Origin: Anaerolineales bacterium
Lineage (GTDB): Bacteria; Chloroflexota; Anaerolineae; Anaerolineales; E44-bin32
Reading direction: 5' to 3'
Assembly (NCBI GenBank): GCA_040899905.1
Contig: JBBDZX010000005.1
Location: 809,763-873,762 of the forward strand
Length of the DNA stretch: 64,000 nt
In this document: piece after piece, positions 1-64,000 of the stretch
How positions within the stretch are numbered: the first letter of the stretch is position 1
Layout of the letters: the number at the start of each line of letters is the position of its first letter
Program-made: the position numbers and the translations under genes
Notes under the pieces: generated by a model
What the model was told of the DNA's origin: nothing
Seen by the model: the letters and a program-made list of their open reading frames with translations, nothing else
Databases searched by the model: none

Positions 1-147
1 CAGGATGTATCGTCAAACTCTCGATCCGCGACGGGCGTCACATTGCGAGCCACCTTGGCGTGGCCATATACTGGGAGCCTGGATGGCTGACCCGAAGAAG
101 AAGTCTCCCTCGGGAAAGCCGCCCCCATCCGCAGGAGGAGGGACTCG

Positions 148-336
148 ATGGAGCCAAGACAGGCAAGCTCAGGGAGCCAAACAGCGATTGTGGCGATTGT
201 GGCCTTGCTCGTGATCGCGCTCATCGCTTATGGCGCTTATGCGGTCTTCATGGGCTCGAACCGCGATGGCGGCGCGCAGCCCACAGCGGAGGCCGGCTCG
301 ACTTTGCCGATTCCGCTTCCGACCCTTTATCCGTGA
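148..336 (+). CDS. Small single-pass membrane protein (62 aa)
   Basis: GGAGGAGGG RBS before ATG; one hydrophobic helix (IVAIVALLVIALIAYGAYAVF) and a Pro/Thr-rich tail. Confidence 0.65.
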   Translation: MEPRQASSGSQTAIVAIVALLVIALIAYGAYAVFMGSNRDGGAQPTAEAGSTLPIPLPTLYP

Positions 337-419
337 AGCTGACGAATTGAGCTCGCGAAGTTAGGAAAGGAAGAGACGTGGGGGAGTCGTCGAGTGGTTA
401 TGGCAGGGCTTGCGCAAAC

Positions 420-2321
420 CTACTTGGAGCCGGAAGCGGAACAGCCGTTGTCGAAGGTAACCTCAAGGGTGTAACCGGTGAGGGCGGCCGGGTCACTGAA
501 GTCGAACTCCAGCGTGTCGTTGTTGCCTGGGCCGATGTAGCGGTTCCCCGTCCAATTCGAGTTGATATAGGTCGGCGGGTTGTTGTCTCCATCATCCCAA
601 ATGGTGTTGCCTCGAAGATTGACCTCGTCGAAATCGCCATTCGAGTCCGGCCAGTCGAGGTCGATCACGACGATCTTCACAACCGTGGATCCACCGTTCG
701 AGACGTTGACTCGCATGCGGCTGAGAAGCGGGACCCAATTACTCAAGCTGTAGTCGCCGCAATCGGGCCCCGATGGCGTGCCGGTGGGCGCCGTCGTCGC
801 GCTGGGAGCCGAAGTCGGTGACGCGGGCAGTGAGGTCGAGGTGGTCGAGGCCGCCGCCGAGGGTGAAGCCGACGGGACCGGGGAACTGGAAGCCACGGGG
901 GTGTTGGAGGCTGTGGGCGACGGCCCGAAGGTCGCGGATACGGCAGGAGTGGCCGTCCTGGTTGGCGTGCGCGTAGGGGTGCGGCTGGGTGTCGGAGTTC
1001 GGGTCGGAGTGCGGGTCGGCGTCTGGGAGGCAACGATCGCCCCTGTCCCGGATCCGGTCGCGGTTTCCTCGACGAGCGCAGTTTCCGTCGCCGGCGGACC
1101 CTCCGAGGTGGCCGAAGGGTTCAAGACCTCCATCGTCAAGGCGACGGCCGTGTTGATCGCATCCGGCCCGGCCAGTTCCGCATGGGAAGCTGCGACCTCG
1201 GTCGAGAGCGCCTGAATGGTCGCGGCGGCGGCGGTGATTTGCGAGTCGGGGATTCCGGCGGGCGGCAGGCCACTGCTCTCCGCGGGATTCGTCAAGGGTC
1301 GGAGCAATTCGATCATCGACGAAGCGCCCAGCGGGCAGGCGAAGGCGAGCGCCACCAGCAGGGGCACGAGCAGGGCCCAGGACCGTCGCTTTCTCCGGGG
1401 AGCAGGCTTGGGGAGAGGCTGCGTCAACCCCTGCGCTGGCCGCGGAAGGCGGGCTGAAGAAGGGACCTCCACGACGGGCGGCGCCGGGAGGCGCGGGTTC
1501 AATGCATATTGAAGCCCGGCCTGGAAGGCGCGGTTCATCTCGCCGACGGAAGAGAAACGCTCGGCCGGGTTGCGAGCCGTGGCTTTAAGGATCACGCGCT
1601 CGATGGCCTCGGGGATCTTGGGGTTGATGTCGCGCGGCCGGGGGAAGGGATCGTTGAGCACCTTCACGATGGCCGCCATCGGGGTGTCCCCTTCGAACGG
1701 AAGCTTGCCGACGGTCAGCTCGAAGATGAGCACGCCCAGGGAGTATTGATCCGAAGGCGGGCCCACCTCGCCGCCCGAGACCGCTTCCGGTGAGACGTAG
1801 GCCGGCGTCCCGAGCAGCGCGGATCCGGTCAGGCTGACCGAGGCATCGCCAATCTGGGCCAGGCCGAAGTCGGCCAGGTGAGCCGCCTCACCCTCGAGCA
1901 GGACATTGGAGGGTTTGACATCTCGATGAACGACGCCCATCTGATGTGCGTGGTCGAGAGCCCCCGAAACGCTTTCGATGATCCGCGCCCCATCCAGTGG
2001 AAGGACGGGACCCTGTCGCATTCGACGCGCCAGGCTCCCTTCCTGATAGAAGGGCATGACGAGAAATAGGTAGCCCTCGGCCTGGCCGAATTCCAAAATA
2101 GGGACAATGTTGGGATGCTTGAGGTCGGAGAGGATCCGGGCCTCGCGCTCGAACCGCCGGACGAACGTCCGGTCCTCCGCCAGCGCGGGCGCCAGCACCT
2201 TGACCGCGACCCACATCTTGCGCACGCGGTCGAAGCCGCGATAGACCGCGGCCATGCCGCCCTGGCCGGCCAATTCGATCAGCTCATACGAGCTCAGAGA
2301 CTTGCCAACGAGACTCGCCAT
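420..2321 (-). CDS. Hanks-type Ser/Thr protein kinase with TM helix, PT-rich linker and extracellular C-terminal domain
   Basis: GQGGMAAVY, VAVK, HRDVKPSN, DFG and GTPAYVSPE motifs; TM helix WALLVPLLVALAF; TPTR repeats. Confidence 0.95.
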   Translation of the reverse strand: MASLVGKSLSSYELIELAGQGGMAAVYRGFDRVRKMWVAVKVLAPALAEDRTFVRRFEREARILSDLKHPNIVPILEFGQAEGYLFLVMPFYQEGSLARRMRQGPVLPLDGARIIESVSGALDHAHQMGVVHRDVKPSNVLLEGEAAHLADFGLAQIGDASVSLTGSALLGTPAYVSPEAVSGGEVGPPSDQYSLGVLIFELTVGKLPFEGDTPMAAIVKVLNDPFPRPRDINPKIPEAIERVILKATARNPAERFSSVGEMNRAFQAGLQYALNPRLPAPPVVEVPSSARLPRPAQGLTQPLPKPAPRRKRRSWALLVPLLVALAFACPLGASSMIELLRPLTNPAESSGLPPAGIPDSQITAAAATIQALSTEVAASHAELAGPDAINTAVALTMEVLNPSATSEGPPATETALVEETATGSGTGAIVASQTPTRTPTRTPTPSRTPTRTPTRTATPAVSATFGPSPTASNTPVASSSPVPSASPSAAASTTSTSLPASPTSAPSATTAPTGTPSGPDCGDYSLSNWVPLLSRMRVNVSNGGSTVVKIVVIDLDWPDSNGDFDEVNLRGNTIWDDGDNNPPTYINSNWTGNRYIGPGNNDTLEFDFSDPAALTGYTLEVTFDNGCSASGSK

Positions 2322-2482
2322 ACCTCACTCGCGGAGCGCCCTGCCGTTCCGGCGTCACTCCAATTCAAGAATAATCGAAATGGCTGCCCGGAGCGCTTGC
2401 GCCGCGCTTGCAGGGCCCCGCATGGAGCTTACGGACTCCTTGCGCGGCCACGACCCCAGAGCATCGACGATCCGTGAGCCGC

Positions 2483-2507
2483 TTGTGATATTCTTCACTA
2501 TCGTGAA
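2483..2507. promoter_or_regulatory. Candidate Rex/CRP-family operator between divergent genes
   Basis: TTGTGA-TATTCT-TCACTA (2483-2500), overlapping the perfect inverted repeat TTCAC-TATC-GTGAA (2494-2507); CATAAT at 2516-2521. Confidence 0.35.
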
Positions 2508-2607
2508 ACTGGTAGCATAATCGGCCGGCGGCCCGCCTCCCGACCGCCTTGGAGCCCCCCTGCCCCAAACCTCCGCCCCTGTTCAGGCCGAAGGGAATCC
2601 GCGCAGA

Positions 2608-4245
2608 GTGCCATCGTGGGCCTGGGCGATCCCTCCCGTTCTGTTCGCGATTCATCCCGCCGTCTCGCTGCTCGCCTCCAACCTTCCCGATGCGGTTCCG
2701 GCGGATGCGCTTCGCCCCGCCCTGGCGTCCGGCGCGCTCGGGTTGATCGCGTTCACAGCCGCGTGGATTGTTCTTCGCCGGCTGTGGAAGGCGTGCCTCG
2801 TGGCCTGCCTGATCATCCTCGTCTTCTTTTCCTACGGCCCGGTATACATGCCCCTGAAGGCCGTCGAGATCCTTGGCGTCACTCTCGGCCGACATCGAAT
2901 CCTCTTGCCAGCCCTGGTGGTGGCCCTGGCCCTGATCGCGTGGCGCGTGGCCCTCTCTCCGAGCTCGGGCAGGCTCGTGTTTCCTGTGCTGGCGCTCGTC
3001 TCACTGGCGGCCCCCCTCCCGCCTGCGGTGCAGGTGGTTCTCTACACCCTGCGAGCGAGACAAACTTCCCTCCGCCCGTCGGCCTCCGCGCCGGCGGGCC
3101 CTGTTCTCCACCTGCGCGTCGCGGGTCCCGCGGCCCGGCCGGACATTTACTTCATCATCCTGGACGCGCACGCCCGGGAGGATGTCGTGCGCGACTACTA
3201 TGGCGACACGGCCTACGACTTCCCCGAAGCCTTGCGGGCGATGGGGTTCGTCGTGGCCGACGAGGCCCGCAGCAATTACCTTCGCACCGTTCTGTCTGTC
3301 CCGGCGACACTCAATATGGAGTACCTGGACGAGTTGGGCATCGATTTGCTCGACCCGGATTATCAGATTCCCCTGACCGACGCGCTCGCCCACAGTCGCA
3401 CCCGAAGCCTGCTCGAGGGGATCGGCTACTCCATGTATGCCGTGACGTCCAGCTATCGGCCCACCGAGATCGTCGATGCCGATCACTACCTGGCGCCCGA
3501 AATGGGAGAGCTCGACCGGCTCGAGGTCTATTGGGCGTTCACGAATTTCGAGCAGCTCTTGGTCCGCCAGTCCGCCCTGGTCGCGCTGCTGGACTTGCAA
3601 ACCCAGCTTGATAGTTCGGCGGCCGGGTTTCTGGCGCAGGGACTCGACAATGCCAAGGCCATTCGGCGAGAGATCGTCCTCTCCGCCCTCCGGAACCTCG
3701 AGGAAGCGCCTCGCATTCCCGGGCCGAAGTTCTACTTCGTTCACATCATCTCTCCCCATTACCCGTACCTGTTCGGTCCCTCCGGGGAGGTCACGGACTA
3801 TCCCATCCCAACCGGGAACGAGGACACGTTGGTCCTGCCCGGCACTCCCACATGGACTCGGTACCGGGACCAGATGGAGTTTATCGACGACGAGATCGCC
3901 CGCATCGTCCGGGGCATCCTCGCCCAGTCGGCTACGCCGCCGGTCATCCTCATCCATTCCGACCACGGCCCCGATACGGGCACCGAGCTCGCGCAGCCTG
4001 ACTCCCTCTCCATGCATCACCGCACGGCGATCTTGAGCGCTGCGTACCTGCCCACGGAGTGCCGCGACGACTACTACCCATCCGTCAGCTCGGTGAATAC
4101 GTTTCGAATCGTCCTGAATTGCCTCTTTGATGCCGGTCTTCCCTTGAAGGCCGACCGTTCGTTCCTCGATGACGAGACAACCCAGGGCCTGGTCCTGTTC
4201 CCGCTCCCTTTGCCAGAAGACGGGCAAGACTCGGAGGTCCCATGA
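2608..4245 (+). CDS. Membrane-anchored sulfatase/alkaline-phosphatase superfamily protein (LTA synthase-like)
   Basis: About 5 N-terminal TM helices, then DIYFIILD, SNYxxT, HxxSPHYPY and HSDHG metal-binding motifs. Confidence 0.8.
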   Translation: MPSWAWAIPPVLFAIHPAVSLLASNLPDAVPADALRPALASGALGLIAFTAAWIVLRRLWKACLVACLIILVFFSYGPVYMPLKAVEILGVTLGRHRILLPALVVALALIAWRVALSPSSGRLVFPVLALVSLAAPLPPAVQVVLYTLRARQTSLRPSASAPAGPVLHLRVAGPAARPDIYFIILDAHAREDVVRDYYGDTAYDFPEALRAMGFVVADEARSNYLRTVLSVPATLNMEYLDELGIDLLDPDYQIPLTDALAHSRTRSLLEGIGYSMYAVTSSYRPTEIVDADHYLAPEMGELDRLEVYWAFTNFEQLLVRQSALVALLDLQTQLDSSAAGFLAQGLDNAKAIRREIVLSALRNLEEAPRIPGPKFYFVHIISPHYPYLFGPSGEVTDYPIPTGNEDTLVLPGTPTWTRYRDQMEFIDDEIARIVRGILAQSATPPVILIHSDHGPDTGTELAQPDSLSMHHRTAILSAAYLPTECRDDYYPSVSSVNTFRIVLNCLFDAGLPLKADRSFLDDETTQGLVLFPLPLPEDGQDSEVP

Positions 4246-5444
4246 CCGAAACGCTGCCGATCCTTCAGATTCCGGCCGAGGAGCATAAGGCGCGCGCTTC
4301 CCGACTGGCGGAATTCGCGCGCCGGCAGGACTGGACCGGCGTCGTGCTCTTCGATCGGGATTACATCCTTTACTACACGGGCTTTGCCTTCATCCCCACC
4401 GAGCGGCCGATGGCCTTCCTCCTCGATGCACAAGGCAAGGCGTCTCTGTTCGTCCCCCGGCTCGAACGCGAGCACGCCGCGTCGCAGCCCGCGGTGGATC
4501 TTGTGGAGGAGTATCCCGAGTATCCGGATCGCCCGCATCCGATGGAACGCCTGGCCGCGCTCATGGGCGCCATGGGCGTGCGCGGACGCGTCGGGGCCGA
4601 CGAGGACGGCTACCCATGGCAGTTCGGTTACCGCGGGCCGCGGCTCTCGGAGCTGACCGGGGCGACGATCACGCCGATCCGCGCCTTCGTCGAGGATCAG
4701 ATGGCCGTCAAGTCCGAGGCGGAACTCCGCTGCATCCGGGAAAGTGTGCGCTGGGCCACGCTGGCCCACACGCTCCTCCAGCAATACACCGTCGTCGGAG
4801 CGCGCGAGACCGAGGTCAGCCAGCGCGCCAGCAGCGAAGCCACGCGGGCGATGCTGGATGCGATCGGCCCTGCCTATCGAGCCCAGAGCGCCACCGAAGA
4901 CGGACCGAGCGCCGGATACCGCGGCCAGATCGGCCGCCAGGCCGCGATTCCCCACTCCCTGACCTCCAACCTGACGTTCCAACCCGGCGACGTCCTCGTC
5001 ACCGGCGCCGGGGCTCCGGTCTGGGGATACCTTTCGGAGCTCGAGAGGACGATGTTCGTCGGGCCTCCCGGAGACTCCGCCCGCAGAATGTTCGAGCACA
5101 TGCTCGCCCTCCAAGACACCGCTTTGCGTGTTCTGCGTCCGGGGGTCGCGTGCGCGCAGGTGGATCGGGCCGTGCGAGCCTATTTCGAAGACCATCAGCT
5201 GATGGAGTGCTGGCGCCACCACTCCGGGCACGCGATCGGGATTCGCTATCATGAGGGTCCCTTCCTCGACTCCGGAGACGATACGCAGATCCGCCCCGGA
5301 ATGGTCTTCACCGTCGAACCCGGCCTCTACCGTACTGGATTGGGAGGCTTCCGCCACTCCGACACCGTCGTGATCACCGAAGACGGGACTGAGATTCTCA
5401 CCGCGTATCCCCGGGACCTTGAGAGCCTGACCCTCCCGGTCTGA
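4242..5444 (+). CDS. Xaa-Pro peptidase family protein (M24)
   Basis: Creatinase-like N domain; KSEAEL, SELERT, HHSGHAIGIRYHEGP, TVEPGLY and HSDTV motifs; ATGA overlap with the upstream gene. Confidence 0.9.
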   Translation: MTETLPILQIPAEEHKARASRLAEFARRQDWTGVVLFDRDYILYYTGFAFIPTERPMAFLLDAQGKASLFVPRLEREHAASQPAVDLVEEYPEYPDRPHPMERLAALMGAMGVRGRVGADEDGYPWQFGYRGPRLSELTGATITPIRAFVEDQMAVKSEAELRCIRESVRWATLAHTLLQQYTVVGARETEVSQRASSEATRAMLDAIGPAYRAQSATEDGPSAGYRGQIGRQAAIPHSLTSNLTFQPGDVLVTGAGAPVWGYLSELERTMFVGPPGDSARRMFEHMLALQDTALRVLRPGVACAQVDRAVRAYFEDHQLMECWRHHSGHAIGIRYHEGPFLDSGDDTQIRPGMVFTVEPGLYRTGLGGFRHSDTVVITEDGTEILTAYPRDLESLTLPV

Positions 5445-5460
5445 TCGGGAACGGAGGCCG

Positions 5461-5901
5461 ATGATGGAGTCTTCCGCAAAGGGGCGAAGCCGTCACGTCG
5501 AGCTCGACCTGGACCAGCTGGTCGAACTGCAGCCCGGGTTGGGACGACTGATGCCGGAGGTGGGACGGCGCTACTGGATCCTGTATTACGCAGCCCAGGG
5601 TGGGAATTGGGAATTGGCCCGCTATCAATGGCGCGGGCTGCAAACCCTCTTCGGGATGGGAGCCATGCTCCGGCCGAAGATGGCGATGCACTTACACTCG
5701 TTCCAGGCTTCGACGATGCAGGACCTGGAGCGGGCCATGGAGAACCGGTCTTGGCCGGAGTTTGAGCGGGTTTTCCAAGCCGGGATCGAACTCGCCAATC
5801 GGCTTCACGTGGCGACGAACCACCCGGAAATCCGATGGGTGCTGCCCGCCGAGCCCCCGCAGGACTTGGATCTAGGGCCGGCGCCGTCCGATCCGGCATG
5901 A
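5461..5901 (+). CDS. Hypothetical helical protein resembling a four-helix c-type cytochrome but lacking CxxCH
   Basis: GGAGG RBS; QPGLGRLM...AAQGGNWELARYQ...ANRLH; stop overlaps the next ATG. Confidence 0.7.
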   Translation: MMESSAKGRSRHVELDLDQLVELQPGLGRLMPEVGRRYWILYYAAQGGNWELARYQWRGLQTLFGMGAMLRPKMAMHLHSFQASTMQDLERAMENRSWPEFERVFQAGIELANRLHVATNHPEIRWVLPAEPPQDLDLGPAPSDPA

Positions 5902-6431
5902 CCCGCCGCGCACTGTCCCCCACGGAGGTCGGCGAGGCCCAGTCGGTGTTCCAGAACTCCCTCGACCTCCGCCGCGTCCACGTGGTGGAGGGAGCGGCCT
6001 GGACCAACTGGATCGCGCGTTTCGCAGCCTGGCTCAAACGGGAGCCGCCTCCCCGCCTGGCGAATGCCGTAGGGCTTGCCAATCAGGTCTTCTTTCCACA
6101 CCCGCTGCGGACCACGCCGGAGGATTTGGGCGCCGGGTACATCGTAGACATGGCCTGGCTGATCCACGAGCTCACCCACGCCTGGCAGTTCCAGCACACC
6201 GGGCTGAACTACATCCTCCGGGCTCTTGTCCTGCACCTGACCAAAGGGAAGGAGCTGTACGACTACGGAGGCGCGGAGGGTTTGCGCAAGGCGCTGAAAA
6301 CGGGAGTGGGCTGGGAAGATTTCAACCCGGAACAACAGGGGGATATCACGCGCCACTACTACATCGAACGTAAGCGCGGCCGAGACACCTCGGCCTGGGA
6401 TCCGTACATCGAGGAAATGCGGGCGATGTAG
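5898..6431 (+). CDS. Zincin-like metallopeptidase (DUF4157-like)
   Basis: LIHELTHAWQ (HExxH) and FNPEQQGDI; ATG 5898 in an ATGA overlap. Confidence 0.75.
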   Translation: MTRRALSPTEVGEAQSVFQNSLDLRRVHVVEGAAWTNWIARFAAWLKREPPPRLANAVGLANQVFFPHPLRTTPEDLGAGYIVDMAWLIHELTHAWQFQHTGLNYILRALVLHLTKGKELYDYGGAEGLRKALKTGVGWEDFNPEQQGDITRHYYIERKRGRDTSAWDPYIEEMRAM

Positions 6432-6707
6432 TTGCCTCCGCCCGTAGGCCTGTCCCTCGCGGGGCACGCAAGAGAACGAGGATCGCCATCTTCGCCCGCG
6501 CCAAGCCCTCGAGATTCCTCCCTAATCGAGGCCTCGAGGCGCCGCACGGGCCGCCCCGACCCCCATCGGCGCCCCAGGGCCATCGACGACCGTCCCTCCC
6601 CCCCTTGCGAATATCGTGCGTCGCTCGAGAGTGCACTGTGTCCATTCACATCTGTGGGGTGTATTCGCTCCCAGAGGGGTAATCTAACGGGCCCGGCTCC
6701 AGGGATC

Positions 6708-6771
6708 CCACGGCCCCTTCGACTTCGCCAAGAGTAGGTGCCTCTAGGCACTCAGGGCAGGCTCTCCGTGG
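6708..6771. repeat. REP-like palindromic unit with a 22-bp internal insert
   Basis: CCCTTCGACTTCGC (6715-6728) ... CTCAGGGCAGGCT (6751-6763), flanked by the inverted repeat CCACGG/CCGTGG. Confidence 0.4.
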
Positions 6772-6837
6772 TCGGCCATGCGGCCGTCTCCTCCGGTCCT
6801 GGAGTGACCGCTTGAGCTCGGGCCCGAAGGGGGCGAT

Positions 6838-7386
6838 TCATCCCGGGATTCGCGGTTCGTACCATAGCAGGTGCGAGAGACTCTTGAACGTGGCTCCCGC
6901 ACCTTCCCCCATGAAGAGCACCGCAGACTCGAGGGGGATCTGGGGATGGCGATAGGTTAGGAACACTCCCGGCGAATCGGACAGCGCGGACCGAACGACA
7001 AGGTCGGAGAGGGACTGTAGCCGGGGCAGGCGGGAGAGTTGCTCGAGGCCGAGGAATTCTGCTGCGTCAACTTCCTCCCCATCCGCCACGGCGGTCGAGG
7101 TCTCCGTGGTGAGCAGGAAGATGAAGTAGGTGTTGTTCTCCCCCTCCGTGACTCTGTTCAGCACGGCCAGAAGACCCACCACGGCCGCGTCCACACCGGT
7201 CTCCTCTCGGACCTCCCGACGCGCGGCCGCAAGCAGGCTCTCGCCGGAGTCCATGAAACCCCCGGGGATTTGCCAATCGCCCTCCCGGCCGGCGGCCGAC
7301 CTGCGTACGAGCAGTGCCCTATCACCATGAAGTACAACCCCTCCGACCGAGACCGTGGTTCGGCGGGCGGTTGGCGCTTGTCCCAT
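6838..7386 (-). CDS. NUDIX hydrolase
   Basis: Nudix box GGFMDSGESLLAAARREVREETG; GGAGG RBS. Confidence 0.92.
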   Translation of the reverse strand: MGQAPTARRTTVSVGGVVLHGDRALLVRRSAAGREGDWQIPGGFMDSGESLLAAARREVREETGVDAAVVGLLAVLNRVTEGENNTYFIFLLTTETSTAVADGEEVDAAEFLGLEQLSRLPRLQSLSDLVVRSALSDSPGVFLTYRHPQIPLESAVLFMGEGAGATFKSLSHLLWYEPRIPG

Positions 7387-7510
7387 GTGACCTCCGTCCT
7401 TTGGCGATCAGCGAGCGTCCGGACAGGACCGAAGCCGTCGGACGACACGGCCAAGCCCGAAAACGGTTGGCGGTCAGACAGGTCGAGGGCGTCTACGATC
7501 TCCAAGATCG

Positions 7511-7539
7511 TTGTCAACGGCACCCGCCAACGATACAAT
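7511..7539 (+). promoter_or_regulatory. Sigma70-type promoter, probably giving a leaderless mRNA
   Basis: TTGTCA-17bp-TACAAT; in-frame GTG starts at 7546. Confidence 0.65.
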
Positions 7540-7545
7540 CCGGGG

Positions 7546-8328
7546 GTGTCAGCGCCTCCGCCAGGCTCCGTGTCACAGACCGCGGCCGGCTCCCGCATCG
7601 CCCTCGTCCTCCTCGACATTGACGGCGTGTTGACCGAGGGCGAAGGCAAACCCCTTGACCTGGATCTTCTGGCCACCCTGGCCGGGATGAACCGCCGCGC
7701 CCGGGCGGATCCCCGCCTCCCCGCAGTCACACTGTGCAGCGGCAGGCCAGCGCCATATGTGGAAGTGCTCCAACAAGGAATCGACGGGCACCTGCCGGCG
7801 ATTTTCGAGAACGGCGCCGGCCTCTACGTGCCTCAACCCTATGGGTTCTTGGCACACCCCTCTCTGCATGGCGTGGATCATTTGCCAAAGGTTCGGGCGG
7901 CCCTTGAGCGTGGGTTGATCGATCGCGGGCTGGCCTTCATCCAACCGGGGAAGATCTACAGCCTGACTCTCTTCGCCACCGATCCATCTCAGACGCCCCT
8001 TCTCCGGGCGTGGACGGTGGAGGCCTTGGGGCCTCTCGCAAATGAAGTTCAGTTGGTCTATTCCACCTCGTGCCTCAACGTGCTCCCGCCAGGGGTGGAT
8101 AAAGGCAAGGGAGCTTCGTTCCTGAGCCAGCACACTGGGATCCCCCTCCAAGCGATGCTGGCGGTGGGCGACTCGGATGTCGATCTGCCGCTCCTGGACG
8201 CGGTGGGGCACAGCGCCGCGCCCTCCAACGCCGAGGCGGGCGTCCGGAACTCGGCGGACTTCGTCGCCGATCGCCCCACCGCCGACGCCGTGCGCGACAT
8301 CCTCACCCACTACGGACTCCTCCAGTGA
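7546..8328 (+). CDS. HAD-superfamily (Cof/subfamily IIB) phosphatase
   Basis: LDIDGVL, SGR, ENGA, DKGKG and GDSDVDL motifs; start moved from ORF-track 7039 to GTG 7546 (GTG 7570 is possible). Confidence 0.88.
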   Translation: MSAPPPGSVSQTAAGSRIALVLLDIDGVLTEGEGKPLDLDLLATLAGMNRRARADPRLPAVTLCSGRPAPYVEVLQQGIDGHLPAIFENGAGLYVPQPYGFLAHPSLHGVDHLPKVRAALERGLIDRGLAFIQPGKIYSLTLFATDPSQTPLLRAWTVEALGPLANEVQLVYSTSCLNVLPPGVDKGKGASFLSQHTGIPLQAMLAVGDSDVDLPLLDAVGHSAAPSNAEAGVRNSADFVADRPTADAVRDILTHYGLLQ

Positions 8329-9131
8329 ACCGGCCTTTCAAACTCTCCATCCAGGAAGACATGCTCCCCGGTCCGACTCTGGACGACCGATTCGCTCAGG
8401 CGGCGGACCTTGGATTGCAGGGCATCGAGTTCTGGAGCGAAACCCTCCCTGCCCAGGCCCATGACATCGATCGCCTCAGCGGCACGAACGGAGTGGTGGT
8501 TTCGTCCATTAACAACGGTCGGCGTTCCCGCTTTCTGGATCCTGATCCGGAGGAGCGCGCCCGGGCCTTGGCTGAGCTGATCGAGGCTCTTCACCTCGGC
8601 AGCCGCCTCGGCGCGGCGGGGGTCGTGTTCGTGCCCCATTTCTTCGGCCCGCTGCTTCCCGACCTGTCACCGTTTCTTTCCATCGTCGACCTCGAGCGGG
8701 GGCTGCTCCGGGCCCAGCTGCAAGGGCTAGCCGAAGAGGCCCAGCGGGCCGGTATTGCCTTGTGGTTGGAGCCGGTGAATCGATACGAGACGCACCTGCT
8801 GGTGAGGCTCCAGGATGCCGTCTCCATGGTGGAACCGCTGCCCCAGCTCGGCATTGTGGCCGACCTATTCCACATGGCGTTGGACGAGCCGGATATTGCG
8901 GACGCGATTCGCCGGCACGCCGCTCACATCGGCCATGTGCATTTGGCCGACAACAACCGTCGCCTTCCGGGCCAGGGCTCCACAGACTTTTCCCCCATCC
9001 TGCAAGCTCTCGGTCGAATCGGCTTCGCCGGATGGCTGACATTCGAATGTGGCGAACCCGGTCGGAACGGCGGCAGGGCCCGGGATTACCAGGAAGCCCT
9101 GCCGGCCAGCATCAAGTCCCTCTGGCTGTAA
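8325..9131 (+). CDS. Sugar phosphate isomerase/epimerase (xylose-isomerase-like TIM barrel)
   Basis: LEPVNRYE, DLFHM, HVHLADNNR.PGQG and TFEC motifs; GTGA overlap. Confidence 0.9.
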   Translation: MNRPFKLSIQEDMLPGPTLDDRFAQAADLGLQGIEFWSETLPAQAHDIDRLSGTNGVVVSSINNGRRSRFLDPDPEERARALAELIEALHLGSRLGAAGVVFVPHFFGPLLPDLSPFLSIVDLERGLLRAQLQGLAEEAQRAGIALWLEPVNRYETHLLVRLQDAVSMVEPLPQLGIVADLFHMALDEPDIADAIRRHAAHIGHVHLADNNRRLPGQGSTDFSPILQALGRIGFAGWLTFECGEPGRNGGRARDYQEALPASIKSLWL

Positions 9132-9194
9132 TTCTCTTCCGACCACGCGCGGCGGGGCATAGGATCCTTGCCGCCCGGCTCGCTCTCCTTGGGC

Positions 9195-9785
9195 CTAGGC
9201 CTCAGCTTCCAAGGCCGACAGGATCGGAAGAAGTTCCCCCGGCTCCCGGATCGTGAAGCGCGGTTCCTCCGATGGGTCGGCGGGCTCTTGGGCGTAGCGC
9301 GGCGACCAGTTCATCCACACGCTGATGATCTGCAGCTGGTTGGCGCCCTTCACGTCGCGCTCGAGGCGGTTGCCGACCATGACCGTTCGCGGGTAATCGC
9401 GTTCGGCGATCCCGAGCTGATCCAACGCATAAACAAACATGCGCCGGTCAGGCTTCAGGGTGTTCAACAACTCCGAGACGGCGAATACCTCGAAGAGTTC
9501 GTGCAGGCCATGCTGCGTGAGAACGTTGCGGTAGGTCCCGGGCCGGCCGTCAGCCACCAGCGCCAGGCGGTAGCCGCGGCGCTTCAATTCGAACAGCATT
9601 TCGGCCGTACCCGGGATGAGATCCCCGCGCAGGGAGGTCTGCGCCTCGTCCTTGACCTCGCTACCTTCGTCCACAAGGGTGTCGCCGAAGTCGAAGCACA
9701 CAGCCAGAATGTGGGGGGGCATAAGCACTCGCGCCTGCGGGGAGAGATCCGAGGGTCGCCCCGCAGTTGCCGCGGGTACCTCCAT
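9195..9785 (-). CDS. HAD-family hydrolase
   Basis: FDFGDTL, KPD and VGNRLERDVKGA motifs; lies 3 nt after the ABC ATPase stop. Confidence 0.88.
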   Translation of the reverse strand: MEVPAATAGRPSDLSPQARVLMPPHILAVCFDFGDTLVDEGSEVKDEAQTSLRGDLIPGTAEMLFELKRRGYRLALVADGRPGTYRNVLTQHGLHELFEVFAVSELLNTLKPDRRMFVYALDQLGIAERDYPRTVMVGNRLERDVKGANQLQIISVWMNWSPRYAQEPADPSEEPRFTIREPGELLPILSALEAEA

Positions 9786-9788
9786 GGA

Positions 9789-10886
9789 TCAACCCGGCTG
9801 GGATAGCAGGCTCGGGACCTCCGCCGGCAGTTTCACCCACACCGCAGTGCCTTCCGGATAGAACTCGTCCGGACCGGGGTTGGACTGGTCGACAATCAGC
9901 TCGGTGCCGTCCGCCTCGACCACCACGCGGTAGCGCGCGATCGGGCCGATGTAAGCGAGGCTGCGGACCCGAGCGGGTACGCCGCCCTGCTCGGCGCGAG
10001 TGACTTGCAGCGCTTCCGGCCGCAGGACCATGGCCAAGCTGCCCGCTGGGTCTCTGGGCGGGCGGCGGCTCCGGACCGTGCGGCCGAAGACTTTCACCAC
10101 GGTCCCATCCTGCCGGGTCTCCACCAATTCCACCGGGACCACGTTGGACAGACCGACGAATTCGGCCACGAAACGGTCAGCCGGCTGCCGATAGAGTTCG
10201 CGCGGCGTTCCGAGCTGGACCAGCCTCCCCTGGTTCATGATGGCCACGACATCGGCGATGCTGAACGCCTCCTCCTGGTCGTGGGTCACGTACACGCTGG
10301 TGATCCCCAAGCGCCGCTGCACGTCGCGAATCTCGCTCCGCATCCGCACCCGAAGTTGCGCGTCCAAATTCGACAGCGGCTCGTCGAACAGCAGCACCTT
10401 GGGTCGGATGACCAGGGCCCGGGCCAGCGCCACACGCTGCTGCTGACCGCCCGAGAGCTGCGGCGGGGATTTCTTCTCGTTGCCCTGCAGCTCCATGAGT
10501 ACGATCGCTTCCCCCACCCGATGCTCGACCTCCGCCTTCGGCGTTCGCCGCGCCTTGAGACCGTAGGCGATGTTCTCGAAGACATTCATGTGCGGGAACA
10601 GGGCATAACTCTGAAAGACCAGGGCCGTGGGACGGGCGTAGGGCGGCACATCTGTGATGTCCTCCTCGCCGATCCGCACCCGGCCCCGGCTCGGTGTTTC
10701 AAAACCGGCGATCATCCGCAGCGTCGTCGTCTTCCCGCAACCGCTCGGCCCGAGAAGGCACACCAGCGTGCCGGCATCCACATGAAGGTTGACGTCACGG
10801 ACCGCGCGGAGATCGCTGAAGTCCTTGCTCAAGTCCTCCAGCGTGATGCTGGCGGTGGAAAACTGCTCTCTGGATTCCATCGTCAC
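9789..10886 (-). CDS. ABC transporter ATP-binding protein (FbpC/PotA type, TOBE domain)
   Basis: GPSGCGKTT, LSGGQQQR, FDEPLSNLD and VTHDQEEA motifs. Confidence 0.95.
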   Translation of the reverse strand: MTMESREQFSTASITLEDLSKDFSDLRAVRDVNLHVDAGTLVCLLGPSGCGKTTTLRMIAGFETPSRGRVRIGEEDITDVPPYARPTALVFQSYALFPHMNVFENIAYGLKARRTPKAEVEHRVGEAIVLMELQGNEKKSPPQLSGGQQQRVALARALVIRPKVLLFDEPLSNLDAQLRVRMRSEIRDVQRRLGITSVYVTHDQEEAFSIADVVAIMNQGRLVQLGTPRELYRQPADRFVAEFVGLSNVVPVELVETRQDGTVVKVFGRTVRSRRPPRDPAGSLAMVLRPEALQVTRAEQGGVPARVRSLAYIGPIARYRVVVEADGTELIVDQSNPGPDEFYPEGTAVWVKLPAEVPSLLSQPG

Positions 10887-12781
10887 ACCCTGAACAAATC
10901 GACGAAGCTCTTGCCCGTGATCCGACTGAGCAGGCCCAGGCCGATCAAAATGATCACCACCAGCAGGGCGGCGAAGGCGGCGGCTTCGCTCGGATTGCCG
11001 ACCACCATGATCCGGAACATCCGAACGGTGTACAGCTGGGTCCGGCCGGCGTTAAGGAACACGGCGGCGCTCAAGTCGGTCATCGAGTGGATGAAGATAT
11101 AGATCACGCCGGCGAAGAAGGCGCGGCTGAGAAGCGGGAAAGTAATGTGGGTGAAGGTGCGGATCCGGGAGGCGCCCAGATCCAGGGACGCTTCCTCCAG
11201 CGAGGGATCCAGCTGCTTCTGCGCCGCCACCGCGGTCCGCAGACCGACCGGCAGGCGCCGATAGGCGTAGGCAATAATGATGATGAAGAAAGTCCCCGTC
11301 CAGAAGTAGGGGGCGGCGTTGAATGCGATGATGTAGCCGATCCCCACCACCGTGCCCGGGATGGCGTACATCAGGGTGCCGGAGAAGTCCAAGATCCCCC
11401 GGCCCGGGAAACGCTCCCGGGCCACCAGCGAGGCCATAATGAGTCCGATGATCCCCCCCACCACGCCAGCCCCGACGGAGACGATCAGGGAGTTGCGGAG
11501 CTGGGGCATGGCCGTCACCAGGCCGACGAGATTCTTGGTGGAAGGGGTGAAGTCAAACCCCCAGACCCGGACCAGCGCGCCCACGAAGATCGATCCATAG
11601 ACCAGGATGGTGAAGGCGGCGAGGACGAACGTCATTCCGAACAGCGGCACTTTGAGCCCGACGGGCAAGACCCGGATGAAGCCGGTCCGGGCGCCACCGG
11701 TCACGGAGATGTACGACCGGCGGCTCGTGATCCAGTGCTGCAGGGCGAATGCGACCAGCGCCGGGATGAGCAAGATCATGGCCAAGGCCGCGCCCAATTG
11801 CAGATCGAAAAGCTCAATCAACTGGATGTACGCCTGGGTGGCCAGCACCTGGAAGCCGCCTCCGATGAGCATGGGGTTGCCAAAGTCGGCGATCGAGGAG
11901 ATGAAGCTGAGAAGCCAGGCGCTCAGGATGGCCGGTGTGACCAGCGGAAAGGTCACGGTCCTTAGCACATGCAGCGGGCGGCCGCCCAAGTCCCCAGCCG
12001 CGTCCTCCAGATCGCGATTGATGGAGGAGAAGACCGCCATGAGGATCAAGACCACCAGGGGGATGTCGCTGATCAGCTGCACCAGGACGATTCCATCCGC
12101 ACCGTAGATGCTCCAGCCTGTAATCCCCAGCAGGTCATAGGTGATCAACCCCCGACGGCCGAAGAGCATGATGAAGGCGTGGCTGACGGCGAATGGAGGC
12201 GAGACCAGGGGCAGGACCACCAGCACCCGCAGCAGCCGCTTCCAGGGAATGTCGCTCAGGGTCAGCGTGTAGGCCACCAGGGTTCCGATCACGGTGGCGA
12301 GGGTGGCGGAGATCGAGCCGATGAGGAGCGTATTGACCGAGGCGCGCGCCACCATCGGCGCCGCCAGCAGCTTTTCAAACTGCTGCAGGGTAAATCCTGT
12401 GGCGCCCTGGGCCGCCTTGAAACCTTCGACGAAGACTTGGGCCAGCGGCCAGAAGACAAAAAAGGCCAGCCCTGCAATCGTGAGCTGCAACGCCACCAGC
12501 AGGACCGGTTCGCGCCGCAGTTTCGACGACATGAACGGCAGGGCCATCCCCACCACGACCAGCGCCAGCAGAATCGGATCCCCGACCAGCTCGCGACGGA
12601 GGTGGATCGTCTCGAGATTCCCCACCGTCGTGCGGTAGTCCTCGACCACTCGAAGGTCGAAGACTTGGCTGGCCACGACCAGGAGAATCAGCACCTGAAC
12701 GGCGGCGCTGGCGAGCAGCGACAACCGGTAGCGATTCTGTTTTCCCAGACGGTCAAACCACGTGAGGCTCCGGGTCGCCAT
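10883..12781 (-). CDS. ABC transporter permease (FbpB/AfuB type, two fused TM domains)
   Basis: Two EAA-type loops (LEDAAGDLGG, LEEASLDLGA); DFGNPMLIGG. Confidence 0.93.
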   Translation of the reverse strand: MATRSLTWFDRLGKQNRYRLSLLASAAVQVLILLVVASQVFDLRVVEDYRTTVGNLETIHLRRELVGDPILLALVVVGMALPFMSSKLRREPVLLVALQLTIAGLAFFVFWPLAQVFVEGFKAAQGATGFTLQQFEKLLAAPMVARASVNTLLIGSISATLATVIGTLVAYTLTLSDIPWKRLLRVLVVLPLVSPPFAVSHAFIMLFGRRGLITYDLLGITGWSIYGADGIVLVQLISDIPLVVLILMAVFSSINRDLEDAAGDLGGRPLHVLRTVTFPLVTPAILSAWLLSFISSIADFGNPMLIGGGFQVLATQAYIQLIELFDLQLGAALAMILLIPALVAFALQHWITSRRSYISVTGGARTGFIRVLPVGLKVPLFGMTFVLAAFTILVYGSIFVGALVRVWGFDFTPSTKNLVGLVTAMPQLRNSLIVSVGAGVVGGIIGLIMASLVARERFPGRGILDFSGTLMYAIPGTVVGIGYIIAFNAAPYFWTGTFFIIIIAYAYRRLPVGLRTAVAAQKQLDPSLEEASLDLGASRIRTFTHITFPLLSRAFFAGVIYIFIHSMTDLSAAVFLNAGRTQLYTVRMFRIMVVGNPSEAAAFAALLVVIILIGLGLLSRITGKSFVDLFRV

Positions 12782-12818
12782 AGGTCAGTCCCTTGGCCGT
12801 GGCACGCTCGACGGGAAG

Positions 12819-12852
12819 GGATCTGGGGGCGAGCGGCCTCGCCCCCAGATCC
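12819..12852. other. Perfect 15-bp hairpin between the SBP and permease genes (mRNA stabiliser or partial terminator)
   Basis: GGATCTGGGGGCGAG-CGGC-CTCGCCCCCAGATCC; no U-tract. Confidence 0.7.
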
Positions 12853-12880
12853 TCGTTCTTGTCCGCCGCAACGCTCGAGG

Positions 12881-13975
12881 CTAACGCCCCGAGCCGATCT
12901 CCTCTTGCCAGCGGGCGACGAGCGCGTCGCGCAGTGCCGCCCACTCGGTCGGGTCGTACCCTTCGATGAGCAGCACATCCGCGAGGCCAACGGTGCCTTC
13001 CGCCAGATCGACGCCCGGCACGACCGGGATGCGGTGGGCCACATCGTTGTGGTAGCGCTGGAAGGCCGGCGTGAACACGTAGTCCACCCAGGCCTTAGCC
13101 GCGGCCAGGTTGCGCGCACCACGGATGACAGAAATGCCACCGATCTCGAAGGACGTTCCCTCGGAGGGGAAGCTGATCTCGACCGGCAAGCCGTTGTCCT
13201 GCTGCACCTGAATGTCATGGGTGAAGGCGATCCCTACTGCGAACTCGCCTTGCGCCGCAAGCCTTGCCGGCGCGCTGCCGGACTCGGTGTACTGCGCCAC
13301 GTTGGCGTCAAACTGGTGGTACCACTCGAAAGCTGCGTCCTCGCTGCCCAAGAGCTGGACCAGGCCGCTGAGGACGGTGTAGGAAGTTCCGGAGGCCGCC
13401 GGGCTGGCGATCACGATCTCACCGGCGTAGACCGGGTCCAGCAGGTCCTCCCAGGAGCTCGGACACTCGGCGCCAAGCTCCACCAGGCGTTCTGGGCTGC
13501 AGGCGAATCCGATCACCCCATAGTAGAAGCCGGTCCAGTTGCCATTGGGATCCTTGATGGCGCCGTCCGGCAGCAAGTTCCATCCCGTCCCCTTGTAGGG
13601 CTCCAGCAGACCATCCGCCGCCAGGTTGACATGCGAAAGATTGGTGGTCCCGAACAGCACATCGCCCTGAGGGTTTTCGCTCTCGGCGCGGATGCGCTCG
13701 AGAGCCTCACCGGAGCTCATGTCGAGGCAGGTGACGTCGACGCCATGCAGCTGCCGGAATGTCTCAAACAAGACCGCCAACTTATCGGGGTCGAAAAGAC
13801 ATGCGTACAGGGTGAGTTCGCCCCCGATAGGGGTGGGCGTCACCAGGAGCTCCACCTGTTGTGTGACGACGCGCTCGACCTCCACGGTCTGGACGATGGG
13901 AGTCGGCGCAGCGCATGCACCGAGTACCATGGCTCCCAGGACGACCAGCGTGGGGAACAACCATCGACGATTCAT
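12881..13975 (-). CDS. ABC substrate-binding lipoprotein (AfuA/FbpA-like)
   Basis: Lipobox VLGAC; MSSGEALERIRAE..NPQGDV.FG, SPAASGTSY and PSEGTSFEIGG; AAGGAGG RBS. Confidence 0.92.
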   Translation of the reverse strand: MNRRWLFPTLVVLGAMVLGACAAPTPIVQTVEVERVVTQQVELLVTPTPIGGELTLYACLFDPDKLAVLFETFRQLHGVDVTCLDMSSGEALERIRAESENPQGDVLFGTTNLSHVNLAADGLLEPYKGTGWNLLPDGAIKDPNGNWTGFYYGVIGFACSPERLVELGAECPSSWEDLLDPVYAGEIVIASPAASGTSYTVLSGLVQLLGSEDAAFEWYHQFDANVAQYTESGSAPARLAAQGEFAVGIAFTHDIQVQQDNGLPVEISFPSEGTSFEIGGISVIRGARNLAAAKAWVDYVFTPAFQRYHNDVAHRIPVVPGVDLAEGTVGLADVLLIEGYDPTEWAALRDALVARWQEEIGSGR

Positions 13976-13998
13976 GGATTCCTCTCCTCCTTGAAGGG

Positions 13999-14027
13999 GT
14001 GATACGGGATTCTGACAGGATTGTCAA
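13999..14027 (-). promoter_or_regulatory. Sigma70 promoter of the ABC operon with an overlapping TGACA-N4-TGTCA palindrome
   Basis: Minus strand TTGACA-17bp-TATCAC; inverted repeat at 14013-14026. Confidence 0.65.
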
Positions 14028-14153
14028 CGCAATGGTCCGGACGATTCACCTCCTGCTTGACCTCGGGGCATGACCCCCGGGATTGGCCCCTTTCACCGGA
14101 CTCGTGCGCCGCCCATGTACGTGGCGGCAAGGCCCCCGTCCGTTCCGTGCCGC

Positions 14154-15104
14154 TCACGCCATCGTGCGCGGCACGAGGTCCGTCAAGAACGTCACGCTCT
14201 TCTCGATCCCTTCGCGCGGGCTCATCAGCTGGTCCTCATGCTCGATGCTCAAGACCCCGTCGAAGCCCGACATGCGCAAGGAGGCAAGGAAGCTGCGCCA
14301 GAAGAATGCGTCGTGACCAAAGCCCAGCGTCACATACTCCCAGGATCGGATGCCTGGCGCCGCCATGGGCCGCGTGTCCAACGATCCGTTGAGCGCCATC
14401 TCGGGGCCGTTGATGCGGGTGTCCTTGGCGTGGACGTGGAAGATCGCGCCCTCGCCCAGGGCCCTGACGACGGCCACGGGGTCGATCATCTGGAAGAAGA
14501 AATGGCTGGGGTCCAGATTGGCGCCGACGGTCTGGTCGCCGCAGACCTGGCGCAGACGCTCCAGAGTCCGGAAATTATATACAGCCTGTCCGGGATGGGC
14601 CTCGATGGCGATGCGCACCCCTAGGTCGCGGGCCTCCTGGGAAGCCGAGCTCCAAAAGGGTGCGATCTCCCCTTCCCATTGCCGATCGAGAAGTTCAAGG
14701 TACTCGCGCTGCCAGGTGCACGTCACCCAGTTGGGCGAGGTCCCTCCCTCGAGGTCCCCGGGGCAGCCGCTCATCGTCACGACGGTTCCAATCCCCAGGT
14801 GGCTGGCGGCCTTCAACGTCCGGTGGAAGACGAGCTGGGCCGTCTCGCGACGCCGGGGATGGGGGTCGAGCAGGTTGCCGTTGCAATTCAGGGCGCTGAC
14901 GGTCAACCCGCGGGTCTCCACGGCGCTGCGAAACAGGCGGCGTGCGTCCTGGCTTTGAACGAGGTTCTCCAAATCGCAGTGCGGAGCGGGCGAGAAGTTG
15001 CCGGTTCCGATTTCCACCGCCTCAATCCCGTGTTCCGCGGCCCAATCCAGCGCCTGCTCGAAGGCCATGTCCGCCAGCGAATCGGTGAACAGTCCGATCT
15101 TCAT
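14154..15104 (-). CDS. Sugar phosphate isomerase/epimerase (inosose isomerase-like)
   Basis: MKIGLFTD start in an ATGA overlap; EAHPG, NLDPSH, HVHAKD and SIEHED motifs. Confidence 0.88.
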   Translation of the reverse strand: MKIGLFTDSLADMAFEQALDWAAEHGIEAVEIGTGNFSPAPHCDLENLVQSQDARRLFRSAVETRGLTVSALNCNGNLLDPHPRRRETAQLVFHRTLKAASHLGIGTVVTMSGCPGDLEGGTSPNWVTCTWQREYLELLDRQWEGEIAPFWSSASQEARDLGVRIAIEAHPGQAVYNFRTLERLRQVCGDQTVGANLDPSHFFFQMIDPVAVVRALGEGAIFHVHAKDTRINGPEMALNGSLDTRPMAAPGIRSWEYVTLGFGHDAFFWRSFLASLRMSGFDGVLSIEHEDQLMSPREGIEKSVTFLTDLVPRTMA

Positions 15105-16267
15105 GCGACAGGTCTCGCTCCCGTTCCCAGCCCAAACAGACGCCGTCGGAGCAGCGAGCTTGAATCCCAGGCCGGCAGCTCTTTCAGCCCTTCCCAACCT
15201 CGCGCATGCAGGGGGTCGGCCGGATGCAACGGCAACTCGATGACCCGGCCTGTCAGAGCCGAAGCATAACTGGCCAGCGCGGTCTCAAGCGCGCGCAGCC
15301 CGGACTCGGCGGGGGCGATCGGCCAGCCCCCTTCGGACACGGCGGAGGCGAAGTCCTTATGGAGTTCCTGGAAAGTCGTCAGCGTAGGCGAGGTCCACCC
15401 GGGCTGGCTCCGTTCGATCCCTCTGGGGGTGACCACCTCCACTTCCGCCACTTCGGCGAACGGGCCGGTCTGGTGGTCCCGATAGTACACGAGCATCCGG
15501 CCGTCCGAGCCGGTGACCTCGATTCCCCCCGGGCCGTGGCCCCACCCCAAGGCAATGGTGGCGTAGGATCGCTCAAAATGCAATTGGAGGAGTGCCAGGT
15601 CCTCCACATCGCCGTCGGCGTACGCCAGGTTGTCGATCACCGCACCGACGGCGCGGATCCGGTCGCCCGCCAGGTACTCAGCCACGTACAACACATGGAT
15701 CATGTCCATCAGGATCCCGCCCCCGGCCTCCGACGCATCGTGCCGCCAGAGTGGACGGTACTCGGGATGACCCGGATAGTCCGGCACACCCATGAACTGC
15801 AGGCCGACGTGGCGCACCTGTCCGAGATCGCCTGCGGCGATCCTATCTCGAACCGCGATGTATTCCGGATAGAACAGGTAGTTGTGCACCATCCCAAAGC
15901 GCAGATTGGCAGCCAAGGCTTGGTCGATCAACGCACGAGCCTCCTGCGGGCGCAGGGCCAGGGGCTTCTCGCACAGCACGTGGATTCCGGCGCTAAGGCA
16001 ATCCTGGAGGATCGAGCCCCGCGCACCGGGGGGCACCGCCACCAGCACATAGTCCAACCGACCGGACTCGAGCATCGCGCGGTACGAAGCGTACGCCGCC
16101 GAATCAGGGAGCCCGAGCGCCTCCTGGGCTTCCCTGCGCCGCGAATCCACTGGGTCGGCCACGGCCTCCACCCTCATCGCGGTGAGCAGCCGAAGGGCGG
16201 GCACGTGGCCGCGGACAGTCACGAACCCGCAGCCGATAATGCCCATGCGAAGGGTGGGGGTGCTCAT
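15101..16267 (-). CDS. Gfo/Idh/MocA family oxidoreductase
   Basis: GIIGCG, VLCEKPLA and GGGILMDMIH motifs. Confidence 0.92.
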   Translation of the reverse strand: MSTPTLRMGIIGCGFVTVRGHVPALRLLTAMRVEAVADPVDSRRREAQEALGLPDSAAYASYRAMLESGRLDYVLVAVPPGARGSILQDCLSAGIHVLCEKPLALRPQEARALIDQALAANLRFGMVHNYLFYPEYIAVRDRIAAGDLGQVRHVGLQFMGVPDYPGHPEYRPLWRHDASEAGGGILMDMIHVLYVAEYLAGDRIRAVGAVIDNLAYADGDVEDLALLQLHFERSYATIALGWGHGPGGIEVTGSDGRMLVYYRDHQTGPFAEVAEVEVVTPRGIERSQPGWTSPTLTTFQELHKDFASAVSEGGWPIAPAESGLRALETALASYASALTGRVIELPLHPADPLHARGWEGLKELPAWDSSSLLRRRLFGLGTGARPVA

Positions 16268-16354
16268 CGATGTCTCTCTGCTCCGATGGGATACTCACGG
16301 GTGACCTGGCGCCCGCCCACGCCGCGGGAGGTTTGGCCCGGAGGCGGGCCCCGC

Positions 16355-17386
16355 TCAGGCTGTGCTGGAGATCTCGCTCAGTCTGACGGGCCGTCTCTCC
16401 TCGACAGACCTGCGAGCTGCCAGGCCCATGACGACCGGGATTCTTCCATCCACGCCGGACACCTCCGGTCGGCGGCCCGCCATCACACAATCCACGAACG
16501 ATCGCATCTCGGCCAGGTACGACTCCTGGTAGCGTTCAAGGAAGAAGTACAGCGGACGCGGGCCATGCACGCCGGTGGCATCGCTGTGGGTATGGCGGTC
16601 CGGGGTTTCATTGCCGGCGGCGGCCATCCCGAGGGATCCAAAGACCTCCACCCGCTGGTCGTACCCGTACGCGGCTTTGCGGCTGTTATCGATCGCCCCC
16701 AGGGCTCCATTGGCAAAGCGCAGCGTGATCAGCGCCGTGTCGAGGTCTCCCGCCTGTCCGATGGCCGGATCCACCAGGACTCCGCCGACGGCGTAGATCT
16801 CCTCGACCTCGCTTCCCACCAGGAAGCGAGCCATATCAAAATCATGGATCGTCATGTCCAGGAAGATTCCGCCAGAAACCTTGACGTACTCCATCGGCGG
16901 CGGCTCGGGGTCGCGGCTGGTGATGCGCAGGAAGTGCGGGCTGCCGATCTTGCCCGACGCCACCAAGTCGTGCACCGCGCGGAAACCTGGGTCGAATCGG
17001 CGGTTGAACCCGATCTGCAGCGAGACGCCTGCCTGCTCCACTGCCCGCAGGGCCTGGTCGATACGGGCCAGGTCGAAGTCGATAGGTTTCTCGCAGAAGA
17101 TGTGCTTGCCGGCTCGAGCCGCTTCGGTGATGAGCCGGGCGTGGGTGTCGGTGGCGGAACAGATGGCCACCGCCTCGATCGAGGGGTCCGCCAATAGCTC
17201 CTGGGCCTCCCGAAAGGCCCGGGGGATGTGGAACTGATCGACGATCTGCCTGGCCGCCCCCTCGTCGATGTCGGCCACCGCCGCCAGGTTCGCACGGGGG
17301 ACGCTGGCGGCAAGGTTTTGGGCGTGGATCCGGCCAATCCGCCCTGCGCCGATTAAGCCTACCGAAAGACTGTCCCGAGGACTCAT
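16355..17386 (-). CDS. iolG: Inositol 2-dehydrogenase
   Basis: GAGRIG, CEKP, GFNRRFDP, SRDP, SGGIFLDMTIHDFD and YGYDQRVEV; start taken at MSPRDSLSVG. Confidence 0.92.
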   Translation of the reverse strand: MSPRDSLSVGLIGAGRIGRIHAQNLAASVPRANLAAVADIDEGAARQIVDQFHIPRAFREAQELLADPSIEAVAICSATDTHARLITEAARAGKHIFCEKPIDFDLARIDQALRAVEQAGVSLQIGFNRRFDPGFRAVHDLVASGKIGSPHFLRITSRDPEPPPMEYVKVSGGIFLDMTIHDFDMARFLVGSEVEEIYAVGGVLVDPAIGQAGDLDTALITLRFANGALGAIDNSRKAAYGYDQRVEVFGSLGMAAAGNETPDRHTHSDATGVHGPRPLYFFLERYQESYLAEMRSFVDCVMAGRRPEVSGVDGRIPVVMGLAARRSVEERRPVRLSEISSTA

Positions 17387-17409
17387 ACGCGAGCTCCGAT
17401 GACGTCGGC

Positions 17410-18312
17410 TCAAATCCCGATGGATCGCAGGTATGCCCGGTTCCGCTCGGCGCTTTCCTTGGGGGTCCCCATTCCGGGAAGAACGTCCTGCTCCACGACG
17501 ATCCAACCGGCGTACCCGACCCGCTGCAACGCGTCCAGCACCGCCGGGAAGTCCACCTCCCCATGTCCCAGCTCGCAGAACACACCCCGGCTAACCGATT
17601 CAAAATAGCCCCAGCCTTCCGCCCGGGAGCGCTCTGCCACCTTGGGATGACAGTCTTTGAAGTGCACATGCCGGATGCGGTGGGCATGTCGTCGCACCGC
17701 CTCGGCCGGGTCACCGCCTCCGAAACGGTAGTGGCCTGTGTCCAGACACAGACCGACAAGCTCGGGGTCGGTGAGGCCGAGGAGTCGATCGACTTCCTCC
17801 GGGGTCTCCACGTAGCCCCCGCAGTGGTGGTGGAATGCGGTTCGCAAGCCGCTCTGCTGAAGGACTGCTTGTGCGATCCGGTCCGCGCCTCCGGCAAGGA
17901 CCTCCCACTGGAGGTCGGACAGTCCATGGGCCGGGTGGATCCGACCCGCATTCTGGGCGCGCACCTCCGATCGCCCATTGTCGTCCGAGAGAATTAACCA
18001 AGGGGCAGAGCCGGCCGCACCCGCCATCAATCGGGCGGTTCGCAAAGCAATCCGCTCGCCGGATTCATGCGCCTCCCGATCGGACAGGGCCACCGGCACG
18101 AAGCCCCCCACCAGGGTCATGCTTCGCTTCTCCAGCTCTCGCCGAAGCGTCTGCGGGTCTTCCGGCAGAAAACCCCAATCCCCCAGTTCGGTTCCGGCGT
18201 AGCCCGCGCCGCGAATCTCGTCCAACACCGAATCGTAGGAGGGGCCGCCTTTTCCCAACGAAAACTCCAGGACCCCCCACGATACCGGTGCGTTGGCTAC
18301 GCGCACGCGCAA
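17410..18312 (-). CDS. iolE: Myo-inosose-2 dehydratase-like TIM-barrel protein
   Basis: ANAPVSWGV, GTELG, FHHH, DTGH, HVHFKD and VVEQD motifs; TTG start after GGGAGG; iol context. Confidence 0.8.
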   Translation of the reverse strand: MRVRVANAPVSWGVLEFSLGKGGPSYDSVLDEIRGAGYAGTELGDWGFLPEDPQTLRRELEKRSMTLVGGFVPVALSDREAHESGERIALRTARLMAGAAGSAPWLILSDDNGRSEVRAQNAGRIHPAHGLSDLQWEVLAGGADRIAQAVLQQSGLRTAFHHHCGGYVETPEEVDRLLGLTDPELVGLCLDTGHYRFGGGDPAEAVRRHAHRIRHVHFKDCHPKVAERSRAEGWGYFESVSRGVFCELGHGEVDFPAVLDALQRVGYAGWIVVEQDVLPGMGTPKESAERNRAYLRSIGI

Positions 18313-18433
18313 TGCCTCCCCACGCCCCTGCACCCGCGGCCGGTTCGCGGGTCCGCCGTCGCAGTCGGCGGCGCGGCGCGAGGGGGCCGGCGGTTCACCC
18401 CGCGGCTCGGGGTGGGCGGGCCGGATCCGACGA

Positions 18434-19903
18434 TCAGAATTTCCGAGTCCACTCGCTCGGCCAGCGCTCCACTACGACCTTCTCCTGGGTGAAGAACTCG
18501 ACCGCATCCTTGCCCTGGCCGTGCAGCACTCCGAAGAAACTCCCCTTCCACCCGCTGAACGGGAAGAAAGCCATGGGCGCTGCCACGCCGATGTTGATGC
18601 CGATGTTGCCCACCTCGGCCTCATGCCGGAATCTTCTGGCCTCCGCGCCACTGCCCGTGAACAGGCTGGCCATGTTCCCATATTGCCCACGATTGACGAG
18701 GGCGATGGCGTCTTCGACCGTGTCCACATGCATCAGGCCCAGGACGGGGCCGAAGATTTCGTTCTGGAACACTTCTCCCGTCGGGGGCACTCCGTCCAAC
18801 ACCGTTGGACCCACGAAATTGCCACGCTCAAAGCGAGGCACCACCTCCCCGCGCCCGTCGACGAGAACCTTCGCTCCCTCCTGGGCGCCCCTCTCGATCC
18901 AGCCTTCAATGCGGCCCTTGGCCTGCGGCGAGATCACCGGACCCATCTCCACCCCGTCCTCCAGGCCGTACCCGACCACTCGCTCGGAAGCGGCCTGGGC
19001 GATGGCCTCCGTGAATCGGCTCTGCGCCTCTCCGACGGTCACCGCCAGGGAGGCCGCCAGGCAGCGCTGCCCGGCATTCCCGAAGGCGCTGTCAGCGACA
19101 ATGCGGACCGTGGATTCCATATCGGCGTCCGGCAGAATCAGGATGGGATTCTTGGCCCCTCCCTGCACCTGTGCCCGTTTGCCGTTGGCCGCCGCCCGGG
19201 CGTATACGTGCCGGGCCACCGGAGTGGATCCGACAAAACTAATGGCTTGGATGGAGGGGTGGTCGAGGATCGCATCCACAGCCTCGGCCGAGCCGTGGAC
19301 CAGGTTGAGCACGCCCTTGGGGAACGCCACCTGCTCCAGAAGTTCGAAAACGCGGACACTGGTCAGCGGCACTCTCTCCGAAGGCTTCAGGATATAGGTG
19401 TTGCCGCAGGCAATCGCATACGGAAGGAACCAGAATGGGATCATGCCGGGAAAGTTGAAAGGGCAGATGGCCGCGCCCACGCCCACAGGCTGGCGAATCA
19501 TGGTTTCATCGATCCCGCGAGCGATGTCCTCCGAGTTGTAACCCTGGATCAAGGACGGGATTCCGCAGGCCACCTCGACATTCTCGATCGCCCGGCGCAA
19601 TTCTCCGCGCGACTCTTCCAGAGTCTTGCCATTCTCCACGGTGATGGTACGAGCCAGTTCCTGAAAGTGCTCCTCCATCAGCGACTTGAGCTTGAATAGA
19701 TACTGCACCCTCTCCACGGCCGGCGTGCGCCGCCATTCCGGGAAGGCTCTGGCCGCCGCGCGGGCAGCCCGGTCTACATCCGCCGCCGTGGACAACGGCG
19801 CCTCGCCTACCACCTCTGCCGTGGCGGGATTGACAACCGGCGTCCACGCCTGCACCGAGGGTTCCACCCACTGCCCATCGATGAAGTTCATCACGCGCTG
19901 CAT
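18434..19903 (-). CDS. iolA: CoA-acylating (methyl)malonate-semialdehyde dehydrogenase
   Basis: [37 protein letters not shown] and [10 protein letters not shown]; start at [10 protein letters not shown]. Confidence 0.93.
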
Positions 19904-19971
19904 CGAAGTCTCTCCGCCGCAGTCACCGCCAACCTCGCCCCTGTCCAGGACCCGGCAGGCGCACTCGCCGG

Positions 19972-21834
19972 CTACAGATGGTGCCGCTTCTTCCGGCTGC
20001 CTATCTCGTTGCGGCGCAGGGCGTCCTGCACCTCGGTAGCCTCCGAGACGGCCGCCACCGGAACGTCCCACCACGACTCGTACCCCGGGACGCGCTGCTC
20101 TGGATCGGTCTCGATCACAATCACCGTGGTGCGCTCCTGGGCCTTGGCACGTTCGAGGGCGGAGGAGAGCGAGGGCATGTCGGTCGCCGGATAGACCGCC
20201 GCCCCCAGGCTGTGGGCGTTGGCGGCGAAGTCCACGGGCAGAAGGTCGCCGTCGAGCTGCCCGGTCTTCGGATTGCGGAAGCGATAGCGCGTGCCAAACC
20301 CTCCGCCGCCCAAGGATTGGGATAGGCCTCCGATGCTGGAGAAACCGTGGTTGTCGATCAGCACCACGATGAGCTTGAACCCTTCCTGGATGGAGGTGAT
20401 GATCTCGCCATTCATCATCAAGTACGAGCCGTCGCCGACCATGACGTACACCTCGCGGTCCGGGGCGGCCATCTTCACGCCCAATCCGCCAGCGATCTCG
20501 TAGCCCATGCAGGAGTAGCCGTACTCCATGTGGTACCCCTTGGGATCCCGCACTCGCCACAGCTTGTGCAGATCGCCTGGCAGGCTGCCGGCGGCGCCTA
20601 CGACGACATCCCTCGGCCCGGCAGCCTGGTTGACGGCGCCGACCACCTCGCCCTGGCTGATCGGGGGCCCGTGTTCGAGATGATACAGCCTTGTCACCTC
20701 CGCGTCCCACTCTCGGTTGTAGCGCTCCGCCCGCGCCTGGTAGGCCGGCTCCGTACGGTGGGTCCCAAGGGCTATGAGCAGTTGTTCCAGGACCGCTCGC
20801 GCGTCGCCCACCAAAGGCAGCCCGGCGTGCTTGTGGGCGTCGAAGTCGGCCACATTGATGTTGATGAAACGTACCTCCGAGTTCTGGAAGGCGGTCTTGG
20901 AAGCCGTCGTGAAATCGGTGTAGCGGGTGCCGACGCCGATGACCAGGTCGGCTTGGCTGGCCATCCGATTGGCGCCCGGAGTTCCGGTTACCCCGAGCGC
21001 GCCCAGCGACAGCCGGTGGTCATACCGGAGGACCCCCTTCCCGGCATGGGTCTCTGCGACCGGGATGCCGGCCGCCTCTGCCAGCTCCACCAGCGCGCCG
21101 GTGGCCTCACTGTAGATCACGCCTCCTCCGGCAACGATCAACGGCGACTGGCTGGCTCGGATCCAGGCGGCTGCCTGCTGTAGCCTCGCCGGATCCGGCA
21201 ACGCCCGGGGGATCGACCAGACCCGCTCGGCAAATAGCATCTCCGGGAAATCGAAGGCCTCCACTTGCACATCCTGCGGCAAGGATAAAGTTACCGTTCC
21301 GGTGTCGGCCGGCGAGGTGAGAGTTCTCATCGCTTCGGGAAGCGCGGTGATGATTTGCTCCGGCCGATTGATGCGGTCCCAATAGCGGGAGATCGGCTTG
21401 AAACAGTCGTTCACCGAGAGATCTTGTGAGGACGGCAGCTCAAGCTGCTGCAACACAGGAGCCACGTCGCGTCGGGCGAAAATGTCGCCGGGCAGGAGCA
21501 GCACCGGGAGCCGATTGATCGTGGCACCCGCAGCGGCAGTAATCATATTCGTGGCGCCCGGACCGATGGAGGTGGTGCAGGCCAGAGCCCGCAGCCGGTT
21601 GTTCATCTTGGCGAAGGCCGCTGCCGTGTGGACCATCGCCTGTTCGTTGCGGGCCTGGTAGTAGCGGAACTCAGGAACCTGCTGGAGAGCCTGACCGATG
21701 CCGGCGATGTTGCCGTGCCCGAAGATCCCAAAGCATCCGGCGAAGAACGGCTGGCGCACCCCGTCCCGCTCGACCTGCTGCTGCATCAAGAAGCGGAGGA
21801 TCGCCTGAGCCATCGTAAGGCGGACGGTTCTCAT
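19972..21834 (-). CDS. iolD: 3D-(3,5/4)-trihydroxycyclohexane-1,2-dione acylhydrolase (TPP-dependent)
   Basis: [34 protein letters not shown] and WWDVPV motifs. Confidence 0.96.
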
Positions 21835-21890
21835 CCCAACTCCCTCCGGCAAGCCCACATCATGCAGGGCAGAGGCCTAATCCCAGGCGC

Positions 21891-22922
21891 TCAGAAGCCG
21901 CCGCGGGCCTCGATGAATTCCAGGGCCTCGCTCTCATAGGGCATGAAATTGGCCACTCCCTGTCGCGTCACCACGATGGCACCGCAGGCGTTGCCCATTC
22001 GGGAAGCCCGATACCAATCCCAGCCATGCAGGCGACCGTAGATCAATCCACTGGCGTAGGCATCGCCGGCGCCCAGCACGTTCACAACCTCCACCGGAAA
22101 CGCGGCCGCGTCGATGACCTCGCCGGTGGGCAAGTGCACGCTCGAACCGCGGCTTCCGCGCTTCACCACCAGGGCCCGCAGGCCGATTCCGAGCAGCGCC
22201 TCGACCGCCGGCCGAAGCTCTCCGGATACATCGGGTGTGGTGATCTGAGAATCCCGGATCACCACCGCGGAGGCGTCCCGGATCGTTGCCGCCTTGATCT
22301 CCTCCTCCGTGCCGAGGCAGATGTCGGCCAGGCGCAGGGCGGCGCGCACCGCGACGCCAAAGGCGCGCGGATCGGGCCACTGATCGGACCGGAAATCGAG
22401 ATCCAGGTACACCGTCGCTCCTGCCCGCCGCGCTTGCTCCGCGGCGAACATCGTGGCGCTGCGGCTGGGCTCCCGGCTGAGGTTCGTGCCGGCGAACTCG
22501 AAGGACCGCGATTGGTCCAACGGTGTCCTAAGCACGTCGTCCAGGTCCAGCTGGATGTCGGCGGCGTTGTCCCGGTAGAACACCAGCGGGAAGCGGTCCG
22601 GCGGCTCGATCCCCAGGAGGACAGCGCTGCTGCGGCTCCCCGGTTTGCGGGGGATGAACCGCGTCTCGACGCCCTCCCGCCGGAGAAAGGTGAGGATGAA
22701 GTCGCCGACGGGATCTTCGCCGACGGCGGTCAGGAGCCCGGTGCGCAGCCCGAGGCGCTGCGCCCCGACGGCGATGTTGGTGGGCGATCCGCCCACAAAC
22801 GCGCCGAAGCTCTTGATGTCCACAAAGGCCGCTCCCACGTCGTTCGAATACAGGTCGATCGAGGATCGGCCCATGGTGATGAGGTCGTAGGCAGGCGTCC
22901 GGGCGTCAGGGGGGGTGGTCAT
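21891..22922 (-). CDS. iolC: 5-dehydro-2-deoxygluconokinase (PfkB family)
   Basis: MGRSSIDLY, GGSPTN, FYRDNAAD and LGAGDAY motifs; iol context. Confidence 0.93.
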   Translation of the reverse strand: MTTPPDARTPAYDLITMGRSSIDLYSNDVGAAFVDIKSFGAFVGGSPTNIAVGAQRLGLRTGLLTAVGEDPVGDFILTFLRREGVETRFIPRKPGSRSSAVLLGIEPPDRFPLVFYRDNAADIQLDLDDVLRTPLDQSRSFEFAGTNLSREPSRSATMFAAEQARRAGATVYLDLDFRSDQWPDPRAFGVAVRAALRLADICLGTEEEIKAATIRDASAVVIRDSQITTPDVSGELRPAVEALLGIGLRALVVKRGSRGSSVHLPTGEVIDAAAFPVEVVNVLGAGDAYASGLIYGRLHGWDWYRASRMGNACGAIVVTRQGVANFMPYESEALEFIEARGGF

Positions 22923-22992
22923 GTTGGAGACGGCGCGGAGCTGCCAGAGACTCCCGCGGCCCCACCTCCGTCATCGCATGGGCGTTCGGAGG

Positions 22993-23886
22993 TCAACCTC
23001 CGCCGCGGCCTTCGCCGGTCTCCATGGCCAGGCTCACGAGAGGCAACCGCGGGTCCTTGTCCTTCCAAGTGGACTTCACCCAGGCGTGATCCGGGTCGTC
23101 GCGGTGGGCGAGCGATTGGGCGCTGCCGGCAAGGAAGTTCAAGTAGTAGGTGGTGTATCCATGGGCGGACGCCACCGGGTGGTAGCCCTCGGGCACCAGG
23201 ATGAGATCATCGTTCCCGGCCACCATCGTCTCGTTCAGGCGTCCGTCGGAAGTGTAGACCCGCTGCAGGGCAAACCCCTCGGGGCGGTCGAGCTTGTAGA
23301 AGTACACCTCTTCCAGGTCGGCCTCGAGGAGCTGACCCCCTGGGTCGAGTTGGTGTTCGTCATGCTTGTGGGGAGGGTAGGAGCTCCAGTTGCCCGAGGG
23401 CGTATAGACCTCCACGCAAACCAGCCGTTGGCAGTCAAATCCCGGGGGGATGATGGCGTTGATCTGGCGGGTGGCGTTGCCAGCCCCGCGGATCTCGACC
23501 GAGACATCCTGCGGCCGAACCACCTGCGGTGGATGATCCTCGTCGACGGCACACCACGCGTAGGCCAGGTCCACCCCGGCCGCCGGCATAGCCTGGACTT
23601 CCACGTCGGTCCGGCGTGGGAGATACAACGCGTGGGGCATCCCGTGGAAGACAGTCTGCCGACGGCCCAGCCGCGGCCATTCGCCTCGCGACGTGCCGAC
23701 GCGGCAGATGCCGCCGAGCACAACCAGCCCATATTCGTTCTCACCCGTCTTCAGGCTCCACCGCTCCCCGGCAGCCATCCGGCGAGCGGCAAAGTGAAGC
23801 CATTCCCAGCCGGCCCGATCGGGGGTCAGGTGATGGTACTCGGCCTGGGTGCTCGTCGGGTGGATCAACAGGCGCGATGTGGACAT
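22993..23886 (-). CDS. iolB: 5-deoxy-glucuronate isomerase
   Basis: EVYTPSGNWSSYPPHKHD, LEEVYFY, QRVYT and VPEGYHPV motifs. Confidence 0.96.
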   Translation of the reverse strand: MSTSRLLIHPTSTQAEYHHLTPDRAGWEWLHFAARRMAAGERWSLKTGENEYGLVVLGGICRVGTSRGEWPRLGRRQTVFHGMPHALYLPRRTDVEVQAMPAAGVDLAYAWCAVDEDHPPQVVRPQDVSVEIRGAGNATRQINAIIPPGFDCQRLVCVEVYTPSGNWSSYPPHKHDEHQLDPGGQLLEADLEEVYFYKLDRPEGFALQRVYTSDGRLNETMVAGNDDLILVPEGYHPVASAHGYTTYYLNFLAGSAQSLAHRDDPDHAWVKSTWKDKDPRLPLVSLAMETGEGRGGG

Positions 23887-23993
23887 CGACTCAATGGTCT
23901 GCCAGGAGGTCCGACACGATGGGGTTGCCGGCGCACGATCCAGCCAAGGATTCTATGCGATTCGCCCAAATCTCCTTGTCCTGCCGCGTCCTT

Positions 23994-24180
23994 CCTCCCG
24001 CGACGGGTCGTTGAACCGCTGCGGACTCGGCCCTGTGCCCCGTAGGTGGCCGCCAGGCTGAGCCCCGCCAGATTGAGGAGGGGTATGGAGTTCGCCCGCA
24101 AAGGGCGCCCCCCTGCGGGAGGTACCCAAGCAAGCCCCTCGCCCCTGCGCGAAGCGGGAGGGGAGCCACCTTCATTGGGG
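23994..24180. ncRNA. Candidate structured RNA in the prs-iolB intergenic region (identity unknown)
   Basis: Closing stem CCCCGTAGGTGGC/GCCACCT..GGGG (24038-24180); nested GGGTAT/GTACCC; hairpins capped by GCAAA and GCGAA. Confidence 0.35.
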
Positions 24181-25140
24181 CTACTCGTTGAACAGCTCTC
24201 CGACCGAGCGGCCCTCATGGGCGCGCAGGATCACCTCGCCCAGCAAGGGCGCTACGGAAAGAATGGTCATGTTCGCCAGGCGCTTCTCCGGCGTGACGGG
24301 GACGGTGTTCGTGGTCACGATTTCCTTGACCGGGAGCGACCGCAGGATCTCCACCGCCGGGGGGACCAGCAGGGCGTGGACGAAGGAGAGATAGACGTCC
24401 CGCGCGCCCCGCTCCTTGACAATTCCGACCGCCTCCCCCATCGAGCCGGCGGTCAGCACTTCATCGTCCACCAGGATCACGTCCTTGCCTTCCACATCGC
24501 CGATCACGGTCGTGGCCCGGGCGCGTGGGTCATCGCCCTGGCGTCGCTTCTCGACGAACGCCAGAGGCAGGCCCAGCTTGGCGGCGAAGTTGCGTCCCTT
24601 TTTCGCGAAACCGAGGTCCGCCGTGGCGATCACCCCCTGCCGGAGATCCTTCGCCAGAAAATAATCGCTCAACATATGGAAGGCGGTCAGCACATCGCCG
24701 GGGATCGAGAAGAAGCCTTGGATCTGCCCGGCATGCAAATCGATAGTGATGTAGCGGTCGGCGCCCGCGACCTCGATCATGTCGGCGACGAGCCGGGCCA
24801 CGATCGGGACGCGGGGCTGATCCTTCTTGTCCGAACGGGCGTAGGCCATGTAGGGAACCACGACGGTAATCCTGCCGGCCGAATCGCGTTTGAGGGTGTC
24901 GACCATAATCAGGAGTTCCATCAAGTTGCGATGGACCGGCGGTCCCATCGACTGGATCAGGAATACATCCTGGCCCCGCACGCTGCCTTGCAGCCGGGTG
25001 AACAGATTCTCGTTCGGAAACTCGACCAGGTCGTAGGGTGATAAGGGCACCTTGAGATAGCGGCTGATCTCGGTCGCCAGCTCGGGGGACCCGGAGCCGG
25101 CGAAGAGCTTGATATCCCCGTAGCTAAACATCCTTCCCAT
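24181..25140 (-). CDS. prs: Ribose-phosphate pyrophosphokinase
   Basis: FPNEN, VRGQDVF, PYMAYARSDKK, DLHAGQIQGFF and VILVDDEVLTAGS motifs. Confidence 0.95.
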   Translation of the reverse strand: MGRMFSYGDIKLFAGSGSPELATEISRYLKVPLSPYDLVEFPNENLFTRLQGSVRGQDVFLIQSMGPPVHRNLMELLIMVDTLKRDSAGRITVVVPYMAYARSDKKDQPRVPIVARLVADMIEVAGADRYITIDLHAGQIQGFFSIPGDVLTAFHMLSDYFLAKDLRQGVIATADLGFAKKGRNFAAKLGLPLAFVEKRRQGDDPRARATTVIGDVEGKDVILVDDEVLTAGSMGEAVGIVKERGARDVYLSFVHALLVPPAVEILRSLPVKEIVTTNTVPVTPEKRLANMTILSVAPLLGEVILRAHEGRSVGELFNE

Positions 25141-25693
25141 GCGCCCTCCCGTCCCGGCCGGCAGCTCCCCACTCGGTTCGCAACAATCCCATGATCAGCG
25201 TGTCCTCATACGTCCCATCCGCCAGGTGATCTTGGCGGAACCGCCCTTCTTCGATAAAGCCGATCCGATGGTATACACGAATGGCGCGAGTGTTGGACTC
25301 GTACACCCGCAAGTACACCCGATGCAGATTGAGCGTTCCGAAGGCGTACTCGAGCAGGGCGCGCATCGCGTCGGTCCCAAACCCCTTGCCCCACATCGAC
25401 TTCTCCCCGATGACAATCCCGAGCTCGGCGTTGTGCGCCAGGCGGTCAAACCGGAACAGGCTGCAACCGCCGATATGTACCCAACTCCGGCCACGCCGGG
25501 ACTCAATCGCCAGGGGTTGCTCTTCTCGTGGCAGGGCGAGAGAACTCTCGAACCACTTTTCTTCCTGCGCCAGACTCAGGGGGAACACCTGGGCGATCCC
25601 CCTTCGGACATCGGGGTCGTTGAGCCAGGTGACGTATCGGGGCAGGTCGGAACGCTCGACGGCCCGCAGACGGACCTTCACCCCGTAGATCAC
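25124..25693 (-). CDS. GNAT N-acetyltransferase (RimJ/RimL family)
   Basis: AELGIVIG, WGKGFGTDA, NTRAIRVY..IGF.EEGR and MGLLRTEW motifs. Confidence 0.9.
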   Translation of the reverse strand: MIYGVKVRLRAVERSDLPRYVTWLNDPDVRRGIAQVFPLSLAQEEKWFESSLALPREEQPLAIESRRGRSWVHIGGCSLFRFDRLAHNAELGIVIGEKSMWGKGFGTDAMRALLEYAFGTLNLHRVYLRVYESNTRAIRVYHRIGFIEEGRFRQDHLADGTYEDTLIMGLLRTEWGAAGRDGRAHGKDV

Positions 25694-26670
25694 TCGGTCC
25701 CACGCTCCAACAATTCTTTCACGGCGGCCCGTGGCGAGACCTCGCGTGAGGCCACCTTTTCAATGGCTTCATTCCACGCCGGATCCCCCAACCGCTTCAA
25801 GAAGCGCGCGGCAAGCTCTTCCTGGAGCCGGAGCGCCAGGTCGTGACCCGCGCGAAGCCGTTGGCGGTCCGCGGCTTCGTCGGAGCTTTCGAGATGCTGG
25901 CGGTGGGCCGCGATCGCGCCGGCCAACTCGAGGACGCCCTCGTCCCGGGTCGCAATCGTTCGCAGGATCGGGACCTCCCACGAGGTCTCTCGGCGGACCG
26001 TTCCGGTCCCCCTTCGCGACGGGCGGCCCAAGTCGAGGGCGGCCCGGAGCGCCCGAACGGTCTCGTCGGCCCCGGGCAAGTCCGCTTTGTTGACGACCAG
26101 GATGTCGGCGATCTCGAGGATTCCCGCTTTGATGGCCTGCACGTCATCTCCGAAACCCGGAGCTTCGACGACGATGGTCGTGGCCGCGAGCTGGGCTACT
26201 TCGACTTCCGCCTGACCTGCCCCGACGGTCTCGACAAGAATGTGCCCGAACCCGGCCGCGTCCAGGGCCTCGACGGCTTCTTGGGTCCGGAGCGCCAGGC
26301 CCCCTAACGCGCCCCGGGTGGCCATGCTGCGAATGAACACCCCGCGGTCGACCGAGGCTTCTCGCATTCGGATGCGATCCCCAAGGATCGCGCCCCCGGT
26401 GAACGGGCTGGAGGGGTCGACAGCCAGGACGGCGACCTCGGGGGATCCCTGGCTCCGCAGGGTGAGGGCCAGACGATTCACAAGGGTTGATTTGCCTGTC
26501 CCCGGCGCGCCCGTGACGCCGATCACATGGGCTTGGCCGCGATGGGGGAAAAGGCGGGCCAGTTCCGTCCCCCCCGCATCATCGTCACTTTCGATCAGGC
26601 TGAGGAGCCGGGCCAGAGCCCGGCGATCTCCGGCGCGGACCCTTTCGGCCAGGTCCGGCACCGATTTCAT
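25690..26670 (-). CDS. meaB: Methylmalonyl-CoA mutase-associated GTPase
   Basis: [36 protein letters not shown] and NKAD motifs. Confidence 0.95.
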
Positions 26671-27080
26671 GGCGTGGCCGGGGCAGCGCGAACAGCCTCC
26701 TGGAACGCCCGGACGATCTGATCCGTGCTCGTGCCCGGCCCGAGGATGGCCGCCACGCCCAGGTCTCTCAACGTGGGGACATCTTCATCCGGGATGATCC
26801 CACCCACGAGGACGCGGACATCCTGCTGGTCTTGTCCCCGGAGGAGCTCGAAGAGCTTGGGGACCAGAGCCATATGGGCCCCGGAGAGGATCGAAAGCCC
26901 GATCGCATCGACATCCTCTTGGAGGGCGGCTCGGGCGATCATTTCCGGCGTCTGACGCAGGCCCGTGTAGATGACTTCCATCCCCGCGTCGCGCAGCGCA
27001 CGGGCGATGACCTTGGCGCCGCGGTCATGACCGTCTAAGCCGGGTTTGGCGATGAGGATGCGTAAGGTGGGTTCAGGCAT
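26667..27080 (-). CDS. Cobalamin-binding (C-terminal) subunit of methylmalonyl-CoA mutase family
   Basis: [21 protein letters not shown] and GGIIP motifs. Confidence 0.95.
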
Positions 27081-27111
27081 TGACGTCCGTGTGAATTTCG
27101 GCGCGCCGAGG

Positions 27112-27117
27112 ATTATA
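27112..27117 (-). promoter_or_regulatory. -10 element (GGTATAAT) for the mutase-domain/meaB/GNAT/prs operon
   Basis: Perfect TATAAT; the same GGTATAATC context occurs upstream of the S1 gene and rpsO. Confidence 0.6.
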
Positions 27118-27145
27118 CCCGGACCCTCGCGGTCCGGGCGTGGGG

Positions 27146-28159
27146 TTATTCGGGAAGGCGGAACAGGCCCATCGCGTCATGGACTCGATCCATGGTCGCC
27201 TGCGCCTCCTGGCGCATCTTGTGGGTCCCCTGCACAAGAATCTCTTGAACCCGACGCGGGTCGTCTGCGAAATCCGCCCGCCGCTTTCGGATCGGCTCGA
27301 GGAACTGGTTCAGCGCCTCCGCCAGCCGCGTCTTGACCTCGACATCCCCGACTTTGCCGGCCCGATATCGCTCTTTCAGATCCTCGACCTCGGCACGGTT
27401 CGGGTTGAACGCCTGGTGGTAGATGAACACGGGATTGCCTTCCACCTCCCCGGGGATGTCAGCCCGGATCCGCTTGGGATCGGTGTACATCCGCATCACC
27501 TTCTCCCGAACCTGCTCGGGCGAATCGGCAAGGAAGATCGTGTTGCCGAGTGACTTGCTCATCTTGGCTTTGCCGTCGGTACCCACCAGGGTTGGGACCT
27601 CGCCGAGAAGGACCTCGGGGATGGGGAACACATCTCCGTACAGGCGGTTGAATCGCCGGGCGATCTCACGTGTGACCTCGATGTGTGACTCATTGTCCTT
27701 TCCTACGGGGACGAGGTGCGCGCGCGGCAAGAGGATATCGGCCGCCTGCAAGACCGGGTATCCCAAAAGCCCGAAGGGCAGCACGTCGAGATGGGCCGCC
27801 TGGGCCATCTCCTTGAGGCTCGGGACGCGTTCCAGCCGGGGGACGGTGATGAGCATTTCGAAGATCAGGTTGAGCTCGTAGGTTTGGGGAACGGCGGATT
27901 GCAGGAAGACGACACTCCGCTCCGGATCGATCCCGCACGCCAGGTAATCGAGGACCAGCTCGCGGACATGGCCACCGATCTCGGCGATGGCCTCTTTTTC
28001 CGGCCGGGTCGTCAGCGTGTGCAGATCGGCTACGATGAAAAAGCACTCGTATTCATCTTGGAGGCGGACGCGGTTCTGGATCGAACCCACGAAGTGGCCA
28101 AGGTGAAGCTGGCCGGTCGGGCGATCGCCGGTCAAGATGCGTTTTCGGGGCTTAGGCAA
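27146..28159 (-). CDS. trpS: Tryptophan--tRNA ligase
   Basis: [22 protein letters not shown] and KMSKS motifs. Confidence 0.96.
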
Positions 28160-28230
28160 TCACACTCCTGCGGGGAGAGTCGGCTCCGCGGGCAGGCCCG
28201 ATATGGAGCCGCTCCGGAACGCGAACCGCG

Positions 28231-28575
28231 TCAAGCCGCGGCGGAGATCGTCGGCAAATGGGGGCCGAAGGCGTCCACGATTCGTTTCTTAGGCACGAAA
28301 CCGGTGACGCGCTCGAGGGGCTGCCCATGGAGAAAAAGGATGAGGGTCGGCACGCTCATGACCCCGAATCGGACGGTGGTATCGACGTTCTCGTCGATGT
28401 CCATCTTGGCGACCTTGACGCGCCCACGCCATTCGGCCGCTAGCTCATCCACGATCGGATCGAGCATCCGGCAAGGCCGACACCAATCGGCGCCAAATTC
28501 GACCAGCACCAGCCCCGCGGCTTGCAGGACCTCGGGCCCAAACGTTGCGTCGGAAACTTGGGTGTGTTCGGTCAC
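28231..28575 (-). CDS. trxA: Thioredoxin
   Basis: ADWCRPC active site, VMSVPTL, GFVPK; GTG start after an AGGGAG RBS. Confidence 0.9.
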   Translation of the reverse strand: MTEHTQVSDATFGPEVLQAAGLVLVEFGADWCRPCRMLDPIVDELAAEWRGRVKVAKMDIDENVDTTVRFGVMSVPTLILFLHGQPLERVTGFVPKKRIVDAFGPHLPTISAAA

Positions 28576-28657
28576 AAGCCGCTCCCTTCCCTCTGGGGCT
28601 GTTGCCGCAGGCGCAGGAGTATAGCCGCTTCTGTTCTCGTCGGACCTGCCCGCTTCC

Positions 28658-28686
28658 TTGACCCGGTCTGACCTGCATGGTATCAT
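28658..28686 (+). promoter_or_regulatory. Sigma70 promoter of the hrcA-dnaK operon
   Basis: TTGACC-17bp-TATCAT with an extended TG. Confidence 0.75.
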
Positions 28687-28699
28687 GACAGCCCCTTGG

Positions 28700-28726
28700 T
28701 TAGCACTCGGGGGGCTCGAGTGCTAA
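28700..28726. promoter_or_regulatory. CIRCE element (HrcA operator)
   Basis: Perfect TTAGCACTC-N9-GAGTGCTAA just upstream of hrcA. Confidence 0.97.
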
Positions 28727-28740
28727 ACCCACTGATACCC

Positions 28741-29778
28741 ATGAGACATCTTTCAGAACGCCAGGAGACGCTGCTCGGGCTCGTTGTCCACGAGTACGTG
28801 GAGAACGCGCAGCCCGTGGGCTCGGAGCGCCTGGTCGATCAGTACAGCCTGGAGATCAGCTCCGCGACGGTACGCAATGAGATGTCAGCCCTCACCGAAG
28901 CCGGTCTGTTGCGCCAGCCGCATACCTCGGCCGGCCGCGTTCCCACCGAAGAGGGATATCGGTATTTCGTTCGCCAACTCATTGGTGAGACCGAGCTGCC
29001 CGCGGACGAGAAGCGGCTGATCAGTCACCAATTCCATCAAGCCCGCGGGGACGTCGCCGAGTGGGTCCAGTTGGCCGCTTCGGTCCTGGCCCAGCATTCC
29101 CGCGTCGCGTCCTTGGTCACTGCCCCTCGGCCCGAGAAGACGTTCTTCAAACAGGTCGAGCTGATCTCGACCCAGGGCCGCCAAGTCTTGATGGTCATTG
29201 TCCTGCGCGGCGGCGAGGTCCGCCAGCAGATGCTCACCCTGGCGGAGGAGATTCCTGCGGACAGGCTGGATGAATGGGCCGGCCAGATCACGCGTACGTG
29301 CGCCGGGATGGACGCTTCCGGAATGGCGGCCCAGGCGGGCCGCTGGACCGGCCTGGCCATCGATGTGATCCGCCTCGTCGGCGAAGTGATGGCCCGGGCG
29401 GACGCGGTCTCTTCGGGTGAGATTCACCGGGATGGGCTGACGAATGTCCTGGCCCAGCCGGAATTCGCAGACTCAGAGAGCGCGCGGCATGCGCTGGTCT
29501 TGCTGGAGGAACGAAGCTTCCTGGAGGAGGTCCTGGCCAAGGCCCTATCCCCCTCGATTGGAGGCGTGCAAGTCGTGATCGGAGGAGAGGGCGCGTGGGA
29601 GGAGTTGAAGGACTGCTCCATGATCCTCGCCCGGTATGGATCCGCTGAACATGCCACCGGCGCCCTCGGAGTGCTCGGTCCAATCCGTATGTCCTATGGA
29701 AGGACGATCTCCGCCGTCCGCTACGTCGCCGGACTGATGAGCGACTTGGTGGTCGAGAGCTTTACCGGCTCATCCTAG
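28741..29778 (+). CDS. hrcA: Heat-inducible transcription repressor
   Basis: PVGS..L, SSATVRNEM, QPHTSAGRVPT..GYRYFV and GVLGPIRMSY motifs. Confidence 0.96.
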   Translation: MRHLSERQETLLGLVVHEYVENAQPVGSERLVDQYSLEISSATVRNEMSALTEAGLLRQPHTSAGRVPTEEGYRYFVRQLIGETELPADEKRLISHQFHQARGDVAEWVQLAASVLAQHSRVASLVTAPRPEKTFFKQVELISTQGRQVLMVIVLRGGEVRQQMLTLAEEIPADRLDEWAGQITRTCAGMDASGMAAQAGRWTGLAIDVIRLVGEVMARADAVSSGEIHRDGLTNVLAQPEFADSESARHALVLLEERSFLEEVLAKALSPSIGGVQVVIGGEGAWEELKDCSMILARYGSAEHATGALGVLGPIRMSYGRTISAVRYVAGLMSDLVVESFTGSS

Positions 29779-29804
29779 ATGATTCAGGAAGAGGGTTAGC
29801 GGCT

Positions 29805-30377
29805 GTGACGGACGAGGCCTTCGACGATCCCGTGGACGCGTCCCCTCTCGCCTCCAGGTCCGAGGACTCCCCCGAGTCCGCCTCCGGGCGTAGTCCCGAG
29901 GGCGGGCCAGCCGGCGGCGAGGACTGGCAGGAAAAGCTGGCTGAGTCGGAGCGGTTGGCGAGCGAATACCTCGACGGCTGGCAACGCTCCCGCGCGGAAT
30001 TCGCCAACTACAAGAGCCGGGTTCGGCGCGAAGAGTTGGAGGCGCAGGCCCAGGCGACGGCTACCGTGCTCGCCCGGACGCTTCCGATCCTCGATGATCT
30101 TGAGCGGGCGCTGAAAGATCGGCCCCGCGAGGGGGAGGCGGCGGTCTGGGCGGATGGCCTGGAACTCATCTTCCGGAAGTGGTTGTCCCTGCTGGAGGCG
30201 GCCGGCGTCGAGCCCATCCTGGCCGAGGGACTGCATTTCGATCCGACTCTGCATGAGGCGCTCTCGCATGAGGAAAGCCCGGACCACGGAGAAGGCGAGG
30301 TGATCCAGGTGATCACGCAGGGATACCGGCTTGGAGATCGCGTCTTGCGGCCCGCCTTGGTGCGGGTCGCGAAATAG
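29805..30377 (+). CDS. grpE: Nucleotide exchange factor
   Basis: RAEFANYK, FDPTLHEA and GYRLGDRVLRPALVRV motifs. Confidence 0.95.
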   Translation: MTDEAFDDPVDASPLASRSEDSPESASGRSPEGGPAGGEDWQEKLAESERLASEYLDGWQRSRAEFANYKSRVRREELEAQAQATATVLARTLPILDDLERALKDRPREGEAAVWADGLELIFRKWLSLLEAAGVEPILAEGLHFDPTLHEALSHEESPDHGEGEVIQVITQGYRLGDRVLRPALVRVAK

Positions 30378-30389
30378 GAGGTCATCCGC

Positions 30390-32270
30390 ATGGGCAAGAT
30401 TATTGGCATCGATCTGGGGACCACTAACTCGGTCGTGGCGGTCATGGAAGGCGGCGAGCCGACTGTGATCCCATCCTCCGAAGGGGGCCGCTTAATTCCT
30501 TCCGTCGTCGCCATCAACCCGCGTACGAACGAGCGCCTCGTTGGCCAGGTCGCCCGGCGTCAAGCCATCATTAATCCGGAGAACACCATTTTCTCGATCA
30601 AGCGCTTCATGGGGCGCAAGTTTTCGGACCCCGAGGTACAGCGCGCCGTGGAGCTGGTGCCGTACAAGGTCACGGCTGCCGCCAACGGCGACGTTCGCGT
30701 GCAGATGGGCGGCAAGGAGTACTCCCCACCGGAAGTCTCGGCCATGATCCTGGCCAAGATCAAGGCCGACGCCGAAGCCTATCTCGGCCAGCCGGTCACG
30801 CAGGCCGTGATCACCGTCCCCGCCTACTTCAACGACTCCCAGCGGAATGCCACCAAGGATTGTGGCAAGATCGCCGGACTCGAGGTGATGCGGATCATCA
30901 ACGAACCCACGGCCTCCGCCCTTGCCTACGGCCTGGACCGGAAGAAAGACGAGACGATCGCAGTCTATGACCTCGGAGGCGGGACGTTCGACATTTCGAT
31001 CCTGGACGTGGGCGACGGCGTCTTCGAGGTCAAAGCCACCAACGGCGACACGTACCTGGGAGGCGACGACTTCGATCAGCGCGTGATCGACTGGGTCTCC
31101 AGCGAGTTTCAAAAGCAGCAGGGGATTGACCTGCGCAACGACCGTCAAGCTCTGCAGCGGCTCAAAGAAGCCGCCGAGAAGGCCAAGATCGAGCTCTCCA
31201 CCGTCCTGCAAACGGAGATCAATCTGCCGTTTATTACGGCCGACGCCAGCGGTCCGAAGCATCTCAACATGGTTCTCACCCGGGCCAAACTCGAGCAGTT
31301 GACCGAAGACCTGGTGGCCCGGTCGACCGGGCCCTGCCAGCAGGCCCTGCAGGACGCCGAGCTGGCGCCCGCCGACATCGACGAGATCGTCCTCGTCGGC
31401 GGGATGACGCGAATGCCCGCCGTCCAAGAGTCGGTCCGCAAGATCTTTGGCAAGGAGCCCCATAAGGGGGTCAACCCGGACGAGGTGGTGGCGATCGGCG
31501 CCGCCATCCAGGCCGGCGTATTGGGCGGCGAAGTCAAGGACATCCTGCTCCTGGACGTGACCCCCCTCACGCTCTCGATCGAGACCCTCGGCGGCGTCGC
31601 CACGGCGCTCATCGAGCGCAATACGACCGTCCCCACCCGCAAGAGTCAGGTCTTCTCCACCGCCTCGGACAGCCAGAACCAGGTGGAGATCCATGTGGTC
31701 CAGGGGGAACGGCCCTTTGCCGCGGACAACAAGTCGCTCGGCAAGTTCATCCTGGACGGGATACCGCCGGCCCCCCGCGGCGTGCCGCAGATCGAAGTGA
31801 CCTTTGACATCGACGCCGACGGGATTCTCAACGTCACCGCCACCGACCGCGCCACCCAGCGGACCCAGCACATCACCATCACGGCCTCCTCCGGCTTGTC
31901 GGAGGACGAGATCGAAAAGATGCGCAAGGAGGCGGAGCAACACGCCGACGAGGATCGGCGCCGCCGGGAGATGGTAGAAGCCCAGAACGCGGCCGACAGC
32001 GCAATCTACGGTGCTGAAAAGGCCCTGCGCGAGGCGGGCGACAAGGTCCCCGCCCCCGCGCGCGAGAAACTTCAAGCCCAAATCGACGCCGCCCGGCAGG
32101 CCGGGCAAAGCCAGAATCTGGACGCGATCCGAAAGACGACCCAGGAAGTGTTGCGAGGCGTCCAGGAGCTCGGCGCGGCGCAGACCCAAACTCCTCCCCC
32201 GGGGGGCGAAACGAGCGGCCCGAAAACGGGCGGAGAGGATGTGATTGACGGCGAATTCAAGGAGGCCTGA
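30390..32270 (+). CDS. dnaK: Chaperone Hsp70
   Basis: [25 protein letters not shown] and NPDEVVA motifs. Confidence 0.99.
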
Positions 32271-32287
32271 GCACGCGTCCACCGCCC

Positions 32288-33403
32288 ATGGCTGAGAAAC
32301 GAGATTATTACGAGGCGTTAGGGGTCGGTCGCGACGCCTCGCCCGACGACATCCGCCGCGCCTACCGCAACCTTGCCAAGCAGTTCCACCCCGACGTTAA
32401 CAAAGACCCCAAGGCAGAAGAACGATTCAAAGAGATCAACGAAGCCTACGCCGTCCTCTCCGACGAGGAGCGGCGCAGCGCGTACGATCGCTACGGGACG
32501 GCCGATCTGCGCGGCGTCCCCTCGGATTTCGGATCCGGCCTTGGGGATCTCTTCGAAGAGTTCTTCGGCTTTGGCGGCGGCCGCCGGCGGTCCTCCCGGG
32601 CGCCTCGCCGCGGGGCCGACCTGCGGTATGACCTCGAGCTTTCGTTTGAAGAAGCCGTGTTCGGGCTCGAGAAGGAAATCGAGTTCAGCCGCCAGGAGCT
32701 CTGTTCCTCGTGCCGCGGTTCCGGCGCCGAGCCTGGCACCACTCCCACCCGATGCGCGACGTGCGGCGGGAGCGGGGAAGTGCGCCAGGTGCGGCAGACG
32801 TTCCTGGGCTCGATGGTGAACGTCAACACCTGTCCCACCTGCGGCGGCCGCGGCGAGACCATCACCACACCTTGCCGTACGTGCTCCGGGCGCGGCCTCG
32901 TGCGCGCGACGGTCCGGCGCTCGATTTCGGTTCCCGCAGGCGTAGACGAGGGCAACCAGATCCGCCTTTCCGGAGAAGGCGAGCCGGGAGCGCAAGGCGG
33001 GCCGAATGGAAACTTGTTTGTGGTCCTCCGGGTCCGCCCCCACAAGTTCTTCCGCCGACACGACCATGACCTCATCCTCGATCTTCGCATCAACGTGGCT
33101 CAGGCCGCGCTCGGGGCGAAGATTCAAGTCCCAACCCTGGAAGGCGAGGCGCCTTTGACCATCCACGCGGGGACTCAAACCGGAGAGATCCTGCGGCTGA
33201 AAGGAAAGGGAGTCCCGCGACTCCAGGGGAGCGGGCGAGGCGATCTCTTAGTTGTCCTGACGGCGCAGGTCCCCACCTCCCTCAGCTCCCGCCAGAAGTC
33301 TTTACTTCAAGAGCTCGGCGAAACCCTGGGCGGGGAAGTGGTGCCTCAGGAACAAGGCTTCCTCGACCGGCTGCGCGAGATGCTGGGGAGCCTTACCGAT
33401 TGA
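32288..33403 (+). CDS. dnaJ: Chaperone DnaJ
   Basis: J domain HPD motif; four CxxCxGxG repeats. Confidence 0.97.
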   Translation: MAEKRDYYEALGVGRDASPDDIRRAYRNLAKQFHPDVNKDPKAEERFKEINEAYAVLSDEERRSAYDRYGTADLRGVPSDFGSGLGDLFEEFFGFGGGRRRSSRAPRRGADLRYDLELSFEEAVFGLEKEIEFSRQELCSSCRGSGAEPGTTPTRCATCGGSGEVRQVRQTFLGSMVNVNTCPTCGGRGETITTPCRTCSGRGLVRATVRRSISVPAGVDEGNQIRLSGEGEPGAQGGPNGNLFVVLRVRPHKFFRRHDHDLILDLRINVAQAALGAKIQVPTLEGEAPLTIHAGTQTGEILRLKGKGVPRLQGSGRGDLLVVLTAQVPTSLSSRQKSLLQELGETLGGEVVPQEQGFLDRLREMLGSLTD

Positions 33404-34332
33404 AGTGGATGGAAGTCAGCCTGTCGGTCGAGGCCGAGGTGGCCGAGTCCACGGCCGACGTGCTGGCGAGGCACGCCCCGGGGGGCGTCGTTCTTCAGAT
33501 CGAACACAACGCCGGGGAGCATTCTCCAACCGAGAGCGGACGCGAGCCGCCGATCCGGGTGTTGGCCTATTACCGCCTGGATGATAGCTGGGCTGGCACA
33601 CGCGTTGAAATCGAACGCGGCCTTTGGCACTTGGGCCAAATCCGGCCGCTGCCGGAGCCCGTCCTGCGCGAGGTCGAGGAGGAAGATTGGGCCGAGACCT
33701 GGAAGCGCAACTACCGCCCCCTGCCCATCGGCCGAAGCCTGCTGATCCTTCCGAGTTGGATTCCGGCCGGCGAGACGACGCGTCACATCCTGAAGATCGA
33801 TCCCGGTCAAGCGTTCGGCACTGGAACCCATCCCTCGACCCAGCTCTGCCTGCACCTCCTGGAAGATCAAATTCAACCCGGCGATCGCGTCGTGGACTTG
33901 GGATGCGGGTCCGGCATCTTGAGCGTCGCCGCCGCACGTCTGGGAGCGACCTCCGTCCTGGCGCTCGATCTCGATGACCAAGCCGTTCTCGCCGCCGAGG
34001 AAAACGCGCGGCGGAATGGCCTGGCCGGGTGCATTACCGTGACGAAGGGATCCCTCGCCGAAATGGCCTCCAACGCATGGTGGCGTGCCGGCCCCGCCCG
34101 GATTCTGGTGGCCAATATTCTCTTCGGAGTGATCGTCGACTTGCTGCGCGCCGGGCTGGCCCGGGCGGTCACGCCAGGGGGATCCACGATCCTGTCGGGG
34201 ATTCTGAGGGAACAGGCGCAGGCGTTCGAACGCGAGATCCTATCTTCCGGTCTGATCTGCGTCGAACGCCGCGACCTCGAGGATTGGTCGGCCTGGGTGG
34301 TACGAACCACCGCCCCCGAAGGGGCGGTCTAG
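33400..34332 (+). CDS. prmA: Ribosomal protein L11 methyltransferase
   Basis: EEDWAETWK, DPGQAFGTGTHPST, DLGCGSGIL and VANI motifs; follows dnaJ. Confidence 0.94.
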   Translation: MKWMEVSLSVEAEVAESTADVLARHAPGGVVLQIEHNAGEHSPTESGREPPIRVLAYYRLDDSWAGTRVEIERGLWHLGQIRPLPEPVLREVEEEDWAETWKRNYRPLPIGRSLLILPSWIPAGETTRHILKIDPGQAFGTGTHPSTQLCLHLLEDQIQPGDRVVDLGCGSGILSVAAARLGATSVLALDLDDQAVLAAEENARRNGLAGCITVTKGSLAEMASNAWWRAGPARILVANILFGVIVDLLRAGLARAVTPGGSTILSGILREQAQAFEREILSSGLICVERRDLEDWSAWVVRTTAPEGAV

Positions 34333-34357
34333 AGATGATCCAACTCATTCCATCGAG

Positions 34358-34615
34358 CTAGACGACGACTTCTTCTTCCCCATTCAAGCCACGTTTCCGG
34401 TGGCGGTACGTGATGCGGCCCCGAGTCAAATCGTACGGGGAGAGCTCAACCCGGACGCGATCCCCGAGTAGGATGCGAATGTAGTTCTTTCGCATCTTCC
34501 CGGAAAGATAGGCCAGGACGTTGTGGCCGTTGTCCAGTTTGACCCGAAACTGAGTCGAAGGCAGGGCCTCCACCACCGAGCCCTCCACCTCGATCTTTTC
34601 TTCCTTCTGTGGCAT
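34358..34615 (-). CDS. infA: Translation initiation factor IF-1
   Basis: [40 protein letters not shown]. Confidence 0.96.
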
Positions 34616-34622
34616 TCCGCCT

Positions 34623-34835
34623 CTAGCCTTCCGGACGGACCGTGGGGCGCTTCCGCTCACGCCTCTTCAGGCGTCGGATCGCCTTCTTCTTTTGAATACG
34701 GCGCAACTCACTCTTGGAAACAAACCAGCGCTTGCGGCGGACGGTGCTCAAGATCCCGCTCTTGGCCACCTTCTTGCGAAAGCGCTTCAGAAGCTGATCC
34801 TGGCTTTCATTGGGTCGCAGAACCACCGTTGCCAT
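34623..34835 (-). CDS. rpsU: 30S ribosomal protein bS21
   Basis: [34 protein letters not shown]; basic, 70 aa. Confidence 0.9.
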
Positions 34836-34841
34836 CTAATC

Positions 34842-35933
34842 TCACCCCCCTTCCGGTCCGGAGCCATCTCCGGAAGACTCGCCGCTGGGGCGGAGTTCGA
34901 GGCGCTCGCGTTCGGGCTCGAACGCGGCCACCTCGACGGTGACCCGGTTCCCGGGCGCAAAGAGCTCCGGGTCGTCGGGCATCGGCAACAGTCCTTCGAG
35001 GCCGTCTTCGAATTGAATCAGGACCCCGGCCGCGCTCAGTCGCGCGACCACACCTTCCATCTTTCCGCCCACCACCAGGTTCTCGGCAGCGGCCTTCCAG
35101 GGGTTCGGCAGAAGCCGTTTGAGGCTGAGGCCGATCCGATTGGCCTCTCGATCGAGCCGGATGATCATCGCCTCGACTCGCTGCCCCACGGAAAGGATCT
35201 GCCCGGGGTCTTCCACGCGCCGCCAGGAAAGTTCCGAGATGTGGATCAAACCATCGGCGCCTCCGATGTCGACGAAGGCGCCGAATTCTCTCAGGCTGGT
35301 CACGACACCGGAGCGGACTTCGCCTTCGTTAAGCGTGTCCATGATCCGGCCCTTCTGATCCTGTCGCCACTGGCGGATCGCCTTCCGCTCCGACAGCACC
35401 AGGCGCTGCCGCTGCGGGTCGACCTCGATGACCTTGAAGGGCATCTTGCGTCCCACCAGGGTCTTGAGATATCCGGCGCGGCCGTCCTCGTCCAACCCAC
35501 GCGGCAGTTCCGAGATGTGGGAGGCCGGGACGAATCCGCGCAACCGTCCGAAGGGAACGATCAGTCCGCCGCGGTTGTGCGCGGTGGGAGTGGCCTCCAG
35601 GATCGATTCCTCCTCGAGCAAACGCGCCGCCTCCAGCCAATCCCCGCTCTCGCGGGCCTGGGCCAGGGAGACCACCAGATTGCCGTCCCGGTCAATCGGC
35701 TCGACCACCATCACCGAGACCTCGTCGCCCACTTTCAGTGAGGATTCGGTCGGTGGCAGTTTCTCCAGATCAATGCGCGAGATGACGCCGTCGCGCTTCA
35801 AGCCGACGTCCACGATCATCCCATGCGAGTCCATGGCGATGATCGTGCCGCGCAACAGGTCCCCCCGTTGCGGGGCGGACCGCTCACCCTCCTGGGCCAG
35901 CAGCGCTTCCATTTCTTCTCGAGGCGAAGTCAT
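34842..35933 (-). CDS. S1 RNA-binding domain protein (four-domain ribosomal S1-like)
   Basis: Repeated S1 motifs (GFVPASHI, FGAFVDIGGADGLIHISELSW). Confidence 0.88.
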   Translation of the reverse strand: MTSPREEMEALLAQEGERSAPQRGDLLRGTIIAMDSHGMIVDVGLKRDGVISRIDLEKLPPTESSLKVGDEVSVMVVEPIDRDGNLVVSLAQARESGDWLEAARLLEEESILEATPTAHNRGGLIVPFGRLRGFVPASHISELPRGLDEDGRAGYLKTLVGRKMPFKVIEVDPQRQRLVLSERKAIRQWRQDQKGRIMDTLNEGEVRSGVVTSLREFGAFVDIGGADGLIHISELSWRRVEDPGQILSVGQRVEAMIIRLDREANRIGLSLKRLLPNPWKAAAENLVVGGKMEGVVARLSAAGVLIQFEDGLEGLLPMPDDPELFAPGNRVTVEVAAFEPERERLELRPSGESSGDGSGPEGG

Positions 35934-36105
35934 CCTATTCCATCACCACACAAGAATCGGCCTGGTCGCTCACCTGCAAGCCCACCAGGCCAATCGTTGA
36001 AGTACCTGAACCAACGACTCGACCGAGGTTCTGCCCTGGGTTCTCTCCTGTCCATGGGCCTCGAGCGTGGCGGATACGAGCCGTCCGCTCGATTTCGTAG
36101 GCTTG

Positions 36106-36111
36106 ATTATA
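36106..36111 (-). promoter_or_regulatory. -10 element (GGTATAAT) of the S1-rpsU-infA operon
   Basis: Perfect TATAAT about 170 nt upstream of the S1 ATG. Confidence 0.6.
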
Positions 36112-36172
36112 CCCTCGGGAATATCCGAAGTCAATTTATTTCCCCGCCGACGCCCGGCGGGGCCGTTTCCGA

Positions 36173-36679
36173 TCAGACCAGCTGGTTCAGAAGCGCCTGG
36201 GATCCCCGGCGATCGACCTCCCAGGGATACACGATGAAGGCATCCGTGATGGCGGCATAGTAGCTCGGCTGGGCCTGGGTGAGCAGGCTCCGGTAGGGGT
36301 TGTAGTGCAGCACGCAGGTCTCGACCTGGCCTCCGGAAGCTTCCACCCTTCCCCGCACCGCGGTGATCGTCCGACCCGATCCCCATACGTCGTCCACAAT
36401 GAGGAACTTTCGCCCCCGCAACTTGTCTTCCTCAGGAAACTGGATGAATTGGGGCCAGGCCAGGAGTTTCGCCGCCTCCTGTTGGGACTTGAATGGGAAG
36501 TCCACGGCGGCCGTCAGGACGATTTGTAGTCCCATCGCCTCGCTCAATAGGCCGCCGGGGATAATTCCGCCGCGCGTGATCAGGACCATGCCATCATACC
36601 CGCCGCGAAACTGCGGCAGCAGGTGGTCGATGAGACCGTCGACCTCCTGCCATGTGATCCATTCTCTTCGAATCGCCAT
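36173..36679 (-). CDS. Type I phosphoribosyltransferase (purine PRT-like)
   Basis: ITRGG..PG and LIVDDVWGSGRT (PRPP loop), IVYPWE; AAGGGAGG RBS. Confidence 0.88.
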   Translation of the reverse strand: MAIRREWITWQEVDGLIDHLLPQFRGGYDGMVLITRGGIIPGGLLSEAMGLQIVLTAAVDFPFKSQQEAAKLLAWPQFIQFPEEDKLRGRKFLIVDDVWGSGRTITAVRGRVEASGGQVETCVLHYNPYRSLLTQAQPSYYAAITDAFIVYPWEVDRRGSQALLNQLV

Positions 36680-36768
36680 CGGCCCTCCCTTAACACGCCC
36701 TCCGCTTGTCGAAGCCCTCTGCATTCCGCCCGTGCCGGCCGATCCGTTCACCCCAGTCCTGCTTCTCG

Positions 36769-36791
36769 CCCTCTCCCTGTCAGGGAGAGGG
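36769..36791. repeat. REP-like palindrome CCCTCTCCC..GGGAGAGGG
   Basis: 10-bp perfect stem CCCTCTCCCT-GTC-AGGGAGAGGG in intergenic DNA. Confidence 0.5.
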
Positions 36792-36844
36792 GATTCAAGG
36801 ACATCCTCGAATGAGGTGGGCGAAGAGTTTGAGGTTACCCGACG

Positions 36845-37027
36845 TCAGCCGCTCAATGCCTTGGCCAGCTCGAGAAATTCCTTCCACTCTTCATCAAAGA
36901 AATGCACGGTCACCGACCCCAGCTCGAGGTGATAGGTGACCTCTCCATCCGGCTCTTCCGCTTTCCAGGCGATGAACTCACCCGTCTCAGCTAGCGTGTG
37001 CGTCCGAACATGCCGTCCCTCATCCAT
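36845..37027 (-). CDS. Small hypothetical protein (60 aa)
   Basis: GGAGGGG RBS; overlaps the upstream stop; globular composition. Confidence 0.7.
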   Translation of the reverse strand: MDEGRHVRTHTLAETGEFIAWKAEEPDGEVTYHLELGSVTVHFFDEEWKEFLELAKALSG

Positions 37028-37340
37028 GTCCTACCCCTCCCGAATCTTCAGGCGTGCTTTCGAAGGCCGTCAGGACCTGGCTTAGGGCCGCCAGGCTGGC
37101 TCCGGAATGAGCGATCCCATCCAGCGAGTCGATCCGATAGCGCCGGCCGAGTTCGTTGGCGACGAAGGTGGGCGACGCCATCGCCTCCTGCACGCACTTC
37201 TGAATTCCGCGCCTGCGCTCGGGCAGCCACGAGCGCACCTCGCGGGTCCAAAACACCCGGTAGCTGAACGAGGCAGCGTTCGGGGGCGGGTTTGAATTCG
37301 GCCGCCACCACCGTCGGAGTCGTTCCCGCACGGAGGTCAT
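37020..37340 (-). CDS. Hypothetical protein
   Basis: ATG 37340 in an ATGA overlap with the GNAT gene; coupled to the downstream gene. Confidence 0.65.
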   Translation of the reverse strand: MTSVRERLRRWWRPNSNPPPNAASFSYRVFWTREVRSWLPERRRGIQKCVQEAMASPTFVANELGRRYRIDSLDGIAHSGASLAALSQVLTAFESTPEDSGGVGHG

Positions 37341-38209
37341 CGGCGGCGCTCGAACAGCCATAGCGGTTCTTCGGACTCGGGTTCGAAACCCCCCTGGACG
37401 AGGCCGTCAACGGAAGCCTCGCTCTCAGGGGCGACCCATAACCCACTCACGCTTCCCATGGAAGCTGCCAGTCTTGGGATATCCGCCAAGAAGGATGCCG
37501 CGGCGTCCGTAGGACGCGCCATGGCCGATATCGTCAAGGACGGCCCATCCGGACCGGTTTCCAAGCGGGTCACAAGAATCCCCTGGCTTTGCCCCCACGT
37601 CCAGAGTCCACCGCTTCTAGCGGCGGCCGCGATTCGATCGGGATCTACTCCAGCATACCTCCACCCGAGGTCCATCCAACCCGCCAGGGCGCGCTGGACC
37701 GGCGACTCGAGGAGCTGGGTCACGGCGCCCTCGACATCCTGCAAGCCGGCGGGCCGGAAGCGGTGATCGCCTGGATGGGCTCGAAAGCCCAGAGGGATCA
37801 CGGACGCCATGCGCAGGAACCCGGTTCTCTCACACATTCGATGGACCGCCGTCCGGCTTCGATGCGTGGCCAGGCGAACGACGGAGGCGTCCGTCCGGAG
37901 CCAATTCTCGACTTGGTAGTCGTGCAGGTGAGAGCCGATGTGCCGGCCGTGGAGGCGGGGATCCACTCGCAGACCCTCCAGCCACCATTCGCCGCGGCCG
38001 AGGTCCACCAGATGGCTGAGACCGACGACGTGTCCCTCGAGCAAGGCCGCGGCAAAGTAGCCGCCCTTCTCCTCGAGCCACGCGTCCCACACCCCGGGGA
38101 CGTAATCTTCCCCCTCCCAAATCAAGGGCAGGAAGTCCATCACGGATTCGCGGTCGGACAGGAGCGCGGGTCGGCACACAACTTCCGGTGCAGTCAGCAT
38201 GGGGTTCAA
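37337..38209 (-). CDS. GNAT N-acetyltransferase
   Basis: WLEGLRVDP..HGRHIGS acetyl-CoA motif; ERTGF. Confidence 0.85.
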   Translation of the reverse strand: MNPMLTAPEVVCRPALLSDRESVMDFLPLIWEGEDYVPGVWDAWLEEKGGYFAAALLEGHVVGLSHLVDLGRGEWWLEGLRVDPRLHGRHIGSHLHDYQVENWLRTDASVVRLATHRSRTAVHRMCERTGFLRMASVIPLGFRAHPGDHRFRPAGLQDVEGAVTQLLESPVQRALAGWMDLGWRYAGVDPDRIAAAARSGGLWTWGQSQGILVTRLETGPDGPSLTISAMARPTDAAASFLADIPRLAASMGSVSGLWVAPESEASVDGLVQGGFEPESEEPLWLFERRR

Positions 38210-38288
38210 GGATCCGAGGAGGGTCGGGGTCTCCGGGGCGGGTCTCGTCTGACCGAGGCCGCCCGGCGGGCATGTCTGCAGCCCGAGG

Positions 38289-39557
38289 TCAGGCGCGCGA
38301 CTTTCTCCTGGCTGCGGTGAACGACCGCAGTCGCGCTATCCAAGAGGGTCGGGGGGCTATTCGCTTTATCGGTTCCGAATCCTCCGGCCAGGTCTCCAAC
38401 CCAACGGTCTTGCGGTAGAGGTACCCGAGCCAGAGACGCCCGGTTGCGATCACGGGCGCGGCGAGCAGGACACCCAGAATCCCCGCCATGGTTCCGCCCA
38501 CGATGGCGCCGAGCAACACGACCATGGGGTGGAGATTCAGGCTGCCCCCAATGATCCGAGGCACCAACAGGTTGTTCTCAATCTGCTGGATGACAAAGGA
38601 AACTCCGACCACGACCAGGGCAAACGCCCCCGGGGTCAGGCCCAGGGAATTGGTCCCCTGGAAGAGAGCCACGAGGACGGCAAGCACGCCAGCCACGATA
38701 GGGCCGAAGGTCGGCACGAGCTCGAGAATACCGGCGATCAACCCGAGGACCAGCGCGAACCGAAGTCCGACGGCCGCTAACGCGATTCCGGTCAGCACGC
38801 CCACGACCGCGCCGAGGATCAGCTGTCCCCGGATGAACGCTCTCCAGACCTGTTGGGTGCCTTTCAAGAGCCGCTGCACGTCGGACTGGTAGGCGTGAGG
38901 GACGAAGTGCATCACGTACTTGTCCAACCCGCCAAGATCGAGCAGCAGATAGTAGCCGAAGAGCATGACGACCAGGAACAGGGCCACCACGGACGCGGTC
39001 GCGCCGGCCAGAGAGGCGAGCAGCGCACCGGTCTGGGCCAACAGCGGCTGCACAGCGGATCCGACCGAACCGAGCAACGGGTTGATGACCGTCGATAGAT
39101 CGATGACGTACGGCCCCACGACCAGGGTCATTTCGGAAAGGCGCGCCAGGAAGTCCGGGAGCTGCGCGGACAGCGTGCCGAGGTCGTTCACCAGGCCGAC
39201 GAATTGCTGGGAGATGATCAGGCCCGTGGCGGCGGTGAGGCCGCCGACCACGAGGACGATGACGGCGTACATGAGCAAAACCGAGAGCCAGCGTGGAATC
39301 CGGAGGATCCGGCTGAGACCGCTGACCAAGGGGTCGAGCAGATAGGCAAGGAGGAAACCCAGGATGACGGGGATCAATAATCGTCCCAGCCGAAGAAGAA
39401 GGCCGAGGCCGATTACCAGAAGAAGGATCGCCGCCACGAGCCGAGCGTGGGGCTGCCAGGGCGGCGACTCCGCCGCCGACGGCCGCTTACGGTCCGGGGG
39501 TGCGGTCACGCCGGAAGTCCTTACTCCGGCTCTGGGGCCGCGAACACGACGTGCCAC
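38289..39557 (-). CDS. AI-2E (PerM) family transporter
   Basis: LAYLLDPLV, FIRGQL, ELVPTFGP and QQIENNLLVPRIIG..LNLHP motifs; start uncertain. Confidence 0.9.
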   Translation of the reverse strand: MARRVRGPRAGVRTSGVTAPPDRKRPSAAESPPWQPHARLVAAILLLVIGLGLLLRLGRLLIPVILGFLLAYLLDPLVSGLSRILRIPRWLSVLLMYAVIVLVVGGLTAATGLIISQQFVGLVNDLGTLSAQLPDFLARLSEMTLVVGPYVIDLSTVINPLLGSVGSAVQPLLAQTGALLASLAGATASVVALFLVVMLFGYYLLLDLGGLDKYVMHFVPHAYQSDVQRLLKGTQQVWRAFIRGQLILGAVVGVLTGIALAAVGLRFALVLGLIAGILELVPTFGPIVAGVLAVLVALFQGTNSLGLTPGAFALVVVGVSFVIQQIENNLLVPRIIGGSLNLHPMVVLLGAIVGGTMAGILGVLLAAPVIATGRLWLGYLYRKTVGLETWPEDSEPIKRIAPRPSWIARLRSFTAARRKSRA

Positions 39558-39616
39558 CTTGCCTCTCTTCCGAAAGAGACCCCGCTCCCGGCGTTCCGGG
39601 TGATCGGGGTCCCGGA

Positions 39617-41833
39617 TTAGCGCGGTCTTCCGCGGCTGGGGCCGCTTCGGCCGCCGCGATCGCGGCCACCGGACGACGGACCACGTCCTTCGCCCGTCGG
39701 CGGACGGCGCTTGTTGGCGCGGTCGCGCTCGATCGCTTCCTCGGCGGTCCAGCCTTCGAGCACCGCGGTGCGCGAGAGACGGACCTTACCGTCCGGATCG
39801 ATGTTCGTGACCATCACGGTCAACTCATCGCCCACCTTGGCCACATCTTCCACTTTCTCCACGCGCTGGCTGTCGAGCTGTGAAATGTGCACCATCCCAT
39901 CCACATGGGGAAGGATGGATACGAAAGCGCCGAAATCGGTCGTCCGGACGACTCGGCCGGTGTAGATTCGCCCGATCACAGGCGACTCGACCAGGCGCTC
40001 GATCAACTCGCGCGCTTTCTCGGCTTTGGTCCCGTCCGAAGCGGCGATGTACACGGATCCGTCGTCCTCGATGTCGATCTTGGCCCCGCTCTGCTCCTGG
40101 ATGCTCCGGATCATCTTCCCGCCAGGGCCGATGATCGCTCCAATTTTCTCCGGGTCCACCTTCAGGACGGTCATGCGCGGCGCGTGTTCCTTGAGCTCGG
40201 GGCGCGGCCGGGGCATCGCCGCCTCGATCGTGTCGAGAATCGCCAGCCGTGCCCGCCGCGCCTGCGCCAGGGCTTCCTGCAGGACGGCCATCGACAGGCC
40301 TTTGATCTTGATGTCCATTTGCAGCGCGGTCACACCCTGGCGCGTGCCCGCCACTTTGAAATCCATGTCCCCAACGTGGTCTTCGACGCCCTGGATGTCC
40401 GTCAGGACCACGCTGCGATCGCCTTCCTTGACCAGGCCCATGGCGATGCCTGCCACCGCGGCCCGAATGGGGACGCCCGTGTCGAGCAGGGCCAGCGTCG
40501 ACGCACACACCGAAGCCATGGACGTCGAACCGTTCGAGGATAGGACTTCGGAGACCAAACGCATGGTGTAAGGGAAATCGCTCTCCGGGGGCAGGACGGG
40601 CAGCATCGCTCGTTCGGCCAATGCGCCGTGACCGATATCCCGGCGGGACGCGCCGCGCAGCATCCGCGCCTCACCCACCGAGAACGGCGGGAAGTTGTAG
40701 TGGTGGATGTAGCGTTTCTCATTGATCGGCGAAAGACCATCGAGCTCCTGGGCCTCGCGCGGCGTCCCCAGGGTGGCCATCGTCAGGACCTGGGTCTCGC
40801 CCCGGCTGAACAGCCCTGAACCGTGAGCGCGCGGGCTGATGTCCACCTCTGCGGAGAGGGGCCGCAGGCCATCTGGCTTCCGTCCATCCGGCCGCTGCCC
40901 GCTTTGGACGATCTGCCGGCGGGCGGCCGACTTGTAGGCTTCGCTGACGGCTTTGCGGACCGCCGGTTCCTCATAACGGCCGTCTACCCCAAGTTCGGCG
41001 ACGGCTTCGACTTCCATCGCCTCCAGGGCATCTCCGGATTCCTTCTTATTCATCGGCGTCTGGGCCAAGGTTTCCATGCGGTCGCCCATCCAGGACCGGA
41101 GCGCTTCCTCCAGTCCGTCGGGGAGGCGGTACGGCGTATACGCGGCCTTGGGACGTCCGAGAGCGGCGCGCAATTTTTCCTGGAGTTCGAGCAGAGGCTG
41201 CATCCCCTTATGCGCCGCCTCGAGTCCCTCAAGGATGACGGACTCTTCCACGTCCCCCGCCCCGCACTCGACCATGAGGATCGCTTCGCGGGTCCCCGCC
41301 ACGCGCAGGTCGAGGTCTGATTCCTCGGTCTCCTGGTAGGTGGGGTTGATGATGAACTTGCCGTCCAGCCGCGCCACGCGCACCGCGCCCACGGGCCCCG
41401 CGAACGGGATATCCGAGACGGTAAGAGCGGCCGACGCGGCGACGACGGCCAGGACATCGATCTGGGCCTCTCCATCCGAGGACAGGGCGGTGAGGATGAT
41501 TTGAACATCGTTGCGTAAGTCTTTGGGAAACAGGGGGCGCAGGGGACGATCCGTCAGCCGGGCGGTGAGGATCGCGGCTTCGGATGGGCGCCCCTCCCGG
41601 CGGAAGAAGGAACCGGGGATGCGGCCGCCCGCGTAGAGACGCTCTTCGTAATCTACGGTGAGGGGGAAGAAGTCAATGCCCTCACGGGGCTTCCCCATCG
41701 TGGCCGTCGCCAGCAAGAGGGTGTCGGCCTGACGAATGGTGACCGCGCCGTTGGCTTGACCCGCCAGCTTGCCGGTCTCAATCGTGATGGTTTTCCCATC
41801 CACGACCGCGCTGAAACTTTGTCCTGTGGACAT
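39617..41833 (-). CDS. pnp: Polyribonucleotide nucleotidyltransferase
   Basis: [25 protein letters not shown] and GDMDFKVAG motifs; KH and S1 domains. Confidence 0.98.
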
Positions 41834-41849
41834 ACCTATCCCTTCGCAG

Positions 41850-41940
41850 GCCGGGCGGCCGGGTCAGGGACTGGGGTCCAGCCGCCAGCCACGGGCTCGA
41901 TGGCGGACGAACCCCAATTCCCGACCCTCGCAGGCCCGGC
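41850..41940 (-). promoter_or_regulatory. Long irregular hairpin in the rpsO-pnp intergenic leader (candidate RNase III site)
   Basis: Nested pairs GCCGGGC/GCCCGGC, GGGTC/GACCC, GGGA/TCCC, TGGGGT/ACCCCA, CCGCCA/TGGCGG. Confidence 0.6.
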
Positions 41941-41996
41941 GGAGAGTGAGTTGAATTCTAACCGACGATGGGGATGTGTGCCAACGCCGGCGCGGA

Positions 41997-42269
41997 CTAC
42001 TTGCGCCGGATGCCGAGCTTTTCCGTCAGGCTGAGATAGGTCGCGGCGTTCTCGCGCTTGAGGTAAGTCAGATGGCGCCGGCGCTGGCCCACGAGCTTGA
42101 GCAGACCTCGGCGGGAGGATTGGTCCGCCTTGTGGGCCCGTAGGTGCTCGGTGAGTTGTTCGATTCGGCGGGTGATGATCGCAATCTGGACTTCGGGCGA
42201 GCCGGTGTCGCCGTCGTGACGGTGGAACGAGTCGATCAGATTCGTCTTTTCTTCCTTGGAGAGGGTCAT
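41997..42269 (-). CDS. rpsO: 30S ribosomal protein uS15
   Basis: [10 protein letters not shown] and [14 protein letters not shown] motifs. Confidence 0.97.
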
Positions 42270-42349
42270 GACATCTGCTCCTGGGCAGGTCACCGGGTGC
42301 GCAGCCGAATGCCGCGCACCGGTCAAGTCACTCTGACGCGCCGATTATA
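42270..42349 (-). promoter_or_regulatory. rpsO promoter (-10 TATAAT) and hairpin leader
   Basis: TATAAT at 42344-42349; hairpin at 42293-42322. Confidence 0.55.
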
Positions 42350-43143
42350 CCTTCCGCCTCACGGTCGGACAAGGCGCGCTGAAGGCGCGCCCGCTGCCGT
42401 TCCGGGAAGTCCGTCAGATGGGTCAGGATGAGGTCCCGGGCATCCTCCCTGGCGTGCGGCAGGTCTTCCAACAGGGTTTGCGCGGCTTCGGCCGGACTGC
42501 GATGGATGGCCGCCCGCCAGGCTGCCGTCTGCGCCCGCCTCGGTTCGGCCCCGGCCTCGCGCGGGGTCGCGCCGAGGATTTGAAAGACCCGGGGCACGGG
42601 CGGAAAACCGGGATCTTCGAGCGCCGATTCGAGGCCGCGGAAACCGAATTCTCTCCAACGCGGGACGGCGCGTTCCAGGACTCGGGCGAGGAACTCCAGA
42701 AAGGCGGATGGATCCACCCGCCGCCATCCGGAGAGCGCCGGTCCCGCCAGCAGCCCCACCGCGCTGCCATCGCGCGCACGCAAGACCTTCGCCTCGGCCC
42801 ACTTGCCTGCGCCCGCGCCCTCGATCGTTTGAACCAGGGCCGCGGCCAGGGCCTGGCCCTCTCGGATTCCGCTTTGCCAAAGAGAGTCGGCCGAAGTGCG
42901 CGCGGCGTCGGGTCGGCCCTGGACTTCCATCGAGAGACTGCGGGCCACGGCCCGCAATACCGTCCGTGACACGCCGAGCACCCAGGGGCCGTCCTCATCC
43001 GGGCGCCAGACGGTCCTTCGTGTCCGGTCGGCATAGCCCTCGAGCAGGCTCAAACAGGCGCGTCGGAACTCGACGGGGTCATCCAGGAGCGCCGCCAGGC
43101 CTTCCGTTTGCCGCGCCAGGCGCGAGAGTTCGACCGCAGGCAT
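42328..43143 (-). CDS. Hypothetical all-alpha protein (possibly AlkD/HEAT-repeat-like)
   Basis: Start [12 protein letters not shown] 10 nt after the proS stop; helical composition. Confidence 0.65.
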
Positions 43144-43153
43144 CGGCGTCCGC

Positions 43154-44599
<1,446 letters not shown>

Positions 44600-44633
44600 T
44601 CAGGCGGATATGCGATTCTCTCGTTACACCGGC

Positions 44634-45701
44634 TCAACCACCGCCCAGGCGTCGATCGACGGCTCGGGCCACGGGTCGAAGCCAGACTTGGTCGAGCTGT
44701 TCGGCCTGGAGTGCACGGACGGGCGCGGGCGAGGCCGCGAGCAGGTCCAGCCACTCCTGTAGGAAGCGCCACATGAGCGCGTGGTCCCAGAGTTCGTCCC
44801 ACACCGCGTCCTCCCAGGTGAACTCCACGCGTCGGGCGATCGCATCCCGATAGCCGCGGACGAGGTCCGCCGACGAGGGCACGTGGTCCGCAAACCACCA
44901 TTCGCTTTTCGTGACGAAGACGAGCAAGTCCATGATCCCGGGGCCGACCCCGGCCAGCTGCCAGTCGTACACGGATTGCGTCCCGTCCTGGAGCGATCCA
45001 ATGTTCCCGGGCCAATAGTCGCCATGCAAGAGCGTGCTCGATTCGCGGCGGAGCGGCGCGGCCACTTCGGCCGCGTGCGCGGTCAGACGTTCGAGCAAGC
45101 GGATCCGGTCGCCGGACGCGGTTTCCTTCCCAGCCTCCCTCGAGAAGCGTTCCATTGCCTGATCCGCGGCCGCCTGGTGTACGGCAAAGTCCTCCTCCAG
45201 GGGCCGGGCGAGCCATGGGAAGGCGACCAGGTCCTCGGCCAGTCCCCAGAAGCGATCGTGCAGGAGAGCCAGGGCTTCTACGGCAGCCAGATAGTCGTCC
45301 CGAGACCAATGCGCGGCATCGCGCGCCACGCGAATCTCCTCCAGGATCAGCCAGTCACCCGCGGGAGACGAGGCGATCAACTGGGGGACCGGGACGGGGA
45401 GCTGAGGGGCCAGCGAGCGGTAGACCCCGACCTCCCGGCGTCCGGCGCCCGCCGTGCCGGTGCGCGTCGTGCCGCTCGGTTCCTTGACCACCAGGCGGAT
45501 CGAGCTGGATTCCCCTCCCTCGAATTCCACCAGGGTGCCTCGCACCCGGCCGATGGCAGGACGGCGGAAGGGCACGGTCAAAGGGCGCACGTCCATGACG
45601 CGGAGCGCGGGCGCTGCCAGATACCTGCGCAGCCCGGCCTCCAGGTCGCCCCTCGAGAAGGGCCACTCCCAGTTTTCCTCGCCCCGCCGGGCGACGGCCA
45701 C
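44634..45701 (-). CDS. APH/choline-kinase-like phosphotransferase
   Basis: LVVKE, REVGVY, LILEE, LLHGDYWPGNI and VYDWQ motifs. Confidence 0.85.
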   Translation of the reverse strand: MAVARRGEENWEWPFSRGDLEAGLRRYLAAPALRVMDVRPLTVPFRRPAIGRVRGTLVEFEGGESSSIRLVVKEPSGTTRTGTAGAGRREVGVYRSLAPQLPVPVPQLIASSPAGDWLILEEIRVARDAAHWSRDDYLAAVEALALLHDRFWGLAEDLVAFPWLARPLEEDFAVHQAAADQAMERFSREAGKETASGDRIRLLERLTAHAAEVAAPLRRESSTLLHGDYWPGNIGSLQDGTQSVYDWQLAGVGPGIMDLLVFVTKSEWWFADHVPSSADLVRGYRDAIARRVEFTWEDAVWDELWDHALMWRFLQEWLDLLAASPAPVRALQAEQLDQVWLRPVARAVDRRLGGG

Positions 45702-45704
45702 CCC

Positions 45705-46562
45705 TCAGCCTCCCTCGAGCATGCGGAGGAAATCTTCGGCCGCCGCCGCCGGATCTGTGACCGGCCGATCCGGATCGTTGCGCAAATAGTGCAGGTGGTC
45801 CATGATCCACAGGTAGAGATCCGCCTCGGTGCGATCGGTGAACTCTTCGAGGATTCCCGAACTTCGGATGACCTGGGCCACGGGACGGTACAGGCTCTCG
45901 TACCAGTGGCGGATCGCGTCTTCGCTCGAGACTTCCCGGCCCAGCTCCTGCCCCAGGAAGTAGCGATGGACCGCCAGGTGTTCGATCAGGCGGTCATAGC
46001 CGCCCAGGATGGTCGGCGTGATTTCGACTCCAGAGAGCACGCGGTCGATTTGAGTCCGCTCGAGGAATTCGACCCGATCGCCCAGGCGTTCCAGGTCGTC
46101 CGGCTCCACGTCGGGCGTGAGCGGGACGCGGGCCCGGACCTCGCGCACCTCGGCTTCCAAGAATTCCTGGCCCTGGTTGCGCGCCACCGAGACTCGATGG
46201 TGACCATCGACGACGAAGTATACATCGCCCACCTGATAGAGGATGATCGGCGGCAAACTGATATCGAGATACCAGGCCCGATTCACGCGACGCCATCGCT
46301 CCTCGATGTGAGATTTCATCGGAAGGAACGCCCGATCGAAGTCCCGATAGCGATCGACGCTTCCGACAATGTTCGACAGCCGCACCGTCTTCAGGCCGCG
46401 GTAGATCGGTCCGCCTAAGTGAAGTTTTTCACGAACTTCCTCGAAGGCCAGCAGCTTGCGCGAGTGGCCCGAGATCGCGCCCAGAATCCCGCCGAAGAAC
46501 GCCCTCAGCCGCGCGCGGCGGAAGTCCATCCCCTCCGGGGTCGGCAATCCCGAAATCATCAT
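45705..46562 (-). CDS. ParB/Sulfiredoxin-like domain protein with DUF4032-like C-terminus
   Basis: IVGSVDRYRDFDRAFLP, LPPIILYQVG..YFVVDGHHRVSVAR and RTEADLYLWI; ATG 46562 in an ATGA overlap. Confidence 0.82.
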   Translation of the reverse strand: MMISGLPTPEGMDFRRARLRAFFGGILGAISGHSRKLLAFEEVREKLHLGGPIYRGLKTVRLSNIVGSVDRYRDFDRAFLPMKSHIEERWRRVNRAWYLDISLPPIILYQVGDVYFVVDGHHRVSVARNQGQEFLEAEVREVRARVPLTPDVEPDDLERLGDRVEFLERTQIDRVLSGVEITPTILGGYDRLIEHLAVHRYFLGQELGREVSSEDAIRHWYESLYRPVAQVIRSSGILEEFTDRTEADLYLWIMDHLHYLRNDPDRPVTDPAAAAEDFLRMLEGG

Positions 46563-47164
46563 GCCCCGATCTCCAAATTCCGGTACGGGAAGACATTCAC
46601 CACCCGGGTCCCGTCCAGCATCGTTTGGCTCTCGTCGACATTGGCGTGGATGTGCGAGTGGCCATGGACCATCAGACGCGGCCGAGCGGAACGGACGAGG
46701 TTCCGGAATGCCACAAATCCCCGATGCACCCGGTCCGGGCCTTCGTGGATCCCCCGCGGGGGTGCATGCGTAACCAAGACGTCGAAGCCGCGGCCGCGGA
46801 GTATGCGCCACAAGAGAATGGAGGGCAGCAGGGCGGCCGTTCGGAACCTCATTTCGTTTTCCGTGTATTGGTGGCGGCCCTCGGGTTTGTAGCGGAGACA
46901 GCCCCCCAGCCCGGCAAAACGAAGTCCGCCGCGCTCGACGATGCGTCCATCGATCGACTCCCCGCCCGGCACGGCGATGTCATCCGGGTCGTGATTGCCG
47001 GGCACGTACAACAAGGGGACATTCAGCTCCGTGACCAAATACTCCAGGTAGCCTGACGGCAAGTCCCCGCACCCCAGGATCAGGTCGACCTCTCGAAAAC
47101 GATCCTGCACAGCCTGGCTGTATAACGAGCCCACGACCTCATCACTGACAGCGAGAACACGCAC
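46559..47164 (-). CDS. Calcineurin-like metallophosphoesterase
   Basis: AVSD, CGDL, PGNHD, THAPP and HGHSH motifs. Confidence 0.9.
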   Translation of the reverse strand: MRVLAVSDEVVGSLYSQAVQDRFREVDLILGCGDLPSGYLEYLVTELNVPLLYVPGNHDPDDIAVPGGESIDGRIVERGGLRFAGLGGCLRYKPEGRHQYTENEMRFRTAALLPSILLWRILRGRGFDVLVTHAPPRGIHEGPDRVHRGFVAFRNLVRSARPRLMVHGHSHIHANVDESQTMLDGTRVVNVFPYRNLEIGA

Positions 47165-47183
47165 GCGGTTCAGTCTCCCAGCG

Positions 47184-47220
47184 AAACGAAAACCGGCTTC
47201 CCGTGGATCTGGGAAGCCGG
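47184..47220 (-). terminator. Intrinsic terminator 20 nt upstream of the metallophosphoesterase start
   Basis: CCGGCTTCCC-N8-GGGAAGCCGG followed by TTTTCGTTT on the minus strand. Confidence 0.75.
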
Positions 47221-47345
47221 GGCGTTCAACGCCCGCCGAATCCTCAGCCAGACCCTAGGGTCGATGGGTTTCACTCGGCGGGACGCTCGGAGGACTCATC
47301 GCGGAGAGTTCAGCGGTCCCCTCGCATTTGTCCATCTCCGTCGTG

Positions 47346-47434
47346 AGCAGATTCTTCGGCGCTGCGCGCCTCAGAATGACAGACGGAGGCGCCGACCCCT
47401 TGCAGGTCATTCTGAGCGAAGCGAAGAATCTACT
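47346..47434. repeat. Inverted pair of REP-like units (GTCATTCTGAGCGAAGCGAAGAATCT type)
   Basis: AGATTCTTCG..CTCAGAATGAC (47349-47380) faces GTCATTCTGAGCGAAGCGAAGAATCT (47406-47431). Confidence 0.75.
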
Positions 47435-47547
47435 AGCGTGCCGGGTGTAGGTGTGCTTGCTAAGAGATGGCTGATCTCATAAGGGCCGGCGTTCGACTCG
47501 CGGTGAGGTGTCTTCGTCACCAAGAAGTTTCTTCGGCTCATGAGGGC

Positions 47548-47576
47548 AGTATAGAAGAAGGGGCCTCGCCTGTCAA
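47548..47576 (-). promoter_or_regulatory. Near-consensus sigma70 promoter overlapping the metK stop codon
   Basis: TTGACA(47576-47571)-17bp-TATACT(47553-47548). Confidence 0.75.
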
Positions 47577-48814
47577 CGCTCGGTTGCAGGCGAGGCCTCA
47601 ATCGGCGGGGCAGCGGCCGCCAAGCGGACCGCCTCGAGCCGGTCCAGCCGCTCCCATGGCAGATCGAGGTCATCCCGGCCGAAGTGGCCATAGCTCGCGG
47701 TCTGCTGGTAGATCGGCCGCCGCAGATCCAAGTCTCGGATGATGGCACCCGGACGCAAGTCGAAGGTGCTTTCAATCAAACGCTCGATGTCCACATCCGG
47801 AAGTCGCCCGGTGCCGAACGTCTCGACATGAATGGACAACGGGTGCGCCACGCCGATGGCGTAGGCGACCTGAATCTCACATCGATCTGCCAACCCGGCG
47901 GCGACGATGTGCTTGGCGACCCAGCGGGCCGCGTAGGCCCCGGACCGGTCGACCTTCGTCGGGTCCTTGCCGCTGAAGCATCCGCCGCCGTGGCGTCCCA
48001 TCCCGCCGTAGCTGTCGACGATGATCTTGCGGCCGGTGAGGCCGGCATCGCCCATGGGTCCCCCGACGACAAATCGGCCGGTCGGGTTGACGAAGATCTG
48101 AAGCTGGGCATCCACGAGGTCCGGCGGCAAGACATGGCCCAGGACGTGCTCCATAACACCCTCGCGGATCTCCTCCCCATCAACGTCGGCGGAGTGCTGC
48201 GTGCTGACCAGTACCGTCGCAAGCCGCGCTGGCTTGCCATGCCGGTATTCGACCGTGACCTGCGCCTTGCCATCCGGGCGGGCCCATGGCAGAGAGCCGT
48301 CCCGCCGGGCCGTCGCCAGTTGCCGGGTGATCCGGTGGGCGAGAAAAATGGGCAGCGGCATCAAGGTCGGGGTCTCATTGCAGGCGAATCCGAACATCAT
48401 CCCCTGGTCACCCGCTCCCAGCGACTCGATCGCGTCGGCGCCGCTGCTCCCGCGCGACTCGAGGGCATGGTCCACCCCGCGTGCGATATCCGGGCTCTGG
48501 CTGGCGATGGCGAGCTGAATGGCGCATGTCCTGCCGTCGAAGCCCTTCTCGCTGTTGTCGAATCCAACATCCAGGATCACCTTGCGAGCCACATCGGCGA
48601 AGTTGACCTGGGCACGGCTGGTGACCTCGCCGAGCAACAACACAAATCCGGTTTTGGTGGCCGCCTCGCACGCCACCCGCGACATCGGGTCGTCCTTCAG
48701 ACAGGCATCGACCACCGCATCCGAGATCTGGTCGCACAGTTTGTCCGGATGTCCTTCGGTGACGGACTCGGAGGTGAAGAAGGTGCGGGGCGAGCTCATG
48801 AAAGACAGACTCAT
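47573..48814 (-). CDS. metK: S-adenosylmethionine synthetase
   Basis: [33 protein letters not shown] and YGHFGR motifs. Confidence 0.98.
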
Positions 48815-48833
48815 TCGACCTTGTCCTCGCTAG

Positions 48834-48862
48834 AAAAGAGCCCCTTCCTTTAGAGAAGGGGC
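48834..48862 (-). terminator. Expression-platform terminator of the SAM riboswitch
   Basis: GCCCCTTC-TCTAAAG-GAAGGGGC followed by TCTTTT. Confidence 0.8.
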
Positions 48863-48883
48863 GTCAGGGCCGGGCCAGACTCC

Positions 48884-48985
48884 CTCTCATCTTCCAGAAC
48901 GATCTGCCGGATTTGGCACCACGCCCCTTGGGGGTAGGTTGCCGAGGCGTCGCAGGGCCGGTCCCTCAGCCTCTCTGGATAAGAG
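48884..48985 (-). ncRNA. SAM-I (S-box) riboswitch
   Basis: CTCTTATCCAGAGAGGCTGAGGGA..GGCCC...GGCAACC...GGTGCCAAATCC...AAGATGAGAG upstream of metK. Confidence 0.95.
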
Positions 48986-49012
48986 TGTTTGGGGCAAATC
49001 GGTTGTCGGCGC

Positions 49013-49041
49013 ATAGTACCAGAACGTGGCGAGGGAGTCAA
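49013..49041 (-). promoter_or_regulatory. Sigma70 promoter of the SAM riboswitch and metK
   Basis: TTGACT-17bp-TACTAT. Confidence 0.7.
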
Positions 49042-49175
49042 CGGGGCGGCCCTGGGACCGACGTTGCCTTGACCGGCTGCCGCCGGAGCCTCATGATAGG
49101 ATATCCTACCGTGCATACCTCTTCGGACTCATGTGGCGCGGCGGACATAACCATTCCGCCCGGCGGCCATCCTCC

Positions 49176-52100
49176 TTGACCTCACCCGCGGCACCTTTCG
49201 GCCCGATCTCCACGGTCGCCCCCGCTGCTACAAAGGGCGGCGTAAGCCTCCGTTTCGCATCCCTCTTCCTATTGCTTGCCCTATTCGCCCTTGGGTCCGA
49301 CCGCCTCCATCGCGGCGGTGCGGCCGCCCAAGGCTTAGTCGCGGAGATCCAGGGCACCGTCGTCGACAGGGCGACGGGCTCGCCCGTCGCCGGCGCCGGC
49401 GTATCGATTCCGGATCTGAATCTGACGGACACCACGGACGGGGCCGGCCGTTTCGGCTGGAGCTCGGTCGGGATCCCCCAGACGCCATACCCAACGACGA
49501 TCACGGTCCAAGCCTCGGGCTATGGGGATTGGACCATCGTCGACGTTCGCTTGATCGCCGACGATACGTTGATTCTGAGCGTCGAACTCGGTCCCGATCC
49601 GGTTCAGGTCCTGGTCCCGCCGGCTGCCTCCGACCGCACCTCTACTCCGGCGGAACAGCTTGCCGCCGCCCAATTCGACTCGGTGACCGTGGACCAGACG
49701 GGGCTGCCCATCCCGCGCACGATTCGAGTGCGGGTGACCGGGTATCCCTACTGTGACACCAGCCGCCCCTACACGGTCCAGACCCTCGACTTCGCCGAGT
49801 ACGCCAAGCACGTCCTGCCGAATGAATGGGTGTCCTCCTGGCCGCGCGAGGCGCTTCGGGCCGGAGCCATGGCGGTCAAGATGTACGCCTGGTCGTATGT
49901 CGCCGCGGGCGGGAAGTGGCCGGACGCGGATGTGTACGACAGCACGTGCGATCAGGTCTACAACCCCAGCGTCGCCTACGGCTCCACGGACCGAGCGGTA
50001 GATTTCACGTTTGGTTGGCGCCTGACCCGCGATCTGGGGCTGGTGCGCACCTTCTATCGAGCGCATCTGAGCCAGTGTCCGGGCGGCCTCGGCAGCAATT
50101 GCATGGGCCAATACGAATCCCGGGATATGGCCCTCGACCTCTACACCTGGGACGAAATCCTTCTTTACTTCTATGACAACAGCGTGGTTTCAGCCGTCAG
50201 TCCGCCGCCCGGCGGTTGGTCGCTGCGATTTGAGGGCAATGGGTATGGCGACCTGGACCGGATCAAGGTCCAGCTGGATTCGCCGGCGCGTCCGGTCGAT
50301 GTCGGTCTGACCGACTTCACCGTGGAATGGTGGATGAAGGCTGCCTCCGGCGAAAACGGCAGTCCGGCGTGTACCCCTGGCGGGAATAATTGGGTTCTGG
50401 GCAATACCGTTCTGGACCGCGATGTCTCCGGCCCGGGCGACTTCGGAGACTTTGGAGTCTCCCTGTCCGGCGGGGTGATCGCCTTCGGCGTCCACAATGG
50501 GACGGTGGGGGAAACCCTGTGCGGAGTGACCCCGATCGCCAATGGGGCGTGGCACCATGTGGCGGTCACGCGCCGGGCCTCGGATGGCTGGATGGCTCTG
50601 TACGTGGACGGAGCGCTCGACCGCGAGGTCGATGGCCCGGATGGAGATCTCAGCTACCGGGATGGACGGCCGTCCGGGCTCCCCAATGACCCCTTCCTTG
50701 TGATCGGCGCCGAAAAACACGACACCAATCCATCGGCGAACCCTTCGTTCCGAGGTTGGCTCGACGAAATCCGGTTCTCGACCGTTGTCCGCTATGCGGG
50801 GCCGTACGCCACCCCCTCCGGTCCATTCACCTCCGATGGCGATACGGCCGCGCTCTTCCACTTCAATGAGGGCTTCGGAAACACCATCGGCGATGGCGCC
50901 GGAGCCGCCGGGGGACCGAGCCAGGGATTGCGGGTCTACGGCGGGATCGTAAATGGCCCCGAGTGGACGAGCGACTCGCCCTGGTACGTCGCCCCGACGC
51001 CGACGGCCACACTCGTCCCTACCGCGACGGCCGGCGGCGCGACTGCCACCCCCACTCCGACGCGGACCCCGACAAGTACGAACACGGCCTCGCCGACTCC
51101 CACGCGTACGAACACGCCCTCGCTGACGCCGACGGCCACCGCCACAAGCGTCACGCTGACGCCCACGCCGATGCTCCCGGGAGACGTCGCCCCCGGGTTG
51201 AACTTCCAGACCGTCGCCAGCGGCTTCACCGAACCCTTGTTCGTGACCCATGCCGGCGACCAATCTGGCCGGCTATTCGTCGTCCAGCGCAGCGGTCTGG
51301 TTCGCATCATATCGCCTTCGGGTGCGATTGTGAGTCCGGCGTTCCTAGACTTATCCTCCCTCATCACGAAATCAGGGTCCGAGCAGGGCGTGCTCGGCAT
51401 GGCCTTTCACTCCGACTACGTGAACAACGGGCTGTTCTATGTCACCTATAACAACACCGGCGGCGCCATCACCCTAGCCCGCTACCGTGTTTGGGCCGAC
51501 AACCCGGACCGGGCGGATGCCTCCAGCGGTACGGTGCTCCTTTCCATTCCGAAGCCGTACACCAATCACAACGGCGGCATGATCGCCTTCGGGGATGACG
51601 GGATGCTGTACATGTCGACCGGCGACGGCGGCGGGGGCGGCGATCCCCTCGGCAGCGGCCAGTCGCCGACGACATTGCTCGGGAAGATCCTGAGATTGGA
51701 CGTGGACACAGCCAGCCCGTACGCCGTCCCGATCGACAACCCGTTCTACAACGACCCGAACCCAGCGGTGCGTGAAGAGATTTGGGACTATGGCTTCCGC
51801 AACCCGTGGCGTTTCTCGTTCGATCGGTCGACGGGCGACCTGTGGATCGGCGATGTCGGCCAGGGGAACCGGGAGGAGATCGATTTCGAGCCCTCGGCCT
51901 CGGCCGGCGGGCTGAACTACGGTTGGAATGTGATGGAAGGCACCTCGTGCTACAGCCCTTCGTCGGGCTGCGACATGTCCGGCAAAGTCCTCCCCGTCAT
52001 CGACTACAACACGCATGACACGGGCAACTGCGCCGTGACAGGGGGCTACATCTATCGCGGTTCCCGCTACCCATCTCTCTGGGGTGTGTACTTCTACGCC

Positions 52101-52883
52101 GACTATTGCTCGGGGAAGCTGTGGGGGCTGGCGCAGCAGACGCCGGGGATATGGAGCGGCGGGTTGATCGTCGACACGTCGTACTTCGTGTCCTCCTTCG
52201 GCGAGGATGAGGCCGGCGAGCTGTACCTGACCGACTATGCGGGCGGCAGAGTGGTACGAATCCAGGGCTCGGATCCCGCGCCCACCCCGACGCCGACGGC
52301 GACACCGGTGTTCGGCGACGTGCCGGCCTCGCATTGGGCCCACGACTACATCGAGGCCCTCTTCAACACCGGCTACATCGCGGGCTGCTCCGCGGCGCCA
52401 CGCCTGTACTGTCCCAGCAACACCATGCTACGAGCTGAGGGCGCCGTCTTCGTCGTTCGCGGGGTCCGCGGCGGTGGGTTCCTTCCACCGGACCCGGCCT
52501 CGCAGGTCTTCGGCGATGTGCCCTTGAACCAGTGGTACGCACGTTGGGCCAACACCCTCTACTTGGACGGCTACACCGCCGGCTGCAGCGCGAGCCCGCT
52601 GCAATTCTGCCCGCTCCAGGGCCACACCCGGGCCGAGGCCACCGTCTTCTACTTGCGCATGCTCAACGGGCCCACCTACGTCCCGCCTGATCCTTCCACT
52701 GTAGTGTTCACAGACGTCCCCTTAACCGCGTGGTACGCCCGTTGGGTCCACGCCGCCTACGCCGCAGGCCTGCTCCTCCCCTGCCAGACCTCGCCCCTGC
52801 GTTACTGCCCCGATAGCCCCCTCACCCGCGACATCGCTGCCTACATGATGGTCCAGGCCAAGGGCGGCTTGCCTCTCCCCTGA
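49176..52883 (+). CDS. Secreted multidomain protein: carboxypeptidase-regulatory-like, SpoIID/LytB-like, LamG, PT linker, PQQ-dependent sugar dehydrogenase (GSDH) propeller, SLH-like tail
   Basis: Signal-like LFLLLALFALG; YAKHVLPNEW..EALRAGAMAVK..DQVY; WHHVAV; GEQGVLGMAFH, NHNGG, GFRNPWRFSFD, SSFGED; three FxDVP repeats. Start uncertain (ORF open from 49026). Confidence 0.88.
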   Translation: MTSPAAPFGPISTVAPAATKGGVSLRFASLFLLLALFALGSDRLHRGGAAAQGLVAEIQGTVVDRATGSPVAGAGVSIPDLNLTDTTDGAGRFGWSSVGIPQTPYPTTITVQASGYGDWTIVDVRLIADDTLILSVELGPDPVQVLVPPAASDRTSTPAEQLAAAQFDSVTVDQTGLPIPRTIRVRVTGYPYCDTSRPYTVQTLDFAEYAKHVLPNEWVSSWPREALRAGAMAVKMYAWSYVAAGGKWPDADVYDSTCDQVYNPSVAYGSTDRAVDFTFGWRLTRDLGLVRTFYRAHLSQCPGGLGSNCMGQYESRDMALDLYTWDEILLYFYDNSVVSAVSPPPGGWSLRFEGNGYGDLDRIKVQLDSPARPVDVGLTDFTVEWWMKAASGENGSPACTPGGNNWVLGNTVLDRDVSGPGDFGDFGVSLSGGVIAFGVHNGTVGETLCGVTPIANGAWHHVAVTRRASDGWMALYVDGALDREVDGPDGDLSYRDGRPSGLPNDPFLVIGAEKHDTNPSANPSFRGWLDEIRFSTVVRYAGPYATPSGPFTSDGDTAALFHFNEGFGNTIGDGAGAAGGPSQGLRVYGGIVNGPEWTSDSPWYVAPTPTATLVPTATAGGATATPTPTRTPTSTNTASPTPTRTNTPSLTPTATATSVTLTPTPMLPGDVAPGLNFQTVASGFTEPLFVTHAGDQSGRLFVVQRSGLVRIISPSGAIVSPAFLDLSSLITKSGSEQGVLGMAFHSDYVNNGLFYVTYNNTGGAITLARYRVWADNPDRADASSGTVLLSIPKPYTNHNGGMIAFGDDGMLYMSTGDGGGGGDPLGSGQSPTTLLGKILRLDVDTASPYAVPIDNPFYNDPNPAVREEIWDYGFRNPWRFSFDRSTGDLWIGDVGQGNREEIDFEPSASAGGLNYGWNVMEGTSCYSPSSGCDMSGKVLPVIDYNTHDTGNCAVTGGYIYRGSRYPSLWGVYFYADYCSGKLWGLAQQTPGIWSGGLIVDTSYFVSSFGEDEAGELYLTDYAGGRVVRIQGSDPAPTPTPTATPVFGDVPASHWAHDYIEALFNTGYIAGCSAAPRLYCPSNTMLRAEGAVFVVRGVRGGGFLPPDPASQVFGDVPLNQWYARWANTLYLDGYTAGCSASPLQFCPLQGHTRAEATVFYLRMLNGPTYVPPDPSTVVFTDVPLTAWYARWVHAAYAAGLLLPCQTSPLRYCPDSPLTRDIAAYMMVQAKGGLPLP
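52283..52880 (+). repeat. Copy 1 of a ~600-bp direct repeat encoding the SLH-like anchor
   Basis: 52401-52837 is identical by eye to 55644-56080 (offset 3243); the flanks carry scattered substitutions. Confidence 0.92.
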
Positions 52884-53063
52884 TTTTCTCGGAGACATCT
52901 AGGGCCAGGCAGTACAAAAGGAACCTAGGAAGCAGCCAGGCTCAGCGATACCCTCCCGCTGTGGCGGCACGGATCTTGTAGCCGAGACCCTCTCAAGGAG
53001 GAGACGCCGGCTTGATGAGCGGGGCGCCTCCTCCTAATTCTCTCGGGTTAGGAAAGGGTCAAA

Positions 53064-56000
53064 TTGCCAGCTGAGAGGTCGATCGTGCGAAATGCGATGC
53101 TGGCCGTGGCCCTGGGCGCGGCGGCGTTCATCCCTTTTGACACCTCGCACGATTTCCAGCATGGCCCTACCTCGGTCCATCCCGCCGAGTCCTTCGAACT
53201 GATCGAGCATGGCCCACATGGGGCGGGCGGCTCCGCGTCAGGGGCAGTGGACTGGACGCGACAAGCGCGCCTGATCTCCGCCGGCGTCAGCTATGGACGT
53301 ACCCTGCCCCTGCTCCCTTGGCAGGGAGGCGCGCCGGCCCCGTGGATGCCTTTCGGGTCAGGCGCTGAGCGCCTACTTGGCGCGTTGTCGATTCAGACCA
53401 GCGATCCGGCGCCCCTGATCTCCGATGGCGAGTTCGTGTGGGGTCCGAACGTCGGCCGATTCAACGCCGCGGCTTTCCTTCGCGAGCAAGACTCCGCGCT
53501 CGAGCCCTATGCCAGCGCGCTCGAACTCTGGGCTGCCTATTCCTCGGTCAGCCCGCGCGTCCTCCTCACCGTGTTGGAACTGCAGTATGGGTGGGTGACG
53601 GGTGGAGGATCGCCGGCCGACGAGGCCGAGGTCATGGCCGCGCTGGAAGATACATCCACGGCGTTGGCGAATGCGTTTTACGATCACCTGCACACTTGGG
53701 GCGCACGAGCCACCTCGCCGGAGGTTCTCGGGCCGGTCGTCGAATTCGCCGACGGCACGGCGGCTACGGTCGACCCCGAGAGCTCCGGGTCGTACGCCGT
53801 CTCCGCCGCACTGGCGCGGCCGGCGACCCTCGGGTTGTGGCAGGCGCAAGTCTCCGCCGACTCCGAGGAGGGATTCTCCGCGGTCTACGGGTCGCTATTT
53901 CCGGGTTCCGACCCTTTGAGTGAATCCAACCTGATTACTCCAGCGGCGGTCCCGCCGGACAACCTGCTCCAGTTCCCGTTTCCACTGGGGGCCGTGTGGG
54001 GATTCGCGGGGCCGCACAGCTGGAACGGAAACAGCACACCCCCGTTCTCATCCTTGGACTTCTACGCCGGCGGCTCGACGTGCGCCGCCCCGCCGGGTCT
54101 CTTCACCGTGGCGGCCGCCGGCGGGACCCCCTACCGCCCCTTCGGGTATTCATGCTGGCTCGAGATCGATCACGGGGCCGGCTGGACGACCAGCTACTAT
54201 CATCTGCTGAACCTCTTCAGCGGCTCGACCATCGGCCGCAACAGCAAGGTTGGGACGATCGCCTGCGAGCTGTGCGCGGGTGGGTTCGCGACGGGCGCGC
54301 ACGTGCACTTCAGTCTCAAGTACAACGGCGCATACGTCACTCTGGAGGGGGTGAAACTTTCGGGCTGGACGGTCCACGTCGGCCCGGTGGCATATGACAC
54401 CGGCTCGCTCGAGAGGGACGGCTCCAGTCTGCCGCCCTTCACCAACGTCCTGAACGACTACCAGCAGTATTACTGGGTGGCCGATTTCTCGGCGCGGTTC
54501 CATGGCAACGGGACCGGCGACATCGACCGCTTCAAGATCCGCATGACCGACCTGATCAGCGGCGGCAACGGGCCGCCTGCCGATGTCGGCGCCAACGATT
54601 TCACCCTCGAGTGGTGGATGAAGGCGCTCCCCGGGGAGGACCAGGCCCCCGCCGTGACCTGCGGGGCCAATTTGAACTGGATCTACGGCAACACGCTGGT
54701 CGATCGCGACCGCTTCAATCAGGACCGCAAGTACGGCGTCTCTCTCGCCGACGGCCGGATCGTGTTCGGCGTCAGCGGCGATGGGACGGGGGACATCACC
54801 CTTTGCGGCACGACGGACCTGCGGGATGGAACCTGGCATCACGTGGCCGTCGAGCGCCGCCGGAGCGACGGGTTCCTATGGGTCTTCGTCGACGGACAGT
54901 TGCAGGCTTCCAGCGATGGCCCGGACGGCGACATCAGCTATCCGGAGGGCGCGGTCCCCGGCTCATTCTGCGGACCGACAGGCGACCAGCCCTGCGTCAA
55001 CGATCCTTTCCTGGTCCTGGGCGCGGAGAAGCACGACGCCGGATCCCAGTATCCTTCGTATTCGGGCTGGATGGACGAGTTCCGGATCTCCAGCATCCTT
55101 CGCTACAGCGGCGCCTACACCCTGCCGACGTCACCCTTCGCCGACGATCCCAGCACGCTGGCGCTTTTCCACTTCGATGAAGGCGGCGGCAACACCGCCT
55201 ATGACGTTTCGGGCTATCCGGGCGGCCCGAGCAACGCCGCGCTGCGCGTCGGAGGCAGTCCGGTGGGGCCCGAGTGGTCGAACGACACACCTTTCGGACC
55301 ACCCGTCGCCACCCCGACGCCGACCTCGACCGGGACGATCACCCCCACTGTCACCTCCACGCGGACGGCGACCCCCACGCGTACGCCAACCTCCACGGTG
55401 ACGCCCACAGCAACACGAACCCCAACTCGGACACCGACACCGACCGTCACGCCGACGGTGACGCGGACGCCGACTCCTTCGGCCACGATTACGTCAACCG
55501 CGACGGTGACAAACACATCCACCGTCACCCCGACGCCGACGGCGACACCGGTGTTCGGCGACGTGCCGGCTTCGCATTGGGCCCACGCCTACATCGAAGC
55601 CCTCTTCAACGCCGGCTATATCGCAGGCTGCTCCGCCACGCCGCGCCTGTACTGTCCCAGCAACACCATGCTACGAGCTGAGGGCGCCGTCTTCGTCGTT
55701 CGCGGGGTCCGCGGCGGTGGGTTCCTTCCACCGGACCCGGCCTCGCAGGTCTTCGGCGATGTGCCCTTGAACCAGTGGTACGCACGTTGGGCCAACACCC
55801 TCTACTTGGACGGCTACACCGCCGGCTGCAGCGCGAGCCCGCTGCAATTCTGCCCGCTCCAGGGCCACACCCGGGCCGAGGCCACCGTCTTCTACTTGCG
55901 CATGCTCAACGGGCCCACCTACGTCCCGCCTGATCCTTCCACTGTAGTGTTCACAGACGTCCCCTTAACCGCGTGGTACGCCCGTTGGGTCCACGCCGCC

Positions 56001-56126
56001 TACGCCGCAGGCCTGCTCCTCCCCTGCCAGACCTCGCCCCTGCGTTACTGCCCCGATAGCCCCCTCACCCGCGACATCGCCGCCTACATGATGGTCCAGG
56101 CCAAGGGCGGTCTGCCCCTACCGTAG
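53064..56126 (+). CDS. LasA/beta-lytic-type M23 peptidase with LamG, PT linker and SLH-like tail
   Basis: Propeptide [19 protein letters not shown]; [19 protein letters not shown] and HVHFSL motifs; AGGAAAGGG RBS before TTG. Confidence 0.88.
55526..56123 (+). repeat. Copy 2 of the SLH-like anchor repeat
   Basis: See copy 1. Confidence 0.92.
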
Positions 56127-56150
56127 CCTTGGGAAGTCGGTCACGTCGGA

Positions 56151-56179
56151 TTGACATAGCGACCGGCGGGGGATACGCT
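56151..56179 (+). promoter_or_regulatory. Sigma70-type promoter
   Basis: TTGACA-17bp-TACGCT. Confidence 0.55.
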
Positions 56180-56185
56180 TTTTGT

Positions 56186-56377
56186 TGGTAGCGGGTCTCG
56201 AACTTGGCGGGACCGGCAAGGCAGGTTGGTCTCCTCTCCCGTGGGTCGTCCCCCTCTTTGTGAACCTGGGCCGAGAACGTCCCAGGGCCTGAACGGCGTA
56301 CGGGCTCGCAAGGTGAGCCGGTATGGGAATCCCCTGTCCGGACCCTCACTTGGCCGCCTGCGGGTGCCCGTTTTTTT
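56186..56377 (+). ncRNA. Candidate ~190-nt structured RNA (6S-sized) or leader
   Basis: Upstream promoter, 5'/3' end pairing, internal hairpins, and a T7 run at the end. Confidence 0.4.
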
Positions 56378-56819
56378 CGCCGCCCTGCTGACATCTTGTG
56401 CCAGCCCCGCGAGTCCCGCCGCGACTCCGCCACTCCCCCCGGCGTCCACCGAGGACGCATGTGGTGCGGACCAACCGTGGAGTGCGCACCTCACGATTTC
56501 AGGCGGCTTTGCAGGCATCCAGCAGACCGTTGCGTTGGATGCAGGCGGGGCGATGACCGCGACCGATGCGCAGGACGGATCTTCACGAACGCGTGTCCTG
56601 CCATCGGATGAGCTCCAGGGGTTGAGATCCCTCCTGGCTTCGGCCTGCCCCTTCCCCGAACCTGGGCCGCTGCCCTCGTGTGCGGACTGTTTCCAGTTTC
56701 AGCTTGAGGTTTCCTATCGATCCGATATCGCCCGGGTGGAGTTCAACGACATTTCGCTCAGCGGGTCGGAGTATGACGAGCTGATCCGTGAGCTGATCGA
56801 ACTTGGGGGGAGTACCTAG
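56313..56819 (+). CDS. Lipoprotein with an emfourin (protealysin inhibitor)-like domain
   Basis: Lipobox LTSC; ISGGFAGI...ADCFQFQLEV. Start uncertain (GTG 56313 or 56364). Confidence 0.7.
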   Translation: MSRYGNPLSGPSLGRLRVPVFFAALLTSCASPASPAATPPLPPASTEDACGADQPWSAHLTISGGFAGIQQTVALDAGGAMTATDAQDGSSRTRVLPSDELQGLRSLLASACPFPEPGPLPSCADCFQFQLEVSYRSDIARVEFNDISLSGSEYDELIRELIELGGST

Positions 56820-56875
56820 CTCGCGAGCGAAAGCATGGGACGAGGGGGCTCAAGACGGTCCACCCTCCACCGGGC

Positions 56876-58810
56876 CTACGGCTCGGTGGGCCGAGGTGTG
56901 AGATAGAGCCGCAAGACGGTGCGGCCTGAGCCCGCGTAACTCTCCGCAATCGCCAACACGAAGTTGTCGTCCAGCCATTCAACCTTTCGGCCCAGCGCGA
57001 AATCAGGAGCATCGCTGCTACCGAGGTACCAGACCCGCGGCGTCTTCATGGAAAGCTCTTGAAACAGGTCGATCGCCGCGGTTGTGGCGGGGCTCGGGGC
57101 GGTCCCTACCGGATCTGAGACGGCGGAAATCTCAAAGGGCAGGGAATACCACACGTTGGCCGAGTGCCACGAATTCATCATGAACGACCACAGCGGGGTC
57201 GCGTACGAATCCACCACAACCACATCTCCGGGTTGGATGTCCTGTTCCAACCGGGTCACCGCGTCCTGAAAATCGATCCGGTACGCGCCGTGGACGGGAT
57301 CCCGCGCCAACGCCTGAGGCAGGACGAAGGGGCTGGCGGCCAGGGCGAGCAGTCCTGCTCCGAGTCCTAGCCGTCGCATCCGCACCCCTGCCGGGGCCCA
57401 CTTGACAGCGTGGAGCATTGGCACCGCGGAACCCAGGAGGGCAGCGATGACGGGCACGACCCAAGGCTCTGGATGGCCGAAACGAATCGTTCGGATCCAC
57501 GCCGGCAGCAGGGCCGCGGGATCGGCGAGATCGCGGACCGCGTACGGCACCACCAGGAAACGGAGATCCCATGCGAATCCGGGTTGACCCGGATTAAGGC
57601 CGGCTCGAATCCACTGCGAGTACGCGCTCCACCAGCCCGTCCACGCCCCCGCGAGACTCACGACGAAGCCAACGCCCAGAACGCTCCAGAGAATGCCAAT
57701 CCGCGCCCTCCCGCCAGCCAGAAGTCGCTCCACGGCCGGGGCGAGAAGGACAACCAATGGAGGCAGAGCCGGAAGCATGAACCGCAGCCCCCATCCCGAA
57801 GCCTCCGCCCACCTCTCGCGATAGAAGAGCGCCTGGACCGCCGCCAGACCCAGGACCGCCAGGACTCCCGGGAGGGCGAATCGAAGGTGCTTCGGCCAAT
57901 CGCGGACCGCCAGTGGCAGAAGCAAGAGCGCCGGACTGAACAGGAAAATACTCTTGGCGGGACTCAGAAAAGGCCCCAGGAAAGCAGGAATCAGGTCGCT
58001 CTGAACGCTCTCAAGAAAGAAACGGCCGAGTGAGACGTAGTACTCCCATCGATATCGAGCCAGGAATTCCGGCTTCGGGACCACAAGGAGCGCGATCGCG
58101 CCGGCGAGTACGCCAGCGGACACCCACAAGACCTGTCGCCGAACTCCTCGGGCCCCTCCCTGCCTCCAGATCGCCAAGCCAACAGCGGAGATGGCGAAAG
58201 CCGGGAGGAGGACCAAGACCGTGTTCTTCGACAGGACCCCTGCGCCGATCCCGACGATCCAGGTGATCGCCCCGGTTCGGAACCGGCCCGGCTGCCCGCC
58301 GGTCATCCACGTCCATCCCAGGAAGGCCAGCGTGGTGAAGAACATGGCCAGTGGATCCCGAAAGAAGGTCGTCGAGTACGGGAAGGCCATCGTCGCCAGC
58401 CCGAAAAGGGCTGTGCACCAGAGCGCGACCGGGCGGCCGAACCCGAGGGCGAGGACATTCCAGCCGATCAGGCCAGCGGTTCCAACGGTGAAGAACAGAT
58501 TGAGGAGAAAGAGTGTTTGGGTTGAACCTGCCGCCGTGAACGAGGTAATGCGGAGAAGAACTGATCCGACGACGGTTTGCAAGGGCTCGATGGCGGTGGC
58601 CGGCTCGCCCATGGCCATCAGGGCCCGAACCCGATCATTACCATAGACCTGCGACTCGCCGGGCTGGCCCCATAGCGCCAAGCTTTCCGCCCGCGCGGCC
58701 AGGATGTGCTCGTCATCGAGACGAAAAATACTTGCGTAGCTCAGGATGTAGATTGCGAAGAGGCCGGCCAGGAGGCGCACGCCGGACGTGGTGCCGCGAT
58801 CCGCGCTCAC
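56876..58810 (-). CDS. Polytopic GT-C-fold glycosyltransferase-like membrane protein
   Basis: N-terminal DDE acidic motif after TM1; many TM helices; SPAKSIFLFSP and WGLRFMLPALP; start GTG 58810. Confidence 0.75.
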   Translation of the reverse strand: MSADRGTTSGVRLLAGLFAIYILSYASIFRLDDEHILAARAESLALWGQPGESQVYGNDRVRALMAMGEPATAIEPLQTVVGSVLLRITSFTAAGSTQTLFLLNLFFTVGTAGLIGWNVLALGFGRPVALWCTALFGLATMAFPYSTTFFRDPLAMFFTTLAFLGWTWMTGGQPGRFRTGAITWIVGIGAGVLSKNTVLVLLPAFAISAVGLAIWRQGGARGVRRQVLWVSAGVLAGAIALLVVPKPEFLARYRWEYYVSLGRFFLESVQSDLIPAFLGPFLSPAKSIFLFSPALLLLPLAVRDWPKHLRFALPGVLAVLGLAAVQALFYRERWAEASGWGLRFMLPALPPLVVLLAPAVERLLAGGRARIGILWSVLGVGFVVSLAGAWTGWWSAYSQWIRAGLNPGQPGFAWDLRFLVVPYAVRDLADPAALLPAWIRTIRFGHPEPWVVPVIAALLGSAVPMLHAVKWAPAGVRMRRLGLGAGLLALAASPFVLPQALARDPVHGAYRIDFQDAVTRLEQDIQPGDVVVVDSYATPLWSFMMNSWHSANVWYSLPFEISAVSDPVGTAPSPATTAAIDLFQELSMKTPRVWYLGSSDAPDFALGRKVEWLDDNFVLAIAESYAGSGRTVLRLYLTPRPTEP

Positions 58811-58811
58811 C

Positions 58812-59948
58812 TCAATCGACGATCCATCCTCGGAGAGGCTCTTCGGGGACCCACCTCGGCGTGCGCACCCAACTGCCATCGGAGGTCACTGCGACCACCG
58901 CGCTGCGTATCCACAAGGCCAGGTAGCGCGGGATCTGGACGGCGAGGCGGGCTCCGCGTTTCGGTCCAAGGAATGCCCATAAACCCATCGCGGTGGTGAC
59001 GATCTCCGTCATCGCCACGGCCATCAAGGTGCCGGCCAGGAGCCAGGTTGCGTCGCCTCGATGAACCGCCGCGCTCAGCGCCGCGCCGGCGAGGAGCACC
59101 TTCACGGGCACGAAGAACACCCGAGGCTTGAGCAAGATGGAGGACAAGAGCGACCAGCCGGCAGGACCCCGGAGAACAAGACGAATTAGCTCCGTGTACC
59201 GGCGCCGGATCAGCTGGCCCTCGCCTCGCAACCACCGCGCCCGCTGGATGCGGGCCGCGGTCGTGGAGTCCGGCTTCGGGTCGAAGACCACGGCCCGGGG
59301 GACGAAACGGATGGGGATGTGATTCGCCGCCAGAAGGACGGTCAATTCCGCGTCCTCGACACACGTCTGCAAGTCCTGGGCAGCCTGTCGGAGCACGGGA
59401 GCCGAGATCGCCATTCCGGTTCCCCGCAACCGGACCGGCCAGCCCAATGCACTCCGGAGCCGGTTGTATAGCCTCTGTTCGATCATGTCGGAAAGTGCCG
59501 CCACCTGGCTCAAGGGATCCCCCGCCGCCAGAGGTTGCACGAAGCCTTGGACCGCGATCGCACCCCGCGCGAACTCATCCCGGATGACATTCGCGAATTC
59601 GGGGTGAGTCCGGCTGTCCGCATCCAGCACGACGACGACCCGCTCTCCCGTCCCCCCCGCCGTCCGTCGCAGCCACCAGCTCAAGGCGAAGCCCTTGCCC
59701 GGAACGCACGCGCCCTGCCGAATGTGCACGCGTGCCCCGTGCCGGGCCGCGATCTGCGCCGTATCGTCGGTACAGTGATCGGCGACGACGTGGATCGTAT
59801 CGCCGGGGGCGAGCAACCCACCGAGGGCCCCGAGGGTCCGAGCCAGGCTCTCCGCCTCGTTCCGCGCCAGGATGACGAAGTCGAGCGGAATGGAGTTCTC
59901 GCTCCGAGGCAGGGCGGCGACCCGCGCCGAACCCACCGCCTGAGTCAC
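58812..59948 (-). CDS. Family 2 glycosyltransferase (cellulose/PNAG synthase-like)
   Basis: ARNEA, VADHCTDDT, GKG.AL, VLDADS, VEDAE and QRARW (QxxRW) motifs; GTGA overlap at the start. Confidence 0.9.
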   Translation of the reverse strand: MTQAVGSARVAALPRSENSIPLDFVILARNEAESLARTLGALGGLLAPGDTIHVVADHCTDDTAQIAARHGARVHIRQGACVPGKGFALSWWLRRTAGGTGERVVVVLDADSRTHPEFANVIRDEFARGAIAVQGFVQPLAAGDPLSQVAALSDMIEQRLYNRLRSALGWPVRLRGTGMAISAPVLRQAAQDLQTCVEDAELTVLLAANHIPIRFVPRAVVFDPKPDSTTAARIQRARWLRGEGQLIRRRYTELIRLVLRGPAGWSLLSSILLKPRVFFVPVKVLLAGAALSAAVHRGDATWLLAGTLMAVAMTEIVTTAMGLWAFLGPKRGARLAVQIPRYLALWIRSAVVAVTSDGSWVRTPRWVPEEPLRGWIVD

Positions 59949-60310
59949 GGACACGGCGTCCCGGGGAATTGGGCGACAAACGTGGCGCACGCTTGGGCGG
60001 CCGACGTGGCGACGAAATCGGGTGTTGGGGTCAGGGTTGTAGTGGGCGTGGCCGTGGCGGCGACCGTTGGAGGCGGCGCGGCGCAGGTGGGACAAACCGG
60101 AAGGAAAGACGGCGTTGCCGGGCAGGTGTTGGTCCCGGGGCACGTCCCACCGCCCAGGCTGACATACCCGGTCGAGTACAGAGCGAGGACGCACAGGGAG
60201 GCCAGCAGAATTCCGATCCCCACGCCGAGCAGTACCGCGACCAACTGATCGCGCTCGGCGCGCAGCCTCTTCATGGAAGTGGGCGTCTTGGGACCGGACG
60301 AACTCGTCAT
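59945..60310 (-). CDS. Small membrane protein with Cys- and Pro/Thr-rich extracellular tail
   Basis: GGAGG RBS; one TM helix; TPTTTLTPTPD; several Cys; coupled to the GT2 gene. Confidence 0.7.
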   Translation of the reverse strand: MTSSSGPKTPTSMKRLRAERDQLVAVLLGVGIGILLASLCVLALYSTGYVSLGGGTCPGTNTCPATPSFLPVCPTCAAPPPTVAATATPTTTLTPTPDFVATSAAQACATFVAQFPGTPCP

Positions 60311-60453
60311 CTCAAGCCTCCGTGTGCGGCGGCGTCGCAGGTCTTCTTCGGGGGCAAGCCCGATCTACCTGGAAGCCCACAAGGCTACCAGATTTCGAGT
60401 CGGGATTTGGTGGACCGGACCATGAGTCCGCTTGCGCATCCGCCCCGACTCCG

Positions 60454-62649
60454 CTAGGGGGGAGTCGGAGTCTCGGTGGGCGTCACGGTCGGAGTTTCCG
60501 GCGGCGTTTCTGTCACGGTCGGAGTTGGCGTCTCGGTCGGAGGCTCAGTCGGAGTCGCCGTCACCGTGGCAGTGGGAGTCAGAGTGGGGGTCGGCGTGCC
60601 CGTCGGGAGCGGCAGACCACCTTTGGCATGGACCATGGCGTACGCCGCCAGGGCGCGGGTCAATGCTGCGTTGGGGCAGAATTGCAAGGACGGCGTGACC
60701 TGACACGCAGGCAGGATACCCGCTTGATACGCAGCGTGGACCCACTTCGTGTACCACTGGCCGAGGGGCACGTCGCTGAAGATCGTGGACGAGGGTTCCG
60801 GCGGAACGAAAGAGGGTCCGTTCAGCATGCGCAGATAGAACACGGCTCCTTCGGCCCGCGTGTGGCCCTGCAGCGGGCAGTAAATCAGCGGGTCCGTGCC
60901 GCAGCCGGCGGTGTAGCCATCGTCCCACAGGGCACCCGCCCATTTCGTGTACCACTGCCCCAGGGCCACATCGGCAAATACCTGGGCTGTTGGCTCTGCC
61001 GGCGAGAACCCGCCCCCGTGAACGCCCCGTACGACGAAGACAGCGCTTTCGGCCCGCGTCATCGTGTTGTTTGGGCAATACATCCGCGGGGAGGCATTGC
61101 AGCCGGCGACATACTCGGCGTTGAACAGGGCGTCGATATAGACATCCCCTGTGTAGCTGCACGGCACGTCCACAAAGGTCGACGGCGGAAGGACGCCAAA
61201 TTCGAGGGCTTGCAGCGCACAGTCAATCTGAATCCTCGGCCGGTCCTGCACGGAGCCGCCAGAGCGTTGGTCGTCGACAAGCTTCCCGGTAGTCGCGAGA
61301 CTGGCCACGAGGTCGTCAACGGAGGCTCCCGGCTGGTACGACCTGAGAATGGCCATGGCTCCGGCGACGTGAGGCACGGCCATGGAGGTTCCGTTCGAAG
61401 AGCCCATCGAGCCTCCTGGCACGCTGGAAACGACGTTCTCTCCGGGCGCCAGCAGCGTCAGGAAACTAGCCATATTGCTGAAGCTCGAGACCGCATCGGC
61501 CCCCGAGACCGAGCCTACGCTCACCGCCGAAGGCGCACAGCCGGGGGAGGAGATCATGGTGCGCGAGCCGTTGTTTCCAGCTGCGACGACAGCAGGAATG
61601 CCCGCCGACCGCAGGGAATCCATGACAGGCTCGAGAGGATCGGTCGGACAGGGCCCGTCGCTGAGAGCGCCGCCGAGACTCATGTTGACCGAAGCGATCG
61701 GGTGAAGATTGCGCAAGGTGGTGTCCACGTAATCGAGCGCGGCCATGAGATCGGACGTGTACGCCAGCGCGCACGGCGTGCTCGGCCCACAGTTCACACT
61801 CGTCGTGAATTCGGAGAAGACCTGGATCGGGATCAATCCGGCCCCAGGCGCTACCCCGCGGTAGAGGACCCCGTTGCCGACGGCGATCCCGGCGACGTGA
61901 GTCCCATGGAAGCATTCGGGGATGACGGAGTCATCGCAGTTGATGCCAGCGCCGGATCCGAATTGTTGGTCCGCTCCAAGGGGATTCATCCCTGCCGGGC
62001 ATAGCGTCACCGAGTCATAGAGGGATGACGTCGTAGAAAAGCACGCCTCATCGACCGTCTTCCCGGACAGCATGGGGTGGCCCGTATCGGCTCCCGTGTC
62101 GAGGACCACGACCGAGTAGCCTGCCCCGGTTCGGCCCGTGGCCCAGGCATCGTCGGCACCGACTTGGATTACGCTGTCCAGCAGGGACGGCGAAAGGAGC
62201 TCGTCTTGGGTGACGCGGAGAACTTCGGAATCGGCAGTCAGCTTCTCAAGTGCGGCTGCATCCACCCGAACCACAAGGAATGGCGAGCCCACAAAGGAAC
62301 GCACCTGCCCGGCGTTCAGGCCTGCCAGCCGAGCCAGGACCCGGGCGCGGACTTCGCGGATCCTTCGACGCTGGGTTTGAACCTGCGTCTGGCCGAGTTC
62401 GGCCTCTGCTCGATACGGAAGGGCCAGCTCGACAATCACCTGGGATTCGCCACCCTCCTGAAGCGCCGCCACCAAAGCCGAGGGAATCCTTTCGCCTTGT
62501 CCTGGGAGGCTGGCGCGCGATTCGTACACGCCGGGATTGATCGTGCTGGCACGGGACAGCATGAGCCAGCCGATGCCACCCACCAAAAGAGCGGGGGCCA
62601 AAATCTGAAATCCCGAGAGGAGAGCTCGACTCGAGTAGTTGGTCGCCAC
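60454..62649 (-). CDS. Subtilisin-like S8 serine protease with SLH-like tail and PT-rich end
   Basis: Catalytic triad VLDTG, HGTHVAG, GTSMAVPHV; three FxDV repeats homologous to the other two tails. Confidence 0.93.
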   Translation of the reverse strand: MATNYSSRALLSGFQILAPALLVGGIGWLMLSRASTINPGVYESRASLPGQGERIPSALVAALQEGGESQVIVELALPYRAEAELGQTQVQTQRRRIREVRARVLARLAGLNAGQVRSFVGSPFLVVRVDAAALEKLTADSEVLRVTQDELLSPSLLDSVIQVGADDAWATGRTGAGYSVVVLDTGADTGHPMLSGKTVDEACFSTTSSLYDSVTLCPAGMNPLGADQQFGSGAGINCDDSVIPECFHGTHVAGIAVGNGVLYRGVAPGAGLIPIQVFSEFTTSVNCGPSTPCALAYTSDLMAALDYVDTTLRNLHPIASVNMSLGGALSDGPCPTDPLEPVMDSLRSAGIPAVVAAGNNGSRTMISSPGCAPSAVSVGSVSGADAVSSFSNMASFLTLLAPGENVVSSVPGGSMGSSNGTSMAVPHVAGAMAILRSYQPGASVDDLVASLATTGKLVDDQRSGGSVQDRPRIQIDCALQALEFGVLPPSTFVDVPCSYTGDVYIDALFNAEYVAGCNASPRMYCPNNTMTRAESAVFVVRGVHGGGFSPAEPTAQVFADVALGQWYTKWAGALWDDGYTAGCGTDPLIYCPLQGHTRAEGAVFYLRMLNGPSFVPPEPSSTIFSDVPLGQWYTKWVHAAYQAGILPACQVTPSLQFCPNAALTRALAAYAMVHAKGGLPLPTGTPTPTLTPTATVTATPTEPPTETPTPTVTETPPETPTVTPTETPTPP

Positions 62650-62716
62650 CTAGGTCCCAGCCTTCATAAAGGCTACTTTACCTTGAGGTAGCCATTCGAG
62701 CGATGGCTCTGGACTC

Positions 62717-64000
62717 CTATGGGCACGTGGTTAGCTCCAAATTGCGAACTCCAGTGAGCGCCGCGTAGTCCCATGCGAAGGGGAAGTCTGCAACCGGGCT
62801 GGCGACGGTCCGGATTTGAATCTCGACCTCCTCTTTGGTCGGGAGGATGTACTCAGCGAACCGATTCCAACCGCAGGTCCCACCTGCTGACAAGTCATGA
62901 CTCCACAATACTCCTCCATTTAGGACAACCTGCTGAAGCAACACCCATGGCCAATCTTGTGAGCGAAACCGATCTTGCACCTCTCCGGAGAGGATGTAAC
63001 ACGCATTCGCCTCAGTCGTGAACATTTTTTCTATTCCGATAGCTTCACCACGCAGAGATGGTTCCTCCGCAAACGTAAAGAATGAGCCTTCTGGGGCGTG
63101 GACGAGGCGACTCCCGCCAAGGACGGTCCAGCCAGAAAACCAATCCGCCTCATGTCGCAGCTCCTCGTCATTGGATCCGGGACTCCATGTTGAGTAATAG
63201 CCAATCTCGTCTGTGTTTTGGAGGTGGGCTCCCACCGCCTCCCTCGTCAGTGGATTCGTCACGACGATAACGTCCATATGCTGCAGCGCTCCTTCGGAGA
63301 AGTAGGGCGCAAATCGAGGATCTTCATATCCTACCGAGGTAACCCAGTCCGGCCTAGACACTGAGTTCTCAAGCGCCGCGATAGGGTAAAGACATGTCTC
63401 CCCTTCTACAAGTACCTGGATTGGTCTTGAGGCAGCACCAATCAGCCCATTTACGAACTGCGCCGCCGCCACTGTTTCTTCGTCCATCCAGTTGGAGTAT
63501 CCGAAGGCGCGAACAGCGCCACTAACGGCAAGTACGACAAGCACTACTAGCCCCCCAGCGCGCAATAGAATACCCTGCGCACTCAGAAGGTGGACGAGAA
63601 AGGTTGCAGCGAAAGGTATGACTGTCCAATAGAGGAACAACACATACCTGGCATGCAGGGTGGGCACGCCATATCCCATGATCCCTGCGAACATCAGACA
63701 CAGCAAATACGCAACGGGGGCCGACAAGTAAGATATCGCGCCTGGGGACCGCTTGGCCACAAACGGTATCGCAACAAACGAGAGAGCGATCAAGAGCGGC
63801 TCAGCAGCGACGAGTTCGCGTAGCGCAGAGCTCAATCTAAGCCGAAGAGGTTCAAGGAGAAACCAATCGTGAAAGGACTGTGCCTGGGCCAGGAAACGAA
63901 AACCGTTTCCGTACATTGCTTGATTTGCGACAATCCAAGTGATGGGAAAGGCTCCGCAAACTAGCGCGCCGAGTAAGAGAGAGCGGAGGTTCGTCTTGGC
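62717..64000 (-). CDS. Membrane protein, probable GT-C-type glycosyltransferase (5' end outside the window)
   Basis: Frame is open to the window edge; several TM helices, then ARYVLF and a soluble C-terminal domain; GC visibly lower than the rest of the window. Confidence 0.6.
   Translation of the reverse strand, partial: AKTNLRSLLLGALVCGAFPITWIVANQAMYGNGFRFLAQAQSFHDWFLLEPLRLRLSSALRELVAAEPLLIALSFVAIPFVAKRSPGAISYLSAPVAYLLCLMFAGIMGYGVPTLHARYVLFLYWTVIPFAATFLVHLLSAQGILLRAGGLVVLVVLAVSGAVRAFGYSNWMDEETVAAAQFVNGLIGAASRPIQVLVEGETCLYPIAALENSVSRPDWVTSVGYEDPRFAPYFSEGALQHMDVIVVTNPLTREAVGAHLQNTDEIGYYSTWSPGSNDEELRHEADWFSGWTVLGGSRLVHAPEGSFFTFAEEPSLRGEAIGIEKMFTTEANACYILSGEVQDRFRSQDWPWVLLQQVVLNGGVLWSHDLSAGGTCGWNRFAEYILPTKEEVEIQIRTVASPVADFPFAWDYAALTGVRNLELTTCP

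Follow-up and report, generated by a model that had tools for sequence, protein, structure and literature searches.

What is the RNA encoded between metK and the operon of a metallophosphoesterase gene in an Anaerolineales bacterium? The window analysed, a stretch of 64,000 nucleotides from the genome of this organism (G000), contains at this place a spacer of 408 nt, for which a first-pass annotation had predicted a structured transcript of about 355 nt, either a new riboswitch or attenuator controlling read-through into the operon and proS or a stand-alone small RNA. Coordinates are given in the numbering of the window, and the features lie on the minus strand. From comparative sequence analysis we consider it probable that 47181-47317 is the G000 copy of a leader-peptide (ribosome-mediated) transcription attenuator before an operon ending with proS. 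The best reading of the signal sensed is the translation of proline codons, with attenuation of the trp type. The element would then add one more case to a classic type of control device; it would not be the new kind of RNA that had been envisaged.

The signals that delimit the transcript are present as annotated. A sigma-70-type promoter, TTGACA-17-TATACT (47576-47548), agrees at 11 of 12 positions and overlaps with its -35 box the metK stop codon. The intrinsic terminator placed at 47184-47220 consists of a hairpin (47220-47193) of 10 pairs, 8 of them G-C, followed by TTTTCGTTTC; on its own the hairpin folds with -21.4 kcal/mol. It is the first terminator downstream of metK, none being present between the metK stop and 47220. 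The phosphoesterase begins with a GTG at 47164, and because only 18 nt separate the U tract from this start codon there is no room for a further promoter. When the region 46500-49200 was scanned and compared with shuffled sequences, 3 promoter-like sites (0.4 ± 0.6 in shuffles) and 4 terminator-like sites (1.4 ± 1.3 in shuffles) were found. In the relative L029 a separate hairpin directly follows metK. A contig assembled from one of four DNA runs, possibly that of the source sample, is identical to the window over 46500-47977, and the other runs cover pieces of it.

The spacer folds with -164.3 kcal/mol; 100 shuffled sequences gave -146.9 ± 5.6 kcal/mol, and none did as well (z = -3.08). A palindrome accounts for much of the fold energy of the spacer. 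The long-range pairings of the proposed rod exist, CUCACCGCG (47507-47499) with CGCGAUGAG (47303-47295) at 8 of 9 positions (strings compared by eye) and CCAUCUC (47470-47464) with GAGAUGG (47338-47332) at 7 of 7. Both strands of an alternative 8-bp pairing, GAGUCCUC (47297-47290) and GAGGAUUC (47245-47238), were also found, and so was a 3′ domain with the stem CCCGCCGAGU/GAUUCGGCGGG. The spacer has no Rfam match at the gathering score or at E ≤ 10, in agreement with the first-pass annotation, which had recognized no T-box, TPP, SAH, fluoride, tmRNA, SRP or RNase P signature; the one family that Rfam recognized is the SAM riboswitch, upstream of metK at 48884-48985.

How much of this RNA is conserved was seen with a model (R1) built from 28 relatives with G000 left out. 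R1 matched G000 over its full length at 47181-47317 (minus strand) with 54.5 bits (E = 1.1e-11), the only significant match in the window and in the G000 genome. Full-length matches among the sequences from which the model was built score 60.8-123 bits, and the value for G000 is well above noise. These 137 nt are the sole part common to the relatives, so that conservation outside the palindrome holds for the core and fails for the remainder of the rod. The 5′ 220 nt of the approximately 355-nt transcript are specific to G000 and are made up of a dispersed repeat (47341-47450, with flanks common to other copies) plus flanks. The tip of the rod, correctly seen as a REP-like palindrome, is formed by the repeat, which has two inverted hairpin units, GTCATTCTGAG...CGAAGAATC (47406-47430 and 47350-47380), 25 nt apart. 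The repeat recurs in G000 (C5:445762-445918, C5:902399-902429, C1:152922-153093 and others) and was found in 19 of 40 further genomes from this order, and it is absent from all of the relatives' leaders. A regular expression tolerant of at most 2 substitutions in each arm matched G000 at 35 places, of which roughly 25 were judged real and several were clearly chance; in the inverted pairs the distance is about 100-140 nt. With the repeat inserted, the long rod arises as a by-product, and the comparison does not support taking the 355 nt as a single structured RNA.

Three other copies of the repeat gave no match in an Rfam scan. A search of the G000 assembly (about 80% complete) with PF01541 for an Ssn partner revealed no GIY-YIG nuclease gene flanked by the inserted repeat: one of the two matches lies within a frame of 634 amino acids, which we take to be UvrC, and the second belongs to a small ORF (C5:368629-368847) that has another repeat on its flanks. 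The available parts of two papers (PMC3733652, PMC11893778) describe REP hairpins tagged with CGTC/TGTC and Ssn-related motifs as short intergenic palindromes, often in inverted pairs, in many lineages. The insert is like both in being palindromic, multicopy and arranged in inverted pairs, and differs from the Ssn-related repeats in that the search of G000 gave no Ssn link for it.

The aligned relatives demonstrate a conserved anatomy. In two Anaerolineae families the leader consists of TTGACA-17-TATAAT, an ATG 6-7 nt further on, an ORF of 13-26 codons in which a P-x-P(-P) core is conserved, a box with the consensus GGUCUGG-YU-GAGGC, within or just before which the ORF ends, and a terminator. 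The ATG being only 6-7 nt behind the -10 box, a leaderless mRNA is implied. Among 29 distinct promoter-plus-terminator candidates from family f1, 24 have the ATG at this distance, and in these the frame stays open for 13-22 codons; the 24 ORFs come from 12 genera and have five different lengths (13, 17, 20, 21 and 22 codons), and the stop codon falls inside the box in 20 and 12 nt before it in the other four, all from genus g20. Short leader ORFs were also found in L034, L065, L078 and seven leaders of family f14. The stop is kept even though it changes between TGA, TAG and TAA; in L040 and L050, for instance, tct ggc tga has become tca ggg tag, a synonymous and a stop-to-stop exchange.

In the per-genus representatives 45 of the 244 codons specify proline. 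The residue stands in a fixed register to the stop, 16, 14, 12 and 11 codons ahead of it, and its codons vary synonymously (CCG 45, CCA 24, CCC 11, CCT 10). Richness in C is by itself not frame-specific, since frame 2 contains about as many CCN triplets (43) as frame 0 does (45), with 24 in the remaining frame. Canonical leaders contain 3-6 proline codons (2 in g20 and in L042), which are fewer and less tandem than the cognate codons of his or phe leaders. Measured between -10 box and U tract, the relatives' leaders have about 125-150 nt, and the terminated product would have about 115-140 nt; in some leaders of genus g5 the U tract is missing or weak. In two alignments, one of 28 f1 leaders (A2) and one of 28 leaders from three families (A3), conservation does not extend beyond the proline codons, the box and the terminator; between the latter two, 20-35 nt vary freely in length and sequence. 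A structured aptamer core independent of coding was sought in both alignments and is not present.

In G000 the core can be divided into four segments. Segment 1 is the proline-codon stretch GUCCCGCCGAGU (47273-47284), which pairs in the fold with 47242-47232 to give the stem of the 3′ domain, and GTCCCGCC-like proline codons are conserved in the relatives. Segment 2 is the antiterminator box GGUCUGGCUGAGG (47242-47254), identified from the fold and the R1 match and nearly invariant in relatives. Segments 3 and 4 are the terminator, CCGGCUUCCC-AGAUCCAC-GGGAAGCCGG with the U tract at 47192-47183 (47183-47220 altogether), as given by the terminator scan. In the relatives 98.8% of the cells of this hairpin pair, two pairs have changed on both sides, and its covariation score was reached by 0 of 500 shuffles.

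Complementarity of the box to the terminator's 5′ arm and loop is likewise demonstrated by the comparison. The duplex has -17.4 kcal/mol in G000 and -15 to -29 kcal/mol in 20 canonical leaders, 18 of which have p ≤ 0.05 against shuffled boxes, and 86.6% (A2) and 82.7% (A3) of the box/terminator cells are paired as compared with 26-62% when the partner is slid. In the lineages with a changed loop, g15 and g16, the box binds its own partner with -17.5 to -29.1 kcal/mol and canonical partners with -14.3 to -16.4 kcal/mol; when partners were swapped, no partner from another genus equalled the own one in 4 of 7 variants. Since column-wise covariation is not significant (0.101 versus 0.109 in shuffles for A2, 0.142 versus 0.142 for A3, at most one pair being changed on both sides), the antiterminator helix rests on this conserved complementarity and on the register-shifted lineages. 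It appears in the minimum-energy fold of the nascent RNA in 10 of 24 leaders. Pairing of the proline-codon stretch with the box (1:2) was no better than in shuffles (z from +1.0 to -2.2).

What the element would control follows it on the same strand: the metallophosphoesterase as first structural gene (46559-47164), an unnamed ORF within 45705-46811, an APH-family kinase (44634-45701) and proS (43154-44587), the named ones assigned by Pfam. The middle gene had been labelled ParB, which was not confirmed; at E ≤ 0.01 neither Pfam nor NCBIfam assigned a family to 45705-46811. The comparison of loci demonstrates that the leader goes with proS. In 30 of the 31 f1 genomes that bear a leader, proS follows it on the same strand of the same contig, the remaining one being cut by the contig end, and the leader precedes the first gene of the proS-ending operon. 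Where the phosphoesterase is located elsewhere, the leader remains with (mazG)-kinase-proS, and 0 of 18 phosphoesterase loci unlinked to proS carry it. In family f14 the leader (e.g. MLTNPNPSP...RSG-stop) stands before mazG-x-proS, with proS found at 6 of 7 loci, and in L123 of this family directly before proS. The leader is absent or reduced at ten proS-linked loci, six being without it (G005, G006, G017, G018, G051, G076) and four having only the terminator part (G045, G011, G046, G020). The suggestion that the RNA controls the operon thus stood in the form of an attenuator of read-through, kept in 31 related genomes, and found no support in the form of a metabolite riboswitch.

A model of the platform alone, box plus terminator (R2), revealed no second copy in G000; among five other genomes it turned up one additional real element, a lysine leader before lysX, and one false match resembling a TPP riboswitch. 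A loose regular expression for platform copies gave 223 unspecific matches in G000 and was dropped. In family f63 box and terminator follow lysine-rich leaders, MEKKQGKKQMPDRRSG and ...KKQVKKQTPDRRVW, which precede a homocitrate-synthase-like gene and lysX. The codons of the leader track the regulated gene, proline for proS and lysine for genes of the lysine pathway. In Thermus thermophilus a leader with lysine codons reportedly lies ahead of homocitrate synthase in the lysine (alpha-aminoadipate) cluster; by its description it resembles the lysine-type leaders of f63, which are sister elements of the one in the window. Speculatively, box, (R/W)-S-G-stop tail and matching terminator loop may form a modular attenuator cassette of the Anaerolineae, in which the sensor codons have been swapped, being proline for proS in two families and lysine in a third, where two operons of the lysine pathway are concerned. 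On this view the tail would be a programmed slow termination site keeping the ribosome in place over the antiterminator strand, and the sensor of G000 would perhaps have survived the insertion through a restart at ATGA (see below).

We infer leaderless translation, ribosome stalling and the direction of regulation from this anatomy. Transcription would start at the AUG 6-7 nt past the consensus -10 box and give a leaderless mRNA, of which the ORF of 13-26 codons with the P-x-P(-P) cluster in its middle would be translated. When Pro-tRNA(Pro) is plentiful, the ribosome would reach the stop codon and cover the box GGUCUGG-YU-GAGGC, since the stop lies within or just before it; the downstream hairpin with its U tract could then form, and transcription would terminate. 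When Pro-tRNA(Pro) is scarce, the ribosome would stall on the proline codons 25-40 nt upstream and leave the box free to pair with the 5′ arm and loop of the terminator (GCUUC-CCAGAUC), and RNA polymerase would read through into (mazG)-(phosphoesterase)-(ORF)-(kinase)-proS.

Whether the copy in G000 still works in this way is another question, since about 220 nt including the repeat now separate the promoter and start (47576-47539) from the core, and some 110-220 nt of repeat split the leader frame in two. ORF1 (47541-47407, 44 codons) begins with an ATG at the predicted +1, 6 nt after the -10 box (leaderless), in agreement with the position in the leader ORFs of 24 relatives; its peptide is unlike theirs, and its TGA (47409-47407) lies inside the repeat. 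ORF2 (47410-47255, 51 codons) overlaps this stop with its ATG (ATGA) and ends 1 nt ahead of the antiterminator box with a TAG (47257-47255); counted from the ATG at 47299, its final 14 codons read MSPPSVPPSETHRP. The proline codons at 47293, 47290, 47281 and 47278 are 39, 36, 27 and 24 nt before the box, in the relatives about 40, 34, 28 and 25 nt.

It is possible, though the less favoured view, that the G000 leader is a decayed relic which no longer regulates: repeat insertion and loss of mazG would have uncoupled the ORF from the box, the hairpin would serve as the metK terminator, and the operon would be fed by leak-through or from an unseen promoter. Coupling of ribosome and box is indeed doubtful in G000, because ORF1 stops 153 nt before the box and the ATG at 47299, like that at 47335, has no evident ribosome-binding site. 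Between the metK stop and 47220 there is no terminator, whereas L029 has a separate hairpin after metK, and G045 retains the terminator alone after metK. Also in favour of decay, no mazG-like gene was found by tblastn in the spacer or elsewhere in the G000 assembly, about 80% complete (best E 0.21). Against it speak the four pairing segments, the family spacing of the proline codons and the family-type promoter with its ATG, all of them intact, the R1 score, and the lack of room for another promoter after the U tract. Furthermore, a ribosome terminating on ORF1 could restart at the ATGA and still reach the box, an overlap that may nevertheless be chance because ATGA belongs to every copy of the repeat.

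Other explanations accept the conserved core and assign it another signal or role. Slow Pro-Pro bond formation (EF-P, the state of translation) or arrest of the nascent peptide by the (W/R/G)-(S/P)-G-stop tail could be what is sensed instead of tRNA(Pro) charging. Consecutive Pro-Pro occurs in 15 of the leader peptides read by eye, an (R/W/G)-S-G-stop tail is kept across three families, lysine-type leaders included, and, according to the accessible text of PMC6460261 and PMC5299641, the mgtA and mgtB leaders of Salmonella, which contain proline codons, respond to EF-P. We regard this as unlikely: the universal feature is P-x-P and not P-P, Pro-Pro being absent from g20, f14 and several others, and the conservation of the tail is explained at the RNA level, because its codons double as the antiterminator strand; being common to lysine- and proline-type leaders, the tail cannot carry amino-acid specificity. 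A small RNA of about 355 nt acting in trans, the stand-alone alternative of the first-pass annotation, would account for the RNA having its own promoter and terminator, and in other bacteria attenuator RNAs released by termination can work in trans, as reported for rnTrpL in the available part of PMC6614838. Nothing in the comparison argues for it, however, and it is very improbable, since the 5′ 220 nt are genome-specific and made of a mobile repeat, only 137 nt of the whole are conserved, and the terminated product of the relatives would be much shorter. The least probable view, one to which we give hardly any credence, is that a metabolite-binding riboswitch or a T-box-like RNA controls the terminator. 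Promoter, long structured leader, terminator and competing helix would fit it, and the neighbouring SAM riboswitch indicates that the organism uses riboswitches. No Rfam 15 family, T-box included, matches the spacer of the window (E ≤ 10) or the leaders in ten relatives' loci (E ≤ 0.1), where the gathering-score matches are the SAM riboswitches upstream of metK; the relatives' leaders are short, and the conserved letters are those of the short-ORF codons, the antiterminator box and the terminator, with a variable stretch between the last two.

If leader-peptide attenuation by proline codons is correct, uncultured Anaerolineae gain a testable device that links the proline supply, via tRNA(Pro) charging, to the synthetase concerned; proS becomes one of the few synthetase genes under the control of leader peptides as opposed to T-boxes, and a leaderless sensory mini-ORF is found outside the Actinobacteria. 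The platform shared with lysine-type leaders suggests codon swapping as a route to new attenuator specificities. For genome annotation, a conserved "intergenic" block is explained, and the long structured RNA at this locus is an insertion artefact.

A full-text search of the literature found no report of a leader-peptide attenuator before proS, although supplementary attenuator lists could hold one. Attenuators of this kind are described upstream of trpS and leuS in Streptomyces in the available text of PMC1262725, which cites pheST as a further case. The Anaerolineae element shares with those of pheST (gamma-proteobacteria), trpS and leuS an ORF with cognate codons, a terminator before the operon and a predicted alternative helix that would depend on the position of the ribosome; it differs in the amino acid (proline), the gene (proS) and the phylum (Chloroflexota), in being apparently leaderless and in having the stop codon embedded in the antiterminator strand.

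In Salmonella the leaders of mgtCBR and mgtA contain short ORFs with conserved proline codons, mgtP and mgtL, whose translation selects the leader structure and whose operons are expressed more strongly when charged tRNA(Pro) falls; the part of PMC3641672 available to us contrasts them with attenuators that use intrinsic terminators. The Anaerolineae leader has in common with them the short ORF with conserved proline codons and the predicted alternative leader structures, whereas their targets are a Mg2+ transporter and virulence genes, with a Shine-Dalgarno start, and it would act on the synthetase for tRNA(Pro) via a hairpin with U tract. In mycobacteria leaderless short ORFs rich in cysteine codons form the sensory first cistron of operons for this amino acid and act, as far as the preprint text available goes (10.1101/834739), on how accessible the next gene's ribosome-binding site is, i.e. 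on translation. The Anaerolineae leader resembles these in that a probably leaderless mRNA opens with a putative sensory ORF rich in one codon, and differs from them in probably acting via a terminator, in the amino acid and in the phylum.

A 408-nt spacer separates metK (47573-48814, minus strand) from the metallophosphoesterase gene (46559-47164, minus strand, GTG start). The first-pass annotation had described in it a structured RNA with its own promoter and terminator, and a consensus scan recovered both above shuffle expectation: a promoter-like site TTGACA-17-TATACT (47576-47548, minus strand) and an intrinsic terminator (47220-47193, minus strand) followed by TTTTCGTTTC. Since the sequence or its fold also contains every pairing of that description, as well as its 3' domain and the 8-mer that competes with it, and the spacer folds more stably than its own shuffles (z = -3.08), the observation stands. 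The Rfam scan of the spacer gave no family; the sole Rfam match in the window is a SAM-I (S-box) riboswitch 5' of metK (48884-48985, minus strand, 87.5 bits), an arrangement also seen at three loci of relatives (L059, L065 and L082). The open reading frame listed at 45705-46811 (minus strand), between phosphoesterase and kinase, shares about 250 nt with the phosphoesterase gene; it probably begins further downstream, since the alignment to relatives begins only at about residue 14-109. Its earlier label "ParB" was not reproduced; neither Pfam nor NCBIfam gave it a family at E <= 0.01.

We collected the phosphoesterase locus across the family of the window's genome (f1), in which the gene is present in 51 of 61 genomes, and fetched 30 loci. 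In 19 of them metK is upstream, and in 18 a 98-aa MazG-like gene directly precedes the phosphoesterase. The relatives share a compact block 5' of the first gene, here called the leader: TTGACA-17-TATAAT followed after 6-7 nt by an ATG, a C-rich GTCCCGCC-like stretch, a putative antiterminator strand, the box GGTCTGGYTGAGGC, a variable hairpin and, at the 3' end, CGGCTTCCC-AGATCnnn-GGGAAGCCG with a T run. A covariance model (R1) of the leader from 28 relatives, the window's genome excluded, has a single match in the window, 47181-47317 (54.5 bits, E 1.1e-11). What had been noted as 3' domain plus terminator is this conserved block; the long "rod" is, by comparison with the relatives, an insertion.

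Variants of the locus were also seen. Two loci of genus g12 (L043, L046) have the usual promoter and terminator and no ATG near +1; their 5' part differs, with a conserved ...CTCTTCGCAGGC..CCTTTGTCTGAGT..., and R1 matches the terminator part only. In a genome of genus g10 (G045; L064, L106, L121) the terminator part alone is left, between the metK stop, which it directly follows, and kinase-proS; leader ORF and box are absent. The MazG-like gene was not found in the window's genome with two queries (assembly about 80% complete). At L036 (G070) and L054 (G019) some 200-300 nt of apparently decayed MazG-like sequence lie between leader and phosphoesterase, which suggests that mazG was lost repeatedly in the family.

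The central palindrome of the insertion is made up of a hairpin unit, GTCATTCTGAG-variable stem-CGAAGAATC, in two inverted copies. The relatives' spacers at this locus all lack the unit, which is found in 19 of 40 other genomes belonging to the order and elsewhere in the window's genome, where it mostly forms inverted pairs spaced by about 100-140 nt (contig C5: 431672-431861, 445762-445918, 459285-459466, 759154-759386 and 902399-902533; contig C1: 152922-153093). Between the members of a pair lies a segment of about 95 nt that is conserved from copy to copy; it has a UUCG-type loop, changes that look compensatory and no Rfam match. A link of the unit to CGTC/TGTC-tagged REPs and Ssn nucleases could not be demonstrated in this genome. 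A small GIY-YIG ORF (C5:368629-368847) lies between direct copies of another element, about 70 nt long and with ...CCCCTTCAACTACGGG...CTCACGACGCCCTCCGCTCAGGGTGCTTG in it, which differs from the leader's insert.

In a survey of 29 distinct promoter-plus-terminator candidates, 24 have an ATG 6-7 nt past the -10 box, each opening a frame of 13-22 codons; this geometry is that of leaderless mRNAs, and by analogy initiation would be leaderless. The frame stops inside the box in 20 of the 24 and 12 nt before it in the four of genus g20, whose ORF is shorter, yet whose Pro codons keep their distance to the box. Among the 24 ORFs, 12 genera and five lengths are represented; each retains a stop, be it TGA, TAG or TAA, and last-codon changes are synonymous in L040 and L050. 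By a rough estimate, about 1 in 5 unrelated ATGs would share the frame of that stop and meet none before it; eleven genera in which this holds are far more than chance would give. The peptides (for example MFAPMNPQPVPYAHPGPSNRSG, MMAPRLPVPPACVTLTCRSG and MESGMSKLPFPPCPPRSACWPG) have a P-x-P(-P) core in common, its positions fixed at 16, 14, 12 and 11 codons upstream of the stop and all four Pro codons being used for it. Of 90 leader Pro codons in the relatives 24 are CCA, vs 4 of 79 in four genes of the window's genome, a weak comparison between different genomes; the excess may reflect rare-codon choice or pairing of CCAG with the box.

The box is complementary to the 5' arm and loop of the terminator (GGUCUGG with CCAGAUC, GAGGC with GCUUC), with duplex energies of -15 to -29 kcal/mol in the 20 canonical leaders. 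Paired cells amount to 86.6% and 82.7% in two alignments vs 26-62% when the partner is slid; 10 of 24 nascent leaders have the helix in their minimum-energy fold, and in g15 and g16, where the loop has changed, the box has changed too and its own partner is the best match. The terminator hairpin itself covaries, but column-wise covariation of the antiterminator helix was not significant in either of two alignments, so this helix is well supported but not proven. The Pro-codon stretch can also pair with the box, no better than shuffles, and in the window this pairing makes the stem of the 3' domain.

On anatomy, complementarity and gene linkage, all shown by comparing sequences, 47181-47317 (minus strand) is rather likely to be a copy of a leader-peptide transcription attenuator of the proS operon. 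A ribosome reaching the leader stop would mask the box, so that the terminator forms and transcription ends; one stalled at the Pro codons, 25-40 nt 5' of the box, would leave the box free to sequester the terminator 5' arm, and the operon including proS would be transcribed. Stalling and direction of response, like leaderless initiation, are proposed by analogy with established leader-peptide attenuators and with the Salmonella Pro-codon leaders (PMC3641672). The attenuator half of the first-pass interpretation is supported, but its riboswitch or large-sRNA reading is not.

The comparison of loci points to proS as the regulated gene: no other gene follows the leader throughout. proS is downstream on the same strand in 30 of 31 leader-bearing f1 genomes, the remaining one being cut by a contig end, while the genes between (mazG, phosphoesterase, unnamed ORF, APH-family kinase) vary. 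Where the phosphoesterase is located elsewhere, the leader stays with (mazG)-kinase-proS, and none of 18 phosphoesterase loci unlinked to proS has it. Among 150 other genomes of the order the leader was found in two families, f1 (6/12) and f14 (7/12), and in none of the 126 genomes of the other 16. The f14 peptides read M-L-(M/T)-N-P-N-P-S-P...(R/W)-S-G-stop; the f14 loci that were fetched yielded no kinase, and one genome has proS directly after the leader. In a class-wide sample, family f63 has the same box and terminator after Lys-rich leader ORFs, MEKKQGKKQMPDRRSG and ...KKQVKKQTPDRRVW (L128-L131 and L142, genus g132), 5' of a homocitrate-synthase-like gene and lysX; they probably act as lysine attenuators in the alpha-aminoadipate pathway. 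Leader codons thus track the amino acid of the downstream genes, as a codon-reading sensor predicts; less probably, the same leader anatomy could be that of an EF-P-dependent or arrest-peptide device.

In the window the family-type promoter and ATG are intact. The ATG opens ORF1 (47541-47407, minus strand), which ends inside the insert; ORF2 (47410-47255, minus strand) overlaps the ORF1 stop at ATGA, carries the core SPPSVPP with the spacing of the family and ends 1 nt short of the box. All four pairing segments are intact, and an independent assembly, possibly of the same sample, reproduces the sequence. Ribosomes may restart at the ATGA overlap and the switch still work, or the copy may be a relic, its hairpin now serving mainly to terminate transcripts of metK.

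In full-text literature searches we found no report of a leader-peptide attenuator of proS. Known relatives in kind are leader-peptide attenuators of synthetase genes (pheST; trpS and leuS in Streptomyces; PMC1262725), Pro-codon leaders (Salmonella mgtP and mgtL; PMC3641672) and leaderless sensory ORFs (mycobacteria; 10.1101/834739). The logic proposed for the proS leader matches that of the trp attenuator.
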